The notes under the pieces: model-generated | The model's input: only the letters and a program-made list of their open reading frames with translations | Told to the model about the DNA's origin: nothing | Database searches by the model: none | Program-made: the position numbers and the translations under genes | Shown: one piece after another, positions 1-18,106 of the stretch | Numbering within the stretch: the stretch's first letter is position 1 | How the letters are laid out: every line of letters starts with the position of its first letter | Source of the DNA: a virus | Direction: 5' to 3' (one strand) | Length of the DNA: 18,106 nt | Virus genome (UHGV): UHGV-0176695

Positions 1-50
1 CGGGTTACCCGGGCATCCGCGTTTGTAAGCAGGCGTCGGAACCTGTTCAT
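1..50 (-). CDS. Partial CDS (5' end only, continues past the window start); next gene of the head-morphogenesis operon
   Basis: ATG at 50..48 overlaps the TGA stop of the upstream gene (TGATG); frame stays open to the window edge (MNRFRRLLTNADARVT...). Too short to assign a function. Confidence 0.3.
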   Translation of the reverse strand, partial: MNRFRRLLTNADARVT

Positions 51-379
51 CAGTACCCCAGACGTACACACACAGTGGCATCACTGGTTTCAGCGTTACA
101 CCAGACGGTACCCACCAGCGTATTACCTGATTTCGTTGCCGTCAGCGTTGCCGTATCGGCTTTGAAATACACCAGCTTACCTTGAGTCATCGCCTCCGCT
201 TCTTTAGGCAAAGAAAACACACCTGTCGTATGTAAAACACCGGATGCATCTTCAGGAATATCAGCATGCGCAACGCCGATAAGATTATCCTGAACAACAA
301 GATCGCCTGATAACACAGCCTTTCCGGTACCATTCACCCACTCAACGGTTTTTCCGTCCTGAACATAATTTTTTGACAT
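50..379 (-). CDS. Small capsid-associated protein, possibly a head decoration/cement protein (DUF2190-like)
   Basis: 109-aa ORF; ATG at 379 with a GGAGAG ribosome-binding site about 6 nt upstream; lies directly after the capsid gene and its terminator. Gly/Val/Thr-rich sequence resembles small decoration proteins; family assigned from memory, not searched. Confidence 0.5.
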   Translation of the reverse strand: MSKNYVQDGKTVEWVNGTGKAVLSGDLVVQDNLIGVAHADIPEDASGVLHTTGVFSLPKEAEAMTQGKLVYFKADTATLTATKSGNTLVGTVWCNAETSDATVCVRLGY

Positions 380-424
380 TTTTTCTCTCCGGTAAATGCG
401 GCGCCTGCCACGCCGCCTCAGTCA

Positions 425-448
425 TAAAAAAACCGCCCTGTCCGGCGG
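425..448 (-). terminator. Intrinsic terminator between the capsid gene and the downstream small gene
   Basis: Minus-strand hairpin CCGCC-GGACAG-GGCGG (plus 433-448) followed by an 8-nt U-tract (plus 425-432), immediately after the capsid gene stop at 457..455. The plus strand also carries a T-run, so it may act in both directions. Confidence 0.5.
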
Positions 449-454
449 TTTTTA

Positions 455-2542
455 TTATTTTTTCACTTTGACCATACCTCGCCAGTCAAGTGGTGCCACA
501 CCAGCATCAATGCGCACCTTGAAGGCTGCGCCATCAATCGTAAAGCCCTGTTGCTGTTCCAGATATGGCGTATCAATACCATCAAGATAAGCCACTTCAA
601 TCGTGTCACGCCCCTGCGCTGCCACCAGGTAATAATCCGTCGGACTGTTGTCATCAAGACGGGCTTCTGACAAAACTGTGACGAAATTCTGGATCGGGTT
701 AATAATGCCGCTGTTCGCATCTGCACCAGGCACACTGGCAGACTTAATCAGTTGATTAGCTCGCGACTCAATGGCTACAGGCGTCAGCATAAAAGCAGGA
801 CGAATGTTCAGGCGACGGTCACCTGATTTCTGGAGCAGCATGGCTTTACGCCCGGAATCCAGCCCTTCAATAGACAAATCTGCCGTCACCAGGTTGCCAT
901 GATCTGCATGGAACAGCGGTTTGCCATCCGACATTTTGGGGTTGCTGGTCAGCACAGCCCAGACCAGATCTCCCACAGTAGTGCGTGCTGCCGCCCCCAT
1001 AGCCATCGGAATACGGGTCAGCATATCCAGGTCATCATTGATGATGGTCTGGCGATCAATGCTGAACAATTCGCCATAAGTCGCCAGTGCAATCGGTTCG
1101 CCACGATCTTTCAGCGTTACATACTTATATTCAGCGCCCGGTAATACCTGACGCAGCGTCGGGAAAGTTTCCAGCCCGACGCGGTGCGCTGTTTTAAAAT
1201 CGGTCAGCGTTCCCTTGCGGGTCCACTTGTCAAAATTTTCGCTGGCCTCATCCCAGCCCTGCAACGCGGCTTTATGGGCCACATCCATCAGGATATTGCC
1301 GAAATCGCTGTTGCTGTGAGTGAATGCCAGTCCAACCATCGCCATGGGCGCGGAATGACCGGAAATACCGATGCCGCGATCAACCAGCGAAGCACGCGCC
1401 AATTCACGCAGTGTAAAGCCGTTATAGGCATTGTCTTTTTCTGCTTCGGCATATCCGGCGCGCGCCATGACAGCTGCACGAATGGAATCGCCAACCAGAT
1501 TACCGTTTCCTGCATGAATATGAATGGCTCCCGGACCTGCACTTGGTGTCGTTCCGGCTGCCAGCGCCTGCAACAGTTTTTCACGGGCCTGTGCTTCCGT
1601 ACAGGTCATGTCGTTCAGACACTCCGCTTTCAGGTCGGCATAAGACGGGAAAGAGGCAAATACTGCAGTTACAGCCTGCACACGTTCCGCATTGGCTGCC
1701 ATCAGTTGTTGCTGAACCTGCGAAGCAATTGCGCTGATATCCACATTTCCGGTTGATGGCACCTGCTGAGCAGTTGTCTGTTGTGCATTTTGCGGGGCTG
1801 TTTTCGGTTCCTGCTGCTGTCCGTTCGTCGTTTCTGCACGCGGAGCAAAAAGCGCGTTAATCTGTTCTGGCATGTTATGGTAATCCTTCAGTTTATTTTG
1901 ATTCACACAGGCCGCAGCCTGTAATTCAGGTTCAAGCGTATCAGCGAAGCCTTTTTCCACAGCTTCAGCACCGTTCATCCAGGTTTCTGCTTTCAGCATG
2001 GCTTCCAGCTCCTCCTGCCCGAGTCCGCTTTTATTCATGTAGGCTGACAGCATCAACGCCTCGTTGCGATCCAGCCAGTCGGCATAATCACGCATATCAT
2101 CCGCATCGCCGGAAGCGCCGCCCCACGGCTTGTGTATCATCAGCCAGGAATTCTCCGGCATATGTACTGTGGCGCCGGGCAGGCAGACAATCATGGAGGC
2201 CATGCTGGCAGCAACACCATCCACCCAGATATCCACCTTTGCTTTCAGGCGTGACAGCGTGTTAAAGATGGCAAAGCCCTGCATCACATCGCCGCCCGGG
2301 CTGTGAATATGCAAATCAATGGCGCTGGCCTCAAACACCCCCGCTTCCTTACAGTCATTGATGAACTGTTGTGCTGAAATCCCCCATCCACCAATTACGT
2401 CATAAAGAAAAATTTCCACCCGCCCGGCAGTCTGTGCCCGGATTTCGTACCAGCACTGACCATTAGCGGCATCCACCCCCGCAAGGCTGGCACGGGGATT
2501 AATTATCGTCCCGCGAAGACGCGGACTTGTCATTTGCTGCAT
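455..2542 (-). CDS. Fused head maturation protease (ClpP/S49-like) - linker - major capsid protein
   Basis: 695-aa ORF. The N-terminal ~190 aa carry a ClpP/S49-type serine peptidase region (HIHSPGGDV...MASMIVCLPG...HKPWGG); a Q/A/T-rich low-complexity linker follows, then a ~400-aa capsid-like C-terminal part. Sits after the portal gene as C-Nu3-E does in lambda. AAGGAG ribosome-binding site upstream of ATG 2542; a second in-frame ATG lies at 2533. Confidence 0.8.
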   Translation of the reverse strand: MQQMTSPRLRGTIINPRASLAGVDAANGQCWYEIRAQTAGRVEIFLYDVIGGWGISAQQFINDCKEAGVFEASAIDLHIHSPGGDVMQGFAIFNTLSRLKAKVDIWVDGVAASMASMIVCLPGATVHMPENSWLMIHKPWGGASGDADDMRDYADWLDRNEALMLSAYMNKSGLGQEELEAMLKAETWMNGAEAVEKGFADTLEPELQAAACVNQNKLKDYHNMPEQINALFAPRAETTNGQQQEPKTAPQNAQQTTAQQVPSTGNVDISAIASQVQQQLMAANAERVQAVTAVFASFPSYADLKAECLNDMTCTEAQAREKLLQALAAGTTPSAGPGAIHIHAGNGNLVGDSIRAAVMARAGYAEAEKDNAYNGFTLRELARASLVDRGIGISGHSAPMAMVGLAFTHSNSDFGNILMDVAHKAALQGWDEASENFDKWTRKGTLTDFKTAHRVGLETFPTLRQVLPGAEYKYVTLKDRGEPIALATYGELFSIDRQTIINDDLDMLTRIPMAMGAAARTTVGDLVWAVLTSNPKMSDGKPLFHADHGNLVTADLSIEGLDSGRKAMLLQKSGDRRLNIRPAFMLTPVAIESRANQLIKSASVPGADANSGIINPIQNFVTVLSEARLDDNSPTDYYLVAAQGRDTIEVAYLDGIDTPYLEQQQGFTIDGAAFKVRIDAGVAPLDWRGMVKVKK

Positions 2543-4010
2543 CAGGAATCACTCCTTTATCGTTAGCGGCATCCGAATCGAACACCAAACCGTTTTCCCG
2601 GTTAAATTCAGTTTCACGCAGTCGCTGGCGTTTTACTTCCTGCGGTGACTGCCCACGAGCACGTATCCACTCGGCCTCCGTCCCGGCACCACCGCGAAGA
2701 ATGGCCCGCCATGCTGCAGCCTCCTTCACCGGATCAATCCACGGCATCACCGGGCCAAGATAAGTTGCGTTGAAAAGCGTGGATATATCCACATCAGGGG
2801 GAATATCAAGAAAAGGCTTTGCCTGCTCCAGCCATGCCCGGTACACCGGGCGACTGTACTGACCGACAAACCACTGCTGTAAAACACCGTAGCCTTCGTA
2901 ACCTTCCACCAGTTCCTGGCGCTGCGAACTGTAGGAGCCGTTATAGTCACGGGCAATACTGGAATAACTGCCACGGGTTCCGGCAGCCACAGCCCGCAAC
3001 TGACCGTTACGGAATTCATAAAGATGAACATTCGGGCGGTTAGACTCCACCATTCCCAGATCTTCACCGGGTGCCAGTTCGTCAAAAATCATGCCCGGCG
3101 AAATATCAAAATATCGGTTTTTTTGTTCCGGAGGTGTCCAGTCGTTATCCGTCGGAAAGCTGGCTGCATCACCGCGTTTAATGTAGAAGCCAAGCGCGGC
3201 AGCAATACGGGCAGCCACTCGCTCTGATTCTTCGTAATCTTTCAGATCTGCAATCCGGCGAATCACGCCATGTAACAGACTGACACCTCTTACTTGATGC
3301 AGGCGCTTCCGCATCGCCAGATGCAGCATGCTGTCCGCCTTAACAGTTTTGAGCTCGGCGCTGAAACCGCGCAGATTTGCAGGATGATATTTGTATACGC
3401 GATATCCTACAGGCCGCCCCCAGTTATTAAGAATTATGCCCTGACGGATCTGTTGCCCTGCATTCGTATTCAGATTAACCGGAACAAAATCTGCTTCGAG
3501 AAGCTCCAGTGATAATGGCACCACAGTGGAATGATTCAGCCCGGCGACAGGTCCGCGCACCAGCTGTACAAACATTTCGCCATCACGCAAGGCGGATCGC
3601 AGCGCCATCCGTTCAGCTTCCGGACGGGTGAACATCCCCGTCACCTCCGGGCGAACGGACCATTCAGACCACAGCGACGATATCTGCTCCGCCAGTGACT
3701 CATGAAGCGTGCCGTCGCTTCTCAGTGGTTGCGGCTCGACCTGGATCCCCTGTGCGCCAATAACCCGCTCTTCCAGCTTATCCAGCAGACCAATCACGAT
3801 ATCGTGATCTTCATCCAGCGCTCTTGCCTGTTCACGTAATGACGTCCCGGCTGCAAAAACAGCAGTATCCGCCGAACGGACTTCGCGCCGGGCCTTATTC
3901 AGGCGTGAAGGCTGCGCTGCTTCATAAGCCCTCAACAGCATTTTGTTTCTGGCACGCGAAACTGCCCACCCTGGCGCAATTGCGCCAAGTGCTTTATCAA
4001 AAAAACCCAT
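2499..4010 (-). CDS. Phage portal protein (lambda gpB-like)
   Basis: 503-aa ORF; ATG at 4010 with a GAGGA ribosome-binding site; located between the gpW-like gene and the protease-capsid gene in lambda head-gene order. Its 3' end overlaps the capsid gene start by 44 nt. Confidence 0.8.
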   Translation of the reverse strand: MGFFDKALGAIAPGWAVSRARNKMLLRAYEAAQPSRLNKARREVRSADTAVFAAGTSLREQARALDEDHDIVIGLLDKLEERVIGAQGIQVEPQPLRSDGTLHESLAEQISSLWSEWSVRPEVTGMFTRPEAERMALRSALRDGEMFVQLVRGPVAGLNHSTVVPLSLELLEADFVPVNLNTNAGQQIRQGIILNNWGRPVGYRVYKYHPANLRGFSAELKTVKADSMLHLAMRKRLHQVRGVSLLHGVIRRIADLKDYEESERVAARIAAALGFYIKRGDAASFPTDNDWTPPEQKNRYFDISPGMIFDELAPGEDLGMVESNRPNVHLYEFRNGQLRAVAAGTRGSYSSIARDYNGSYSSQRQELVEGYEGYGVLQQWFVGQYSRPVYRAWLEQAKPFLDIPPDVDISTLFNATYLGPVMPWIDPVKEAAAWRAILRGGAGTEAEWIRARGQSPQEVKRQRLRETEFNRENGLVFDSDAANDKGVIPDAANDKSASSRDDN

Positions 4011-4018
4011 AAAAATCC

Positions 4019-4237
4019 TCAGGAGAAACGAGCGAGTTTGTACGGTTTCCTTGTGGGCTGGCAGACTGCCGCCCAGCGTTTTTCCCAGTATTCAAGTTCT
4101 GCACGTAATGCAGCGGGATCATGATTAGTAATGGCGCGACCATTCACCCCGGTAAAGGAAACGCTTTTACCATCAAGGGAGTCCCGGTAAGCCTGACGCA
4201 CCATGACCAGCGTCTGATAAACTTCTTCTTTCTTCAC
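4019..4237 (-). CDS. gpW-like head-tail joining (head completion) protein
   Basis: 72-aa ORF starting at GTG 4237 with a strong GGAGG ribosome-binding site 6 nt upstream; the GTG overlaps the terminase TGA stop (GTGA). Size and position between terminase large subunit and portal match lambda W. Confidence 0.55.
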   Translation of the reverse strand: MKKEEVYQTLVMVRQAYRDSLDGKSVSFTGVNGRAITNHDPAALRAELEYWEKRWAAVCQPTRKPYKLARFS

Positions 4238-6351
4238 AACCAGCCTCCGTTTCGGGGTAGTGATAACCAGTTTCCGGATAACGCTTCTGACGACGCTTCT
4301 TCTCGCCGCTCATTTCTTCCGGCAACGTTTTTCTTGTCCGCCACACCGGAAGAGCGTTTGTCTGCCGAAGCACCCGCGTCAGCATCCTGCCCTCTTGCCC
4401 ACTGGGGAGGGTTACTCCAGTCACGGATTTTTTCATAGCCACGCAGAATGGCGACCGCATGGGCATAACAGAAAAGGTCAAAGGCTTCGTTATTCCCTTT
4501 GCCTGGCTTACGCCATTTACCGTCAGCGCCACGCTCTTCATAGGTCAGTTCTTCGTAAAACCATTCTCCAATCCAGTCAGGAAAATGAATGTACCCCGGC
4601 CCGGGAGATTCACGCTGCAGGTTATTGCTTAGCTGGTCTTTCAACTGATCCGTCTGCAGGAGGTATACCGGCACCTTTCCCTGGGCATCAGCACGGCGAT
4701 CGCTTCGCCCGGTATTATCCGGGTGTGTGATGGTGATAATTTTCTGGCGTTTCGTGCTGTCACCCTTTATCAGAAAAATCCGTCGGCCCAGTCCATCCTG
4801 ACGACATTTTCGCCAGAATTTATAGGCGTTATCGGTCACACCGTCCTCACCCCCACTGTCAACCGCCATTGCCAGCACAGGCATTCTGCGGGACGAATCG
4901 GACTGGAGCGGATATGTTTTCTCCAGTACATCGGTGACCAGCAACTGCCAGTCTTCCGGGTAAGCGCCGGGATGTACAGGAAGAGCCTCACCATTTTCAT
5001 CACAGCGCAATGAATGCCGGATGTTATAACGGTCCACCAGCCAGCGTTCGCCGTCCTCACCATAGCCAGTAATCTGCACCACAAACCGCCGGTTCTTCCC
5101 ACCCTGCACGTCGACTGCCGCAATAAGAAAACGTACTTTCGGTGGCACCAGGCGTTTACCGTAATCTTCGGCCCGCTGCATCAGCACATCTGCACTGCGC
5201 AACTCCAGTGCAGAACGAGGCAAATAAGGTAATCCCCAGTCGGTATTAATCACCGCCTTCAGTGTTTCTTCACTGCCTGTGGCTTCATATTCCTGCTCAG
5301 CTGTCAGTAGTTTGTAAACCAGTTGTGCCCAGGTCTGATAGGCTGCAGCGGGCCCCTCCATCCAGAATGACGCAACCCTTGAATGCCGGGGTGTTCCGGT
5401 AACATTCCCTTCCCTGTCGATCAGCTCACCCTCACGCAACCACACACCGCGTCCATTCAGTTCACGTTTCATGTCCGCGGTGATTCGGTTGCCACAATGA
5501 GGGCATAATATATGAGCCGCTTCACTCGCTTTTACAGGATCAGGATTGTCACGATACCCCGTCATAGCCTCCATGGATGGCTGAAAATAATCACCACAAT
5601 CCGGGCAGGGCCAGTACCAGCGACGACGATCGCCACGGTTATACAGAGAAAGGATACCTGTGGTGGGCGGCGCCTCATGCGGTGATGTTCTGCGCCACTT
5701 ACTGTTTGTGATCTCACGCCCGGGCGAACTCTCCACCAGCGTCATACCTGCAGACATAAATGTGGTGGTACGTTTTGACGCCAGGGAAAAACCATCGCCT
5801 TCGCCATCAATATCTTCAGGAAATCGGTCGTAATCAGTCAGCGCCACACATTTAAAATCAGAGGATGACATGACATTGATGGATGGCCAGCCGATTTTCA
5901 GAAAGCTACCTGACAGAAAATATTTGTCATGAACGTTGTTATCGTTACGGCGTGGGCTGAGGCGTTTTCTGACCTCCGGACTGCAACGAAATGTTCTTGC
6001 CAGGCGCTTTTTGGAGTGCTCCTGCGCCTTATCCTGCGTCATCTGCACCAGCAAAAAGTCAGACGGATCGCAGACAATGTTATAAACCACCCAGCCATCA
6101 ATCAGGCCGTTAGTCTTGCCCGTACGGGCAGGACCAACAAAAACAACCGCATCAAACTCACGGGACGACAGGCAGTTCATGGGTTCAATCACATACGGTG
6201 CAACCAGTGGATCCCACGGAACAGAGTTGCCACCAGATGTAGGGACTCGCATAAATTTTTGAACCGCTTCGGCAACAGGCATTCTGCGCGGCGCTTTAAT
6301 TAACTGGCCTGTATCCAGTTTCAAAGATCTGGCGGTCGCCTGCACAGGCAT
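4234..6351 (-). CDS. Terminase large subunit (lambda GpA-like)
   Basis: 705-aa ORF; Walker A-like VFVGPARTGKT near the N-terminus; ATG at 6351 overlaps the stop of the upstream small-subunit gene (TAATG); size and synteny as for lambda A. Confidence 0.9.
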   Translation of the reverse strand: MPVQATARSLKLDTGQLIKAPRRMPVAEAVQKFMRVPTSGGNSVPWDPLVAPYVIEPMNCLSSREFDAVVFVGPARTGKTNGLIDGWVVYNIVCDPSDFLLVQMTQDKAQEHSKKRLARTFRCSPEVRKRLSPRRNDNNVHDKYFLSGSFLKIGWPSINVMSSSDFKCVALTDYDRFPEDIDGEGDGFSLASKRTTTFMSAGMTLVESSPGREITNSKWRRTSPHEAPPTTGILSLYNRGDRRRWYWPCPDCGDYFQPSMEAMTGYRDNPDPVKASEAAHILCPHCGNRITADMKRELNGRGVWLREGELIDREGNVTGTPRHSRVASFWMEGPAAAYQTWAQLVYKLLTAEQEYEATGSEETLKAVINTDWGLPYLPRSALELRSADVLMQRAEDYGKRLVPPKVRFLIAAVDVQGGKNRRFVVQITGYGEDGERWLVDRYNIRHSLRCDENGEALPVHPGAYPEDWQLLVTDVLEKTYPLQSDSSRRMPVLAMAVDSGGEDGVTDNAYKFWRKCRQDGLGRRIFLIKGDSTKRQKIITITHPDNTGRSDRRADAQGKVPVYLLQTDQLKDQLSNNLQRESPGPGYIHFPDWIGEWFYEELTYEERGADGKWRKPGKGNNEAFDLFCYAHAVAILRGYEKIRDWSNPPQWARGQDADAGASADKRSSGVADKKNVAGRNERREEASSEALSGNWLSLPRNGGWL

Positions 6352-6848
6352 TATTCGTCCTCCTGATTTTCCTCCTCTTCATCTTCCGGTTTGCTGTCAT
6401 CCGCCACCCGCCGCGCAATTTCGTCACGCAGATCATCAATAATGCTTTGCACCCGCATGACAGCCGAAGGCTCAAGAGCACAATCGCGTTCAAGAATATC
6501 GGGGAGAGTTTCCAGAACCTGCACCATAGCCTTTGCCATTTCAGCAAATTCACGGGCGACATCAGACGCAGGGATCAATTCTCCGACTTCCTGTTCGAAT
6601 TTCAGGCGTTCCCGTTCTGACTGATACCAGGCTTTTCGGTCGTGAGGATCCATTTCCCCTTCAGCGACAGGCGGTGGCAACTTCAATAACTCAGCCAGAA
6701 TATCAGTGAGTTTGTACAACTTAAGTTTGTCGTGCCCACCAGCGGTTTTAATTTTTTTTAACCTTTCAGATACCGTTTGTCGGTGCAATCCAGACAGAGC
6801 AGCTACCTGACTGATGTTGAGTGCAAGATTCTTCAGTTCACGATCCAT
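6351..6848 (-). CDS. Terminase small subunit (Nu1-like DNA-recognition subunit)
   Basis: 165-aa ORF; N-terminal helix-turn-helix (LNISQVAALSGLHRQTVSERL) and acidic C-terminal tail (EDEEEENQEDE); directly upstream of and coupled to the large subunit. Confidence 0.7.
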   Translation of the reverse strand: MDRELKNLALNISQVAALSGLHRQTVSERLKKIKTAGGHDKLKLYKLTDILAELLKLPPPVAEGEMDPHDRKAWYQSERERLKFEQEVGELIPASDVAREFAEMAKAMVQVLETLPDILERDCALEPSAVMRVQSIIDDLRDEIARRVADDSKPEDEEEENQEDE

Positions 6849-7137
6849 AATTTACCCGACACATAAAAAACCAAGATCACGACGAGCTTTATGTTGATGA
6901 ATAAAAAACCACCAATTTCGACATAGAAAAAATAAATTAACAATAAATATCATGCGGTTAACAAGATGATGATGACGAATGAAAATGCAAAAATTTGGCG
7001 ATTTCTGCGCGTATGCCGTCCCTCGGTGTTTCAGATTCCGGAAAGGACCCGTGAAAATGGGAGCGATTATCATTTACACGCACTCTAATACCGGCATTAT
7101 CGCAGCCCCTCACACTGAAGGGCTGCTGTAATGCCTG
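6849..7137. promoter_or_regulatory. Candidate cos / terminase-recognition region (AT-rich intergenic region upstream of the terminase small subunit)
   Basis: 289-bp non-coding, AT-rich stretch immediately upstream of the Nu1-like gene, where lambda carries cosN/cosB. A long imperfect hairpin lies at 7091-7136 (GGCATTA..GCAGCCC-loop-GGGCTGC..TAATGCC). No lambda cosN sequence was recognised. Confidence 0.2.
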
Positions 7138-7437
7138 TTACTCAGTAACTACCGCGCCTTTCGGTAATTCCATACCGGCAAATACCGGACAACCAGGATG
7201 ACGATCATCTTCTGTTGCTTCCAGCATTGACTCACCAAACCACTCCGTCGTGGCGCGACCATCAGCTGCTTTGTAGTGGAGTAAGTACTGATTTTCGCCA
7301 CCCGCATACTGAGCGCGAGCTTTAACCTCACCCCATTCATCACTGATGCATACTTCCACCAGTTGTGACAGTTCAAACTTAAACGGAACAGCCACGGCAC
7401 CAATTGCAATCGGTTTGTTTTCTGTTTTTTCCATCAT
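7138..7437 (-). CDS. Hypothetical protein (about 100 aa)
   Basis: Track ORF 7138..7485 trimmed to tandem ATGs at 7437/7434, preceded by an AGGAG ribosome-binding site; begins MMEKTENKPIAIGAV.... No family recognised. Confidence 0.5.
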   Translation of the reverse strand: MMEKTENKPIAIGAVAVPFKFELSQLVEVCISDEWGEVKARAQYAGGENQYLLHYKAADGRATTEWFGESMLEATEDDRHPGCPVFAGMELPKGAVVTE

Positions 7438-7608
7438 CGTCTCCTGATATCGAAGCCCGTCGCCGCACCAGGCACTGATCAACATTTGAGTATTCGCAGC
7501 GTCAGAAAGAATTTATTTTATTGAGTAGCCACAAACACAGAATTTCATGCTTTCCGGACGCGAACGCATCCTTCATTTTTCAGCAAAATATTCTGCTCTT
7601 ACAGGCGA

Positions 7609-7791
7609 TCAATTCTGTGTGCACCGCCGAACGCCATCAATAAGCTGGCAGACCTGAGAAGCCGTATCGAAAAGCTGACGCGCCTTATCCAGGCTGACGC
7701 ACCCCACCAATAAAAAAGGCACCAGTATCGCTACCAGTGCCCATTTCGCCGCCGTTCGCGGCATTCTGTGTGTCCAGTGTTTTCGGCTCAT
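7609..7791 (-). CDS. Putative small lipoprotein (signal peptide plus lipobox LLVGC)
   Basis: 60-aa ORF; ATG at 7791 with a GGTGGTGA ribosome-binding-like element; hydrophobic N-terminus ending in the lipobox L-V-G-C, then about 30 residues with two further Cys. Tightly coupled to upstream small ORFs (TGA-C-ATG). Confidence 0.5.
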   Translation of the reverse strand: MSRKHWTHRMPRTAAKWALVAILVPFLLVGCVSLDKARQLFDTASQVCQLIDGVRRCTQN

Positions 7792-7875
7792 GTCACCACC
7801 AACGTACAGCCCAAATCAGAACAGCGACCGCCACAAGGCGAATTGCAAAGGCCGTTGCCCGAATTAAATCAGCAC

Positions 7876-8025
7876 TCATCTGTTTAAATAAATTGTTGTG
7901 TATGCAACCAGTGCGGTACAAATAATCCATGCAACTGGCGTCAGTATGTGCCTGATACCCCGGCATACCGCGATGATTTTTGCGGCATCATCAGCCCCCT
8001 GCGGAGTGGTTTCTGCTTTTATCAT
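7876..8025 (-). CDS. Putative small membrane protein with a C-terminal transmembrane segment
   Basis: Track ORF 7876..8115 begins at GTG; the best ribosome-binding site (GGAGAT, about 9 nt) precedes ATG 8025, giving MIKAETTPQGADDAAKIIAVCRGIRHILTPVAWIICTALVAYTTIYLNR. Its stop overlaps the ATG of a 28-aa hydrophobic ORF (7793..7879). Start and reality uncertain. Confidence 0.3.
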   Translation of the reverse strand: MIKAETTPQGADDAAKIIAVCRGIRHILTPVAWIICTALVAYTTIYLNR

Positions 8026-8118
8026 CAGATCATCTCCAAATTTATCTTTCGTCGTGTTAGGCTTTACTGGCATGAATGATCCCCATGCGCATTCACAAAG
8101 TGAATCCATAAACACAAA

Positions 8119-8144
8119 GCCCCGATTGCTCCAACAACCGGGGC
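8119..8144 (-). terminator. Bidirectional intrinsic terminator-like hairpin
   Basis: GCCCCG-14 nt loop-CGGGGC (plus 8119-8144), with TTTATTTTTTATTT on the plus side and TTTGTGTTT on the minus side; lies 8 nt after the stop of the 93-aa gene. Confidence 0.45.
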
Positions 8145-8152
8145 TTTATTTT

Positions 8153-8434
8153 TTATTTACTGGTATGAGTACGGCATTTAGCTATTTCATTCCGGGCTTT
8201 ACTGTCTCCGCGACAGATACAACGCACCGTGTCTCCGGTCAGCGTGGTGATGTAGGCTTCATCCGTTTTTTCCACCGAAATGCATGGTACATTTCCATCC
8301 TGGCAATACTCCACTTGGGCAGCAAGGTGAGTGTTGCGCGGGTAAAATTCCAGGCGATACATATTCCCCAGAACATGCACTTCTTCAACCTGACGCCCAT
8401 CTTCCGTTACCGTGATTTTTTTCAGTGCGTACAT
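8153..8434 (-). CDS. Hypothetical Cys-containing protein (93 aa)
   Basis: Track ORF trimmed to ATG 8434, preceded by a GGAGG ribosome-binding site; MYALKKITVTEDGRQ...; five Cys in the C-terminal half; no transmembrane segment; directly downstream of the endolysin. Confidence 0.5.
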   Translation of the reverse strand: MYALKKITVTEDGRQVEEVHVLGNMYRLEFYPRNTHLAAQVEYCQDGNVPCISVEKTDEAYITTLTGDTVRCICRGDSKARNEIAKCRTHTSK

Positions 8435-8504
8435 GCGTACCTCCGTTCTTTCGTTTTTTGAGCAATAAAAAAGCCGCTCATGGCGGCCCTGTATGTTTTG
8501 CAAG

Positions 8505-8882
8505 CTATCGCTTCAATTGAAAATGTGGACCGTCTTTAAGCGTCCGCCAGTCCCCGCCCCATTCGATGGCGATTCCCAGCTCTGCGGCAGCCTGCTTAAA
8601 TGCCTGTGCGATTTTCTCGTACAGAGGCCAGTCCCATGACACCTGACTGCCAACGTAAGCCACAACATCCACCGCATCACCGGTCAGGTGGCGGCTGTTC
8701 ATGGTCTGGCTTTTCCCTGCCGCAACCAGTTGTTTCTGACGATACTTACTGCGCAGGCCTTCCGTAATACCGAAATCAACCTCCGTAAGCTCCAGCGCAC
8801 GGCGAACGACAGCAACCAGCTGTGGTTTAACGCCCTCCAGATTCTTTTCGCTGCGACGACTAAATCTGAATTTACCCGACAT
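8505..8882 (-). CDS. Endolysin, peptidase M15 family (L-alanyl-D-glutamate endopeptidase type)
   Basis: ATG at 8882 with a GAGGTGA ribosome-binding site (the track start at 8888 is GTG). Contains the zinc-ligand motif S-x-H-x2-G-x-A-x-D (SRHLTGDAVD) and a C-terminal His (WGGDW...DGPHFQ), typical of VanY/M15 phage endolysins. Confidence 0.8.
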   Translation of the reverse strand: MSGKFRFSRRSEKNLEGVKPQLVAVVRRALELTEVDFGITEGLRSKYRQKQLVAAGKSQTMNSRHLTGDAVDVVAYVGSQVSWDWPLYEKIAQAFKQAAAELGIAIEWGGDWRTLKDGPHFQLKR

Positions 8883-8884
8883 AT

Positions 8885-9160
8885 TCACCTCAACAATGGA
8901 AAGATTTTTGTGACGTTCCCGCGTGCGCGTATCACCAGCACGCAGAACAGCAGGTTAAAAAACACTTCCAGCCAGCCCGTTGCTAACGGGCGACCACACA
9001 GATAGCTGAGGGGGGCAAAGGCATACAGCAGCATCAGCAGCCAGGCCAGCCATGACATCAGCGGTTTATGTCTGGAATCACGACGACGATAAAAAAAGAG
9101 CGTCAGCACGATAACCGTGCATAACGCCACATTCAGCAATCCGGGAAGGTTACTTAACAT
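8885..9160 (-). CDS. Holin or antiholin-like membrane protein (three predicted transmembrane segments)
   Basis: Track ORF trimmed to ATG 9160 behind a GGAGGAGGAGG ribosome-binding site; 91 aa with three hydrophobic segments; overlaps the upstream membrane-protein gene by 11 nt and is followed directly by the endolysin. Confidence 0.5.
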   Translation of the reverse strand: MLSNLPGLLNVALCTVIVLTLFFYRRRDSRHKPLMSWLAWLLMLLYAFAPLSYLCGRPLATGWLEVFFNLLFCVLVIRARGNVTKIFPLLR

Positions 9161-9542
9161 TGCCTCCTCCTCCACCCCGCAGACGGGAGAACAGGCTGGA
9201 CACCAGTGATGCAATATCCTGCTGGTGGATGAACGAGAGAATCTTCACCGACACCACTGACACCAGCACTGCACACAGTGCGTCGACAGGCGCACCGTCA
9301 AACCCTGTATGCTTTACCAGCCAGGATGCCAGAACCTCTGCGCCCAGCACGCCAATAATGAACGACACCAGAAAATGCGCCGCCACACGCCAGGCTGAAA
9401 GCGCCTGCGGCATCGTTGCCACAAACAACGCCCCAGCGAACGCACCAAACACAATCCCGAAATCCGTTCCGGTAAACAGCCCGAATACCGTCGCCCCGCC
9501 GAGCGCCGCAGCCGTGCCGGAACCGGATAAGGGTTCAGACAT
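9150..9542 (-). CDS. Putative holin (multi-pass membrane protein, 130 aa)
   Basis: Track ORF 9150..9680 trimmed to ATG 9542, preceded by AGGAG with a 7-nt spacer; the longer ORF would run through an upstream terminator. Gly/Ala-rich hydrophobic segments; first gene of the lysis cassette. Confidence 0.5.
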   Translation of the reverse strand: MSEPLSGSGTAAALGGATVFGLFTGTDFGIVFGAFAGALFVATMPQALSAWRVAAHFLVSFIIGVLGAEVLASWLVKHTGFDGAPVDALCAVLVSVVSVKILSFIHQQDIASLVSSLFSRLRGGGGGNVK

Positions 9543-9556
9543 ACTTTTTCTCCTGT

Positions 9557-9580
9557 AAATAAAAAAGGCCACCAGCGGCC
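9557..9580 (-). terminator. Intrinsic terminator immediately upstream of the holin ribosome-binding site
   Basis: Minus-strand hairpin GGCC-GCTGGT-GGCC (plus 9567-9580) followed by TTTTTTATTT (plus 9557-9566), then AGGAG and the holin ATG. Confidence 0.45.
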
Positions 9581-9664
9581 CGTAAAAAAACACCCCATCA
9601 AAGGCACCCGCAGATGCATTTTGTATGGTGTTATCTGATGTGATGTACGCCGGACGTGGCGCGG

Positions 9665-9694
9665 ATATAAAAAAGGCCACGCAAGTGCGCAGCC
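9665..9694 (-). terminator. Intrinsic terminator downstream of the cargo gene
   Basis: Minus-strand RNA hairpin GGCUGCGC-ACUU-GCGUGGCC (8 bp including two G-U pairs; plus 9675-9694) followed by UUUUUUAUAU; lies 8 nt after the TGA stop at 9704..9702. Confidence 0.5.
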
Positions 9695-9701
9695 CGATGA
9701 T

Positions 9702-10286
9702 TCAGAGATTTTCGAACGATTCCTTTTTACGACTCCAGCCTTCTATCTTCGGAAGAGATGCTTTGCCAAATTTCACCTCATTCATCGACATTAAGATACT
9801 GTCTTTGATGAACTCGCATATCTCGTTAAATTTTGCGTACGTATCTACGTGCGAAAATGTTCTGGCCTGATAACCATCAACTGAAATCGTTATGTTATCA
9901 CCATCAAGCAAAAGAATCTTTACACCGACTTTCACCCATTCCGACTGCCGCGGGTTGTCATCAATGACAGTACATAAATCAAATTCAACACCATCCTGAA
10001 GCTCAACCCTCAAATCCTCAGGTTTATTAACGTGTCCGCGCCACGATATATAAACATACGGACGTTCTTTGCCGTTAATATCACGCCACTGCGAGGCAGG
10101 CAGTTCCAGAGAATTTTCATAAACACTGACTAGCCTTTTGGCGGTATCCCGCAACCGCTGAATGTATCCCTGCTCAGCTTTCAGTATTTCGGCCCGTTTT
10201 GCCCTGATATCCACATAAGTGACCACTGTATCAATCCTCTTATGAACAAATAAACAAGCCATCATAATAACCGCCAGGGTATACAT
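9702..10286 (-). CDS. Cargo (moron) protein of unknown function; N-terminal hydrophobic anchor, coiled-coil-like segment, beta-rich C-terminal domain
   Basis: Open frame 9702..10391, but the track start is GTG and the extension runs through two terminator hairpins. First ATG after them is 10286 (MYTLAVIMMACLFVHK...). An alternative GTG about 60 nt further downstream (VVTYVDIRAK...) has a better ribosome-binding site (AAGAGGA, 8-nt spacer) and would remove the anchor. Region is clearly more AT-rich than its flanks. No family recognised. Confidence 0.5.
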   Translation of the reverse strand: MYTLAVIMMACLFVHKRIDTVVTYVDIRAKRAEILKAEQGYIQRLRDTAKRLVSVYENSLELPASQWRDINGKERPYVYISWRGHVNKPEDLRVELQDGVEFDLCTVIDDNPRQSEWVKVGVKILLLDGDNITISVDGYQARTFSHVDTYAKFNEICEFIKDSILMSMNEVKFGKASLPKIEGWSRKKESFENL

Positions 10287-10309
10287 GAAAAAGGCCCGCC
10301 GCAGCGAGC
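10287..10309 (-). terminator. Intrinsic terminator abutting the cargo gene start
   Basis: Minus-strand hairpin GCUCGC-UGCG-GCGGGC (plus 10294-10309) followed by CUUUUUC, then ATG 10286. Confidence 0.4.
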
Positions 10310-10332
10310 CATAAAGAAACAGGATTCTGAAT

Positions 10333-10356
10333 AAAAAAAACCGCCTGGTACGGCGG
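10333..10356 (-). terminator. Intrinsic terminator downstream of the tRNA genes
   Basis: Minus-strand hairpin CCGCC-GTACCA-GGCGG (plus 10341-10356) followed by eight U (plus 10333-10340). Confidence 0.55.
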
Positions 10357-10718
10357 CTGAAATGGTCAAAAGAACACGTTATATATGTCACAACATTTGA
10401 GGCGTCGGGTGCCTCCCGAAGTATTCAGCCCTGCATGAACACTGTGACTTCCCGCTAAACCGACTCTTTAAATCACCCTCGCACTGAGGAACGCCTCTGC
10501 GGTGTCATTACAACACCAGAATGATGCATCACCGACCCTGCCAGGAAATACAAAATCTCCACCAGCAATGCACCATTCTGCTGCCGTAAAAAAATCAGCA
10601 CTGAGGCTAACCTGGCCTCAAATCATAGCCAGAGAACAGAATGTCTCTTAAAACAACCCGCTCCCACGTAATAAAAAATACGCCAGTGCTGCAATACAAT
10701 AAGGCTTATTTCAAATGC

Positions 10719-10793
<75 letters not shown>

Positions 10794-10796
10794 ATA

Positions 10797-10872
<76 letters not shown>

Positions 10873-11041
10873 ATTGGTTCCTCAGGAAAAATAAAAATGA
10901 CCGCGCTTTACATCCCCCTCGGAACCGAAAAAGAATATTAATGAGGACAGACACTTTTTCAATCAAAAACCGTGTCAATATTCGTAAATATATGTATAGT
11001 TTTCCATTAGTTATGAAATTCAGAAATAATGACACGCACAT

Positions 11042-12088
11042 TTAACGATTATTTTTTATTTCAATTACAGTCTGGTTAAATCTCTCTTCTTCCAGTTCCA
11101 CACCTATTGCACGCCTTCCCAGCGATAATGCTGCTTTTATTGTTGACCCCGACCCCATAAAAAAATCAGCGACCAAATCTCCCGGATGGCTGCTGGCGGT
11201 AATTATCTGACGCAACATATCCGCCGGTTTCTCACAGGGATGTTTGCCGGGGTAATACTGCACAGGCTTGTGCGTCCAGACATCCGTATACGGAACGGCA
11301 GCCGATACGGAAAAATAACGCCGCAGGGATTTGTACTCCTCCAGCAGACTGGCATATTGCCGGTTCAGTTCACTGTATGTGCTGACCAGCTGGTGGTGTG
11401 GCTTTTCCAGTTCACCGCGCTGATGTTTTTCTGCTGCAACACGCGCAAACAACGCCTGTAATTTCAGATAATCGCCTTCGTTCGGCAACTGCCACTGACT
11501 GGTGCCAAACCAGTGCGAAGCCATGTTTTTCTTTCCGGTGGCTTCCGCTATCTGTTTTGACGTTATTCCCAGTAATTCACGCGCATCACGAAAGTAAGAA
11601 ATCAGCGGGGCCATGACGTGCTGTTTTAGCTCGCGCCCCTTTGCCGCATAGCCGTCATTTTTGGGCTGGTATGGCCCCTGATAATGTTCAGCAAACAGAA
11701 TGCGTTCTGTTGCCGGAAAATACGCCCGCAGGCTTTCCTTGTTGCACCCGTTCCAGCGCCCGGACGGCTTCGCCCAGATAATGTGGTTCAGCACATTAAA
11801 GCGTTCACGCATCATGATTTCGATATCAGATGCCAGGCGATGACCACAGAACAGGTAAAGACTTCCGGCAGGCTTTAATACCCGCCAGAATTGCGCCAGA
11901 CACTGGTCCAGCCATTTCAGATAATCATCGTCGCCCTTCCACTGGTTATCCCAGCCTTCGGGCTTCACTTTAAAGTATGGCGGGTCTGTGACTATCAGAT
12001 CGACAGAGTTTTCCGGTAAGGTCTGGATAAATTCCAGGCAATCAGCGTTGATTAACTCACAACTGGATATTTTCACAGTATTAGCCAT
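11042..12088 (-). CDS. DNA methyltransferase, beta-class amino-MTase (N6-adenine or N4-cytosine); no adjacent restriction gene
   Basis: 348-aa ORF with ATG at 12088; catalytic motif IV DPPY (LIVTDPPYF) near the N-terminus and the AdoMet-binding motif FFMGSGST near the C-terminus, the circularly permuted order typical of the beta class. Neighbours are tRNAs and a small HTH gene, not an endonuclease. Confidence 0.85.
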   Translation of the reverse strand: MANTVKISSCELINADCLEFIQTLPENSVDLIVTDPPYFKVKPEGWDNQWKGDDDYLKWLDQCLAQFWRVLKPAGSLYLFCGHRLASDIEIMMRERFNVLNHIIWAKPSGRWNGCNKESLRAYFPATERILFAEHYQGPYQPKNDGYAAKGRELKQHVMAPLISYFRDARELLGITSKQIAEATGKKNMASHWFGTSQWQLPNEGDYLKLQALFARVAAEKHQRGELEKPHHQLVSTYSELNRQYASLLEEYKSLRRYFSVSAAVPYTDVWTHKPVQYYPGKHPCEKPADMLRQIITASSHPGDLVADFFMGSGSTIKAALSLGRRAIGVELEEERFNQTVIEIKNNR

Positions 12089-12238
12089 AGATCAATAAGC
12101 ACTTCTCTGATAGGCTCATTCTGCTTTTGCGCAAAGCAGATGGGCCTGAGGTTTGCTTGTGACCCCAACGCATGAGCAGATGGCTGGCAGGTGCCGCTAA
12201 CACCCACCAGCCGCCCATTACCACAAATTAAAAAGCCT

Positions 12239-12436
12239 TCACTGCGGAAGGCGTCTGTAACAACCGAACTGATAATCTGCCAGACCCGCCATAACAAGCT
12301 GGGTCAGTATTAACTGGCAGCGTTCGCGTGAAAGGTAAGTATTCTGTGCAATCTCCCCGACGGTCGCCGGTTCGCTGACGCTTAACTCATTAAACACCAC
12401 TCTGGCGGTTTCGGTCATATCCTGCTGTTTTAGCAT
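12239..12436 (-). CDS. Small helix-turn-helix-like protein (65 aa), possible transcriptional regulator
   Basis: Track ORF 12239..12559 trimmed to ATG 12436 (AAGGA ribosome-binding site); the longer form would run through the upstream terminator. Candidate HTH segment TVGEIAQNTYLSRERCQLIL. No family recognised. Confidence 0.4.
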   Translation of the reverse strand: MLKQQDMTETARVVFNELSVSEPATVGEIAQNTYLSRERCQLILTQLVMAGLADYQFGCYRRLPQ

Positions 12437-12559
12437 GTCTTTTTTCCTTTTCTGGTTAACGTGACATACCAATAACTCTTGTCCAAAAAGCCAGCAAGCT
12501 GAAAGACCGGCATTCGCAACCACCAGCGCATTTAACGTCCTGTACCGCTTTTCGGGCAC

Positions 12560-12582
12560 AAAAAAACCCGCTTGGCGGCGGG
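12560..12582 (-). terminator. Intrinsic terminator about 50 nt downstream of the late promoter (tR'-like)
   Basis: Minus-strand hairpin CCCGC-CGCCAA-GCGGG (plus 12567-12582) followed by seven U (plus 12560-12566). Confidence 0.6.
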
Positions 12583-12636
12583 TTTTGCTTACTTTGCCAT
12601 CGCGTACAAAATCGGCAAAATATCAGATTTGCATGA

Positions 12637-12665
12637 AATATATGCTTTTTAATCTACTTTTGCAA
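12637..12665 (-). promoter_or_regulatory. Sigma70-type promoter just downstream of the Q-like gene (candidate late promoter pR')
   Basis: On the minus strand: -35 TTGCAA (plus 12660-12665), 17-nt spacer, -10 TATATT (plus 12637-12642). The -35 overlaps the last codons of the Q-like ORF. Confidence 0.45.
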
Positions 12666-13338
12666 TACTTTGCTTTGAAAATGCCGCCTTTTGTTCCAAA
12701 CGCGTTCTCATTACCAACAATAAAGCCTCACTATCCAGCTGGTGGAAAATGTGTTTCATTGCAACCCAGTGACCAGTAAATGTTTTGGACCAGTTTTTAG
12801 TTGTCACTCCCGCCAGTAATGCCAGATCCTGGTATTCATAACCTTCCCCGCCAAAAAGTTCTGCTTTTACTGCCTGCGCCGCCAGCCAGATTAATTTTTT
12901 CAGGCGTTCCCGTGTTTTCTCTGCAATTTTCCTGTTGCCAGAATGAGCCTTAAACTCTTCCCATGCCCAGCGGGTTATGGTGACCTGATACTCCCAGCAA
13001 ATATTTCCGCTGTAACACCACAACAACCAGGTTTTATGAGGTTCTTCAAGAGACAGAACAGCCCGTCGCCATGAGGATGTCGAAAACTCAACCTGACTTA
13101 CCAGAGGAATTGACGTCCCCTTCGCCAGCGATTGTTTCCCCGGGATTGGTGGATTATCCCGCGTGATCATTTTTCCAGTCACTTCATCGCGGTACCGGAT
13201 TTTTTTACGCCTGTAACGCCCTGTATCGAACATGGCATTCTCCTGCCAGGCTTCAAGCTGACCTTTTGTTGCCCCACTCAAATCGGCGGTGGCGATAATG
13301 AGCTGCTCACGAACAAACTGTAAATACTGGTTATTCAT
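12649..13338 (-). CDS. Putative late-gene antitermination protein (Q-like)
   Basis: 229-aa ORF; ATG at 13338 overlaps the RusA stop (ATGA). Sits directly downstream of rusA and upstream of a promoter-terminator pair, the classical lambdoid Q position. Assigned by synteny and architecture, not by recognised sequence motifs. Confidence 0.45.
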   Translation of the reverse strand: MNNQYLQFVREQLIIATADLSGATKGQLEAWQENAMFDTGRYRRKKIRYRDEVTGKMITRDNPPIPGKQSLAKGTSIPLVSQVEFSTSSWRRAVLSLEEPHKTWLLWCYSGNICWEYQVTITRWAWEEFKAHSGNRKIAEKTRERLKKLIWLAAQAVKAELFGGEGYEYQDLALLAGVTTKNWSKTFTGHWVAMKHIFHQLDSEALLLVMRTRLEQKAAFSKQSIAKVD

Positions 13339-13694
13339 GCGCACTCCAGCCCTGTGATTTTTATCCCCAACCGACCACCAGGAACGACCTGACCGCGCAC
13401 AATATTAATTTCATCAAACTGCTCGTCGTCGATAAGCAACCCCGCATGTGTCAGTGCATCCAGTGGTGCTTTCAGAATATTGTCCAGGTCACGACGGCGC
13501 TTATCCGGCGGCTCTGCAATGATCTTTATCGCCAGCCTTCCGGACAGGTTTAATTTCAGCCGCTGCTGGTGAACAATAAGCGCCACATCCCGGCGATAAC
13601 GCTCACCGACTTTTGATACAAAATATGTGCTGCCACGACGTCGCCAGTAGGTGTTCACCGTCGGCGGGTAAGGCAAAACAAACTCTATATGCAT
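13335..13694 (-). CDS. rusA: RusA-family Holliday junction resolvase
   Basis: 119-aa ORF; ATG at 13694 with an AGAGG ribosome-binding site. Sequence (LPYPPTVNTYWRRRG...PDKRRRDLDNILKAPLDALTHAGLLIDDEQF) matches the E. coli RusA pattern (LPWPPSNNRYY...[23 protein letters not shown]) from memory. Confidence 0.85.
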   Translation of the reverse strand: MHIEFVLPYPPTVNTYWRRRGSTYFVSKVGERYRRDVALIVHQQRLKLNLSGRLAIKIIAEPPDKRRRDLDNILKAPLDALTHAGLLIDDEQFDEINIVRGQVVPGGRLGIKITGLECA

Positions 13695-13706
13695 CAGTAA
13701 CCTCTT

Positions 13707-14756
13707 TTACCCAAGCACGCCGGTTGCAAAGGCGTGATCAAGAAAACGAAAAATTAAATCAACCTGGGAACCATGCTTTTCTTCGAACGCCAGCGGATCC
13801 GCATGAAGTTCGTTGTGATGCTCCCGGCACAGCGGTAGCGTGAAAATATCGTGGGATTTTGTTCCCATTCCGCCCTGACCATGACCAATCAGGTGATGGG
13901 GATCGTCGGCTGGCTTACCACAACACGCACACGGCTGTGTCTTCACCCAGCGTGTGTATTTCTCATTTACCCAGCGGCGACGTTTAGGCCGCTTCATGAA
14001 AGATTCAGGAGACTCCGGATCAACAGCAATGCTGACCACCGCCTTTTCCTGCGGTGAGTTCTGTTGCTGGTGGACGTGAGGCGATAGCACAATATTTTTT
14101 GTGCGCTGCTTCAGTATGCTGGTGGCTGTCTGCTCTCCCGGTATGATGTCGCTTTCGCGGTACACCGAGCGAATTTTTTCCGCACGTAACCCCAGAGAAC
14201 GACGTAATACTACCTCCGGTAGTGCGTCCGCCACCTGATTGCAGACAGCCCACCAGGATAATTCAGCCAGCGATAATTCCCGCTCCTGCGCACCGCTTAT
14301 TGCGTGACGGATGACGTCAATCATCCATGCTGTCAGGTTTTGTTGAGCAAGTTGCTCAAGTGATTCTGAGGTCTGGTCACGCAGCTGGTTGTCGCAGTGC
14401 CAGCACAACACCATCGCGCCGGTACCGTAACGATGTATGACGGTTTCACTGTGATGGTAGTCACCATGAGGCCACTGGCAGGATTTAACATGACGCAGGA
14501 GCCAGTCAGACAGTGCACCAGCGCCGCCGGCAGCACGAATCACCCGTTCGTCGCTGAAAAATGGCAGCAATGATTTATCTTCCGCCAGCGGCTGGCGAAC
14601 GGCAGGAACAACTCCGGACGGCAGACCGCGCATGCTTTTCGGTTCCGGCTCCACCAGCACTCGAGGGTTATGAAATACCTGCATGGATTCAAAGCCCGGC
14701 TTTAGCACCACCAGCCCAAGTTCCGGTACCAGTACAGGTCGAAGCAATACCCGCAC
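13707..14756 (-). CDS. DUF968-like prophage protein with a C-terminal HNH-like Cys/His motif (YdfU-like)
   Basis: 349-aa ORF as given in the track, but its start at 14756 is GTG; in-frame ATGs at 14684 and 14633 lack good ribosome-binding sites. C-terminal CACCGKPADDPHHLIGHGQGG...CREHHNELH motif. Family assigned from memory. Confidence 0.6.
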   Translation of the reverse strand: MRVLLRPVLVPELGLVVLKPGFESMQVFHNPRVLVEPEPKSMRGLPSGVVPAVRQPLAEDKSLLPFFSDERVIRAAGGAGALSDWLLRHVKSCQWPHGDYHHSETVIHRYGTGAMVLCWHCDNQLRDQTSESLEQLAQQNLTAWMIDVIRHAISGAQERELSLAELSWWAVCNQVADALPEVVLRRSLGLRAEKIRSVYRESDIIPGEQTATSILKQRTKNIVLSPHVHQQQNSPQEKAVVSIAVDPESPESFMKRPKRRRWVNEKYTRWVKTQPCACCGKPADDPHHLIGHGQGGMGTKSHDIFTLPLCREHHNELHADPLAFEEKHGSQVDLIFRFLDHAFATGVLG

Positions 14757-14757
14757 G

Positions 14758-15030
14758 TTACCTCCAGATGCGTTGCTGGAATGTGCGGGACGGACGCGGT
14801 GGGCGTTCGGAGTAAGGGAGCCTGACGTAGATTATCCAGTGACGATAATCGAGGCTGAGGGCTTTCTTAAACTCATACCCACGTCTGCGGTAGTTATGAA
14901 TCAGCCATTCGGCCTGTTCTTCAGTGCAGGGGTCATGCTGGTACCAGTCATATTTGAATGTATGAGAACGCCGCCCGTGCCTGCTGGCAAGGTCGGTATC
15001 AGAATTGTGATGTTTGGTATTGTGCGCCAT
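14758..15030 (-). CDS. Hypothetical protein (about 90 aa)
   Basis: Track ORF 14758..15156 trimmed to ATG 15030 because the N-terminal extension overlaps the terminator at 15101-15124; weak ribosome-binding site; basic and His-rich. Start and reality uncertain. Confidence 0.35.
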   Translation of the reverse strand: MAHNTKHHNSDTDLASRHGRRSHTFKYDWYQHDPCTEEQAEWLIHNYRRRGYEFKKALSLDYRHWIIYVRLPYSERPPRPSRTFQQRIWR

Positions 15031-15100
15031 CGGTTTTCTCTGCTGGCGCAGCAGGTGCCAGTTGTTCAGGCTGGCCTGTGGATTGTAAACCAGAATACGT

Positions 15101-15124
15101 AAAACAAAAAACCCGCCGAAGCGG
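15101..15124 (-). terminator. Intrinsic terminator downstream of hok
   Basis: Minus-strand hairpin CCCGC-TTCG-GCGGG (plus 15111-15124) followed by TTTTTTGTTT (plus 15101-15110), about 70 nt after the hok stop. Confidence 0.6.
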
Positions 15125-15196
15125 GTTAAGCGCGGGTGCGTTGAGGATGCCGACACATCAGAGGTGGCGGGAGATTACTCTCCCGCCTGGTCACTC

Positions 15197-15352
15197 TTAC
15201 TTCTCAGATTCGTAGTCCACGAAGACAACAACCTCCGTCTGGCCGGTTCGGATTCGTACCTCGCAGAGGTCTTTCCTCGTTACCAGTGCCGTCACTATGA
15301 CGGTTAAACAGATGACGATCAGGGCGATTAACATCGCCTTTTGCTGCTTCAT
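15197..15352 (-). CDS. hok: Hok/Gef-family type I toxin (small membrane-depolarising peptide)
   Basis: 51-aa ORF translated by hand: MKQQKAMLIALIVICLTVIVTALVTRKDLCEVRIRTGQTEVVVFVDYESEK. ATG at 15352 with an AAGGAG ribosome-binding site 9 nt upstream. Near-identical to E. coli Hok proteins from memory. It is missing from the ORF track because it is under 60 aa. Confidence 0.85.
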   Translation of the reverse strand: MKQQKAMLIALIVICLTVIVTALVTRKDLCEVRIRTGQTEVVVFVDYESEK

Positions 15353-15560
15353 AGCCTGCTTCTCCTTGACCTTTCGGTCCGTAAGAGGCTAACCTATGTT
15401 TGTGTGGCATAGATTGGGCCTCAGATTAATGTTAAGCGTCCTGCAAGACGCGTAATGTTAACTGGGGCTTTTCTCTGTCTGCCTTACAGTGGCATGCCCG
15501 AGGCAGACAGCCTCAAGCACCCGCAGCAATCTTACCGACACCGATAAGAAAACGCTATTT
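15353..15560. promoter_or_regulatory. Structured hok leader with a mok-equivalent frame and candidate Sok antisense region
   Basis: The frame upstream of and in-frame with hok reads PLTDRKVKEKQAM, matching the Mok N-terminal region from memory, but is closed by TAG three codons further upstream. Plus-strand candidate antisense promoter: TTGACC at 15366-15371 and TAACCT at 15390-15395. Hairpins at 15436-15451 and a 9-bp inverted repeat CTGTCTGCC/GGCAGACAG at 15475-15510. Confidence 0.35.
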
Positions 15561-15807
15561 TTTATTGCCAGCACCATCTATCCAGGCTAATTTATCTGCG
15601 TCAGAACGGCGCAATGCGCTCGCCTGAGATACGTTTACTTGCCATGGTAACAACAGGTAACGGCAATTGTTGTTTCTGTTTTGTTTCCTTCAAAAACCCC
15701 GGACCATCAATCCGGGGTTTTTGTTTGTTATCCCCAGCGGCAAATCGAATACACCACCAGCGCCACCGCCATTGCAATTCCTACCGTTGTGAACGCTTCA
15801 GACCAGG

Positions 15808-16632
15808 TCATCGCAAAACATCCTCTGCACTTATCAGTTCGTTCCGCTTCAGGTAGTCCATCGCCTTATCCGGCAATTTACAGTCCGGCTTCACTTTCTT
15901 CAGTTGACTGACCAATTGCTTAACCAGCATGGTTAATTCGTCAGTCTGTTTGCCTGGTACTGGTGGATTGTCGGTTGTACCATGACTGGCAGTACAGTTG
16001 GCACTTCCTCCCTTCTCCTCCCGCAGCGGTTCAGGCAACGCATCCAGTGAAGCTTTCACAAACCACGCTGCCTGTACTATAACGCCATGAATCCAGCGCA
16101 AATCAGCATCACGATCTTTCTTTTTCATCTTCTCGCCACTTAAAGCCTGGCTTATGTGGCTGCGTACCAGGTCTTCATGTAACTCCTTCGCATCCTCAAT
16201 AGTGAAACCACCAGGCAGGCGAGCCGGGGTTACATGAGGGTTGCCTTCCCTCTGACTCTGAAGCATGGCGGCGCGGCAGGCGTTCCAGCCATCAACATAA
16301 TCAAACGTATTGCTATCGTCTGGCTCGATTTCAGCCGGCACTATCAGCGCAGGCTGGACGGCAACATTGGCAAAGGCTGCGCGCAACCCGGTTTTAATTT
16401 CTTCGATTTCATCAGAGCCAAGCGATGAGTCAGAAAGCGCATGGTGAAATGCGTAAGCCATGTCGTCGTTGATTTCTACAGGCACACTATCAGCCTTGCG
16501 GCGCTCCTGTAGCTCGCGCAGAGCCGCTGCAACATAATGACTATTGTGCTGGTCAGCCCACAGAATGAGCCGAATCAACGTTGCATTTGAAACGTATTCG
16601 TCTGTTAGTTTGCTATTGGTAAAAGTGGTCAT
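15808..16632 (-). CDS. Hypothetical protein (274 aa)
   Basis: ATG at 16632 overlaps the HNH gene stop (ATGA); long ORF on the operon strand; acidic. No family recognised. Confidence 0.6.
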   Translation of the reverse strand: MTTFTNSKLTDEYVSNATLIRLILWADQHNSHYVAAALRELQERRKADSVPVEINDDMAYAFHHALSDSSLGSDEIEEIKTGLRAAFANVAVQPALIVPAEIEPDDSNTFDYVDGWNACRAAMLQSQREGNPHVTPARLPGGFTIEDAKELHEDLVRSHISQALSGEKMKKKDRDADLRWIHGVIVQAAWFVKASLDALPEPLREEKGGSANCTASHGTTDNPPVPGKQTDELTMLVKQLVSQLKKVKPDCKLPDKAMDYLKRNELISAEDVLR

Positions 16633-16994
16633 GCCGTAGCCCCTTCTTGATATTTTTCAAACCAGAACACAACCGGGTCAGATTTCATTTCAACCAATCC
16701 CATACGAACCAGCGCTTTGCCTTTCCCGGACGCAAGGAATTCACGACGACCATCACTGATAATTCGCCGATAATCTTCCAGGCTACTGCAATGCTTGTGC
16801 AGATTGCATGGGTGGCATGCCGGAACCATGTTGGATATATCGTCACGATCCTGGTGAAGCATATTTCCAGCAAAACGAATGACCGGTTTTACGTGGTCTG
16901 CGTGCCACTTTTCGCCAAGTTCGCAGCCGCAATAAGCACAGCGACCGCCGAACTTCATGCGTAATTCTGCACGTTGTTTTTTCGTCAGTGCCAT
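16629..16994 (-). CDS. HNH endonuclease
   Basis: Track ORF trimmed to ATG 16994 (AAGGA ribosome-binding site). Canonical HNH layout: CAYCG...HADHVKP...PACHPCNLHK. Confidence 0.7.
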   Translation of the reverse strand: MALTKKQRAELRMKFGGRCAYCGCELGEKWHADHVKPVIRFAGNMLHQDRDDISNMVPACHPCNLHKHCSSLEDYRRIISDGRREFLASGKGKALVRMGLVEMKSDPVVFWFEKYQEGATA

Positions 16995-16995
16995 T

Positions 16996-17214
16996 TCAGT
17001 TTTCCTTATATGGATTAATTTTATTGTGCAGTGTATTGAACGACGCCCATACCACGTCGTTATACAATTCAATAAATAGCTCAATTATTTTTCCGATTCC
17101 CCATACCAGAATTAAAGGGGATATCGGTATCATCAACACGATAAACAGAATGAGAAACAGGAGTTCTATTACCCTGCTTTTTCGCGGATAAATTTTTTTA
17201 AATAATGTAGGCAT
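16996..17214 (-). CDS. Small membrane protein (72 aa)
   Basis: Track ORF 16996..17340 trimmed to ATG 17214 behind an AAGGAG ribosome-binding site with a 7-nt spacer; MPTLFKKIYPRKSRVIELLFLILFIVLMIPISPLILVWGIG... is strongly hydrophobic; the gene is AT-rich compared with its flanks. Confidence 0.45.
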   Translation of the reverse strand: MPTLFKKIYPRKSRVIELLFLILFIVLMIPISPLILVWGIGKIIELFIELYNDVVWASFNTLHNKINPYKEN

Positions 17215-17215
17215 A

Positions 17216-17410
17216 TCACTCTCCTTTAGTGCGGAAGTGGTTTTTCCAGCGGTTTTGTGCCGCGCTTCTGTTTCGCCAGACACCGTAAAAACGAATAGAG
17301 GACCACTCCCTAAAACCAAGATATCTATAGCGAACAACAAGTCGATTTGAGATACGAATAAGTTGCCCTGGCTTTGCTATCAGCAGTCTTGCCTTACGGT
17401 TTTTCATCAT
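17216..17410 (-). CDS. Small basic protein (64 aa), hypothetical
   Basis: Tandem ATGs at 17410/17407 behind an AGGAG ribosome-binding site; stop TGA adjoins the next ATG (TGATATG). Rich in Arg/Lys with several rare Arg codons. Confidence 0.35.
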   Translation of the reverse strand: MMKNRKARLLIAKPGQLIRISNRLVVRYRYLGFREWSSIRFYGVWRNRSAAQNRWKNHFRTKGE

Positions 17411-17577
17411 TTTGCTCTCCTGCGTTTCTTTGCTTCGCGTCGTGCAGCAGCAATACCGGTATGGCGCTTTGGTGCCGGGATGATGTTGTCAGCCATCAGG
17501 ATATTCGGCTTTGCAATTAGCGCAGAAGCCCAAAAACGAGTCGGGTACGGTAACAGGCCGATACATGCCACACGCAT
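17407..17577 (-). CDS. Small basic protein (56 aa), hypothetical; not in the ORF track
   Basis: ATG at 17577 overlaps the stop of the 159-aa gene (TAATG) and follows a strong AAAGGAGGTGA ribosome-binding site; its stop overlaps the next ATG (ATGA). Hand translation MRVACIGLLPYPTRFWASALIAKPNILMADNIIPAPKRHTGIAAARREAKKRRRAK. Confidence 0.3.
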   Translation of the reverse strand: MRVACIGLLPYPTRFWASALIAKPNILMADNIIPAPKRHTGIAAARREAKKRRRAK

Positions 17578-18056
17578 TACTCACCTCCTTTGGCGTCAAT
17601 ATTTACAGCCTGGCAAGCCTCGTTGAGCACCCAGTCAACCGCGTCTTTCCATGCTCCGGTTTCAGCTGGCGGATTCTCACACTTTACCTGTTCATAGAAG
17701 CGTACAGCCTTAACCAGTCCGTCCGGCACTGCCTGTACCATCTGCGCCCTGACCCACGCCACCCGCGACGGGTTCATATGGCACATGTTGTTCCTTTTTT
17801 CTTCATGGTAATGCCCATTACTCTCGTTAAATGGCAACACCTCATACAGCCCGGCACTTCTGAAATCAGCGTGTAATTGTTCCAGTGCCGCTTCGCTGGA
17901 GGTACCGATTGATGTGAGATAATCGAAAAGATTGGCGCATAAACCATAATTTCGAGAAAACACCCCACCTGGTTTCGCCCCATTACTCAGCCACAAATCA
18001 TAAGCAATATAAAACCCGTAAAGCTGTTGTCTGATATTTTCTTTGATGTCTTGCAT
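17577..18056 (-). CDS. Hypothetical phage protein (159 aa)
   Basis: ATG at 18056 with a GGTGA ribosome-binding site; overlaps the stop of the upstream partial gene (TAATG). No family recognised. Confidence 0.6.
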   Translation of the reverse strand: MQDIKENIRQQLYGFYIAYDLWLSNGAKPGGVFSRNYGLCANLFDYLTSIGTSSEAALEQLHADFRSAGLYEVLPFNESNGHYHEEKRNNMCHMNPSRVAWVRAQMVQAVPDGLVKAVRFYEQVKCENPPAETGAWKDAVDWVLNEACQAVNIDAKGGE

Positions 18057-18106
18057 TATTTATCACCGCCCTTTAGGGCGGCCTCCTGATGTTCTGAGGG
18101 TGCAGA
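18056..18106 (-). CDS. Partial CDS (3' end only; gene begins beyond the window end)
   Basis: Frame open from the window edge to TAA at 18058..18056 (...SAPSEHQEAALKGGDK*), overlapping the next ATG. Confidence 0.3.
   Translation of the reverse strand, partial: SAPSEHQEAALKGGDK

Follow-up and report, generated by a model that had tools for sequence, protein, structure and literature searches.

The stretch of DNA analysed in this work (18,106 nt, referred to as the window) is part of an E. coli prophage and spans the region from the Q antiterminator to the portal gene. The following features were located in and around the lysis cassette:

9150..9542, minus strand: holin-like protein of the Phage_holin_8 family (PF16931, E = 1.3e-22)
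8885..9160, minus strand: holin of the Phage_holin_3_7 family (PF05449, E = 6e-22)
8505..8888, minus strand: M15 metallopeptidase endolysin (PF13539, E = 1.7e-12; phrog_465, E = 3.5e-75)
8153..8434, minus strand: 93-aa soluble protein between the endolysin and the chain of small ORFs (phrog_33497)
7876..8073, minus strand: 65-aa small protein with a C-terminal transmembrane segment (core of 49 aa, ATG at 8025)
7793..7879, minus strand: 28-aa single-pass membrane peptide with ATGA overlap (phrog_4493, 3246, 1115; PGAP-annotated)
7609..7791, minus strand: 60-aa prolipoprotein, the last lysis-cassette gene (phrog_7528, full-length 1-60, E = 2.5e-36)
7707..7742, minus strand: terminator-like RNA hairpin within the lipoprotein ORF, codons 17-27 (terminator scan, fold)
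7535..7620, no strand assigned: 10-nt inverted repeat, not considered a functional part (repeat, fold and shuffle tests)

The three small ORFs, their overlaps and the lipobox lie, all on the minus strand, where the initial annotation had placed them, and the 60-aa ORF is entered from the upstream 28-aa ORF through TGA-C-ATG. The 93-aa ORF is flanked by two terminator-like hairpins, at 8490-8470 and at about 8150-8120 (-25.6 kcal/mol, z = -6.8 for the latter), and in the locus survey the 93-aa gene was missing in most loci. Most of the surveyed loci covered 6-10 kb per side, and phiP27 alone was scanned as a whole genome.

In the prolipoprotein, residues 1-30 constitute the signal peptide and Cys31 is the cysteine of the lipobox L-V-G-C. 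The mature lipoprotein has 30 residues and is predicted to be helical, with 29 periplasmic residues past the lipidated Cys; AlphaFold2 returned a single long helix for residues 12-59 (pLDDT 71), a shape with too few features for a fold search. In an alignment of 28 orthologs the lipobox (in the form L-[VAS]-G-C), Cys48 and Cys57 were invariant. The +2 residue was V, A, T, S, G or E and never D, both in the alignment and in the profile-search members read, which, judged from the sequence, points to sorting to the outer membrane. The pN/pS ratio was 0.25 (0.24-0.26), and the lipoprotein gene is a conserved coding gene under purifying selection. Residues 1-9 hardly vary, whereas many orthologs have Thr, Val or Ile in place of Met10. 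The first ATG is therefore the true start, and PGAP and Kongari et al. chose a wrong one (51 aa). Across the members the mature peptide is about neutral (net charge -1 to +3) and moderately amphipathic (muH about 0.5-0.6, shuffle p mostly about 0.05-0.13), thus it is not an obvious membrane-active peptide of the phiKT gp28 kind.

The lipoprotein family (phrog_7528) is narrow and enterobacterial: its members are carried by prophages of E. coli, Salmonella, Citrobacter and Yersinia, some of which are Stx2e or LT-II toxin phages. Among 1.84 billion proteins, a profile search yielded 22 representatives of the family, and a scan of genome contigs detected 3 loci only. Among the representatives read, those with the complete motif were lipoproteins of 54-71 aa with no extra domain, whereas the longer hits were partial matches or fusions; a hydrophobic C-terminus was absent from all family members read in this search. 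None of the three ORFs had a match in Pfam or NCBIfam, and a profile search of PDB sequences gave chance-level matches only.

The hairpin embedded in the lipoprotein gene, which consists of an 11-bp stem, a GNRA loop and a U-tract, is located inside the signal-peptide codons and folds with -23.6 kcal/mol (z = -3.25). Synonymous diversity is 0.037 in the hairpin, as compared with 0.23-0.30 elsewhere in the gene. The hairpin is almost unchanged in a divergent lipoprotein subfamily, and a decayed copy of the gene in phage GER2 retains its sequence with one loop base and one base of the closing pair altered. The embedded hairpin is a clear case of RNA-level selection over protein-coding sequence in a lysis gene. 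Probably it serves to gate the lipoprotein mRNA by Q antitermination: the full-length message would be restricted to Q-antiterminated late transcripts. No other stretch of the gene is as well conserved as the hairpin, which can still be made out in the decayed GER2 copy. This could also mean that the ORF is merely the carrier of a conserved hairpin or terminator and that the peptide has no function. We consider this very improbable, as the mature part 3' of the hairpin has a pN/pS of 0.24, and the lipobox and the two cysteines are invariant across genera.

An inverted repeat bracketing the region after the lipoprotein gene had also been reported. The repeat is present, with arms of 10 nt (7535-7544 and 7611-7620), but no sign of function was found for it. 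The window contains 8 such inverted repeats (mean of the shuffles 1.9, maximum 8), the region folds no better than shuffled sequences (z = -0.2), in the minimum-energy fold the right arm is paired with a different partner, and the arm overlapping the stop codon is not kept in orthologous loci. On these grounds of fold, shuffles and non-conservation the inverted repeat was rejected as a terminator or regulatory stem.

The view that no canonical Rz/Rz1 pair is present was confirmed for the whole window: no such pair came up either by tblastn with Rz and Rz1 as queries or in a lipobox scan. Rz/Rz1 matches were not found in any of the lipoprotein-bearing loci examined, the sole co-occurrence being that with the frameshifted, stop-ridden lipoprotein remnant in GER2 (a single example). 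The lipoprotein itself was not matched to the lambda Rz1 or Rz (Phage_lysis) families by Pfam, NCBIfam or tblastn. A lipobox scan of the whole genome of phiP27, a related phage, gave no second candidate; the other matches comprised one plausible 275-aa lipoprotein of the early region and a few short ORFs, which are probably spurious. Rz is present in 277 of 279 Stx phages, and the phiP27-like cluster C, the sole cluster with a metallopeptidase endolysin, has two members (PMC8136144). Taking into account that the numbers are the same and that no other cluster has such an endolysin, we infer that the two cluster C phages are the two that lack Rz.

In about 170 loci the lipoprotein gene was always the final lysis gene. 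In 40 of the 87 evaluable loci it lies not more than 25 nt from the stop of the M15 endolysin, with nothing in between. The distance from endolysin stop to lipoprotein start is often 0-14 nt, and in the Yersinia loci (L094, L095) and in locus L096 there is a 4-nt overlap between the stop of a GH108 endolysin and the lipoprotein start. In sister phages, Rz/Rz1 are found at the identical position, and DNA homology between the window and an Rz-carrying prophage stops about 7 nt inside the lipoprotein gene. Matches were obtained in 343 E. coli genomes. The upstream neighbour is variable (none, small transmembrane ORFs, an antirepressor-like gene, an HNH endonuclease or an antisense gene), and downstream there are soluble-protein genes or the terminase. 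In 8 lipoprotein loci bor is found downstream on the opposite strand. In phage lambda, bor is likewise located downstream of Rz/Rz1. As support for a role of the lipoprotein in outer-membrane disruption, gene position is circumstantial.

The Q antiterminator is upstream of the lipoprotein, on the same strand throughout, and a simple scan detected no sigma-70 promoter on the lipoprotein strand. Because the gene starts 0-14 nt past the endolysin stop in many phages, it belongs to the Q-dependent late operon. These features bear on the possibility that the lipoprotein is a moron at the end of the cassette, acting in superinfection exclusion or host fitness like Bor, Cor or Llp. Exclusion or serum resistance is a frequent role of small phage lipoproteins, and morons are known from the interval that separates lysis from packaging genes; p93, bor and a 195-aa ORF are inserted nearby. 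There is, however, neither a promoter nor space for one, and the embedded hairpin, if terminating, would block any transcript lacking antitermination. Unlike morons, which are gained and lost, the lipoprotein is fixed in its slot across cassettes, including the bor-bearing loci. None of 7 proteins, the lipoprotein, the 65-aa ORF and the 37-aa variant described below among them, matched PADLOC at E <= 1. A moron seems to us quite improbable, and superinfection exclusion, which the initial annotation had offered as one possible role, is not supported, given the lack of a PADLOC match and of a sigma-70 promoter and the location of the gene in the late operon.

Across the loci the lipoprotein is preceded by four holin families and three endolysin families; a strict linkage to the holin_8 / holin_3_7 pair was rejected, as cassettes with other holins were found. 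Such unrelated partners are hard to fit with a specific protein-protein regulator, i.e. with an antiholin- or releasin-like lipoprotein tuning holin triggering or endolysin activity. A regulatory role would be in line with the tight coupling to the holin-endolysin genes and with the precedent that small membrane proteins can be essential holin-level factors, e.g. Lcc6 of phage LambdaSo (bioRxiv 10.1101/2024.01.23.576932). It could also account for the strongly conserved basic n-region of the signal peptide (RKHWTHRxPR), which a disruptor model leaves unexplained and which hints at a pre-cleavage role at the inner membrane. In contrast, the absence of Asp at +2 in any member read suggests outer-membrane sorting, and a lysis regulator would leave these phages without any outer-membrane step. 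On balance, we regard this explanation as unlikely.

The ORF 7876..8115 encodes 79 aa if read from GTG. This start, at 8115, is unlikely because it lies inside the tail of the preceding terminator, and the ATG codons at 8073 (65 aa) and 8025 (49 aa, preceded by GGAG) are better candidates. The 49-aa core has a pN/pS of 0.16 in its own frame, as compared with 0.9 and 2.9 in the other two frames. No family match was found for the 65-aa ORF, which is a rare accessory gene; the 49-aa core was matched by eight loci, one of them Rz-bearing. As described in the initial annotation, the ATG of the 28-aa ORF overlaps the upstream stop codon (ATGA) and is not preceded by a Shine-Dalgarno sequence. The profile matches of this ORF (phrog_4493, E = 5.3e-7; phrog_3246, E = 1.6e-4; phrog_1115, E = 0.012) are limited to residues 30-57 of a 57-aa reading (7793..7966), i.e. 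to the 28-aa part. The 57-aa reading was rejected, since its extension lies in the frame scoring 2.9 and is therefore non-coding. The 28-aa family has the core motif RAxAFAI(R/K)xVAV and includes variants of 37 and 48 aa, the former with its own GAGG ribosome-binding site.

Members of the 28-aa family are located directly upstream of Rz in L003, GER2 and PhiR12_3. In 27 of the 87 evaluable loci a 28/37-aa transmembrane ORF is translationally coupled directly upstream of the lipoprotein, and in protein cluster P0024 (6 contigs) a small transmembrane ORF is fused to it. The predicted periplasmic tails of the small transmembrane ORFs are 9-17 residues long. About half of the lipoprotein-bearing cassettes lack the 65-aa and 28-aa genes, and the exact gene arrangement of the window occurs in 3 of the 87 loci. 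The earlier view of the three ORFs as one module had to be abandoned, given these absences and the occurrence of the small ORFs upstream of normal Rz/Rz1 genes. The 65/49-aa and 28-aa ORFs appear to encode real small membrane proteins and to be optional accessory genes of the endolysin-spanin junction. Their products would reside in the inner membrane, with their synthesis coupled to translation of the lipoprotein, and, by analogy, probably modulate inner-membrane events.

Kongari et al. (2018, BMC Bioinformatics 19:326, PMC6139136) listed phiP27 as having a separated two-component spanin, with an i-spanin of 64 aa and an o-spanin of 51 aa. In that census, in which the o-spanin was assigned computationally, the phiP27 spanin is the shortest, with 62 periplasmic residues in total (PMC6139136). 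The lipoprotein is an ortholog of this "o-spanin" (87% identity), and it could accordingly be the o-spanin of a two-component system, with the phiP27 "i-spanin", a small transmembrane ORF or a holin as the partner. The coupling seen in 27 of the 87 loci and the fusion in P0024 would agree with the second of these partners. The phiP27 "i-spanin", however, is a TTG-start ORF antisense to a 90-aa ORF that is conserved (46% protein identity in another locus), and neither the window nor, with few exceptions, the other loci contain its segment. For these two reasons it was rejected as a conserved partner. From the sequence the published "i-spanin" looks spurious, and the "shortest spanin" entry of the census probably rests on a spurious i-spanin call.

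A cognate i-spanin beside the lipoprotein was not found among the adjacent genes or by the lipobox and Rz scans. A 195-aa ORF with a hydrophobic N-terminus upstream of the holins (about 9702..10286) was considered as a hidden i-spanin and rejected, as only about 8 of 176 loci have a match to it; so was the 98-aa protein encoded downstream (phrog_1935), which has no transmembrane segment and is missing from many loci. Moreover, nothing stands between endolysin and lipoprotein in 40 of the 87 loci, these small transmembrane ORFs are also located in front of complete Rz/Rz1 pairs, and no holin family is constant. Tails of 9-17 residues together with the 29 residues of the lipoprotein total less than 50, which is too short for the periplasm. 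In the loci surveyed, mostly over 6-10 kb per side, the lipoprotein is without a conserved partner bearing a periplasmic domain, although a distant or host-encoded one is conceivable; a two-component spanin is, in our judgement, rather unlikely.

The best reading of the lipoprotein, as far as can be judged from its sequence, is that of a stand-alone outer-membrane disruptor. The "unconventional spanin-equivalent" proposed earlier is thus the best reading for the lipoprotein gene, but not for the three-ORF chain. With 29 periplasmic residues, the protein would be too short to bridge both membranes. Some phages do without any outer-membrane disruptor, which counts against the disruptor reading. 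Our confidence falls somewhat short of even that the lipoprotein is a late-expressed outer-membrane mini-lipoprotein and the third, outer-membrane component of the lysis cassette, with the small ORFs as accessories. In the envisaged mechanism the holin and the endolysin would act first, and the lipid-anchored helical peptide, which may be disulfide-linked via Cys48 or Cys57, would then destabilise the outer membrane from its inner leaflet. The mode of action would resemble that of a colicin-release lipoprotein or a disruptin and not that of a periplasm-spanning complex. Whether the lipoprotein represents a third class of disruptor beside spanins and disruptins, a solo lipid-anchored helix gated by an embedded terminator that only Q-modified polymerase passes, is more doubtful, though such a class is conceivable.

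In about 13% of the phages that infect Gram-negative bacteria no spanin can be recognised (PMC6139136), and a literature search for spanin alternatives retrieved the disruptin only. If the lipoprotein works alone, a phage need not bridge the periplasm to breach the outer membrane, and a very small lytic module would be available for engineering. It would also be a phage counterpart of the plasmid colicin-release lipoproteins. The family occurs in tractable hosts, including E. coli.

The lipoprotein shares with lambda Rz/Rz1 the late-operon slot after the endolysin and before bor and the terminase genes, and both systems have a prolipoprotein of roughly 60 aa with periplasmic cysteine(s). In contrast to lambda, there is no Rz-like partner and no sequence similarity, and the protein is too short for the periplasm; Rz1 has 10 prolines, whereas the mature lipoprotein has none and is predicted to be helical. 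With unimolecular spanins of the T1 gp11 type it has in common that one gene with a lipoprotein signal occupies the spanin slot. T1 gp11 has roughly 100 or more periplasmic residues, whereas the lipoprotein has 29 and is without a C-terminal transmembrane segment. The phiKT protein gp28 is not known to carry a lipid anchor. It is the disruptin, a cationic, antimicrobial-peptide-like molecule and, like the lipoprotein, a small single protein in place of spanins (bioRxiv 10.1101/515445); the lipoprotein differs in bearing a lipobox and in being about neutral, and does not qualify as a disruptin. The 28-aa and 65-aa ORFs resemble Lcc6 of the Shewanella phage LambdaSo, which is a single-pass protein of <70 aa encoded with the lysis genes (bioRxiv 10.1101/2024.01.23.576932), but, unlike Lcc6, they are dispensable in many related cassettes. 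The phiP27 "o-spanin", the direct ortholog, forms a singleton o-spanin family with a mostly helical periplasmic part of 30 residues (PMC6139136). The census pairs it with the 64-aa i-spanin, which the window lacks, and uses the 51-aa start instead of the conserved one.

Colicin lysis or bacteriocin-release lipoproteins (ColE1 Kil, pCloDF13 BRP; PF02402) have 28-33 mature residues and make the envelope leaky, an effect that depends on outer-membrane phospholipase A; they are encoded in plasmid colicin operons, have an LLVGC-type lipobox, and their signal peptide possibly has a role of its own. The lipoprotein of the window had no Pfam match at E <= 1 to the colicin lysis protein (PF02402) or entericidin (PF08085) families, and it is encoded in a phage late operon instead of a plasmid colicin operon. 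It resembles the colicin-release lipoproteins in being a very small lipoprotein, with 30 mature residues, in its signal peptide, which may likewise have a function besides export, and in its LLVGC-type lipobox.

In the lysis part of the window every gene lies on the minus strand, in the arrangement of a lambdoid late operon. Among sequenced phages the nearest are phiP27, an Stx2e phage, and phiSTEC1575-Stx2k, with ~92% identity across two thirds of the region.

Features of the late operon in the window
12649-13344, minus: Q antiterminator, followed by a DNA methylase
10719-10872, minus: tRNA-Gly(tcc) and tRNA-Thr(tgt), between the methylase and the lysis cassette
9702-10286, minus: 195-aa ORF with a hydrophobic N-terminus, upstream of the holins, without Pfam match
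9150-9542, minus: holin-family gene PF16931 (Pfam)
8885-9160, minus: holin-family gene PF05449 (Pfam)
8505-8888, minus: M15 endolysin
within 8120-8490, minus: 93-aa ORF (phrog_33497, PHROG match) between two terminator-like hairpins
7876-8073, minus: first small ORF (65 aa), with a 49-aa core
7793-7879, minus: 28-aa transmembrane ORF
7609-7791, minus: 60-aa lipoprotein ORF

The three small ORFs are followed by a 98-aa ORF, a DUF1441 small terminase, a GpA-type large terminase and a lambda-type portal. The tRNA pair occupies the site where related phages have tRNAs and toxin genes (stx2e, LT-II). A terminator-like hairpin (9695-9674) follows the 195-aa ORF, which was ruled out as a conserved lysis partner, having matches in only ~8 of 176 loci. 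The hairpin after the 93-aa ORF (about 8150-8120) has a folding energy of -25.6 kcal/mol (z = -6.8); this ORF and its hairpins, missing from most related loci, look like an inserted moron. In the early region, a match to the sok antitoxin RNA (Rfam RF01794, 109 bits; 15350-15522, minus) indicates a hok/sok-type toxin-antitoxin locus.

The lipoprotein gene is coding: pN/pS is 0.26 for the n-region and 0.24 for the mature part, and drops to 0 across the lipobox. In an alignment of 28 orthologs L28, G30, C31, C48 and C57 were invariant. Residues 1-9 were nearly invariant as well, whereas Met10, from which PGAP annotates the orthologs (51 aa), was often replaced by Thr, Val or Ile; judged from this alignment, the first ATG is the true start and the 51-aa start is wrong. 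In RefSeq phiP27 (NC_003356.1, 20630-20861) the gene is unannotated because CDS L32 was called there in the wrong frame. The family is narrow (155 clusters at 90% identity, Enterobacterales only), and a profile run against 1.84 billion representatives returned 22 matches. Among the matches read, proteins with the complete motif were lipoproteins of 54-71 aa without extra domain or C-terminal anchor, and longer matches were partial or fusions. The mature part is marked by the conserved pattern C-x(3-5)-[ED]K-A-R-x-[WL]-[FL]-[GD]-x-A-x-[DEQ]-V-C-x8-C, contains no proline, is roughly neutral and has moderate amphipathicity (muH 0.5-0.6). In E. coli, lipoproteins without Asp at +2 are sorted to the outer membrane; since none of the family members read has Asp at this position, outer-membrane targeting is predicted. 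AlphaFold2 modeled a single helix (pLDDT 71); for the phiP27 o-spanin, the outer-membrane subunit, Kongari et al. (PMC6139136) gave 83% helix.

The initial annotation had joined three ORFs and an inverted repeat into one possible spanin-equivalent, exclusion or lysis-control module. Its main point was real, and it described the ORFs, both junctions (ATGA and TGA-C-ATG) and the lipobox (LLVGC) correctly; the single module did not survive comparison, as the small ORFs are optional and the window's arrangement recurs in only 3 of 87 loci. The inverted repeat exists (10 nt), but nothing points to a function for it: eight such repeats occur in the window (shuffles: mean 1.9, maximum 8), the region does not fold better than shuffles (z = -0.2), and the arm over the stop codon is not the same in orthologous loci.

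The most likely starts of the first small ORF are the ATGs at 8073 (65 aa, PGAP's start in a related locus) and 8025 (49 aa, with GGAG ahead of it); the 79-aa GTG start, which sits in the terminator tail, is disfavoured. The 49-aa core is coding (pN/pS 0.16 in its own frame vs 0.9 and 2.9 in the other two; four distinct sequences), which excludes an extension of the 28-aa ORF upstream to 57 aa. The 28-aa ORF matches three PHROGs of unknown function, only via its transmembrane core, and belongs to a family of 28-, 37- and 48-aa variants with the common motif RAxAFAI(R/K)xVAV; the 37-aa form is served by a GAGG ribosome-binding site of its own, whereas the 28-aa form relies on coupling to the 65-aa ORF. 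These small transmembrane ORFs appear to be real, and they are optional and not tied to the identity of the gene in the spanin slot. Lcc6 (bioRxiv 10.1101/2024.01.23.576932) is a precedent for such proteins acting at the holin level, and by analogy they might do so too. An 89-aa protein (6 contigs) reads as the 28-aa ORF fused to the lipoprotein (...RWW-C-MTRK...); it is interpreted as a 1-nt deletion at the TGA-N-ATG junction, and could be a real variant or a sequencing error.

About 170 family-carrying loci were fetched from IMG/VR, GTDB genomes, E. coli RefSeq genomes and contigs of divergent members, and the upstream arrangement was tabulated for the first set, in which 87 loci could be evaluated.

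Arrangement upstream of the lipoprotein gene (87 loci)
M15 endolysin stop <=25 nt from the lipoprotein start: 40
28/37-aa transmembrane ORF directly upstream: 27
48-aa relative and 44-aa transmembrane ORF: 12
window's own arrangement (M15, 93-aa, 65-aa and 28-aa ORFs): 3
antirepressor-like gene, HNH endonuclease or phiP27 antisense gene: single cases

A 4-nt overlap joins the stop of a GH108 endolysin gene to the lipoprotein start in the Yersinia loci and one other, and divergent members (50-65% identity) are preceded by an M15, GH108 or NlpC/P60-like endolysin behind four holin families. The only constant is the slot: the lipoprotein gene is the final gene of the lysis cassette, ahead of bor or packaging genes. 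Its position, coupling and selection are direct observations. Next comes bor, in reverse orientation, in 8 loci, as it does after Rz/Rz1 in lambda. A rival explanation to be read against this constant position is that the gene is a moron.

Other phages have Rz in this slot. In E. coli O169:H41 the 49-aa and 28-aa ORFs lead through TGA-T-ATG into a 155-aa Rz with embedded Rz1, DNA homology to the window ending ~7 nt into the gene; in GER2 and PhiR12_3, 37-aa or 48-aa relatives stand immediately upstream of Rz. Between lysozyme and Rz the O169:H41 locus (2236-2736) carries an array of tiny membrane proteins, four successive small hydrophobic ORFs (34, 47, 49 and 28 aa), and in part of the array the stop of one overlaps the start of the next. 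Behind the lipoprotein stop in the window (7574-7595, minus) stands the motif CAGAATATTTTGCTGAAAAATG, which also comes after the lysozyme stop of the unrelated O169:H41 cassette (2036-2057); CAGAATATTTTGCTGAAAAATG is probably a mosaic-boundary linker of lambdoid phages. GER2 is the sole phage with both Rz/Rz1 and a lipoprotein copy, and that copy is a pseudogene with a frameshift and stop codons. It lies at about 3488-3670 of MG710528.1, ~750 nt downstream of the intact Rz/Rz1, and retains a remnant of the preceding ...GTGGTGATATG junction.

The reported absence of a canonical Rz/Rz1 pair was borne out: neither tblastn, queried with four Rz proteins plus Rz1 of lambda, nor a PROSITE-style lipobox scan found an Rz-like gene in the window or in any locus bearing the lipoprotein. 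In the complete phiP27 genome the scan gave as plausible only a 275-aa early-region protein and the lipoprotein gene, the others being short and probably spurious. An independent survey of Stx phages found Rz in 277 of 279 (PMC8136144); taking into account that the phiP27-like cluster C has two members and is the sole cluster with a metallopeptidase endolysin, we infer that these are the two phages without Rz.

The rival reading of a cryptic two-component spanin has a precedent in the census of Kongari et al. 2018 (PMC6139136), which listed phiP27 as having a "separated" spanin with 62 periplasmic residues (32 + 30), the shortest among 677 genomes. The lipoprotein is thus already flagged computationally, since the census o-spanin (20706..20861) is its ortholog, called from Met10. 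What the census called the i-spanin, the inner-membrane subunit (20348..20542), is an ORF of 64 aa with a TTG start, on the strand opposite a 90-aa ORF that is conserved in another locus at 46% protein identity; the entire segment is missing from the window and nearly all related loci. With 29 residues past the lipid anchor, the lipoprotein cannot bridge the periplasm, even together with the 9-17-residue tails of the small transmembrane ORFs.

Codons 17-27 of the signal peptide contain a terminator-like hairpin (7742-7717, followed by a U-tract; 7707-7742 overall, minus) with an 11-bp stem and a GNRA loop (-23.6 kcal/mol, z = -3.25). Synonymous diversity is 0.037 in the hairpin vs 0.23-0.30 elsewhere in the gene (6-8 times less variable), third-position entropy is 0.06 vs 0.50 bits, and a rare Ile codon, ATA, is invariant. 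Loop variants in close orthologs are all GNRA, and five of the six substitutions in the stem leave it paired, two of these at the price of an altered amino acid. The hairpin is nearly intact in the divergent subfamily, though the mature part is down to 50-60% identity, and is still legible in the GER2 pseudogene, where it differs at one base in the loop and one in the closing pair. The hairpin may confine the full-length mRNA to transcription by Q-modified polymerase, or it may stabilise the transcript upstream of it. One rival explanation is that the ORF solely carries the hairpin, to be weighed with the pN/pS values of the protein; another takes the product for a lysis regulator.

The best-supported reading is that of a late-expressed outer-membrane lipopeptide, which would carry out the third step of lysis with no partner to span the periplasm, presumably by destabilising the membrane. 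Neither the lack of a conserved partner, nor the slot replacement, nor the embedded hairpin is described in the literature found. Although the lipoprotein belongs to neither family, its closest functional parallels are the colicin-release lipoproteins and the phiKT disruptin (bioRxiv 10.1101/515445).

Follow-up and report, generated by a model that had tools for sequence, protein, structure and literature searches.

A probable host-lysis cassette of a phiP27-like lambdoid prophage, with a predicted M15 endopeptidase behind a conserved holin pair

How might a phage open its host cell if its endolysin looks like a zinc peptidase and is preceded by two genes for multi-pass membrane proteins? This question is raised by positions 8505-9580 of the virus genome UHGV-0176695. 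The window, i.e., the whole stretch of DNA that was analyzed, comprises 18,106 nucleotides, and the locus is in all likelihood (probability about 0.85) the host-lysis cassette of a phiP27-like lambdoid prophage. A preceding sequence-only reading had placed three lysis genes here; their positions hold, all lie on the minus strand, and domain searches against Pfam and PHROG confirm all three:

9150..9542, minus strand: holin1, 130 aa, Pfam family Phage_holin_8, with four hydrophobic helices followed by an amphipathic one at the C-terminus
8885..9160, minus strand: holin2, 91 aa, Pfam family Phage_holin_3_7, class-I-like, with three helices, an RRRDSRHK loop and a basic C-terminal tail
8505..8882, minus strand: endolysin, 125 aa from its ATG, a predicted signal-less, cytoplasmic M15C (LAS) zinc L-alanyl-D-glutamate endopeptidase

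The cassette is real, but it is not new: it was annotated in 2002 in the Stx2e phage phiP27 (NC_003356), to whose genes L28-L30 it is 92-97% identical (93.6% for the cassette DNA including the endolysin gene). The novelty implied by the sequence-only reading is thus not borne out, since phiP27 carries the same annotated cassette and terminators ahead of the lysis genes are normal in lambdoid phages. Near-identical cassettes occur in phiP27, phiSTEC1575-Stx2k and LT-II prophages, and at least 80% of the cassette was found in 304 of 5426 complete E. coli genomes. The three genes, their order and the overlap of the holin genes are the same in phiP27 (L28-L29-L30), phiSTEC1575-Stx2k and SerU-LTIIb, and the phiP27-type relatives also share a hairpin before holin1 and a small downstream lipoprotein gene with the window. 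The window differs from them in its upstream cargo slot, which holds a gene for a 194-aa protein instead of a toxin, and in a 94-aa gene and small ORFs inserted between endolysin and lipoprotein. Gene identities, catalytic residues, synteny and the conservation of the holin pair and the hairpin are computed results.

The surroundings are those of a lambdoid late operon, with the gene order Q, candidate pR'/tR', methylase, tRNAs, cargo gene, lysis genes and terminase. The Q, terminase, portal, protease-capsid and head-tail genes in the window are intact and in normal order. Three plus-strand ORFs that overlap the cassette (9160..9558, 8688..9005 and 8493..8639) have no PHROG match, and an Rfam scan of the window returned two tRNAs and nothing else.

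The proposed VanY/M15 zinc peptidase, as opposed to a lysozyme or transglycosylase, is well supported by family matches and by its zinc-binding and catalytic residues. The protein matches Pfam Peptidase_M15_4 (PF13539; 48.1 bits, cut-off 25, E = 1.7e-12) and PHROG 465 "endolysin" (3.5e-75); an upstream GTG start at 8888 would extend it to 127 aa. Its zinc-peptidase motif reads H65-x6-D72 and D117-x2-H120, and R44, H65, D72, W112, D117 and H120 are all conserved. H65, D72 and H120 align without gaps with the zinc ligands His68, Asp75 and His123 of ChiX; D117, two residues ahead of the last His, is the counterpart of the catalytic ChiX Asp120, and W112 is the active-site Trp (for the roles of M15C active-site residues see PMC5778951, PMC10487532). 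Matches in the PDB include ChiX (5opz; phmmer 5e-44), with 59% identity over 120 gap-free residues, chain 23ri (62% identity), 8q2g and T5 EndoT5 (2mxz). For ChiX as well as EndoRB49/EndoT5, activity as L-Ala-D-Glu zinc peptidases has been proven biochemically (PMC5778951, PMC10487532), and 59-62% identity to characterized enzymes suggests the same bond specificity for the endolysin of the window. No signal or SAR segment was found in the endolysin, which lacks any hydrophobic segment (top 17-residue Kyte-Doolittle mean, 0.86). Like ChiX from Serratia marcescens, EndoRB49 and EndoT5, it is a single-domain enzyme without signal peptide that would depend on a holin. The gene 3' of the holins is labelled "M15 family metallopeptidase" by the NCBI pipeline, and such an M15 peptidase gene comes directly after the two holins in phiP27, as it does in 72 of 80 related viral contigs that were surveyed.

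The two overlapping membrane-protein genes ahead of the endolysin, of 130 and 91 aa, were likewise read correctly, and both products belong to holin families. Holin1 matches PF16931 (Phage_holin_8, "putative phage holin"; 80.7 bits, cut-off 26.4, E 1e-22) and PHROG 198 "holin" (1.3e-42), and is 96.9% identical to phiP27 L28. A low-confidence single-sequence AF2 model (pLDDT 57) places its helices at residues 7-24, 27-41, 48-79, 84-105 and 111-123. Holin2 matches PF05449 (Phage_holin_3_7; 77.9 bits, cut-off 25.4, E 6e-22) and PHROG 217 "holin" (1.6e-38), and is 98.9% identical to phiP27 L29; a literature search for experiments on the Phage_holin_3_7 family found none. Hydropathy reveals three hydrophobic segments in holin2, and AF2 predicts helices at 5-28, 34-54 and 58-90, again with low confidence (pLDDT 66). 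Basic residues are concentrated in the loop at 25-32 and in the tail at 78-91, and with the positive-inside rule as sole guide the protein would be oriented N-out/C-in. The view that neither protein resembles the lambda S holin in length or sequence is therefore right as to sequence family; as to length it fails, because holin2, with 91 aa, three predicted helices and a basic tail, is comparable to S in both size and class.

The holin genes overlap by 11 nt, with the ATG of holin2 lying inside the GGAGGAGGAGG stretch that codes for the poly-Gly tail of holin1, and the stop codon of holin2 is located 2 nt ahead of the endolysin ATG, so that all three genes would be translationally linked. The order Phage_holin_8 and then immediately Phage_holin_3_7 is found in the window, phiP27, phiSTEC1575, Rac-SA53, mEp390, HK639, Seifer, MA11, EPP-1 and BUCT554. 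In every lineage examined (about nine, inspected by hand), the two families are adjacent or overlapping, beside at least three types of endolysin, and no intact solo copy of either holin was found in these lineages. In mEp390, HK639, Seifer, BUCT554, EPP-1 and MA11, the overlapping or abutting holins share 29-51% protein identity with those of the window and likewise directly precede the endolysin, which is of the glycosidase type there. Pfam scans identified GH108+PG_binding_3 endolysins beside the pair in EPP-1 and in the LT-II prophage Rac-SA53, which thus has GH108 where the window has M15; the records annotate a GH19 enzyme in BUCT554, an epsilon15-like lysozyme in mEp390 and muramidase or lysozyme-like proteins in MA11 and Seifer.

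Two apparent exceptions to this pairing were discarded. A tblastn search yielded 32 phage records with holin2 but apparently without holin1; in all four that were inspected (Seifer, MA11, EPP-1, BUCT554), a diverged Phage_holin_8 gene lies directly upstream, so that they provide no evidence for a solo holin2. A seemingly solo holin1 on Salmonella IncF plasmids is a pseudogene with an internal stop.

That the pair represents a holin with an antiholin, or a two-component holin, agrees with its standard annotation and with the placement of both proteins in curated holin families; the record of the Klebsiella phage Seifer names it "hypothetical Holin-antiholin". How the two proteins divide the labour can be read in several ways. 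Both would build up in the inner membrane and act together, and holin2 is most likely the canonical hole-former, with holin1 as its obligatory partner, be it a co-holin or a timing regulator. Holin2 has the textbook traits of a class I holin, namely a length of about 90 aa, three helices, and strong positive charge in its cytoplasmic loop and tail, and the four helices of holin1 resemble the LysA-type regulator of phage P2. The P2 lysis genes, Y-K-lysA-lysB-lysC, comprise a three-helix holin and a separate four-helix protein that modulates lysis timing; the four-helix gene lies after the endolysin gene there, and spanin genes are present.

The reverse assignment, with holin1 as the real hole-former and holin2 as antiholin or accessory protein, is possible, though doubtful. 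It draws on a recent study of Stx2e strains, in which deletion of a close homologue of holin1 abolished enrofloxacin-induced toxin release, and the homologue given in trans restored Stx2e release in the deletion mutants (PMC12571312, 2025). The deletion also removes the start of holin2, yet holin1 alone complemented, and plasmid-borne holin1 conferred the release phenotype on two strains that were otherwise non-responsive (PMC12571312). Complementation by holin1 alone is at least as compatible with hole formation as with a regulatory role. However, any small membrane protein that is over-expressed from pUC57 can make cells leaky. The assay read toxin in supernatants, not hole formation (PMC12571312). 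The same complementation argues against strict interdependence, and thereby against an obligate heteromeric holin in which neither protein works alone. Such a two-component holin, a similarly tentative reading, would explain why the genes stay together whatever the endolysin, and their overlap suggests translational coupling with a fixed stoichiometry; strict co-occurrence is equally expected of a holin/antiholin pair, however, and the number of lineages inspected is small.

The expression of the cassette appears to be governed by elements that lie up to 3.1 kb upstream and by hairpins at its borders:

12649..13344, minus strand: Q antiterminator gene, 231 aa, Pfam PF06323 Phage_antiter_Q (4.3e-88), 3.1 kb upstream of holin1
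12665..12637, minus strand: candidate late promoter pR', TTGCAA-17-TATATT, by consensus match
12586..12563, minus strand: candidate tR' hairpin followed by T7, from direct reading of the sequence and consensus match
9674..9695, minus strand: stronger intrinsic terminator, which directly follows the upstream cargo gene and lies about 130 nt ahead of holin1, with a 9-bp stem (6 GC pairs) and a T-run
9556..9581, minus strand: terminator-like short GC hairpin, GGGCCGCTGGTGGCCT followed by TTTTT(A)TTT, from a consensus scan, ending 1 nt before the holin1 ribosome-binding site
8470..8490, minus strand: terminator-like hairpin and T-run directly after the endolysin stop (-11.1 kcal/mol, z = -2.0)

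Lysis-gene expression by way of antitermination, as the sequence-only reading had proposed, is supported as an inference: a consensus scan of the coding strand between 9700 and 9542 found no promoter-like site before holin1, and Q and the candidate pR'/tR' lie upstream. By analogy with lambdoid phages, pR' and tR' would act as late promoter and its terminator, and the lysis genes would depend on Q. Read-through of terminators ahead of the lysis genes by Q-modified polymerase is the normal lambdoid arrangement. In the window, polymerase would start just after Q, be modified by Q, and pass tR', the terminators that flank the methylase, tRNA and cargo genes, and finally the small hairpin before holin1, such that the cassette would be read only within the late operon. 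In the lysogen, the same terminators would keep cargo and tRNA transcription out of the lethal lysis genes. Terminator-like sites are indeed frequent between 7400 and 12500 (18, against 6.0 +/- 2.4 in shuffles), and the terminator behind the cargo gene folds at -14.9 kcal/mol (z = -3.5; none of 200 shuffles folds as well).

The hairpin directly before the holin1 ribosome-binding site (AGGAG, 9554..9550, 7 nt ahead of the ATG) is a less clear-cut case. Its position, its GC stem with T-run and its presence in 76 of 78 related loci are in line with the terminator that had been claimed; the fold in the window is weak, comprising about 5 pairs with -8.7 kcal/mol, and shuffled sequence folds just as stably (z = -0.10). 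The hairpin is taken as real because it is conserved, not because of its folding energy. The same hairpin is visible in the KanR_FW primer of a published deletion construct (PMC12571312). Given the weak fold, the fixed distance to the ribosome-binding site in all relatives and the much stronger terminator 110 nt further upstream, it might instead be an mRNA-stabilizing or translation-modulating 5' structure, or merely inherited sequence. This appears unlikely, however: a GC stem followed directly by T5-T7 is a terminator signature, the stem changes across loci are almost all C-to-T and retain pairing through G-U wobble (36 of 40 changed cells), and mEp390 and HK639, two distant phages, carry strong though unrelated terminators at the equivalent position, 50-58 nt before holin1.

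Once the holins have triggered, the folded, signal-less zinc endopeptidase would leave the cytoplasm through the holes and cut the L-Ala-D-Glu bond in the stem peptides of peptidoglycan. For the outer membrane, no Rz/Rz1 spanin was found: between the endolysin and terminase genes there is no ORF that combines an N-terminal TM helix with a periplasmic coiled coil, and a six-frame lipobox scan of the window detected no embedded Rz1. In E. coli NY1601, by contrast, the same endolysin is directly followed by a 155-aa Rz in which a 68-aa Rz1 is embedded. Among the relatives that carry the holin pair, Rz-like proteins are annotated in mEp390 and HK639, an o-spanin preceded by a membrane protein in Seifer, and a DUF2514 protein after the endolysin in BUCT554. 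What the window offers instead are two small ORFs:

7609..7791, minus strand: outer-membrane lipoprotein precursor, 60 aa, lipobox LVGC with Val at +2, PHROG 7528
7793..7879, minus strand: hydrophobic peptide ORF, 28 aa (57-aa form from 7966), whose stop abuts the lipoprotein start

The lipoprotein gene is the usual fourth gene of phiP27-type cassettes and has been displaced downstream in the window by inserted genes. It is present in 69 of 80 related loci, in about 33 of which it starts 12 nt downstream of the endolysin stop. At least 51 loci retain an intact ORF, with 17, 11 and 30 variable columns at the three codon positions. The lipobox scan returned no other ORF in the window apart from two short chance matches, and only the lipoprotein gene encodes a credible signal peptide. 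The mature part comprises 30 aa with 3 Cys, is not proline-rich and has no conserved partner. In phiP27, the protein has been called an o-spanin (PMC6139136), and it is the only candidate for the outer-membrane step. The i-spanin published for phiP27 was rejected as a general partner: this ORF, of 64 aa and with a TTG start, runs antisense to a 90-aa ORF within an insertion that the window and most related loci lack. The 28-aa peptide has a C-terminal TM segment, AFAIRLVAVAVLIWAVRWW, that is conserved in L041-type loci, and a weak match to PHROG 4493. A more far-reaching idea is that Phage_holin_8 and Phage_holin_3_7 form an obligate system that never comes apart, completed in the phiP27 group by the 30-residue mature lipoprotein, which would breach the outer membrane without an inner-membrane partner or a spanin. 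This is distinctly improbable; if true, obligate holin pair and lipoprotein would be part of a lysis system of four genes in which the outer-membrane step is new.

Compared with S-R-Rz/Rz1 of lambda, the cassette appears to follow the same logic, with a late operon that would depend on Q antitermination, a cytoplasmic endolysin that would be gated by holins, and a place between Q and terminase. Unlike lambda, it has a second membrane-protein gene in place of a dual-start holin, a predicted peptidase in place of a transglycosylase, and no Rz/Rz1, and its holin is separated from Q by several cargo genes and terminators. The kinship of the endolysin with ChiX, its best solved relative, raises the possibility of domestication: in the manner of ChiWXYZ (type 10 secretion system), the cassette might now release proteins without lysis, or from a subpopulation of cells, and no longer serve phage release. 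Relatives of the cassette adjoin the AB5 toxins Stx2e, Stx2k, LT-II and Epl, and the holin1 homologue promotes Stx2e release in strains that were reported to lack complete phages (PMC12571312). Nevertheless, this reading is very unlikely. ChiX is partnered by the lambda S-like holin ChiW and by spanin homologues in a chromosomal chitinase-secretion operon without phage genes, whereas the endolysin of the window lies within a prophage behind Phage_holin_8 and Phage_holin_3_7. The peptidase alone matches the ChiWXYZ set; homology of the two holins to ChiW was rejected, since ChiW belongs to neither holin family. Moreover, intact structural genes flank the cassette, no toxin gene was found in the window, and the phiP27 record gives a complete phage genome that includes a cos site.

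As a discovery, the reading of this locus as a phiP27-type lysis cassette carries little weight: the cassette has been in GenBank since phiP27, NCBI annotates it routinely, and structures and biochemistry are available for its endolysin family. It has some practical relevance, since this type of cassette accompanies the AB5 toxin genes for Stx2e, Stx2k and LT-II, and its first holin has been tied to drug-induced Stx2e release (PMC12571312). The same study states that there is no endolysin downstream of stx2e (PMC12571312). Because the M15 gene so regularly follows the holins directly, in phiP27 and in the great majority of related viral contigs, the endolysin may have been overlooked there.

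All lysis-relevant genes of the window lie on the minus strand, and the three genes of the cassette were recovered as open reading frames with the same coordinates and lengths as in the sequence-only reading:

9542..9150, minus strand: holin1, 130 aa, AGGAG 7 nt upstream
9160..8885, minus strand: holin2, 91 aa
8882..8505, minus strand: endolysin, 125 aa, starting 2 nt past the holin2 stop

Holin1 and holin2 overlap by 11 nt, the holin2 ATG lying within GGAGGAGGAGG, which codes for the poly-glycine tail of holin1. A domain search, which that reading had proposed as a check, placed all three proteins above the Pfam cut-offs: holin1 in Phage_holin_8 (80.7 bits, cut-off 26.4), holin2 in Phage_holin_3_7 (77.9 bits, cut-off 25.4) and the endolysin in Peptidase_M15_4 (48.1 bits, cut-off 25). 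PHROG lysis families were matched by all three as well (1e-38 to 1e-75), and the overlapping plus-strand ORFs had no family match. Judged by their sequences, the three lysis genes are real and not chance ORFs.

The cassette is a member of the phiP27 type, named after an Stx2e phage. Against phiP27 (L28-L30, two annotated holins and an endolysin) and phiSTEC1575-Stx2k, its DNA shows 92-94% identity; against the LT-II prophage SerU-LTIIb, the figure is 87%. Of 5426 complete E. coli genomes, 304 contain at least 80% of the cassette (top match 96.4% identical), and the NCBI pipeline labels the three genes 'putative holin', 'phage holin family protein' and 'M15 family metallopeptidase'. Holin2 occurs at 96-100% identity in 80 IMG/VR contigs, and one metagenome scaffold is almost identical to the window (12363/12378 bases). 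The observation of this cassette is real, rightly interpreted and already known; by analogy, the cassette would work like a canonical holin-endolysin system. Together with the small lipoprotein gene described below, it also appears in the Actinobacillus phage vB_Apl-pPE4 (PP818812.1, 18166-20258), where the DNA is ~90% identical to that of E. coli prophages. Such an E. coli-like cassette is surprising for a Pasteurellaceae host (recorded as Actinobacillus pleuropneumoniae), and may reflect wrong host assignment or contamination. Upstream of its phiP27-type cassette, phiSTEC1575-Stx2k carries a further holin gene, of class II, together with a 114-aa gene (7852-8416), so that this Stx2k phage has parts of two lysis systems.

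The top match of the endolysin among solved structures is ChiX, an M15 peptidase of Serratia marcescens (5opz, E = 5e-44; 59% identity over 120 residues, gapless), followed by the phage L-alanyl-D-glutamate endopeptidases 8q2g and 23ri (62% to 23ri), with T5 EndoT5 (2mxz) as a further match. In the alignment, the ChiX zinc ligands His68, Asp75 and His123 correspond to H65, D72 and H120, the catalytic Asp120 to D117, and Arg47 to R44; W112 matches the tryptophan of the active site that has been studied in EndoRB49 and EndoT5. Together with the Peptidase_M15_4 match, the retained zinc ligands and catalytic Asp bear out the earlier assignment as an M15 zinc-peptidase endolysin, and these features place the protein among the M15C LAS peptidases, a listing of which already includes the phiP27 orthologue (PMC10487532). 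No hydrophobic segment was found in the endolysin (top 17-residue Kyte-Doolittle mean, 0.86), so that it lacks both a signal and a SAR sequence and would require a hole-forming holin. The cassette is not a secretion system of the type encoded by the Serratia ChiWXYZ operon: the holin families differ, and phage structural genes are present. Nor is it of the lambda S/R/Rz type.

Topology prediction, likewise proposed in the sequence-only reading, agrees with two multi-pass membrane proteins. Holin2 shows three hydrophobic segments by hydropathy, AF2 helices at 5-28, 34-54 and 58-90 (pLDDT 66), a strongly basic loop (RRRDSRHK) and a basic C-terminal tail, which is the predicted pattern of a class I holin. 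Holin1 combines four hydrophobic helices, in which small-xxx-small motifs are frequent, with a C-terminal amphipathic helix (AF2 helices 7-24, 27-41, 48-79, 84-105 and 111-123, at a low-confidence pLDDT of 57). Direct reading of both sequences revealed no lambda-type dual start. The claim that neither protein resembles lambda S holds for the sequence family, but not for length, since holin2, with 91 aa and a class I pattern, does resemble lambda S in size and predicted topology.

In the phage collection, each record bearing holin1 also has holin2 immediately downstream. Holin2 apparently occurs without holin1 in 32 records, but solo holin2 was rejected for all four inspected (Seifer, MA11, EPP-1, BUCT554), which have a diverged Phage_holin_8 gene directly upstream. 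The endolysin beside the pair is of the M15 type in the window and the phiP27 group, GH108 + PG_binding_3 in Rac-SA53 and EPP-1 (Pfam scan), an epsilon15-like lysozyme in mEp390 (record note; the HK639 endolysin is similar in size), GH19 in BUCT554 and muramidase or lysozyme-like in MA11 and Seifer (record annotations). As the pair is kept across several endolysin types, holin1 and holin2 travel as a module, and presumably also act in concert; in the Seifer record, they are labelled 'hypothetical Holin-antiholin'. On Salmonella IncF conjugative plasmids (e.g., CP119493, 2496-2861), a holin1 pseudogene with an internal stop and without holin2 adjoins a gene that encodes the binding subunit of a subtilase-family AB5 toxin, an arrangement that resembles the remains of a prophage and its toxin cargo.

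The only experiments on these holins that we found in the literature concern Stx2e strains, in which enrofloxacin no longer induced toxin release once the 130-aa homologue had been replaced, and holin1 supplied on a plasmid brought the release back (PMC12571312). We compared the primers of that study with window positions 9100-9150 and 9540-9590: by our reading against the former, the knockout primer KanR_RV falls in the first holin2 codons, so that the published deletion takes away the holin2 start too. According to the study, there is no endolysin downstream; the M15 metallopeptidase gene that comes after the two holins in phiP27-type loci goes unmentioned (PMC12571312).

The window is a lambdoid late region, in which the minus-strand genes run from RusA, Q, a DNA methylase, tRNA-Thr, tRNA-Gly and a 194-aa cargo gene through the lysis genes and small genes to the terminase small and large subunits, head-tail adaptor, portal and protease-capsid. 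The following features concern the earlier proposals that a terminator lies directly before holin1 and that lysis-gene expression requires antitermination:

13344..12649, minus strand: Q (PF06323)
12665..12637: promoter-like site, immediately past Q
12586..12563: hairpin with T7, immediately past Q
12252, 10621, 10358, 10310, 9695, 9581, coding strand: terminator-like sites

The Q-adjacent site and hairpin form a candidate for the classic pR'/tR' layout. Terminator-like sites are three times commoner than in shuffles (18 vs 6.0 +/- 2.4), and no promoter-like site was found on the coding strand between terminators 9695/9581 and holin1. This terminator series, the lack of an intervening promoter-like site and the candidate pR'/tR' support a need for antitermination, which by analogy would be ordinary lambdoid design. 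The element directly before holin1 (9581..9556) folds weakly in the window, at shuffle level (~5 pairs, -8.7 kcal/mol, z = -0.10), yet it is kept at constant start-codon distance in 76/78 related loci (viral contigs with near-identical holin2), and 36 of the 40 stem cells unlike the commonest pair are C-to-T changes retaining G-U pairing. A strong terminator follows the cargo gene (9695..9674; -14.9 kcal/mol, z = -3.5), and in two distant phages, mEp390 and HK639, holin1 is likewise preceded by a strong terminator, at 50-58 nt. The terminators flank cargo genes and would protect the lysis genes in a lysogen.

The 194-aa cargo protein (9702-10286, minus strand) has an N-terminal hydrophobic segment, belongs to PHROG 5091, had no Pfam match and is flanked by terminators on both sides; in relatives, its slot holds AB5 toxins (Stx2e, Stx2k, LT-IIa and a pertussis-like toxin). 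Between methylase and cargo gene lie tRNA-Gly(TCC) and tRNA-Thr(TGT) (10719-10872, minus strand), where phiP27 and phiSTEC1575 hold different tRNAs (Ile, Arg, Met). In a single 695-aa ORF (455-2542, minus strand), a prohead protease domain of the ClpP type and a major capsid domain (Phage_capsid_4) are fused.

Rz/Rz1 was not found in the window. In its place, 69 of 80 related loci have a small lipoprotein gene downstream:

7791..7609, minus strand: lipoprotein, 60 aa, lipobox LVGC, Val at +2, 30-aa mature part, three Cys

It starts 12 nt past the endolysin stop in ~33 related loci, and in ~25 a terminator and an ORF for a 37-aa hydrophobic peptide come before it; in the window, small ORFs and a 94-aa gene with terminators on both sides are inserted between endolysin and lipoprotein. 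The intact ORF in at least 51 loci, variable columns favouring the third codon position (17/11/30) and the 55% of codon differences that are synonymous mark a real gene. Lysis cassettes of the phiP27 type carry it as a conserved fourth member, without an i-spanin partner. The lipoprotein has been named the phiP27 o-spanin, with the shortest periplasmic length among all spanins (PMC6139136); the phiP27 i-spanin ORF proposed in the same study was rejected as a general partner, since it lies inside a phiP27-peculiar insertion, antisense to a larger ORF. In E. coli NY1601 (3085-3552), a 155-aa lambda-like Rz with an embedded 68-aa proline-rich Rz1 directly follows the M15 gene and replaces the lipoprotein, which implies that the outer-membrane module is exchangeable; one IMG/VR contig has a 55%-identical Rz after the endolysin.

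An 11-bp hairpin with a T-run (7742..7717) lies within the lipoprotein signal-peptide codons and is near invariant across loci. The small ORFs 7793-7966 and 7876-8115 (both minus strand) overlap and each end in a hydrophobic segment; a 28-aa core (7879..7793) abuts the lipoprotein start, and some of the related loci share its TM segment. The 94-aa cysteine-rich protein (8153-8437, minus strand; PHROG 33497) lies between terminators at 8490..8470 and ~8146..8110 (the latter folding at -25.6 kcal/mol) and occurs in only ~9/80 related loci; its gene looks like a moron.

Two modest points reach past the original finding: a possible obligate pairing of Phage_holin_8 with Phage_holin_3_7, and the spanin-less lipoprotein.

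What the first reader, a model, noticed from the sequence alone, without database searches (positions are those of the whole stretch)
11042..12436. Orphan beta-class DNA methyltransferase preceded by a small HTH gene and a near-perfect palindrome
The methyltransferase has clear DPPY and FxGxG motifs in beta-class order but no restriction endonuclease partner, suggesting anti-restriction self-methylation or epigenetic control. In the 150-nt gap before its start sits a 19-bp near-palindrome, CTGCTTTTGCGCAAAGCAG (12121-12139), and just upstream a 65-aa HTH-like protein. The arrangement is reminiscent of controller (C) protein and C-box regulation in restriction-modification systems, but this is speculative.
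Basis: partly seen in the sequence, partly recalled or inferred. Interest (0 to 1): 0.5.

Follow-up and report, generated by a model that had tools for sequence, protein, structure and literature searches.

The report
Structured leader RNA gating a phage methylase
The gene is a close relative of M.EcoGII, a known prophage enzyme that methylates adenine in any DNA sequence, and the "palindrome" before it is the tip of a conserved, apparently undescribed folded mRNA leader that pairs with the gene's ribosome-landing site, probably helping to keep this toxic enzyme off until the phage goes lytic.

Summary
That includes the 348-aa beta-class methyltransferase (11042-12088), a 65-aa gene (12239-12436) and an 8-bp perfect hairpin (12120-12140).

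The methyltransferase is not a new orphan. It is 86% identical to M.EcoGII, the characterised non-specific adenine methyltransferase of lambdoid prophages. It sits at the start of a Q-dependent late operon, behind two terminators.

The C-protein/C-box reading is not supported:
- The small protein is an acidic winged-helix protein, not an XRE-type C protein.
- No restriction endonuclease gene lies nearby.
- No palindrome lies upstream of the small gene.
- The palindrome persists unchanged where the small gene is absent.

The palindrome is the apical hairpin of a ~138-nt two-domain 5' leader RNA (12089-12226). The leader abuts the methyltransferase start codon in at least 15 enterobacterial genera. 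It has no Rfam match.

Covariation supports its helices: 93.9% of cells paired, and 14 of 40 pairs with double changes versus 6.4 in shuffles. One long-range helix pairs a 16S-like GAUCAC with the UGAUC just before the AUG. A competing helix also covaries, which hints at a switch.

The likely role is a translational safety catch on a toxic enzyme. The trigger is unknown.

The parts
12649..13344 (-). Q antiterminator gene (231 aa), immediately upstream of the module
   Evidence: Pfam Phage_antiter_Q PF06323 at E=4.3e-88. phrog_304 at E=1.4e-104.
12637..12665 (-). Candidate late promoter pR' (TTGCAA-17-TATATT), overlapping the Q stop codon
   Evidence: Consensus scan, 9 of 12 matches. Its position relative to Q and the terminator is as in lambdoid late regions. 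Inferred, not shown.
12556..12632 (-). Short pR'-tR' leader RNA. The intrinsic terminator tR' has its stem at 12563-12586, followed by a U run.
   Evidence: The terminator arms are 9 nt and 100% complementary. There is a sub-threshold but full-length Rfam isrK match: 23.8 bits against a gathering score of 50, model positions 1-77, at 12561-12632.
12239..12436 (-). Small acidic winged-helix protein gene (65 aa)
   Evidence: Codon-position variability is 9:8:35. phrog_331. AlphaFold pLDDT is 86.9 with H-b-H-H-wing topology. The family's median pI is 5.1.
12225..12252 (-). Second terminator-like hairpin t2 (GCCTTC cgcagt GAAGGC + TTTTTAATTT), overlapping the small ORF stop codon
   Evidence: Terminator scan. 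A hairpin, often with a U-rich tail, precedes the leader in other genera with different stem sequences (GCCUCC/GGAGGC, GCUGCC/GGCAGU, and others).
12089..12226 (-). Conserved structured 5' leader RNA of the methyltransferase (two domains)
   Evidence: Covariance model R1 matches 12083-12226 at 124.4 bits, E=2e-26. 93.9% of cells are paired and 14 of 40 pairs show double changes, against 6.4 +/- 1.4 in shuffles. The single-sequence MFE is -63.8 kcal/mol, z=-3.67. No Rfam family matches at E<=10.
12172..12218 (-). Leader domain 1. It comprises invariant 'a' (AUGGGC, 12218-12213), hairpin P1 (arms 12212-12201 and 12193-12182) and a' (12177-12172).
   Evidence: the repeat finder I2. In helix 2, 7 of 12 pairs have double changes and 97% of cells are paired. 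Helix 1 is 98.6% paired.
12154..12164 (-). Segment b (GGUCA-C-AAGCA), the 5' strand of the long-range helix. It resembles 16S rRNA GAUCAC.
   Evidence: Helix 3 is 93.4% paired, with 4 of 10 pairs showing double changes. The same segment also covaries with a' in the alternative helix P2.
12121..12139 (-). The stem is CUGCUUU/AAAGCAG and the loop is GCGCA.
   Evidence: The core GCUU/AAGC is invariant. The flanking CAU/AUG changes to CAC/GUG in other lineages (25 versus 41 sequences, pair 90:113).
12090..12101 (-). Segment b' (UGCUU..UGAUC), the 3' strand of the long-range helix. It ends 1 nt before the AUG and holds the only Shine-Dalgarno-like stretch.
   Evidence: helix 3. In 70 of 73 leaders, the best anti-SD complementarity within 22 nt of the AUG is (C/U)UGAUCU, with a median of -5.3 kcal/mol.
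11042..12088 (-). M.EcoGII-family non-specific adenine DNA methyltransferase (348 aa)
   Evidence: PF01555 at E=5e-45. 86% identity to M.EcoGII over 347 aa. 86% identity to the phage 1720a-02 methyltransferase.
10719..10872 (-). tRNA-Thr(UGU) and tRNA-Gly(UCC), the next genes of the late transcript
   Evidence: ARAGORN. Rfam tRNA at 73.8 and 65.6 bits.

Best explanation
The region is the first stretch of a lambdoid late operon. In a lysogen, transcripts from pR' stop at tR' (inferred). They give a short RNA of the 6S/StxS/IsrK type. A second hairpin terminator follows the small gene. After induction, Q-modified RNA polymerase reads through both terminators (inferred from the known family mechanism).

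The methyltransferase is an M.EcoGII-type enzyme. This family methylates adenine in any sequence context, which makes progeny phage DNA broadly restriction-resistant. The enzyme is harmful if made in the host, and that is shown for M.EcoGII, not for this copy.

Its mRNA carries a conserved 138-nt leader (shown by comparison across genera). Domain 1 is a long hairpin. Domain 2 is closed by a long-range helix. In that helix a 16S-like GAUCAC/AAGCR segment (b) pairs with CGCUU/UGAUC (b') directly before the AUG.

I infer that the helix hides the ribosome-landing site, so that leaky read-through transcripts are poorly translated. A competing helix (a' with b) also covaries and would free the site. 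The leader may therefore be a two-state gate. What opens it is unknown. Candidates are RNase III cutting of the long stems, ribosome traffic on the leader, or a phage factor.

The small winged-helix protein is a frequent neighbour but is not required for the leader.
For: Identity of the enzyme:
- 86% identity to M.EcoGII.
- PMC5778455 reports non-specific adenine methylation, silence in the lysogen and harm on constitutive expression.

Operon context:
- The Q gene lies immediately upstream.
- A pR'-like promoter and two terminator-like hairpins are present.
- An isrK-like short RNA lies between promoter and first terminator.
- The same order recurs in phiP27, phage 1720a-02 and E. coli prophages.

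The leader is real:
- The full-length covariance-model match always ends at ATG+3. It is found in 49 of 87 sources, including 9 not used to build the model.
- On an unfitted MAFFT alignment, 92.3% of cells pair, against 31-45% when partners are slid. 12 pairs have double changes, against 5.8 in shuffles.
- On 73 distinct sequences, 93.9% of cells pair and 14 of 40 pairs have double changes, reached by 0 of 500 shuffles.
- The MFE folds of 9 diverse single sequences, from E. coli to Proteus, all show the same two-domain architecture.
- Abundant G-U pairs and a 13 kcal/mol advantage of the sense strand point to an RNA on this strand.

Occlusion of the initiation site:
- Helix 3 spans about -28 to -5 relative to the AUG.
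- The only anti-SD complementarity is the UGAUC inside that helix.

Possible switch:
- In P2, 5 of 8 pairs have double changes.
- Pair 52:76 shows UA 34, CG 21, AU 9 and UG 4.
Against: - No expression data exist for this locus.
- Computed accessibility of -20..+3 is only modestly lower with the full leader (0.34-0.45) than with a truncated leader (0.42-0.58).
- The alternative fold is less stable than the closed fold in seven of the nine sequences tested (by 2-13 kcal/mol, 8-13 in the enteric ones). It is the more stable fold in the Morganella sequence and in L113.
- Much of the covariation comes from a few deep splits (Proteus/Morganella, the E. coli type), so independent events are fewer than the cell counts suggest.
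- Xenorhabdus and Photorhabdus homologues lack domain 2, and some have an ordinary Shine-Dalgarno sequence. The leader is therefore not essential to the enzyme family.
- pR' and Q-dependence are inferred from the layout.
Confidence: 0.6

Rival explanations
1. The small protein is a controller-like DNA-binding regulator. It binds the palindrome as a dimer on double-stranded DNA and sets methyltransferase transcription.
For: - The small gene lies about 150 nt upstream of the methyltransferase in 32 of 45 leader-positive genomes, and in 82 of 91 viral-contig instances. This holds down to about 40% protein identity.
- The winged-helix fold is common in dimeric DNA binders such as IclR and MarR.
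- The centre of the palindrome stays self-complementary in all lineages: GCGC, GUGCAC, GUCGAC.
Against: - The leader and palindrome are retained without the small gene in 13 of 45 genomes.
- The Morganella leaders L158 (no small gene) and L159 (small gene) are nearly identical.
- The small gene also occurs without the methyltransferase.
- The protein family is acidic and helix 3 is hydrophobic.
- Half-site spacing varies from 15 to 17 nt.
- G-U pairs are tolerated.
- No promoter lies in the gap, no palindrome lies upstream of the small gene, and there is no endonuclease.
- The Rosenbergiella small protein is only 38% identical, yet the stem half-sites are unchanged.
Confidence: 0.08
2. The leader is mainly an RNA processing or stability element. 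For example, it could be an RNase III site that separates cistrons of the long late transcript, as in the lambda N leader. Any effect on translation would be secondary.
For: - P1, together with the a:a' helix, is an 18-bp near-continuous stem. Domain 2 is also a long stem.
- Domain 1 alone is kept where the methyltransferase has been replaced by another gene, with the breakpoint right after a'.
- From general knowledge, RNase III processing of phage leaders is well known.
Against: - The 3' strand of the long-range helix always ends 1 nt from the AUG and contains the SD-like UGAUC. A pure processing site would not need this.
- The a':b alternative helix covaries.
Confidence: 0.2
3. The leader, or part of it, is released as a trans-acting small RNA, or it is started from its own promoter at the conserved TGTGRAAAT box.
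For: - The conserved 5' box TGTGRAAAT resembles an extended -10 element.
- Prophage late leaders do give regulatory RNAs: IsrK (PMC4825925) and StxS (PMC7547250).
Against: - No terminator follows the leader. It runs straight into the coding sequence in every locus.
- The promoter scan does not call this site.
- No Rfam sRNA matches.
Confidence: 0.07
4. The palindrome is a chance hairpin in an ordinary spacer, with no function.
For: A perfect 8-bp hairpin alone is not statistically exceptional in 18 kb.
Against: - The 150-nt spacer is more conserved (mean pairwise difference 0.043) than the adjacent coding gene (0.052).
- It is recognisable in Proteus and Morganella, where the enzyme is only 60-64% identical.
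- The covariation statistics also argue against chance.
Confidence: 0.02

Closest known systems
M.EcoGII / M.EcoGI (E. coli O104:H4 C227-11 prophage methyltransferases; PMC5778455)
   Same: - Beta-class order and a length of 348-349 aa.
- 86% identity.
- A location in a lambdoid prophage.
- Relatives that are 91% identical to M.EcoGII carry the same leader (L057), as does phage 1720a-02, which the paper names as a close homologue.
   Different: About 14% sequence divergence, and a different N-terminus (MAN versus MLN). Activity of this copy is untested. The paper does not discuss upstream sequences: 'upstream' occurs 0 times in it.
Lambda N-leader and similar ribosome-site-sequestering phage mRNA leaders (general knowledge)
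   Same: A long stem that includes the translation initiation region of a phage gene. It could be opened by processing or by alternative pairing.
   Different: There is no sequence or Rfam relationship. The architecture here has two domains. The Shine-Dalgarno-like element is the non-canonical UGAUC, paired to a 16S-like GAUCAC. The activating step is unknown.
IsrK-orf45-anrP of Gifsy-1 (PMC4825925), and the StxS and lambda 6S RNAs
   Same: A short RNA made from the late promoter just after a Q-type gene and ended by a terminator. In the IsrK system, read-through mRNA is translationally inactive until it is restructured. The window's pR'-tR' RNA gives a full-length but sub-threshold isrK hit.
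   Different: The downstream genes differ: a winged-helix ORF plus a methyltransferase, not orf45-anrP. The short RNA shows no significant complementarity to the methyltransferase leader (81 of 300 shuffles do as well). The pR' region is not conserved among loci that share the leader (pairwise difference 0.52).
Controller (C) proteins and C-boxes of restriction-modification systems
   Same: A small helix-turn-helix-type gene near a methyltransferase, and a palindrome nearby.
   Different: - The fold is a winged helix, not XRE type.
- The palindrome is downstream of the small gene, not upstream.
- There is no endonuclease.
- The palindrome does not depend on the small gene.
erm-type translational attenuation leaders (general knowledge)
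   Same: A four-segment logic (1:2 and 3:4 versus 2:3) upstream of a methyltransferase gene. An AUG sits in segment 1.
   Different: The leader ORF is not conserved. It runs 3 to 53 codons and its peptide varies. There is no evidence for a stalling peptide.

Membership tests
Beta-class N6A/N4C DNA methyltransferase (Pfam PF01555) | Catalytic DPPY motif lies N-terminal to the SAM-binding FxGxG motif, with a recognition domain between them | tested here: met
   DPPY is at residues 35-38 and FMGSG at residues 310-314. PF01555 matches at E=5e-45 over residues 29-340. The solved beta-class enzymes RsrI, MboIIA, CcrM and DpnA match both ends but not residues ~115-280.
M.EcoGII family (non-specific adenine methyltransferase) | Close full-length sequence similarity to M.EcoGII | tested here: met
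   298 of 347 residues identical (86%). The reference sequence was read from a machine-read supplement of PMC11551740, so a few residues may be misread.
M.EcoGII family (non-specific adenine methyltransferase) | Encoded in a lambdoid prophage or phage | tested here: met
   Q, RusA, DUF968, holin and tRNA genes flank it. The same module occurs in phiP27, phage 1720a-02 and Stx phages.
M.EcoGII family (non-specific adenine methyltransferase) | Methylates adenine in any sequence context, and is silent in the lysogen | not testable with these tools
   Reported for M.EcoGII only (PMC5778455).
Orphan methyltransferase | No cognate restriction endonuclease gene adjacent, in this window or in relatives | tested here: met
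   Neighbours are Q, the small ORF and tRNAs. Annotated relatives show none. Only phiP27 has a GIY-YIG nuclease between Q and the small gene, and this is not conserved.
R-M controller (C) protein / C-box | XRE-type helix-turn-helix protein | tested here: not met
   No XRE/HTH_3 hit. There is only a sub-threshold TrmB hit (18.5 bits against a cut-off of 25.6), and no NCBIfam hit. The model is a winged helix whose best matches are IclR, MarR and O-methyltransferase N-terminal domains.
R-M controller (C) protein / C-box | Palindromic operator(s) immediately upstream of the C gene itself | tested here: not met
   No inverted repeat lies between the terminator (12563-12586) and the small ORF start at 12436. 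The palindrome lies downstream of the small gene.
R-M controller (C) protein / C-box | Controls a linked endonuclease gene | tested here: not met
   No endonuclease gene is present.
Any Rfam 15 RNA family (for the leader, 12089-12226) | Covariance-model match at or near the gathering score | tested here: not met
   Nothing matched at E<=1 over 9500-13500. Nothing matched at E<=10 over 12060-12660, apart from a meaningless U1 hit at 9.3 bits.
Ribosome-site-sequestering cis-regulatory mRNA leader | A conserved helix that includes the translation initiation region, supported by compensatory changes | tested here: met
   Helix 3 (columns 66-76 with 132-143 of A4) is 93.4% paired, with 4 of 10 pairs showing double changes. 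It contains the SD-like UGAUC.
Ribosome-site-sequestering cis-regulatory mRNA leader | A mutually exclusive alternative helix that frees the site | tested here: inconclusive
   In P2, 5 of 8 pairs have double changes, but only 73% of cells are paired. P2 is less stable than the closed form in seven of nine sequences tested.
Ribosome-site-sequestering cis-regulatory mRNA leader | A measured effect on translation | not testable with these tools
   This needs reporter fusions. The accessibility calculation was only weakly informative.
isrK (RF01394), for the pR'-tR' RNA | Score at or above the Rfam gathering threshold | tested here: not met
   23.8 bits against 50. The match covers the full model and sits in the same position after a Q gene. 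It is an analogue, not a confirmed member.

The most novel reading that the evidence does not exclude
The leader is a true two-state riboregulator dedicated to a promiscuous m6A writer.
- Its invariant a (AUGGGC) and c (GCCCA) segments and its always self-complementary apical loop would mediate an activating event.
- That event could be RNase III cutting, loop-loop dimerisation, or binding of a phage factor.
- The acidic winged-helix protein encoded just upstream is a candidate factor. It could act on the RNA, as SelB does on a hairpin, or on the enzyme itself.
- The event would flip a':b pairing and release the ribosome site only in the lytic cycle.

This would be a new RNA family with a new kind of safety catch for a genome-wide DNA modifier.
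Probability: 0.2. Interest if true: 0.7.

Novelty: new member of a known kind. Interest (0 to 1): 0.5.

Why it matters
M.EcoGII is widely used as a tool for marking accessible DNA and RNA with m6A. Its discoverers noted that it is silent in lysogens and harmful when expressed, but they did not say how it is held off.

About a third of complete E. coli genomes carry this module: 1874 of 5426 with near-full coverage, and up to 9 copies per genome. The layout found here gives a concrete, testable answer in three layers: two terminators, then a conserved leader that pairs with the ribosome site.

The leader also adds an uncatalogued structured RNA family, found in prophages of many Enterobacterales. 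Knowing the native gate could help in cloning and titrating such toxic enzymes. It could also help in predicting when prophage induction floods a cell with non-specific methylation.

Tried and rejected
1. Leader peptide or Trp-codon attenuation. The invariant AUG in segment a opens MGGWWVL in many loci. However, the ORF runs from 3 to 53 codons, the peptide changes completely in Proteus, and premature stops occur among close relatives. I rejected it as a conserved coding feature.
2. Trans-activation of the methyltransferase leader by the pR' short RNA, IsrK-style. Complementarity was no better than for shuffles (81 of 300), and the pR' region is not conserved among loci that share the leader.
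3. Known RNA families. None matched.
4. A literature search for the leader sequence itself found 0 papers.
5. RNAalifold on the raw MAFFT alignment gave only a partial structure, because of 1-nt register shifts. I solved this with a hand-set structure and a covariance model.
6. Unpaired-probability calculations for the initiation region were weakly informative.
7. Xenorhabdus and Photorhabdus homologues were examined for the same leader. They keep a hairpin, often with a U tail, but lack domain 2.
8. A C-box search upstream of the small gene found nothing.
9. PADLOC and NCBIfam gave no function for the small protein.
Full report
**What is at the coordinates**

All genes in this part of the window are on the minus strand.
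- The 348-aa ORF at 12088->11042 matches Pfam N6_N4_Mtase (PF01555) at E=5e-45.
- DPPY lies at residues 35-38 and FMGSG at residues 310-314, which is beta-class order.
- Solved beta-class enzymes match both ends but not the central ~165 residues, which form the recognition domain.
- The 65-aa ORF at 12436->12239 is a real gene. Among about 65 close relatives, variable sites fall 9:8:35 by codon position. It belongs to phrog_331.
- The palindrome is confirmed: arms 12120-12127 and 12133-12140 are 8 nt and perfectly complementary, with a 5-nt loop.
- An 8-bp hairpin alone is not remarkable. The window holds 6 such loci, against 1.46 +/- 1.39 in shuffles.

**Context**

The window is the late-region start of a lambdoid prophage.
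- Upstream lie RusA, DUF968 and a Q antiterminator (PF06323, E=4e-88).
- Overlapping the Q stop codon is a promoter-like TTGCAA-17-TATATT.
- About 70 nt further on is a strong intrinsic terminator at 12586-12563.
- The stretch between them gives a full-length but sub-threshold match to isrK (23.8 bits against 50). IsrK is the short RNA made after the Q-like gene of Gifsy-1 (PMC4825925).
- A second terminator-like hairpin overlaps the small ORF's stop codon (12252-12235).
- Downstream of the methyltransferase lie tRNA-Thr and tRNA-Gly, then an unknown ORF and a holin gene.
- The same block (small ORF, then methyltransferase, then tRNAs) sits before stx2e in phage phiP27, and it also occurs in phage 1720a-02.
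- 2381 of 5426 complete E. coli genomes have a match, and 1874 have a near-full-length match, with up to 9 copies per genome.

**The enzyme is a known kind**

- It is 86% identical to M.EcoGII (sequence taken from the supplement of PMC11551740).
- It is also 86% identical to the phage 1720a-02 enzyme, which the M.EcoGII paper names as a close homologue.
- That paper shows non-specific adenine methylation, silence in the lysogen and harm on constitutive expression. It proposes anti-restriction on infection.
- No endonuclease gene is adjacent here or in relatives.
The enzyme is not new, and a target motif is not expected.

**The palindrome is part of something larger**

- Among close relatives, the 150-nt spacer varies less (mean pairwise difference 0.043) than the small gene (0.052).
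- Across one genome per species, the stretch from TGTGRAAATGGGCGG to the ATG is recognisable in about 15 genera. These include Escherichia, Salmonella, Klebsiella, Citrobacter, Enterobacter, Kluyvera, Buttiauxella, Mixta, Rosenbergiella, Proteus and Morganella. In the most distant of these the enzyme is only 60-64% identical.
- Both arms of the helices change together. For example, GGCUGGUGGGUG/CACCCGGCCAGCC becomes GACUGUAAAAGUG/CACCUUUACAGUC in Proteus.

**Structure**

*Domain 1*
- The invariant segment a (AUGGGC, 12218-12213) pairs with a' (12177-12172).
- This pairing extends hairpin P1 (arms 12212-12201 and 12193-12182).

*Domain 2*
- Segment b (GGUCA, AAGCA; 12164-12154) pairs with b' (UGCUU, UGAUC; 12101-12090). 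This helix ends 1 nt before the AUG.
- Inside it, c (GGC, CAU) pairs with c' (AUG, GCC).

*Support for the fold*
- On an unfitted MAFFT alignment of 42 sequences, 92.3% of cells pair, against 31-45% when partners are slid. 12 pairs show double changes, against 5.8 +/- 1.4 in shuffles.
- A covariance model finds the full element at E from 1e-17 to 1e-36 in 49 of 87 sources. The match always ends at ATG+3, and it includes sequences not used for building the model.
- On 73 distinct sequences, 93.9% of cells pair and 14 of 40 pairs have double changes, reached by 0 of 500 shuffles.
- The MFE folds of nine diverse single sequences all show the same two domains.
- The window's leader folds at -63.8 kcal/mol (z=-3.67). 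The antisense strand folds at -50.8 kcal/mol.
- G-U pairs are frequent, so the structure is in the sense RNA.
- No Rfam family matches, even at E<=10. A text search for the sequence found no paper.

**How it probably works**

- There is no canonical Shine-Dalgarno sequence.
- In 70 of 73 leaders, the best complementarity to the 16S 3' end within 22 nt of the AUG is (C/U)UGAUCU (median -5.3 kcal/mol). That is similar to the small ORF's AAGGA at -5.6.
- This stretch is the 3' strand of the long-range helix. Its partner, G(G/A)UCAC, copies 16S GAUCAC.
- I infer that the helix hides the ribosome site.
- A competing helix, a' with b (P2), also covaries. 5 of 8 pairs have double changes, and pair 52:76 shows UA 34, CG 21, AU 9 and UG 4.
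- The same b position covaries with b' too: AU 28, GC 21 and 22 unpaired.
- Segments a and c never vary and are mutually complementary (UGGGC:GCCCA), while their partners do vary.
- This is the pattern expected of a switch. However, the open form is less stable than the closed form in seven of the nine sequences tested, by 2-13 kcal/mol.
- Computed accessibility changes only modestly.
- The trigger is unknown.
- Together with the two terminators, the leader would form a third layer that keeps a harmful enzyme off in lysogens.

**The small protein**

- AlphaFold gives a confident winged helix, with pLDDT 86.9.
- The best structural matches are the N-terminal dimerisation domains of O-methyltransferases, IclR and MarR DNA-binding domains, and the SelB RNA-binding domain.
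- The family is acidic: median pI 5.1 and net charge -2.3.
- It lies upstream of the methyltransferase in 32 of 45 leader-positive genomes, and in 82 of 91 viral-contig instances.
- The leader is intact in 13 genomes that lack it, where different genes lie upstream.
- It also occurs without the methyltransferase.
- It is therefore a frequent neighbour of unknown role, not a demonstrated regulator. It fails every tested criterion for a C protein.

**Limits**

- Much of the covariation stems from a few deep lineage splits.
- Promoter use, Q dependence and the translational effect are all inferred.
- Xenorhabdus and Photorhabdus homologues lack domain 2.
- The self-complementary loop of P3 in every lineage (GCGC, GUGCAC, GUCGAC) remains unexplained.

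Noticed in passing
window 12556-12665 (minus strand): There is a candidate late promoter overlapping the Q stop codon, a ~70-nt RNA and a strong terminator. The RNA gives a full-length but sub-threshold Rfam isrK match (23.8 bits). A crude duplex test suggests it is complementary to the 5' UTR of the small ORF: -49.5 kcal/mol against -37.8 +/- 4.1 for shuffles, matched by 3 of 300 shuffles. This recalls IsrK and orf45.
   Followed up: partly
window 12128-12132, and the same loop in L090, L157, L158, L163 and L113: The apical loop of the palindrome hairpin is self-complementary in every lineage (GCGC, AGCGCU, GUGCAC, GUCGAC). A simple hairpin does not need this. Possible reasons are loop-loop dimerisation, a DNA dyad site, or template-switch correction of a quasi-palindrome.
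   Followed up: partly
window 12081-12218 (minus strand): In E. coli-type leaders, an ORF of 45 codons starts at the invariant AUG of the leader. It ends at a UAA that overlaps codons 2-3 of the methyltransferase. In most other genera the same AUG opens only MGGWWVL. The ORF's length and peptide are not conserved.
   Followed up: yes
L003 2937-3075, L184, L220 (O55:H7/O157-type prophages): The small ORF and leader domain 1 are followed not by the methyltransferase but by a 237-aa helix-turn-helix protein (phrog_1450) and tRNA-Ile/Arg/Arg. The recombination breakpoint lies right after segment a' (window ~12166).
   Followed up: partly
L002 4737-5138; L001 6562-7791: Cargo genes are inserted between Q and the small ORF. 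The closest E. coli relative has a PemK/MazF-family toxin gene there, and phage phiP27 has a GIY-YIG nuclease.
   Followed up: no
window 9702-10391 (minus strand): An ORF of up to 229 aa (phrog_5091, unknown function, no Pfam hit) sits where stx genes lie in Stx phages. A terminator-like hairpin at 10358-10339 falls inside its 5' end, so the true start is probably further downstream.
   Followed up: no
window 10719-10872 (minus strand): tRNA-Thr(UGU) and tRNA-Gly(UCC) lie directly after the methyltransferase. Related phages carry Ile/Arg tRNAs at this spot.
   Followed up: no
window 429-452, 5190-5213, 15166-15187, 15696-15718: Four further perfect hairpins of 8 bp or more. Perfect hairpins are about four times more frequent in the window than in shuffles.
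   Followed up: no
L129-L156 (Xenorhabdus, Photorhabdus), about 100 nt before the methyltransferase: These homologues keep the small winged-helix gene and a hairpin, often with a U-rich tail. They lack leader domain 2. Several have an ordinary GAGGAAA Shine-Dalgarno sequence, or a three-codon mini-ORF (AUG GAA UAG) just before a GUG start.
   Followed up: partly

Follow-up and report, generated by a model that had tools for sequence, protein, structure and literature searches.

In the window, the whole stretch of 18,106 nucleotides of viral DNA analysed here, an earlier note had placed a late promoter and a terminator at 12560–12665, immediately behind a gene for a Q-like antiterminator. This raised the question of whether the two elements belong together as a late-gene switch, which known phage system they resemble, and what significance the short RNA between them might have. 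The unit very probably represents the late-gene control module (pR'/tR' antitermination) of a lambdoid E. coli prophage of the phage 82 type. As such, the module is already known, as its mechanism is textbook knowledge and the prophage type is very common. The promoter and terminator pair was borne out on the minus strand, which is the coding strand of the whole window and carries all promoter and terminator elements, and it is homology and conservation, not the match to the consensus, that carry the proof. The module confirms the annotation of a late operon in the prophage and would fix the late transcription start (about 12630) and the stop in lysogens (about 12560), and little else turns on it.

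The Q gene and the elements at its 3' end

The 229-amino acid protein encoded directly upstream has a sole match in Pfam, PF06323 (E 4.2e-88, positions 1–217 of the 220-position profile). This is the Q82 family, one of three Q families of equivalent function that are mutually without sequence similarity (Yin et al., PMC9388147). Across all 229 residues the protein shares 75.5% identity with phage 82 Q (X92588), its identity to phage 434 Q is 73.4%, and E. coli proteins named 'antiterminator' are 100% identical to it. The assignment as Q, for which the promoter had been taken as support, is therefore right but independent of the promoter, and that support is unneeded. A search against the known Q families, proposed before as a check, thus placed the protein in the Q82 family and not in an unrelated one. 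Its sequence had also been described as not lambda-Q-like, in agreement with the absence of a match to the lambda Q family (PF03589) in Pfam and with a probability of 0.1 in hhalign against lambda Q. Among PDB sequences, neither a solved structure nor a sequence relative of the Q82 family was found by phmmer and profile searches. An AlphaFold2 model of the window Q (33 sequences) reached a mean pLDDT of 62.9, with residues 90–220 at about 70–87, and a Foldseek search with this model ranked lambda Q first (7ubn_Q, E 0.11). With moderate confidence, the Q82 family may share a core fold with lambda Q, which is to be taken as a lead and not as a result.

The promoter had been called near-consensus. 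Its 17-nt spacing is optimal, but the hexamers match in just 9 of 12 positions (four of six in the -35 and five of six in the -10). A promoter scan found 23 equally good sites in the window against 17.7 ± 4.3 expected from shuffles, and as such sites are not above chance, the hexamers alone prove nothing. From its sequence and position, a sigma70 promoter at the 3' end of Q and in the orientation of Q is predicted to be active as the late promoter. The stop codon of Q (TAA, 12651–12649) falls within the promoter spacer, which is the putative Q-binding site and would correspond to the Q-binding element (QBE) of phage 82.

The most diagnostic part of the module is the pause element, which was absent from the earlier note. 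In phage 82 pR', a -10-like sequence with an extended -10 is followed by GCC at +15 to +17 and an AT-rich stretch, and the pause occurs at +25/+26, with U at +25 (PMC5001585). When the window is counted from A12630, every described pause position of 82 pR' is matched: TG and TATTTT (Table 1) are followed by GCC at +15 to +17, GATTTTG at +18 to +24, U at +25, and A at +26. A start at A12630 hence agrees with the description of 82 pR' in the positions of both GCC and U, and the pause is predicted at 12606/12605 (+25/+26). The comparison with phage 82 pR' was based on the published positions and on the copy in phage 434; the X92588 entry ends at the Q stop codon. The 5' end of the Rfam isrJ RNA in prophage Gifsy-1 lies 3 nt upstream of the base equivalent to the predicted start.

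The terminator hairpin consists of AAAACCCGC-CGCCAA-GCGGGTTTT (12586–12563) with a T7 run at 12566–12560. Its GC core, in which CCCGC (12582–12578) pairs with GCGGG (12571–12567), is extended by A4/U4, and the hairpin appears in the centroid fold of the leader. The gap between promoter and terminator had been given as about 50 nt, and exactly 50 nt were measured from the end of the -10 to the start of the stem, whereas 12560, the lower bound of the proposed interval, is just the end of the T run. With the stem starting at +45 and the T run ending at +71, a leader RNA of about 70–72 nt is predicted. Terminator-like sites are enriched in the window as a whole (35 against 19.0 ± 5.4 expected). 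Reading the same hairpin as a terminator of the plus strand was rejected, as the T-tract is poor in that direction (GCTTACTTTG) and no convergent gene is present.

Between pause element and terminator, the leader can form a first hairpin, the 5' arm of which is the pause element itself. Its energy is -9.6 kcal/mol in the window and -9 to -16 kcal/mol in the GCC class of relatives, and an equivalent is found in the Rfam isrJ consensus. The arms occur among relatives in the types GCC/GGC, UGCCA/UGGCA, and GUCG/CGAC, and one relative has double changes in the inner stem. The hairpin is missing in the short forms (434, L007, and phiES15) and weak in the GTCG class. Covariation in the stem was not significant, with 74.5% paired cells against 73.9% in shuffles and a score reached by 45 of 500 shuffles, and for this reason selection on the hairpin is not claimed; it is present but unproven. 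By pairing the RNA of the pause element, it could serve RNA stability or the correct folding of the terminator. A promoter-like sequence (TTGCCA-16-CAAAAT) lies at 12594–12621 on the plus strand and is directed back toward Q. It is composed of the reverse complements of the 3' arm of this hairpin and of the pause element and is thus probably a by-product.

Table 1. Positions of the features at the late promoter and mean pairwise identity (20 sequences) of the corresponding segments among relatives
Feature	Position	Strand	Basis	Identity
Q antiterminator gene, 229 aa, Q82 family	13338-12649	minus	Pfam PF06323, identity to phage 82 Q	0.61-0.72 (coding DNA)
-35 hexamer TTGCAA of the late promoter (pR'-type)	12665-12660	minus	promoter scan; conservation among relatives	0.98
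Spacer AAGTAGATTAAAAAGCA, 17 nt, expected position of the QBE	12659-12643	minus	invariant positions in relatives	
-10 hexamer TATATT	12642-12637	minus	promoter scan; conservation among relatives	0.87
Predicted transcription start, first A of AAAT	12630, +/- about 3 nt	minus	7 nt after the -10	
Segment +1 to +8				0.88
Predicted sigma70-dependent pause element: TG (+6/+7), -10-like TATTTT (+9 to +14), GCC (+15 to +17)	12625-12614	minus	match to 82 pR' positions	
Segment +9 to +17				0.81
Segment +18 to +44				0.44
Leader hairpin 1: UAUUUUGCC pairs with GGCAAAGUA	12622-12590 (+9 to +41)	minus	RNA folds	
Intrinsic terminator (tR'-type): 9-bp stem, 6-nt loop, T7	12586-12560	minus	folding, -12.4 to -13.0 kcal/mol	0.49 (+45 to +75)
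DNA past the terminator				0.26
First ORF past the terminator, 65 aa, TrmB-like HTH	12436-12239	minus	Pfam TrmB weak, E 0.0019; phrog_331 E 3.5e-37	

Conservation and linkage to the Q gene

Relatives of the unit were collected from 13 chromosomal loci (Escherichia, Shigella, Citrobacter, Klebsiella, Raoultella, Buttiauxella, and others) with a Q 58–93% identical to that of the window, from 80 viral contigs, and from the annotated phages 434, 689R5, Gifsy-1, CobraSix, ZC-S1_prp, ST11-VIM1phi8.1, PhiR47_2, and phiES15. The succession of TTGCAA, about 17 nt, TATATT, and then tcRTGYAAATYTGRTAT was found in all relatives except two contigs that reach no further than the Q stop codon; the copy in phiES15 is diverged (TTGAAA, CAGAAT). 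An alignment of 18 sequences shows no variation in TTGCA, in several spacer positions, in the A at position 2 of the -10, in AAT at +2 to +4, or in GATA at +7 to +10, and position 6 of the -10 is T in at least 90% of the sequences. The -35, the -10, and the first 17 transcribed positions (0.81–0.98) exceed the Q coding sequence (0.61–0.72) in conservation. Most relatives have a terminator ending 45–73 nt from the start, the exceptions being one at +111 and a few weak or decayed stems, and these terminators belong to several unrelated sequence types. Among relatives, the function of the terminator is kept and its sequence replaced.

Linkage to Q was analysed in IMG/VR by a scan with nothing but the DNA motif that spans the -10 and the pause element, which yielded 120 loci, 118 of them with enough upstream DNA. 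In all 118 usable loci, the motif is preceded on its own strand by a Q82-family gene, 43–91% identical to the window Q. The promoter abuts Q in 105 loci and is displaced by 130–1070 nt in the other 13, and where it is displaced, namely in Gifsy-1 and 12 other contigs, the structure of the module is kept in full. In Gifsy-1 it is separated from antQ by about 840 nt and follows STM2616. This copy also bears on the spacer, the conservation of which is partly confounded, as the spacer codes for the last Q residues as well. The Gifsy-1 copy retains the spacer though the C-terminus of Q is not encoded there, and as the module thus keeps it while encoding nothing of Q, the conservation of the spacer appears to have a cause other than coding, which would be in keeping with a QBE.

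Among 5426 complete E. coli genomes, 1112 carry the unit from promoter to terminator over at least 80% of its length, and a single genome can hold up to 4 copies. In those genomes the Q gene alone is annotated, and the unit itself is without annotation. Lysis genes are located 0.3–2 kb downstream of the module in annotated relatives.

Relation to phage 82, lambda, and IsrJ

The layout had been likened to lambda pR'/tR'. While this logic holds, the nearest model is phage 82 pR' and not lambda pR'. Phages 82 and 434 (OL657226) have in common with the window the Q family, a promoter overlapping the 3' end of Q, the -35 TTGCAA, the 17-nt spacer, TATAYT, a start in an A run, TGnTAT at +6 to +11, a predicted pause at +25, and a terminator within about 70 nt. 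From the -35 to +17, the copy in phage 434 is 81% identical to the window, but it reads TATGTT-GTA in place of TATTTT-GCC, and its terminator follows directly and ends at about +46, whereas in the window the additional leader hairpin comes first. The genes downstream in phages 82 and 434 are unlike those of the window.

With lambda, the window has in common a constitutive promoter by the Q gene, a QBE in the spacer, a sigma70-dependent pause, an early intrinsic terminator, and processive read-through, as far as these can be predicted. However, lambda Q is of family PF03589 and without detectable sequence similarity to the window Q. The lambda pause lies at +16/+17 and derives from a -10-like element at +1 to +6, in contrast to the +25/+26 predicted here. 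The lambda leader has 194 nt, whereas the terminator in the window ends about 70 nt from the start. Finally, lambda Q ends at 44509 and the promoter follows about 78 nt further on, with its start at 44588, whereas in the window the promoter overlaps the end of Q.

By analogy to these systems, sigma70 polymerase would initiate constitutively at the promoter overlapping the 3' end of Q, with a start at about 12630. Sigma region 2 would then bind again, to TGaTATTTT (+6 to +14) on the non-template strand, and the complex would scrunch and pause at about +25/+26. Without Q, polymerase would escape and terminate at 12586–12560, freeing a leader RNA of about 70 nt. After induction, Q made from the adjoining upstream gene would bind its DNA site in the spacer, load onto the paused complex with the help of NusA, and travel with polymerase through this and later terminators into the methyltransferase, tRNA, cargo, lysis, and head genes. 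We infer all these activities of the window copy from related systems: pausing, Q loading, and read-through from experiments on phage 82, and the short terminated RNA of lysogens from IsrJ of Gifsy-1.

IsrJ is a 74-nt RNA that was mapped in Salmonella lysogens and, when placed on a plasmid, was expressed from its own promoter (PMC2330248), and a transcriptomic survey found it 'highly transcribed in all conditions'. The unit encoding it in Gifsy-1 (isrJ, RF01393) is orthologous to that of the window from promoter to terminator, with 79% identity from the -35 to +17, an identical TGATAT element, and a two-hairpin leader of about 74 nt. It differs in the sequences of hairpin and terminator and in an isrK-orf45-anrP insert that separates it from Q. 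On the Gifsy-1 module, the Rfam isrJ model scores 100 bits, from just past the -10 to the terminator, and four other orthologous modules also pass the gathering score (L009, L011, L098, and L100, together with Gifsy-1, L016, at 57–100 bits). The window RNA (12562–12633, minus strand) stays under this gathering score with 22.1 against 37 bits, and it has equally weak sub-threshold Rfam matches to isrK, to the Phe, Trp, and Leu leaders, and to RNAI. The match to isrJ is therefore generic, and the window RNA was not filed under RF01393; a link between the two is suggested by DNA homology and synteny, not by the Rfam score.

By this homology, the Salmonella small RNA IsrJ is the leader of a Q82-type late promoter and, in an orthologue, a short terminated transcript of the kind that had been predicted for lysogens. 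A description of IsrJ as a late-promoter leader was not found in the literature examined. The role of a late-promoter leader, as product of an antitermination-regulated promoter, was given to IsrK by Sy et al. In Gifsy-1, isrK is located at 1185–1383, inside a c4/a1b1-type antisense module directly after antQ (C4 RNA 69 bits, c4-a1b1 48 bits), and it is isrJ, at 2034–2108, that takes the place of the leader of the Q82-type late promoter. The levels of IsrJ were reported to depend on HilA (PMC2330248), which is unlike the simple constitutive behaviour expected of a pR'.

These observations invite the reading that the unit serves mainly as a gene for a small RNA of about 70 nt, which would act in trans as an Hfq-type regulator in lysogens like IsrJ or StxS. 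This might coexist with antitermination but appears unlikely. IsrJ has been reported to affect invasion and effector translocation (PMC2330248), and StxS of Stx phages sets a precedent for a regulatory RNA arising in lysogens as a short by-product of antitermination between pR' and tR'. StxS is without sequence relation to the window, however, and derives from a 258-nt leader processed by RNase E. The predicted RNA is also sRNA-like in its shape, with two hairpins and a U-tail, and the module is carried by many E. coli genomes (1112 of 5426). Nevertheless, conservation sits in the DNA from the -35 to +17, that is, in the promoter, the QBE position, and the pause element, whereas the body of the RNA is poorly conserved (0.44–0.49) and its hairpins are swapped for unrelated sequences. 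The generic score of the window RNA on isrJ, the non-significant covariation in the first hairpin, and the linkage to a Q82 gene in 118 of 118 loci likewise argue against it. It is similarly doubtful that the leader of about 70 nt is more than a by-product and belongs to a large and diverged family of IsrJ-like regulatory RNAs made constitutively by Q82-type prophages, which are carried by about a fifth of complete E. coli genomes.

A possible antisense promoter, the mosaic joint, and the downstream genes

The -35 TTGCAA is palindromic and might also be part of a CII-activated antisense promoter (paQ-type) on the plus strand, with the CII box TTGCAATACTTTGC at 12660–12673 and an RNA running into Q that damps late expression during lysogenisation. 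TTGC-N6-TTGC occurs once in the whole window, exactly at this position, and the record of phage 434 labels the equivalent site as CII site and paQ -35, although there, too, the site was predicted from a consensus. By chance the window would contain about 0.55 such boxes, and the palindrome of the -35 supplies one half. The box lies in Q coding sequence and is lost in several relatives (L009, L011, and Gifsy-1), the plus strand offers no plausible -10 behind it, and a cII gene was not found among the annotated ORFs of the window up to 15156. Such an antisense promoter is thus quite improbable.

For the late-gene control module, the genes further downstream were as the earlier note had described, with methyltransferase, tRNAs, cargo, lysis, and head genes on the minus strand and further terminators between them. 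In order, these are the 65-amino acid TrmB-like ORF, an N6/N4 methyltransferase, tRNA-Thr, tRNA-Gly, a 229-amino acid ORF of phrog_5091, two holins, an endolysin, and the terminase, with at least 8 terminator-like sites among them between 12252 and 7717. The TrmB-like ORF opens a mosaic block common to the window and the Stx2e phage phiP27. Homology to PPompW and 689R5 is lost at about 12555, and that to phiP27 sets in at about 12585, which marks the terminator as a mosaic joint. In phiP27 (L102, 2490–2700), the same terminator, Chi site, TrmB-like gene, methyltransferase, and tRNAs lie ahead of stx2e.

With this joint at about 12555/12585, a terminator in phiP27 that is identical but stands behind a different gene, and a promoter-like score not above chance, one might take the hairpin merely for a recombination joint and for the site where an early rightward operon terminates, at the 3' end of the Q message, with promoter hexamers matching by chance, but this is hardly credible, as the -35, the -10, and the pause element exceed coding DNA in conservation, the module stays intact when moved from Q in Gifsy-1 and 12 other contigs, IsrJ is transcribed from this promoter, and the biochemistry of phage 82 pR' favours promoter activity.

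The phrog_5091 ORF occupies in the window the slot that holds stx2e in phiP27. Like the methyltransferase and the tRNAs, it would be under the control of Q there, so that its expression should occur for the most part after induction. The ORF (9702–10391, minus strand, without Pfam match) was called from a GTG, the PHROG match begins at residue 56, and the first 100 nt of the called ORF contain two terminator-like hairpins, at 10358–10339 and 10310–10293. Translation probably begins further downstream than the GTG, with a double terminator ahead of the gene.

The Chi sequence (GCTGGTGG) occurs 16 times in the 18.1 kb of the window (5 on the plus and 11 on the minus strand) against about 0.55 expected at random. 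One copy, at 12520–12527 on the minus strand, lies about 30 nt past the T run and is kept in the otherwise diverged 689R5, L003, L090, and phiP27.

An Rfam match to the sok antitoxin RNA (RF01794, 109 bits) was found at 15350–15522 on the minus strand, which places a hok/sok-type toxin-antitoxin locus in the early region; the genes for DUF968 and RusA lie downstream of it.

Follow-up and report, generated by a model that had tools for sequence, protein, structure and literature searches.

A most probably ordinary and complete hok/sok module in a lambda-like prophage, with mok one base out of step with hok

The stretch of DNA analysed here (the window) comprises 18,106 nucleotides of the virus genome UHGV-0176695 and is a lambdoid prophage whose genes are read on the minus strand. 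In the direction of transcription, a DUF551-type gene is followed by hok, by DUF968, RusA and Q, by two tRNAs and by the lysis genes, and past these lie the terminase, the portal and a ClpP/capsid fusion; the hok locus is placed in the nin region. The hok gene (15197..15352, minus strand) encodes a 51-aa toxin, MKQQKAMLIALIVICLTVIVTALVTRKDLCEVRIRTGQTEVVVFVDYESEK, which was classed as HokD/HokW type from PF01848, from comparison with HokW and from cluster names. The protein scored 75.7 bits against the Pfam model HOK_GEF (PF01848, cut-off 22) and 51.4 bits against the NCBIfam subfamily NF007279, under the cut-off of 73, and the members of its 90%-identity cluster carry the name HokD. A near-consensus Shine-Dalgarno (SD) sequence, AAGGAG (15362..15367, minus strand), lies 9 nt before the hok ATG and overlaps the Sok −35 element on the opposite strand. 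The sequence-only reading of this region, which had identified a prophage-borne toxin locus of the hok type that combines a structured leader, a putative plus-strand antisense RNA, an intact 51-aa Hok and a good ribosome-binding site, was right on each of these points. An exact-protein look-up also found the identical Hok protein on one ENA contig in another neighbourhood, where it adjoins a Fic-domain gene. In a similarity search, DNA like the window locus was present in 4715 of 5426 complete E. coli genomes.

The hok mRNA probably extends over about 417 nt (15106..15522, minus strand), its 5' end being taken from position 1 of the Rfam model RF01794 together with the conserved GGGTGCTTGAGG, and its 3' end from an intrinsic terminator (15106..15127, minus strand) that consists of a 7-bp stem with five G-C pairs and a 4-nt loop at 15110-15127, followed by a T-run. 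RF01794 carries the label 'sok' and is modelled on the hok-sense strand, ending at the hok AUG; it matched the leader at 15350-15522 on the minus strand with 109.4 bits (gathering score 59, E = 1.7e-24, model positions 1-157 of 157), thereby covering 173 nt upstream of hok with the start codon included. A candidate −10 element of the hok promoter, TAAGAT (15529..15534, minus strand), lies 7 nt upstream of the putative mRNA 5' end and corresponds in the alignment to TAGAAT in 933W and in Rac and to TATAAT in K-12 hokC. No good −35 element was found for it, and a strict sigma-70 consensus scan returned nothing for the hok promoter. The R1 hok promoter is reported to be weak, and the candidate weak promoter of the window fits this.

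The predicted folding of this mRNA contains the elements of a hok leader. The full-length fold has a minimum free energy (MFE) of −174.7 kcal/mol (z = −8.46), a value far from chance. In the MFE fold and in the centroid fold alike, GGGUGCUUGAGG at the 5' end (15511..15522, minus strand), which makes up the 'tac' half of the fold-back, pairs with the complementary 3' fold-back element (fbi) CCUCAACGCACCC (15134..15146, minus strand) in a helix of 12 bp with one bulged C. Across 84 relatives, 91-94% of the cells of this 5'-3' helix are paired, compared with 39-54% when the partner columns are slid, and a compensatory change from U-A to C-G occurs in 14 of the 84. Next to it, RF01794, the folds and an inverted-repeat search all give the first leader stem-loop (15475..15510, minus strand), with a 10-bp stem, CUGUCUGCCU/AGGCAGACAG, and a 16-nt loop; 94% of its cells are paired in the 84 relatives, and four pairs have changed on both sides. 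The inverted repeat reported earlier at this place is therefore present, with arms within 15464-15484 and 15501-15521, 16 nt between them and a perfect core of 10 bp (15475-15484/15501-15510). The smaller hairpin that had been noted at 15436..15451 (minus strand) is likewise seen in the folds as 5 bp, GCGUC-UUGCAG-GACGC, and its plus-strand counterpart makes up the top of the Sok terminator hairpin. This small hairpin lies within an insertion of about 18-20 nt that belongs to the phage hokD/hokW clade and is absent in hokC, in the R1-type locus and in Photorhabdus. Folding of the 3'-truncated mRNA gives a local refolding of the 5' end and a pairing of the hok SD: the anti-SD element CCUCU (15383..15387, minus strand), part of the GCCTCTTAC block that is nearly invariant in the 84 relatives, pairs with the AGGAG of hok. 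The predicted accessibility of the mok start, on the other hand, is the same in the full-length and 3'-truncated folds. The predicted pairing of CCUCU with the hok SD fits a hok gene that needs ribosomes arriving from mok.

The putative Sok antisense RNA is about 71 nt long (15402..15472, plus strand). Its 5' end was placed by homology, since the sokW of 933W in GenBank and the sokC of K-12 start 8 nt inside mok and the homologous base of the window is 15402. The predicted fold (−28 to −35 kcal/mol, z = −5.97) has a 14-nt tail, a long hairpin and UUUU, and the 14-nt 5' tail is single-stranded and complementary to the mok start region. Sok at 15402-15472 overlaps the start of mok and not that of hok, which is at least 35 nt away. 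Homology also points to a candidate Sok promoter (15366..15395, plus strand) with the −35 element TTGACC at 15366-15371, an 18-nt spacer and the −10 element TAACCT at 15390-15395, whose −10 bases are identical in the window and 933W. Of the antisense promoter that had been proposed on the plus strand, the position stands, being homologous to the sokW and sokC starts, but the site fails the strict sigma-70 consensus scan, which found 0 sites. The strict scan was empty for hok as well as for Sok, and both promoter calls are made by homology only.

Between these elements lies mok, the leader frame to whose translation that of hok is coupled in canonical hok/sok systems. The sequence-only reading had described it as interrupted, because in the hok frame a TAG (15389..15391, minus strand), 39 nt upstream of hok, closes the reading frame, with no in-frame start before the hok ATG. 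Direct reading of the sequence bears out both observations: the upstream translation in the hok frame is a stop followed by PLTDRKVKEKQAM, that is, TAG-PLTDRKVKEKQA-M, and no ATG, GTG or TTG occurs in this frame between the TAG and the hok ATG. The Mok extension that had been used for comparison, PLTDRKVKEKRAM, is also the real K-12 MokC sequence. The mok frame itself is not interrupted, however. The ORF list and the alignment with relatives give a 68-codon ORF (15204..15410, minus strand) whose ATG, at 15410, precedes that of hok by 58 nt, so that mok is read in the +1 frame relative to hok. The bases of the TAG belong, in this frame, to the codons TTA GCC. The ORF spans almost all of hok, its TGA ending 7 nt short of where the hok stop codon ends. 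It opens at a Shine-Dalgarno sequence, GAGG (15419..15422, minus strand), 8 nt before the ATG; GAGGC is invariant in 84/84 aligned relatives, and in the alignment the SD and ATG coincide, column by column, with where mok begins in 933W, Rac, K-12 hokC and the R1-type locus. An alignment had been proposed as a check for an intact mok start in another register, and the start that it located at 15410 refutes the interruption. The earlier call followed from the assumption of a mok that invariably shares the frame of hok, as annotated for K-12 mokC and 933W mokW; mok looks interrupted only when the wrong register is expected. The suggestion that the toxin might be silent, differently regulated or decaying through a broken mok is unsupported as well, since the layout of the window (58 nt, +1, 68 codons) is that of the R1 type.

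The length and the product of the +1 ORF were evaluated separately from its start site. Openness of the +1 frame across hok was unremarkable when synonymous codons were resampled (P = 0.085) and when the codons of hok itself were permuted (P = 0.36), and relatives from the window's clade with a distance of 57 nt likewise have an open +1 frame. The open frame was therefore rejected as evidence of selection on the +1 ORF, and the length of the ORF by itself proves nothing. The 68-aa product reached 11.9 bits against Pfam DUF5431 (E = 0.27, cut-off 27) and had no match in NCBIfam; in pairwise comparison it showed 30% collinear identity over 60 aa to the R1-type mok product (E = 0.019). With DUF5431 below threshold and NCBIfam without a match, assignment of the product to the Mok/FlmC protein family was rejected too, and we regard it as a positional and functional equivalent of Mok rather than as a member of that family. 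The weak ORF signal and the unmatched product are compatible with a leader ORF whose product is of no consequence. Given these null results, what argues for an intact mok is the conserved start site, together with the reference systems, rather than the ORF.

To place the 58-nt register among its relatives, 121 related loci were gathered among viral contigs and in a set holding one genome per species, and were reduced to 84 unique leader-plus-CDS sequences. The mok ATG is 57 nt from the hok ATG in 56/84 unique loci, where mok is in frame and gives an N-extended Hok. In 13/84 the distance is 58 nt, as in the window, and mok is a +1 frame of 55-70 codons, and in 9/84 it is 56 nt, giving a 19-codon ORF whose TGA overlaps the hok ATG (cUAUGA). 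A single locus (1/84, L127) has a distance of 48 nt, which is counted from a different hok start, as hok begins there at an upstream in-frame ATG (MLAMKQQ). The remaining 5/84 have no ATG at the mok position, the leader being lost or the start mutated: the leader is replaced in L097, which resembles K-12 hokD, in L039, in L114 and in the second locus of L124, and the mok ATG has become ACG in L022. The reference loci are divided in the same manner. The ATG lies 57 nt from that of hok and in frame in 933W mokW (70 aa), in a prophage of E. coli A8 (mok-position ATG, 70 aa), in K-12 mokC (69 aa) and in pMTY1886_IncFII, which carries a Hok identical to that of R1 (71 aa), whereas it lies 58 nt away and in the +1 frame in the annotated mok of phage Rac (MN652886, 68 aa) and in R1-type parB (70 aa). 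Compared with 933W, the window has one extra T directly before the hok ribosome-binding site (GGTCAAGG versus GGCAAGG). K-12 hokC shares this T, but there it is offset by a one-base deletion further upstream (AGAGT-GCC versus AGGTTAGCC), and this compensating deletion explains why the window matches the MokC stretch although its own ATG reads in another frame. Different indel combinations in several lineages account for the 58-nt and 56-nt registers, with hok intact in all of them. Close relatives thus differ among three mok registers through single-base indels at two or more sites, and the occurrence of two indel sites in several combinations indicates that the register of mok has switched repeatedly.

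These data bear on a different reading of the locus, in which the functional mok of the clade would be the in-frame one and a 1-nt insertion has broken it in the window, leaving hok without translational activation and the module silent or decaying. The in-frame TAG is real, the 57-nt in-frame register prevails in 56 of the 84 unique relatives, experimentally validated hokW included, the +1 ORF is not significantly longer than expected by chance and its product matches no Mok family. We nevertheless consider this reading very improbable. The mok SD and ATG are intact at their conserved position, and a ribosome starting at this ATG crosses the hok SD/AUG region in whichever frame it reads. The R1-type locus, which is the reference plasmid-stabilisation system, has exactly the +1 register, and the 58-nt and 56-nt registers arose through different indels in several lineages without loss of hok. 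In addition, the Hok ORF, the fold-back, the Sok hairpin and the terminator are all intact in the window, and the true losses of the leader in the four loci named above look quite different.

Our preferred reading, which we hold with high but not complete confidence, is that the locus is an ordinary, complete hok/sok toxin–antisense-RNA module in a lambda-like prophage, with mok intact and one base out of step with hok. On every sequence criterion that could be tested here, the module appears complete. How it would act can be outlined from the literature on R1 hok/sok and hokW-sokW, from which the following steps are drawn rather than from this allele. The 5'-3' fold-back would lock the full-length mRNA in an inert state until slow trimming from the 3' end allowed it to refold. 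The single-stranded 5' tail of Sok would then bind the translation-initiation region of mok, so that mok translation is blocked and cleavage by RNase III follows. When the unstable Sok is lost, either by loss of the prophage or by induction as for sokW, ribosomes would initiate at mok, and their transit would disrupt the hairpin that sequesters the AAGGAG of hok with the invariant CCUCU. Hok would then be made and would depolarise the inner membrane. The amino-acid sequence of Mok would be irrelevant to these events and the passage of ribosomes alone would count, and for this reason the register of mok may be free to differ between relatives.

A scheme in which mok is dispensable was also considered: Hok would be translated directly from its strong AAGGAG, and Sok would mainly trigger cleavage or decay of the mRNA instead of blocking a leader ORF. 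The hok SD is near consensus and 9 nt from the ATG, its mean unpaired probability in the full-length fold is about 0.6, and RNase III and Hfq contribute to the antitoxin activity against hokW, although the authors of that study concluded that they are not the major route (PMC8621323). On the other side, Sok covers the start of mok and stays at least 35 nt clear of that of hok, the mok SD and ATG are kept in 78/84 unique relatives, and in the fold of the truncated mRNA the hok SD is sequestered by the conserved CCUCU. Translation of mok is moreover reported to be required for that of hok in R1 (PMC4147584, PMC1635323). We therefore give this scheme scarcely any credence.

Among the known systems, the nearest is hokW-mokW-sokW of the Stx2 phage 933W and the Sakai prophage Sp5 (AF125520), with about 92% DNA identity to the window locus. 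Its HokW is one residue apart from the Hok of the window (A42 in HokW, V42 in the window), and the leader, the Sok −10 bases, the clade-specific hairpin, the fold-back element and the lambdoid prophage host are common to both. The two loci differ in mok, which in 933W is 57 nt away, in frame and gives a 70-aa N-extended Hok, whereas in the window it is 58 nt away, in the +1 frame and 68 aa long. They also differ in the Sok −35, which is TTGACC with an 18-nt spacer in the window and TTGCCT with a 17-nt spacer in 933W, the same extra base being responsible. In addition, the 933W locus occupies 58.4-58.8 kb of a genome record of 61.7 kb, close to its right end, whereas that of the window is in nin, upstream of DUF968, RusA and Q. 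HokW has been shown to be toxic, and SokW, expressed from its own promoter, neutralises it (PMC8621323, Takada et al. 2021). In hokW-sokW lysogens, both RNAs are seen on northern blots, SokW disappears and HokW accumulates upon RecA-dependent induction, and the phage yield halves without hokW-sokW (PMC8621323); the same paper further reports that a sokW promoter mutation abolished antitoxin activity.

The hok/mok/sok (parB) locus of R1-type IncF plasmids has the same architecture as the window locus and the same mok register (58 nt, +1). In both, the mok ORF stops 4-7 nt short of where the hok stop codon ends, the 5'-3' fold-back follows the same logic with covarying bases, and the promoter and start of Sok are homologous. 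The two differ in replicon, plasmid versus prophage, and in the lengths of the leader hairpins. They also differ in the protein: the R1-type Mok (70 aa) scores 151.6 bits against NF010277, the equivalog model 'modulator of post-segregation killing protein', and 140 bits against DUF5431, and its product names include FlmC homolog (FLMC2_ECOLX), whereas the window product has no recognisable Mok/FlmC membership. The R1-type reference used here was a sequence of 433 nt that was found 100% identical in many IncF plasmids, for example p1658/97; we take it to be the parB of R1 itself, and the register ascribed to R1 rests on this sequence together with the curated family names. The toxins have strongly diverged, HokW and R1 Hok sharing 44% identity (PMC8621323).

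Two loci of K-12 complete the comparison. The hokC/mokC/sokC locus (gef) belongs to the same family as the window locus and has the same leader elements, and reading the window in the hok frame reveals the stretch PLTDRKVKEK(R/Q)AM that is common to both. The mok ATG of hokC is 57 nt away and in frame (69 aa), and the +1 frame closes 11 nt into hok. The K-12 copy is flanked by IS186 and is without the clade-specific hairpin insertion that the window carries. Chromosomal hok loci have been reported not to mediate post-segregational killing (bioRxiv 10.1101/2025.08.07.668861). The hokD (relF) gene of the K-12 Qin prophage encodes nearly the same toxin as the window and is prophage-borne too, but the K-12-type hokD, represented by L097 in our survey, has lost the mok/sok leader, with no GAGGC and ATG and with unrelated sequence upstream, whereas the leader of the window is complete.

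Taken together, by homology the window locus most likely works like R1 hok/sok. This kind of system is already known; hok/sok modules are widespread in lambdoid prophages and the nearest relative, hokW-sokW, has been characterised by experiment, so the value of the locus as a discovery is small. The polymorphism of mok among three registers is the only mildly new point. It is tempting to think that the registers are distinct modes of coupling, namely in-frame read-through, ribosome transit and termination-reinitiation, which would give different Hok outputs, such that register switching tunes the strength of the toxin in prophages; this is a tentative idea, and we regard it as rather unlikely. 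The register has a practical bearing on annotation. Mok was explicitly left unresolved in a recent survey of Hok (bioRxiv 10.1101/2025.08.07.668861), and its public annotation is inconsistent: K-12 mokC and 933W mokW are annotated in frame, R1-type Mok/FlmC and Rac mok in the +1 frame, and in PGAP annotation mok is mostly absent. Where a single register is expected, loci of the other registers are wrongly called broken. The relatives compared here provide a rule by which mok can be located, namely GAGGC and an ATG 56-58 nt upstream of the hok ATG, and they also show what hok loci that are truly without a leader look like.

The position of the conserved mok ATG relative to the hok ATG was compared among 84 unique (non-identical) leader-plus-CDS sequences from the related hok loci L001-L132. 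The mok ATG was located 57 nt upstream of hok and in frame with it in 56 of the 84 unique relatives, and 58 nt upstream in the +1 frame in 13/84. A 56-nt distance was found in nine of the 84, and in this class mok is a 19-codon ORF whose TGA shares bases with the hok ATG (cUAUGA). Since the same register was reached through differing indel combinations among the 84 relatives, switching of the mok register is recurrent. Identical Hok proteins are encoded by the IncF plasmids carrying L005 and L006, yet the mok register is 57 nt in one and 58 nt in the other. In IncF plasmids, the RefSeq/PGAP hok CDS is N-terminally truncated, being 102-126 nt long instead of 159 nt, as in the calls at 558-659 of L005 and 407-532 of L006, and mok is left without annotation in both of these records.

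In the window, the small GCGUC/GACGC hairpin at 15436-15451, which makes the Sok terminator hairpin longer at its apex, lies inside an insertion of ~18-20 nt. The phage hokD/hokW clade carries this hairpin-bearing insertion, which is missing from hokC, from the Photorhabdus loci and from the R1-type locus. A 13-bp palindromic hairpin between A-runs and T-runs (CAAAAACCCCGGA...TCCGGGGTTTTTG, 15691-15723) is located ~170 nt upstream of the inferred hok mRNA start. This palindrome looks like a bidirectional terminator, and it could shield the weak hok promoter from read-through originating in the upstream nin-region genes.

Downstream of hok, a mechanically called 132-aa ORF (14758-15156, minus strand) overlaps the hok terminator. 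This ORF is probably over-extended; its E. coli A8 homologue is annotated as ~90 aa (273 nt), with a start past the terminator. Adjacent tRNA genes for Thr(TGT) and Gly(TCC) occupy 10719-10872 on the minus strand, and gene order in relatives places this pair with the Q-antiterminator region on one side and the lysis genes on the other. An exact copy of the 51-aa Hok of the window was found on a 243-kb assembly contig (L135; ENA ERZ1034980 NODE_16), where the hok neighbourhood differs from that of the window and a Fic-domain gene lies ~400 nt downstream.

The hok Tyr47 codon and its following base form UACG (15211-15214, minus strand), which we take to be the TadA recognition motif. This site was invariant in the aligned relatives (84/84) and is retained in the hok allele of the window. 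According to a recent preprint, TadA recodes Tyr to Cys by A-to-I editing in hokB, and hokC, hokD and hokE show a similar phenomenon.

A mok start was genuinely absent from the hok loci L097, L039, L114, L124 (its second locus) and L022. In these loci the leader has been swapped for unrelated sequence, as in L097, which resembles K-12 hokD, or the ATG has been changed to ACG (L022). Such hok loci, truly without a mok start, provide useful negative examples.

Follow-up and report, generated by a model that had tools for sequence, protein, structure and literature searches.

Gene organization and translation signals

The stretch of DNA analysed here (hereafter, the window) comprises 18,106 nucleotides of the viral genome UHGV-0176695, and its minus strand carries a string of closely packed genes, among which three very small ones are here called ORFs A, B and C. 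The features of this string are the following:

17577-18056, minus strand: 159-aa gene, without a Pfam match, whose last codons (..DAKGGE*) hold the Shine-Dalgarno (SD) site of ORF A
17581-17591, minus strand: SD site of ORF A (AAAGGAGGTGA), within the 159-aa gene, -12.9 kcal/mol
17407-17577, minus strand: ORF A, 56 aa, family phrog_13831
17415-17421, minus strand: SD site of ORF B (AGGAGAG), within the last codons of ORF A, -7.4 kcal/mol
17216-17410, minus strand: ORF B, 64 aa, family phrog_1380
17267-17380, minus strand: exchangeable core of ORF B (residues 11-48), where identity to prophage L002 drops
17219-17227, minus strand: SD site of ORF C (AAAGGAGAG), within the last codons of ORF B (..TKGE*), -9.1 kcal/mol
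16996-17214, minus strand: ORF C, 72 aa, Pfam DUF4014 and phrog_1832
16629-16994, minus strand: HNH endonuclease gene, 121 aa from the ATG at 16994 (PF01844, E = 1.3e-6; phrog_2118, E = 3.4e-56)
15808-16632, minus strand: 274-aa gene, the next after the HNH gene in the coupled string

The junctions within this string are extremely tight. The 159-aa gene and ORF A share a single nucleotide between the TAA stop and the ATG (TAATG), ORFs A and B overlap by 4 nt (ATGA), ORFs B and C are separated by a 1-nt spacer (TGA-T-ATG), and the HNH gene starts 1 nt past the stop of ORF C (TGA-A-ATG). The initial annotation had the start of each small ORF overlapping the preceding stop, which holds for the first two junctions but not for the third, given its spacer. 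It had also described the three consecutive ORFs as provided with good ribosome-binding sites, and this description is borne out when SD strength is expressed as pairing energy to the 16S anti-SD: the values of -12.9, -7.4 and -9.1 kcal/mol compare with a mean of -2.3 kcal/mol over the 1754 start-like codons of the whole window, only 2.3% of which reach -8 kcal/mol or lower. Among the related loci described below, a strong SD precedes A in 44 of 44 unique loci, C in 100% of its unique loci and B in 68% of its loci (background, 11%), and the ORF C junction is found, together with its SD, unchanged behind different upstream genes. The SD of ORF B also codes for part of the basic tail of ORF A. 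On the basis of these junctions and sites, the 159-aa gene, A, B, C, the HNH gene and the 274-aa gene clearly form one string of genes with predicted translational coupling throughout.

The composition of the three products also agrees with what had first been noticed, i.e., two highly basic proteins (ORF A, pI 11.8 and net charge +11; ORF B, pI 12.0 and net charge +15) followed by a hydrophobic one (ORF C, GRAVY +0.66), whose gene is AT-rich (GC 0.35, versus about 0.50 in the flanks). Inside the three-ORF module, the minus strand has no promoter-like or terminator-like site, and the sole signal there is a terminator-like hairpin of 5 bp on the plus strand, which is weak and within the expectation from shuffled sequence. 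An Rfam scan of positions 15000-18106 gave no match in 16996-17577, the only real one being sok, downstream.

Coding capacity of the three ORFs

To evaluate coding capacity, around 185 related loci were retrieved from IMG/VR with each protein in turn, the homologous ORFs were extracted, and dN/dS was calculated in the annotated frame by the pooled Nei-Gojobori method. The resulting ratios are 0.30 (A), 0.19 (C) and, for comparisons within allele types, 0.28-0.52 (B), while the other sense frames give about 0.6-2.4. Frame conservation and the balance of synonymous and nonsynonymous changes, the comparisons proposed when the ORFs were first described, thus both favour coding: dN/dS is low, and dozens of diverged relatives retain the reading frames together with their start codons and SD sites, which places the ORFs beyond chance. 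A, B and C are therefore, as far as comparative analysis can tell, under purifying selection in the annotated frame and qualify as genuine, conserved, coupled genes. The small-gene supplement of the Sakai Ribo-seq study contained no peptide strings matching A, B or C.

It is exceedingly improbable that an antisense gene or a non-coding RNA, and not the three sense ORFs, gives rise to this signal: although the antisense frame sharing third codon positions is open over A in 43 of 44 sequences and over C in 36 of 41, with an equally low dN/dS (an artefact expected for short ORFs), it is closed over B in 63 of 66, its boundaries and starts differ among relatives (most are 37 aa long from the first start codon), it has no conserved SD, the plus strand of the module has no promoter-like site, Rfam is empty there, and the neighbours are all minus-strand genes with coupled junctions. 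Antisense coding was rejected on these grounds, and over A and C the rejection is due only to the varying starts and ends and the missing conserved SD.

Genomic context and cassette shuffling

Downstream of the string, the window carries a hok/mok/sok locus, followed by DUF968, RusA, Q, a methylase and lysis genes. The closest annotated relative, the E. coli prophage L002 (96% identical), has O- and P-like replication genes upstream, and, with RusA and Q on the other side, the module takes the place that the nin genes have in the rightward operon. The earlier view of a nin-like region is hence right as to the position between the replication genes and Q, but A, B and C are not nin genes themselves, since none of them matches the Nin families (NinB-NinH); the HNH neighbour gives a sub-threshold score to NinG (19.8 bits, cut-off 25.4). 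Taken together, it is quite probable that A, B and C are genuine accessory genes of the delayed-early rightward operon of a lambdoid prophage, lying between the replication genes and DUF968/RusA/Q.

The hok/mok/sok-type locus, a type I toxin-antitoxin system, is complete and spans 15197-15522 (minus strand), between the 274-aa gene and DUF968/RusA/Q. It includes the Rfam sok match (RF01794, 109 bits, 15350-15522), a Hok-like 51-aa ORF (MKQQKAMLIALIVICLTVIVTALVTRKDLCEVRIRTGQTEVVVFVDYESEK, 15197-15352) and an overlapping mok-like 68-aa ORF (15204-15410), and strong terminator-like hairpins are located on either side (15691-15723, plus strand, 13 bp; 15110-15127, minus strand, 7 bp). At the other end of the string, the last 45 or so residues of the 159-aa protein (..VKAVRFYEQVKCENPPAETGAWKDAVDWVLNEACQAVNIDAKGGE) are common to longer Ea22-like proteins in two related loci (L004 and L007), so that this protein appears to be a mosaic itself.

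The position of these genes is not constant. In 933W-type Stx phages, the A/B/C cassettes are found in the pL leftward exo-xis (ea) region, directly after an Ea22-like gene, and in most phages an Ea22-like gene immediately precedes A and B. Furthermore, gene arrangements vary across loci, C being often alone and B occurring also without A, and the exact trio of the window, i.e., A overlapping B by 4 nt and B followed by C after 1 nt, recurs in few distinct loci (nine arrangement entries). Comparison of these arrangements establishes A, B and C as separate, shuffled cassettes and not as one system or an obligate trio. An obligatory link between C and the HNH gene was also considered and rejected, C directly preceding an HNH gene in only 14 of the 58 distinct C contexts. 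Of 5426 complete E. coli genomes, 2582 have a match to some part of the 1.5-kb stretch.

Natural fusions of the cassettes were observed too. Among the loci and proteins L064 (1622-1849), L080 and P0178, there is an in-frame fusion/deletion that joins residues 1-32 of B to residues 29-72 of C in a 76-aa protein, as well as a 234-aa B fusion and a 111-aa A-B' fusion; such products are consistent with recombination between short conserved junctions. A 45.8-kb metagenomic viral contig (IMGVR_UViG_3300014890_000015; loci L003, L028 and L108) encodes A, B and C proteins identical to those of the window.

The A-B pair and the exchangeable core of B

ORF A belongs to a family of 80 protein clusters, almost all from Escherichia, and matches phrog_13831 over its full length (E = 2.7e-38; residues 1-56 on model positions 1-57 of 58). 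Its N-terminal half is hydrophobic and proline-rich, its C-terminal tail is arginine-rich (GIAAARREAKKRRRAK), and AF2 models it as two low-confidence helices (pLDDT 64, pTM 0.24). The most constant property of A is its neighbour: the 63 distinct contexts that extend far enough all have a B-family ORF behind A, joined to it by the ATGA overlap. Within these contexts, A and B thus constitute a fixed pair by sequence, with A never present without a B-family gene overlapping its stop.

Some A variants (P0070, P0072, P0076 and P0081) have a 1-nt frameshift after ..PAPKR, by which the arginine-rich tail is replaced by ..AIPVLRLHDAKQRNAGEQNDEKP and the frame extends 16 nt into B. Frameshifts in the C-terminal third of A affect a minority of variants, one of which (P0081) is present on 95 contigs. 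The existence of these natural variants would mean either that the arginine-rich tail of A is dispensable or that A often decays.

ORF B, whose relatives start at the second ATG (17407), also aligns with its family over the full length (phrog_1380, E = 1.1e-12; residues 2-64 on model positions 1-62 of 62), and has the invariant N4, L10, N53 and R54 and the near-invariant S21, N22, A50 and Q52 of that family. Members share both ends, namely an N-terminus of the type MKNRKA+xL and a C-terminus of the type SAAQNRWKNH..TKGE. Between them lies a core that falls into about 17 types at 50% identity, which are mutually unalignable and yet all keep an SN(R/H) motif and an open frame of 58-65 codons. 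How abruptly these cores are replaced can be seen in the comparison with prophage L002: the window is 100% identical to it through the 159-aa gene and A, up to position 17410 or so, falls to about 35% identity only over the core of B (around 17380-17267), and recovers to 97% from about 17250. The same partition is reflected in the substitution rates within types. The N-terminal 10 residues have pN = 0 with pS up to 0.18 (dN/dS 0), the core has a dN/dS of 0.5-1.1, a figure with few substitutions behind it, and the C-terminus has one of 0.15-0.49, again from small counts. All this firmly supports, on the alignments available, a B gene with strictly conserved ends and a core that appears to be exchanged wholesale between phages. 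Moreover, two tandem B paralogues are often present, and in many phages they carry different cores.

The B family is small and limited to Enterobacteriaceae, comprising 179 protein clusters at 90% identity and, at 50% identity, only 61 clusters among 1.84 billion representatives. It is nevertheless found in unrelated types of phages, including Stx phages and epsilon15-like, P1-like and 9NA-like ones. The window has a rarer core type: of 5426 complete E. coli genomes, 46 carry it, the best match being 97% identical, and none reaches 99% identity for the B allele. When GTDB species were scanned with the B profile, 32 pattern matches were obtained and one locus (Citrobacter braakii) was confirmed by tblastn, a single confirmation that is due to the use of the window allele alone for that step. 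Two distant relatives of B (P0236 and P0233) are surrounded by small, unannotated phage genes arranged in arrays, and the C-terminal extensions of distant relatives contain no Pfam domain.

As for structure, the AF2 model of B consists of a helix, three strands and a helix (pLDDT 70.7), and a search with B in BFVD, the collection of predicted viral protein structures, returned only a member of the B family. Two candidates suggested by motif resemblance were discarded by hhalign, that is, a CsrA/RsmA-like protein (probability of 0.1% against a 4-sequence CsrA alignment) and a swapped-hairpin protein of the AbrB/MazE/SpoVT kind (0.08%).

Gene calling and the C-terminal "+GE" motif

The 56-aa ORF A had been expected to escape automated annotation. 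This is not what happens: in prophage L002, the closest genome, PGAP calls ORF A and leaves out the B-family ORF (18616-18801), so that it is the 62-64-aa B that is skipped. Of the 30 E. coli genomes listed with this B allele, PGAP likewise leaves B uncalled in 14. In the original 933W record (AF125520) the homologues of both A (51 aa, locus 3630-3785) and B (62 aa, ending near locus 3445) are missing. In that same record, the L0068 gene (95 aa) appears over-extended by its GTG start over the 3' end of B, and an ATG with the usual AAAGGAGAGTGATATG junction would give a 71-aa protein. Where the A, B and C families do have names in the databases, these are "hypothetical protein" throughout.

The overlaps also bear on a motif that has been described before. 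Ea22 proteins end in a "+GE" motif whose significance was reported as unknown (PMC7093339). In the loci studied here, the KGGE, RRRAK(R) and TKGE tails of unrelated proteins correspond to the translated SD of the next gene. In 933W, the Ea22 gene (L0069) terminates in ..IKRGE* (around locus 3780-3800), and its stop codon overlaps the start of an ORF A that, like the ORF B behind it, is absent from the annotation. The "+GE" motif of Ea22 may then be explained in the same manner, as the translated SD of the next overlapping small gene. The present comparison also has some practical value for annotation, given that B and its relatives are often uncalled by PGAP and that the 933W record lacks both A and B.

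Homology searches and comparison with known systems

The families of A, B and C are all catalogued as uncharacterised phage families, and the region is an ordinary mosaic accessory region. NCBIfam is empty for the three proteins, and Pfam is empty for A and B and gives only DUF4014 for C. In PADLOC, which covers defence-system proteins and not anti-defence ones, there was no match for A, B or C at E ≤ 1. Sequence searches of the PDB gave chance-level hits for the B profile and for C (MS2 coat protein, E = 4.4; AcrZ, E = 0.24) and no match for A, and the literature search on the three families, on DUF4014 and on 933W L0066-L0068 found nothing relevant. The searches made yielded no link of A, B or C to a known fold, defence family or anti-defence family.

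Several known systems can nevertheless be compared with this one. The A-B pair with its ATGA overlap exists in 933W, where it is unannotated, and in phage Dewey, whose record lists both as hypothetical genes; the window differs from the phrog_1380 members in having the rarer core type of B. Further counterparts are the exo-xis genes of lambda and Stx phages (orf60a, orf61, orf63, orf73, ea8.5 and ea22), which are small, non-essential and early, and modulate development (PMC7093339, PMC10789677). A, B and C are small early accessory genes too, but they have no sequence similarity to any of these and are not among the genes studied in the two reports.

The composition of A and B, in turn, recalls other early phage peptides. 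The N proteins of lambda and P22 and the Nun protein of HK022 are early products of the same operons and contain short arginine-rich helices with tryptophan. The tail of A (KRHTGIAAARREAKKRRRAK) and the C-terminal helix of B (SAAQNRWKNH) resemble them, a likeness of composition only, with the difference that these motifs are C-terminal in A and B and N-terminal in N and Nun. Lastly, loci of the anti-CRISPR type also consist of small genes of high diversity that stand in tandem arrays within accessory regions, whereas the A-B-C genes have no associated HTH regulator and gave no match to a known family.

Possible roles of A and B

What could a constant small protein and a partner with a replaceable core be doing together? 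A and B would be made early in lytic growth and, given their net charges and their aromatic-rich composition, would probably bind nucleic acid or an acidic partner. The constant ends of B may supply a common activity and the variable core target specificity, a pattern in keeping with an arms race in which the opponent is either a host factor or a competing phage. A further reading, of low probability, is that B is a cassette-polymorphic family of basic proteins of about 60 aa whose 17 or so swappable cores would set the specificity in such an arms race, either in counter-defence or in exclusion between phages, with A as its obligate constant partner. In such a module the core of B would recognise a variable host or phage target, tandem copies of B would widen the range of targets, and A would serve as partner or adaptor; we consider this doubtful. 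The discrete, strongly diverged cores between conserved ends, their fast evolution, the tandem pairs with different cores, the constant linkage of A to B, the location among early accessory genes and the spread of B across unrelated phages all point in this direction. Against it, there is no similarity to the known defence proteins in PADLOC, and neutral cassette shuffling at conserved junctions could give the same pattern. Besides, identical A proteins occur with different B cores, which means that A does not co-vary with B.

It seems rather unlikely, on the other hand, that A and B are filler ORFs, of weak function or in decay, kept open mainly for coupling and for avoiding Rho-dependent polarity, with their conserved ends acting as junctions for exchange at the DNA level. 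Such an origin would account for the conserved C-terminal KGGE, RRRAK and TKGE, whose codons form the SD of the gene that follows, and it agrees with the common occurrence of frameshifted A variants, with the in-frame deletion fusions and truncations of B, and with the near neutrality of the B core in one type (dN/dS 1.1). However, the dN/dS of A, and of B overall, is well below 1, and the N-terminal 10 residues of B have no amino-acid change while their synonymous sites vary. Nor are DNA-level junctions readily reconciled with the invariant SN(R/H), G and AxQNR positions, which persist in cores that are otherwise past alignment, or with the distant B relatives of other phages, some of them with C-terminal extensions. 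With regard to a toxin-antitoxin pair, A is always with B and B also occurs without A, both proteins are basic, and neither matches a family of that kind.

Family and possible role of C

ORF C matches Pfam DUF4014 (PF13198) with 80.5 bits (cut-off 23.2; E = 1.3e-22), residues 2-72 aligning on positions 2-72, and phrog_1832 with E = 8.6e-41. Its homologues include L0067 of 933W, gp46 of epsilon15, gp39 of ES18 and HK225_057, the identity being 86% to L0067 of 933W and VT2-Sakai and about 49% to epsilon15 gp46 and ES18 gp39. It fits the profile of DUF4014 also in its length (72 aa, the family being of about 70 aa) and in its single hydrophobic segment, which comprises residues 19-37 with a Kyte-Doolittle maximum of 3.01 over 19 residues. 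The overall build is a basic N-terminus, one predicted transmembrane stretch (residues 18-41 or so) and a conserved 30-aa C-terminal tail. C is, by these criteria, a predicted single-pass membrane protein related to epsilon15 gp46 and 933W L0067. Like other members of DUF4014 and phrog_1832, it has the same size, lies in an early accessory region and is of a family often found beside an HNH gene. Position alone sets it apart: C precedes Q in the rightward operon, and its counterparts in Stx phages belong to the leftward exo-xis region. C would be an inner-membrane protein whose basic N-terminus stays inside the cell and whose 30-aa tail reaches the periplasm, and would probably act on an envelope process.

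A more specific role, that of a serotype-conversion factor inhibiting the O-polysaccharide acetyltransferase of the host, is very improbable. It derives from the label "O-polysaccharide acetyltransferase inhibitor" carried by HK225_057 and by a homologue in Salmonella phage P6, and from the fact that C is a small inner-membrane protein, as is the alpha-polymerase inhibitor of epsilon15. Nonetheless, the label has been propagated by similarity and the literature search found no experiment behind it, and the record of epsilon15 gives no such role to gp46. In addition, the conversion genes of epsilon15 adjoin the tailspike gene. C also occurs, within early operons, across E. coli phages with many serotypes. 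For the labels attached to DUF4014, both "released from the phage upon host infection" and "acetyltransferase inhibitor", the literature search found no support.

Implications

Among the three genes, it is the coupling of A to B, together with the swappable core of B, that makes the pair a reasonable candidate for work on phage-host or phage-phage specificity. If the tentative reading of a variable core and a constant partner is true, the A-B pair would represent a new two-gene specificity module, widespread in the temperate phages of enterobacteria.
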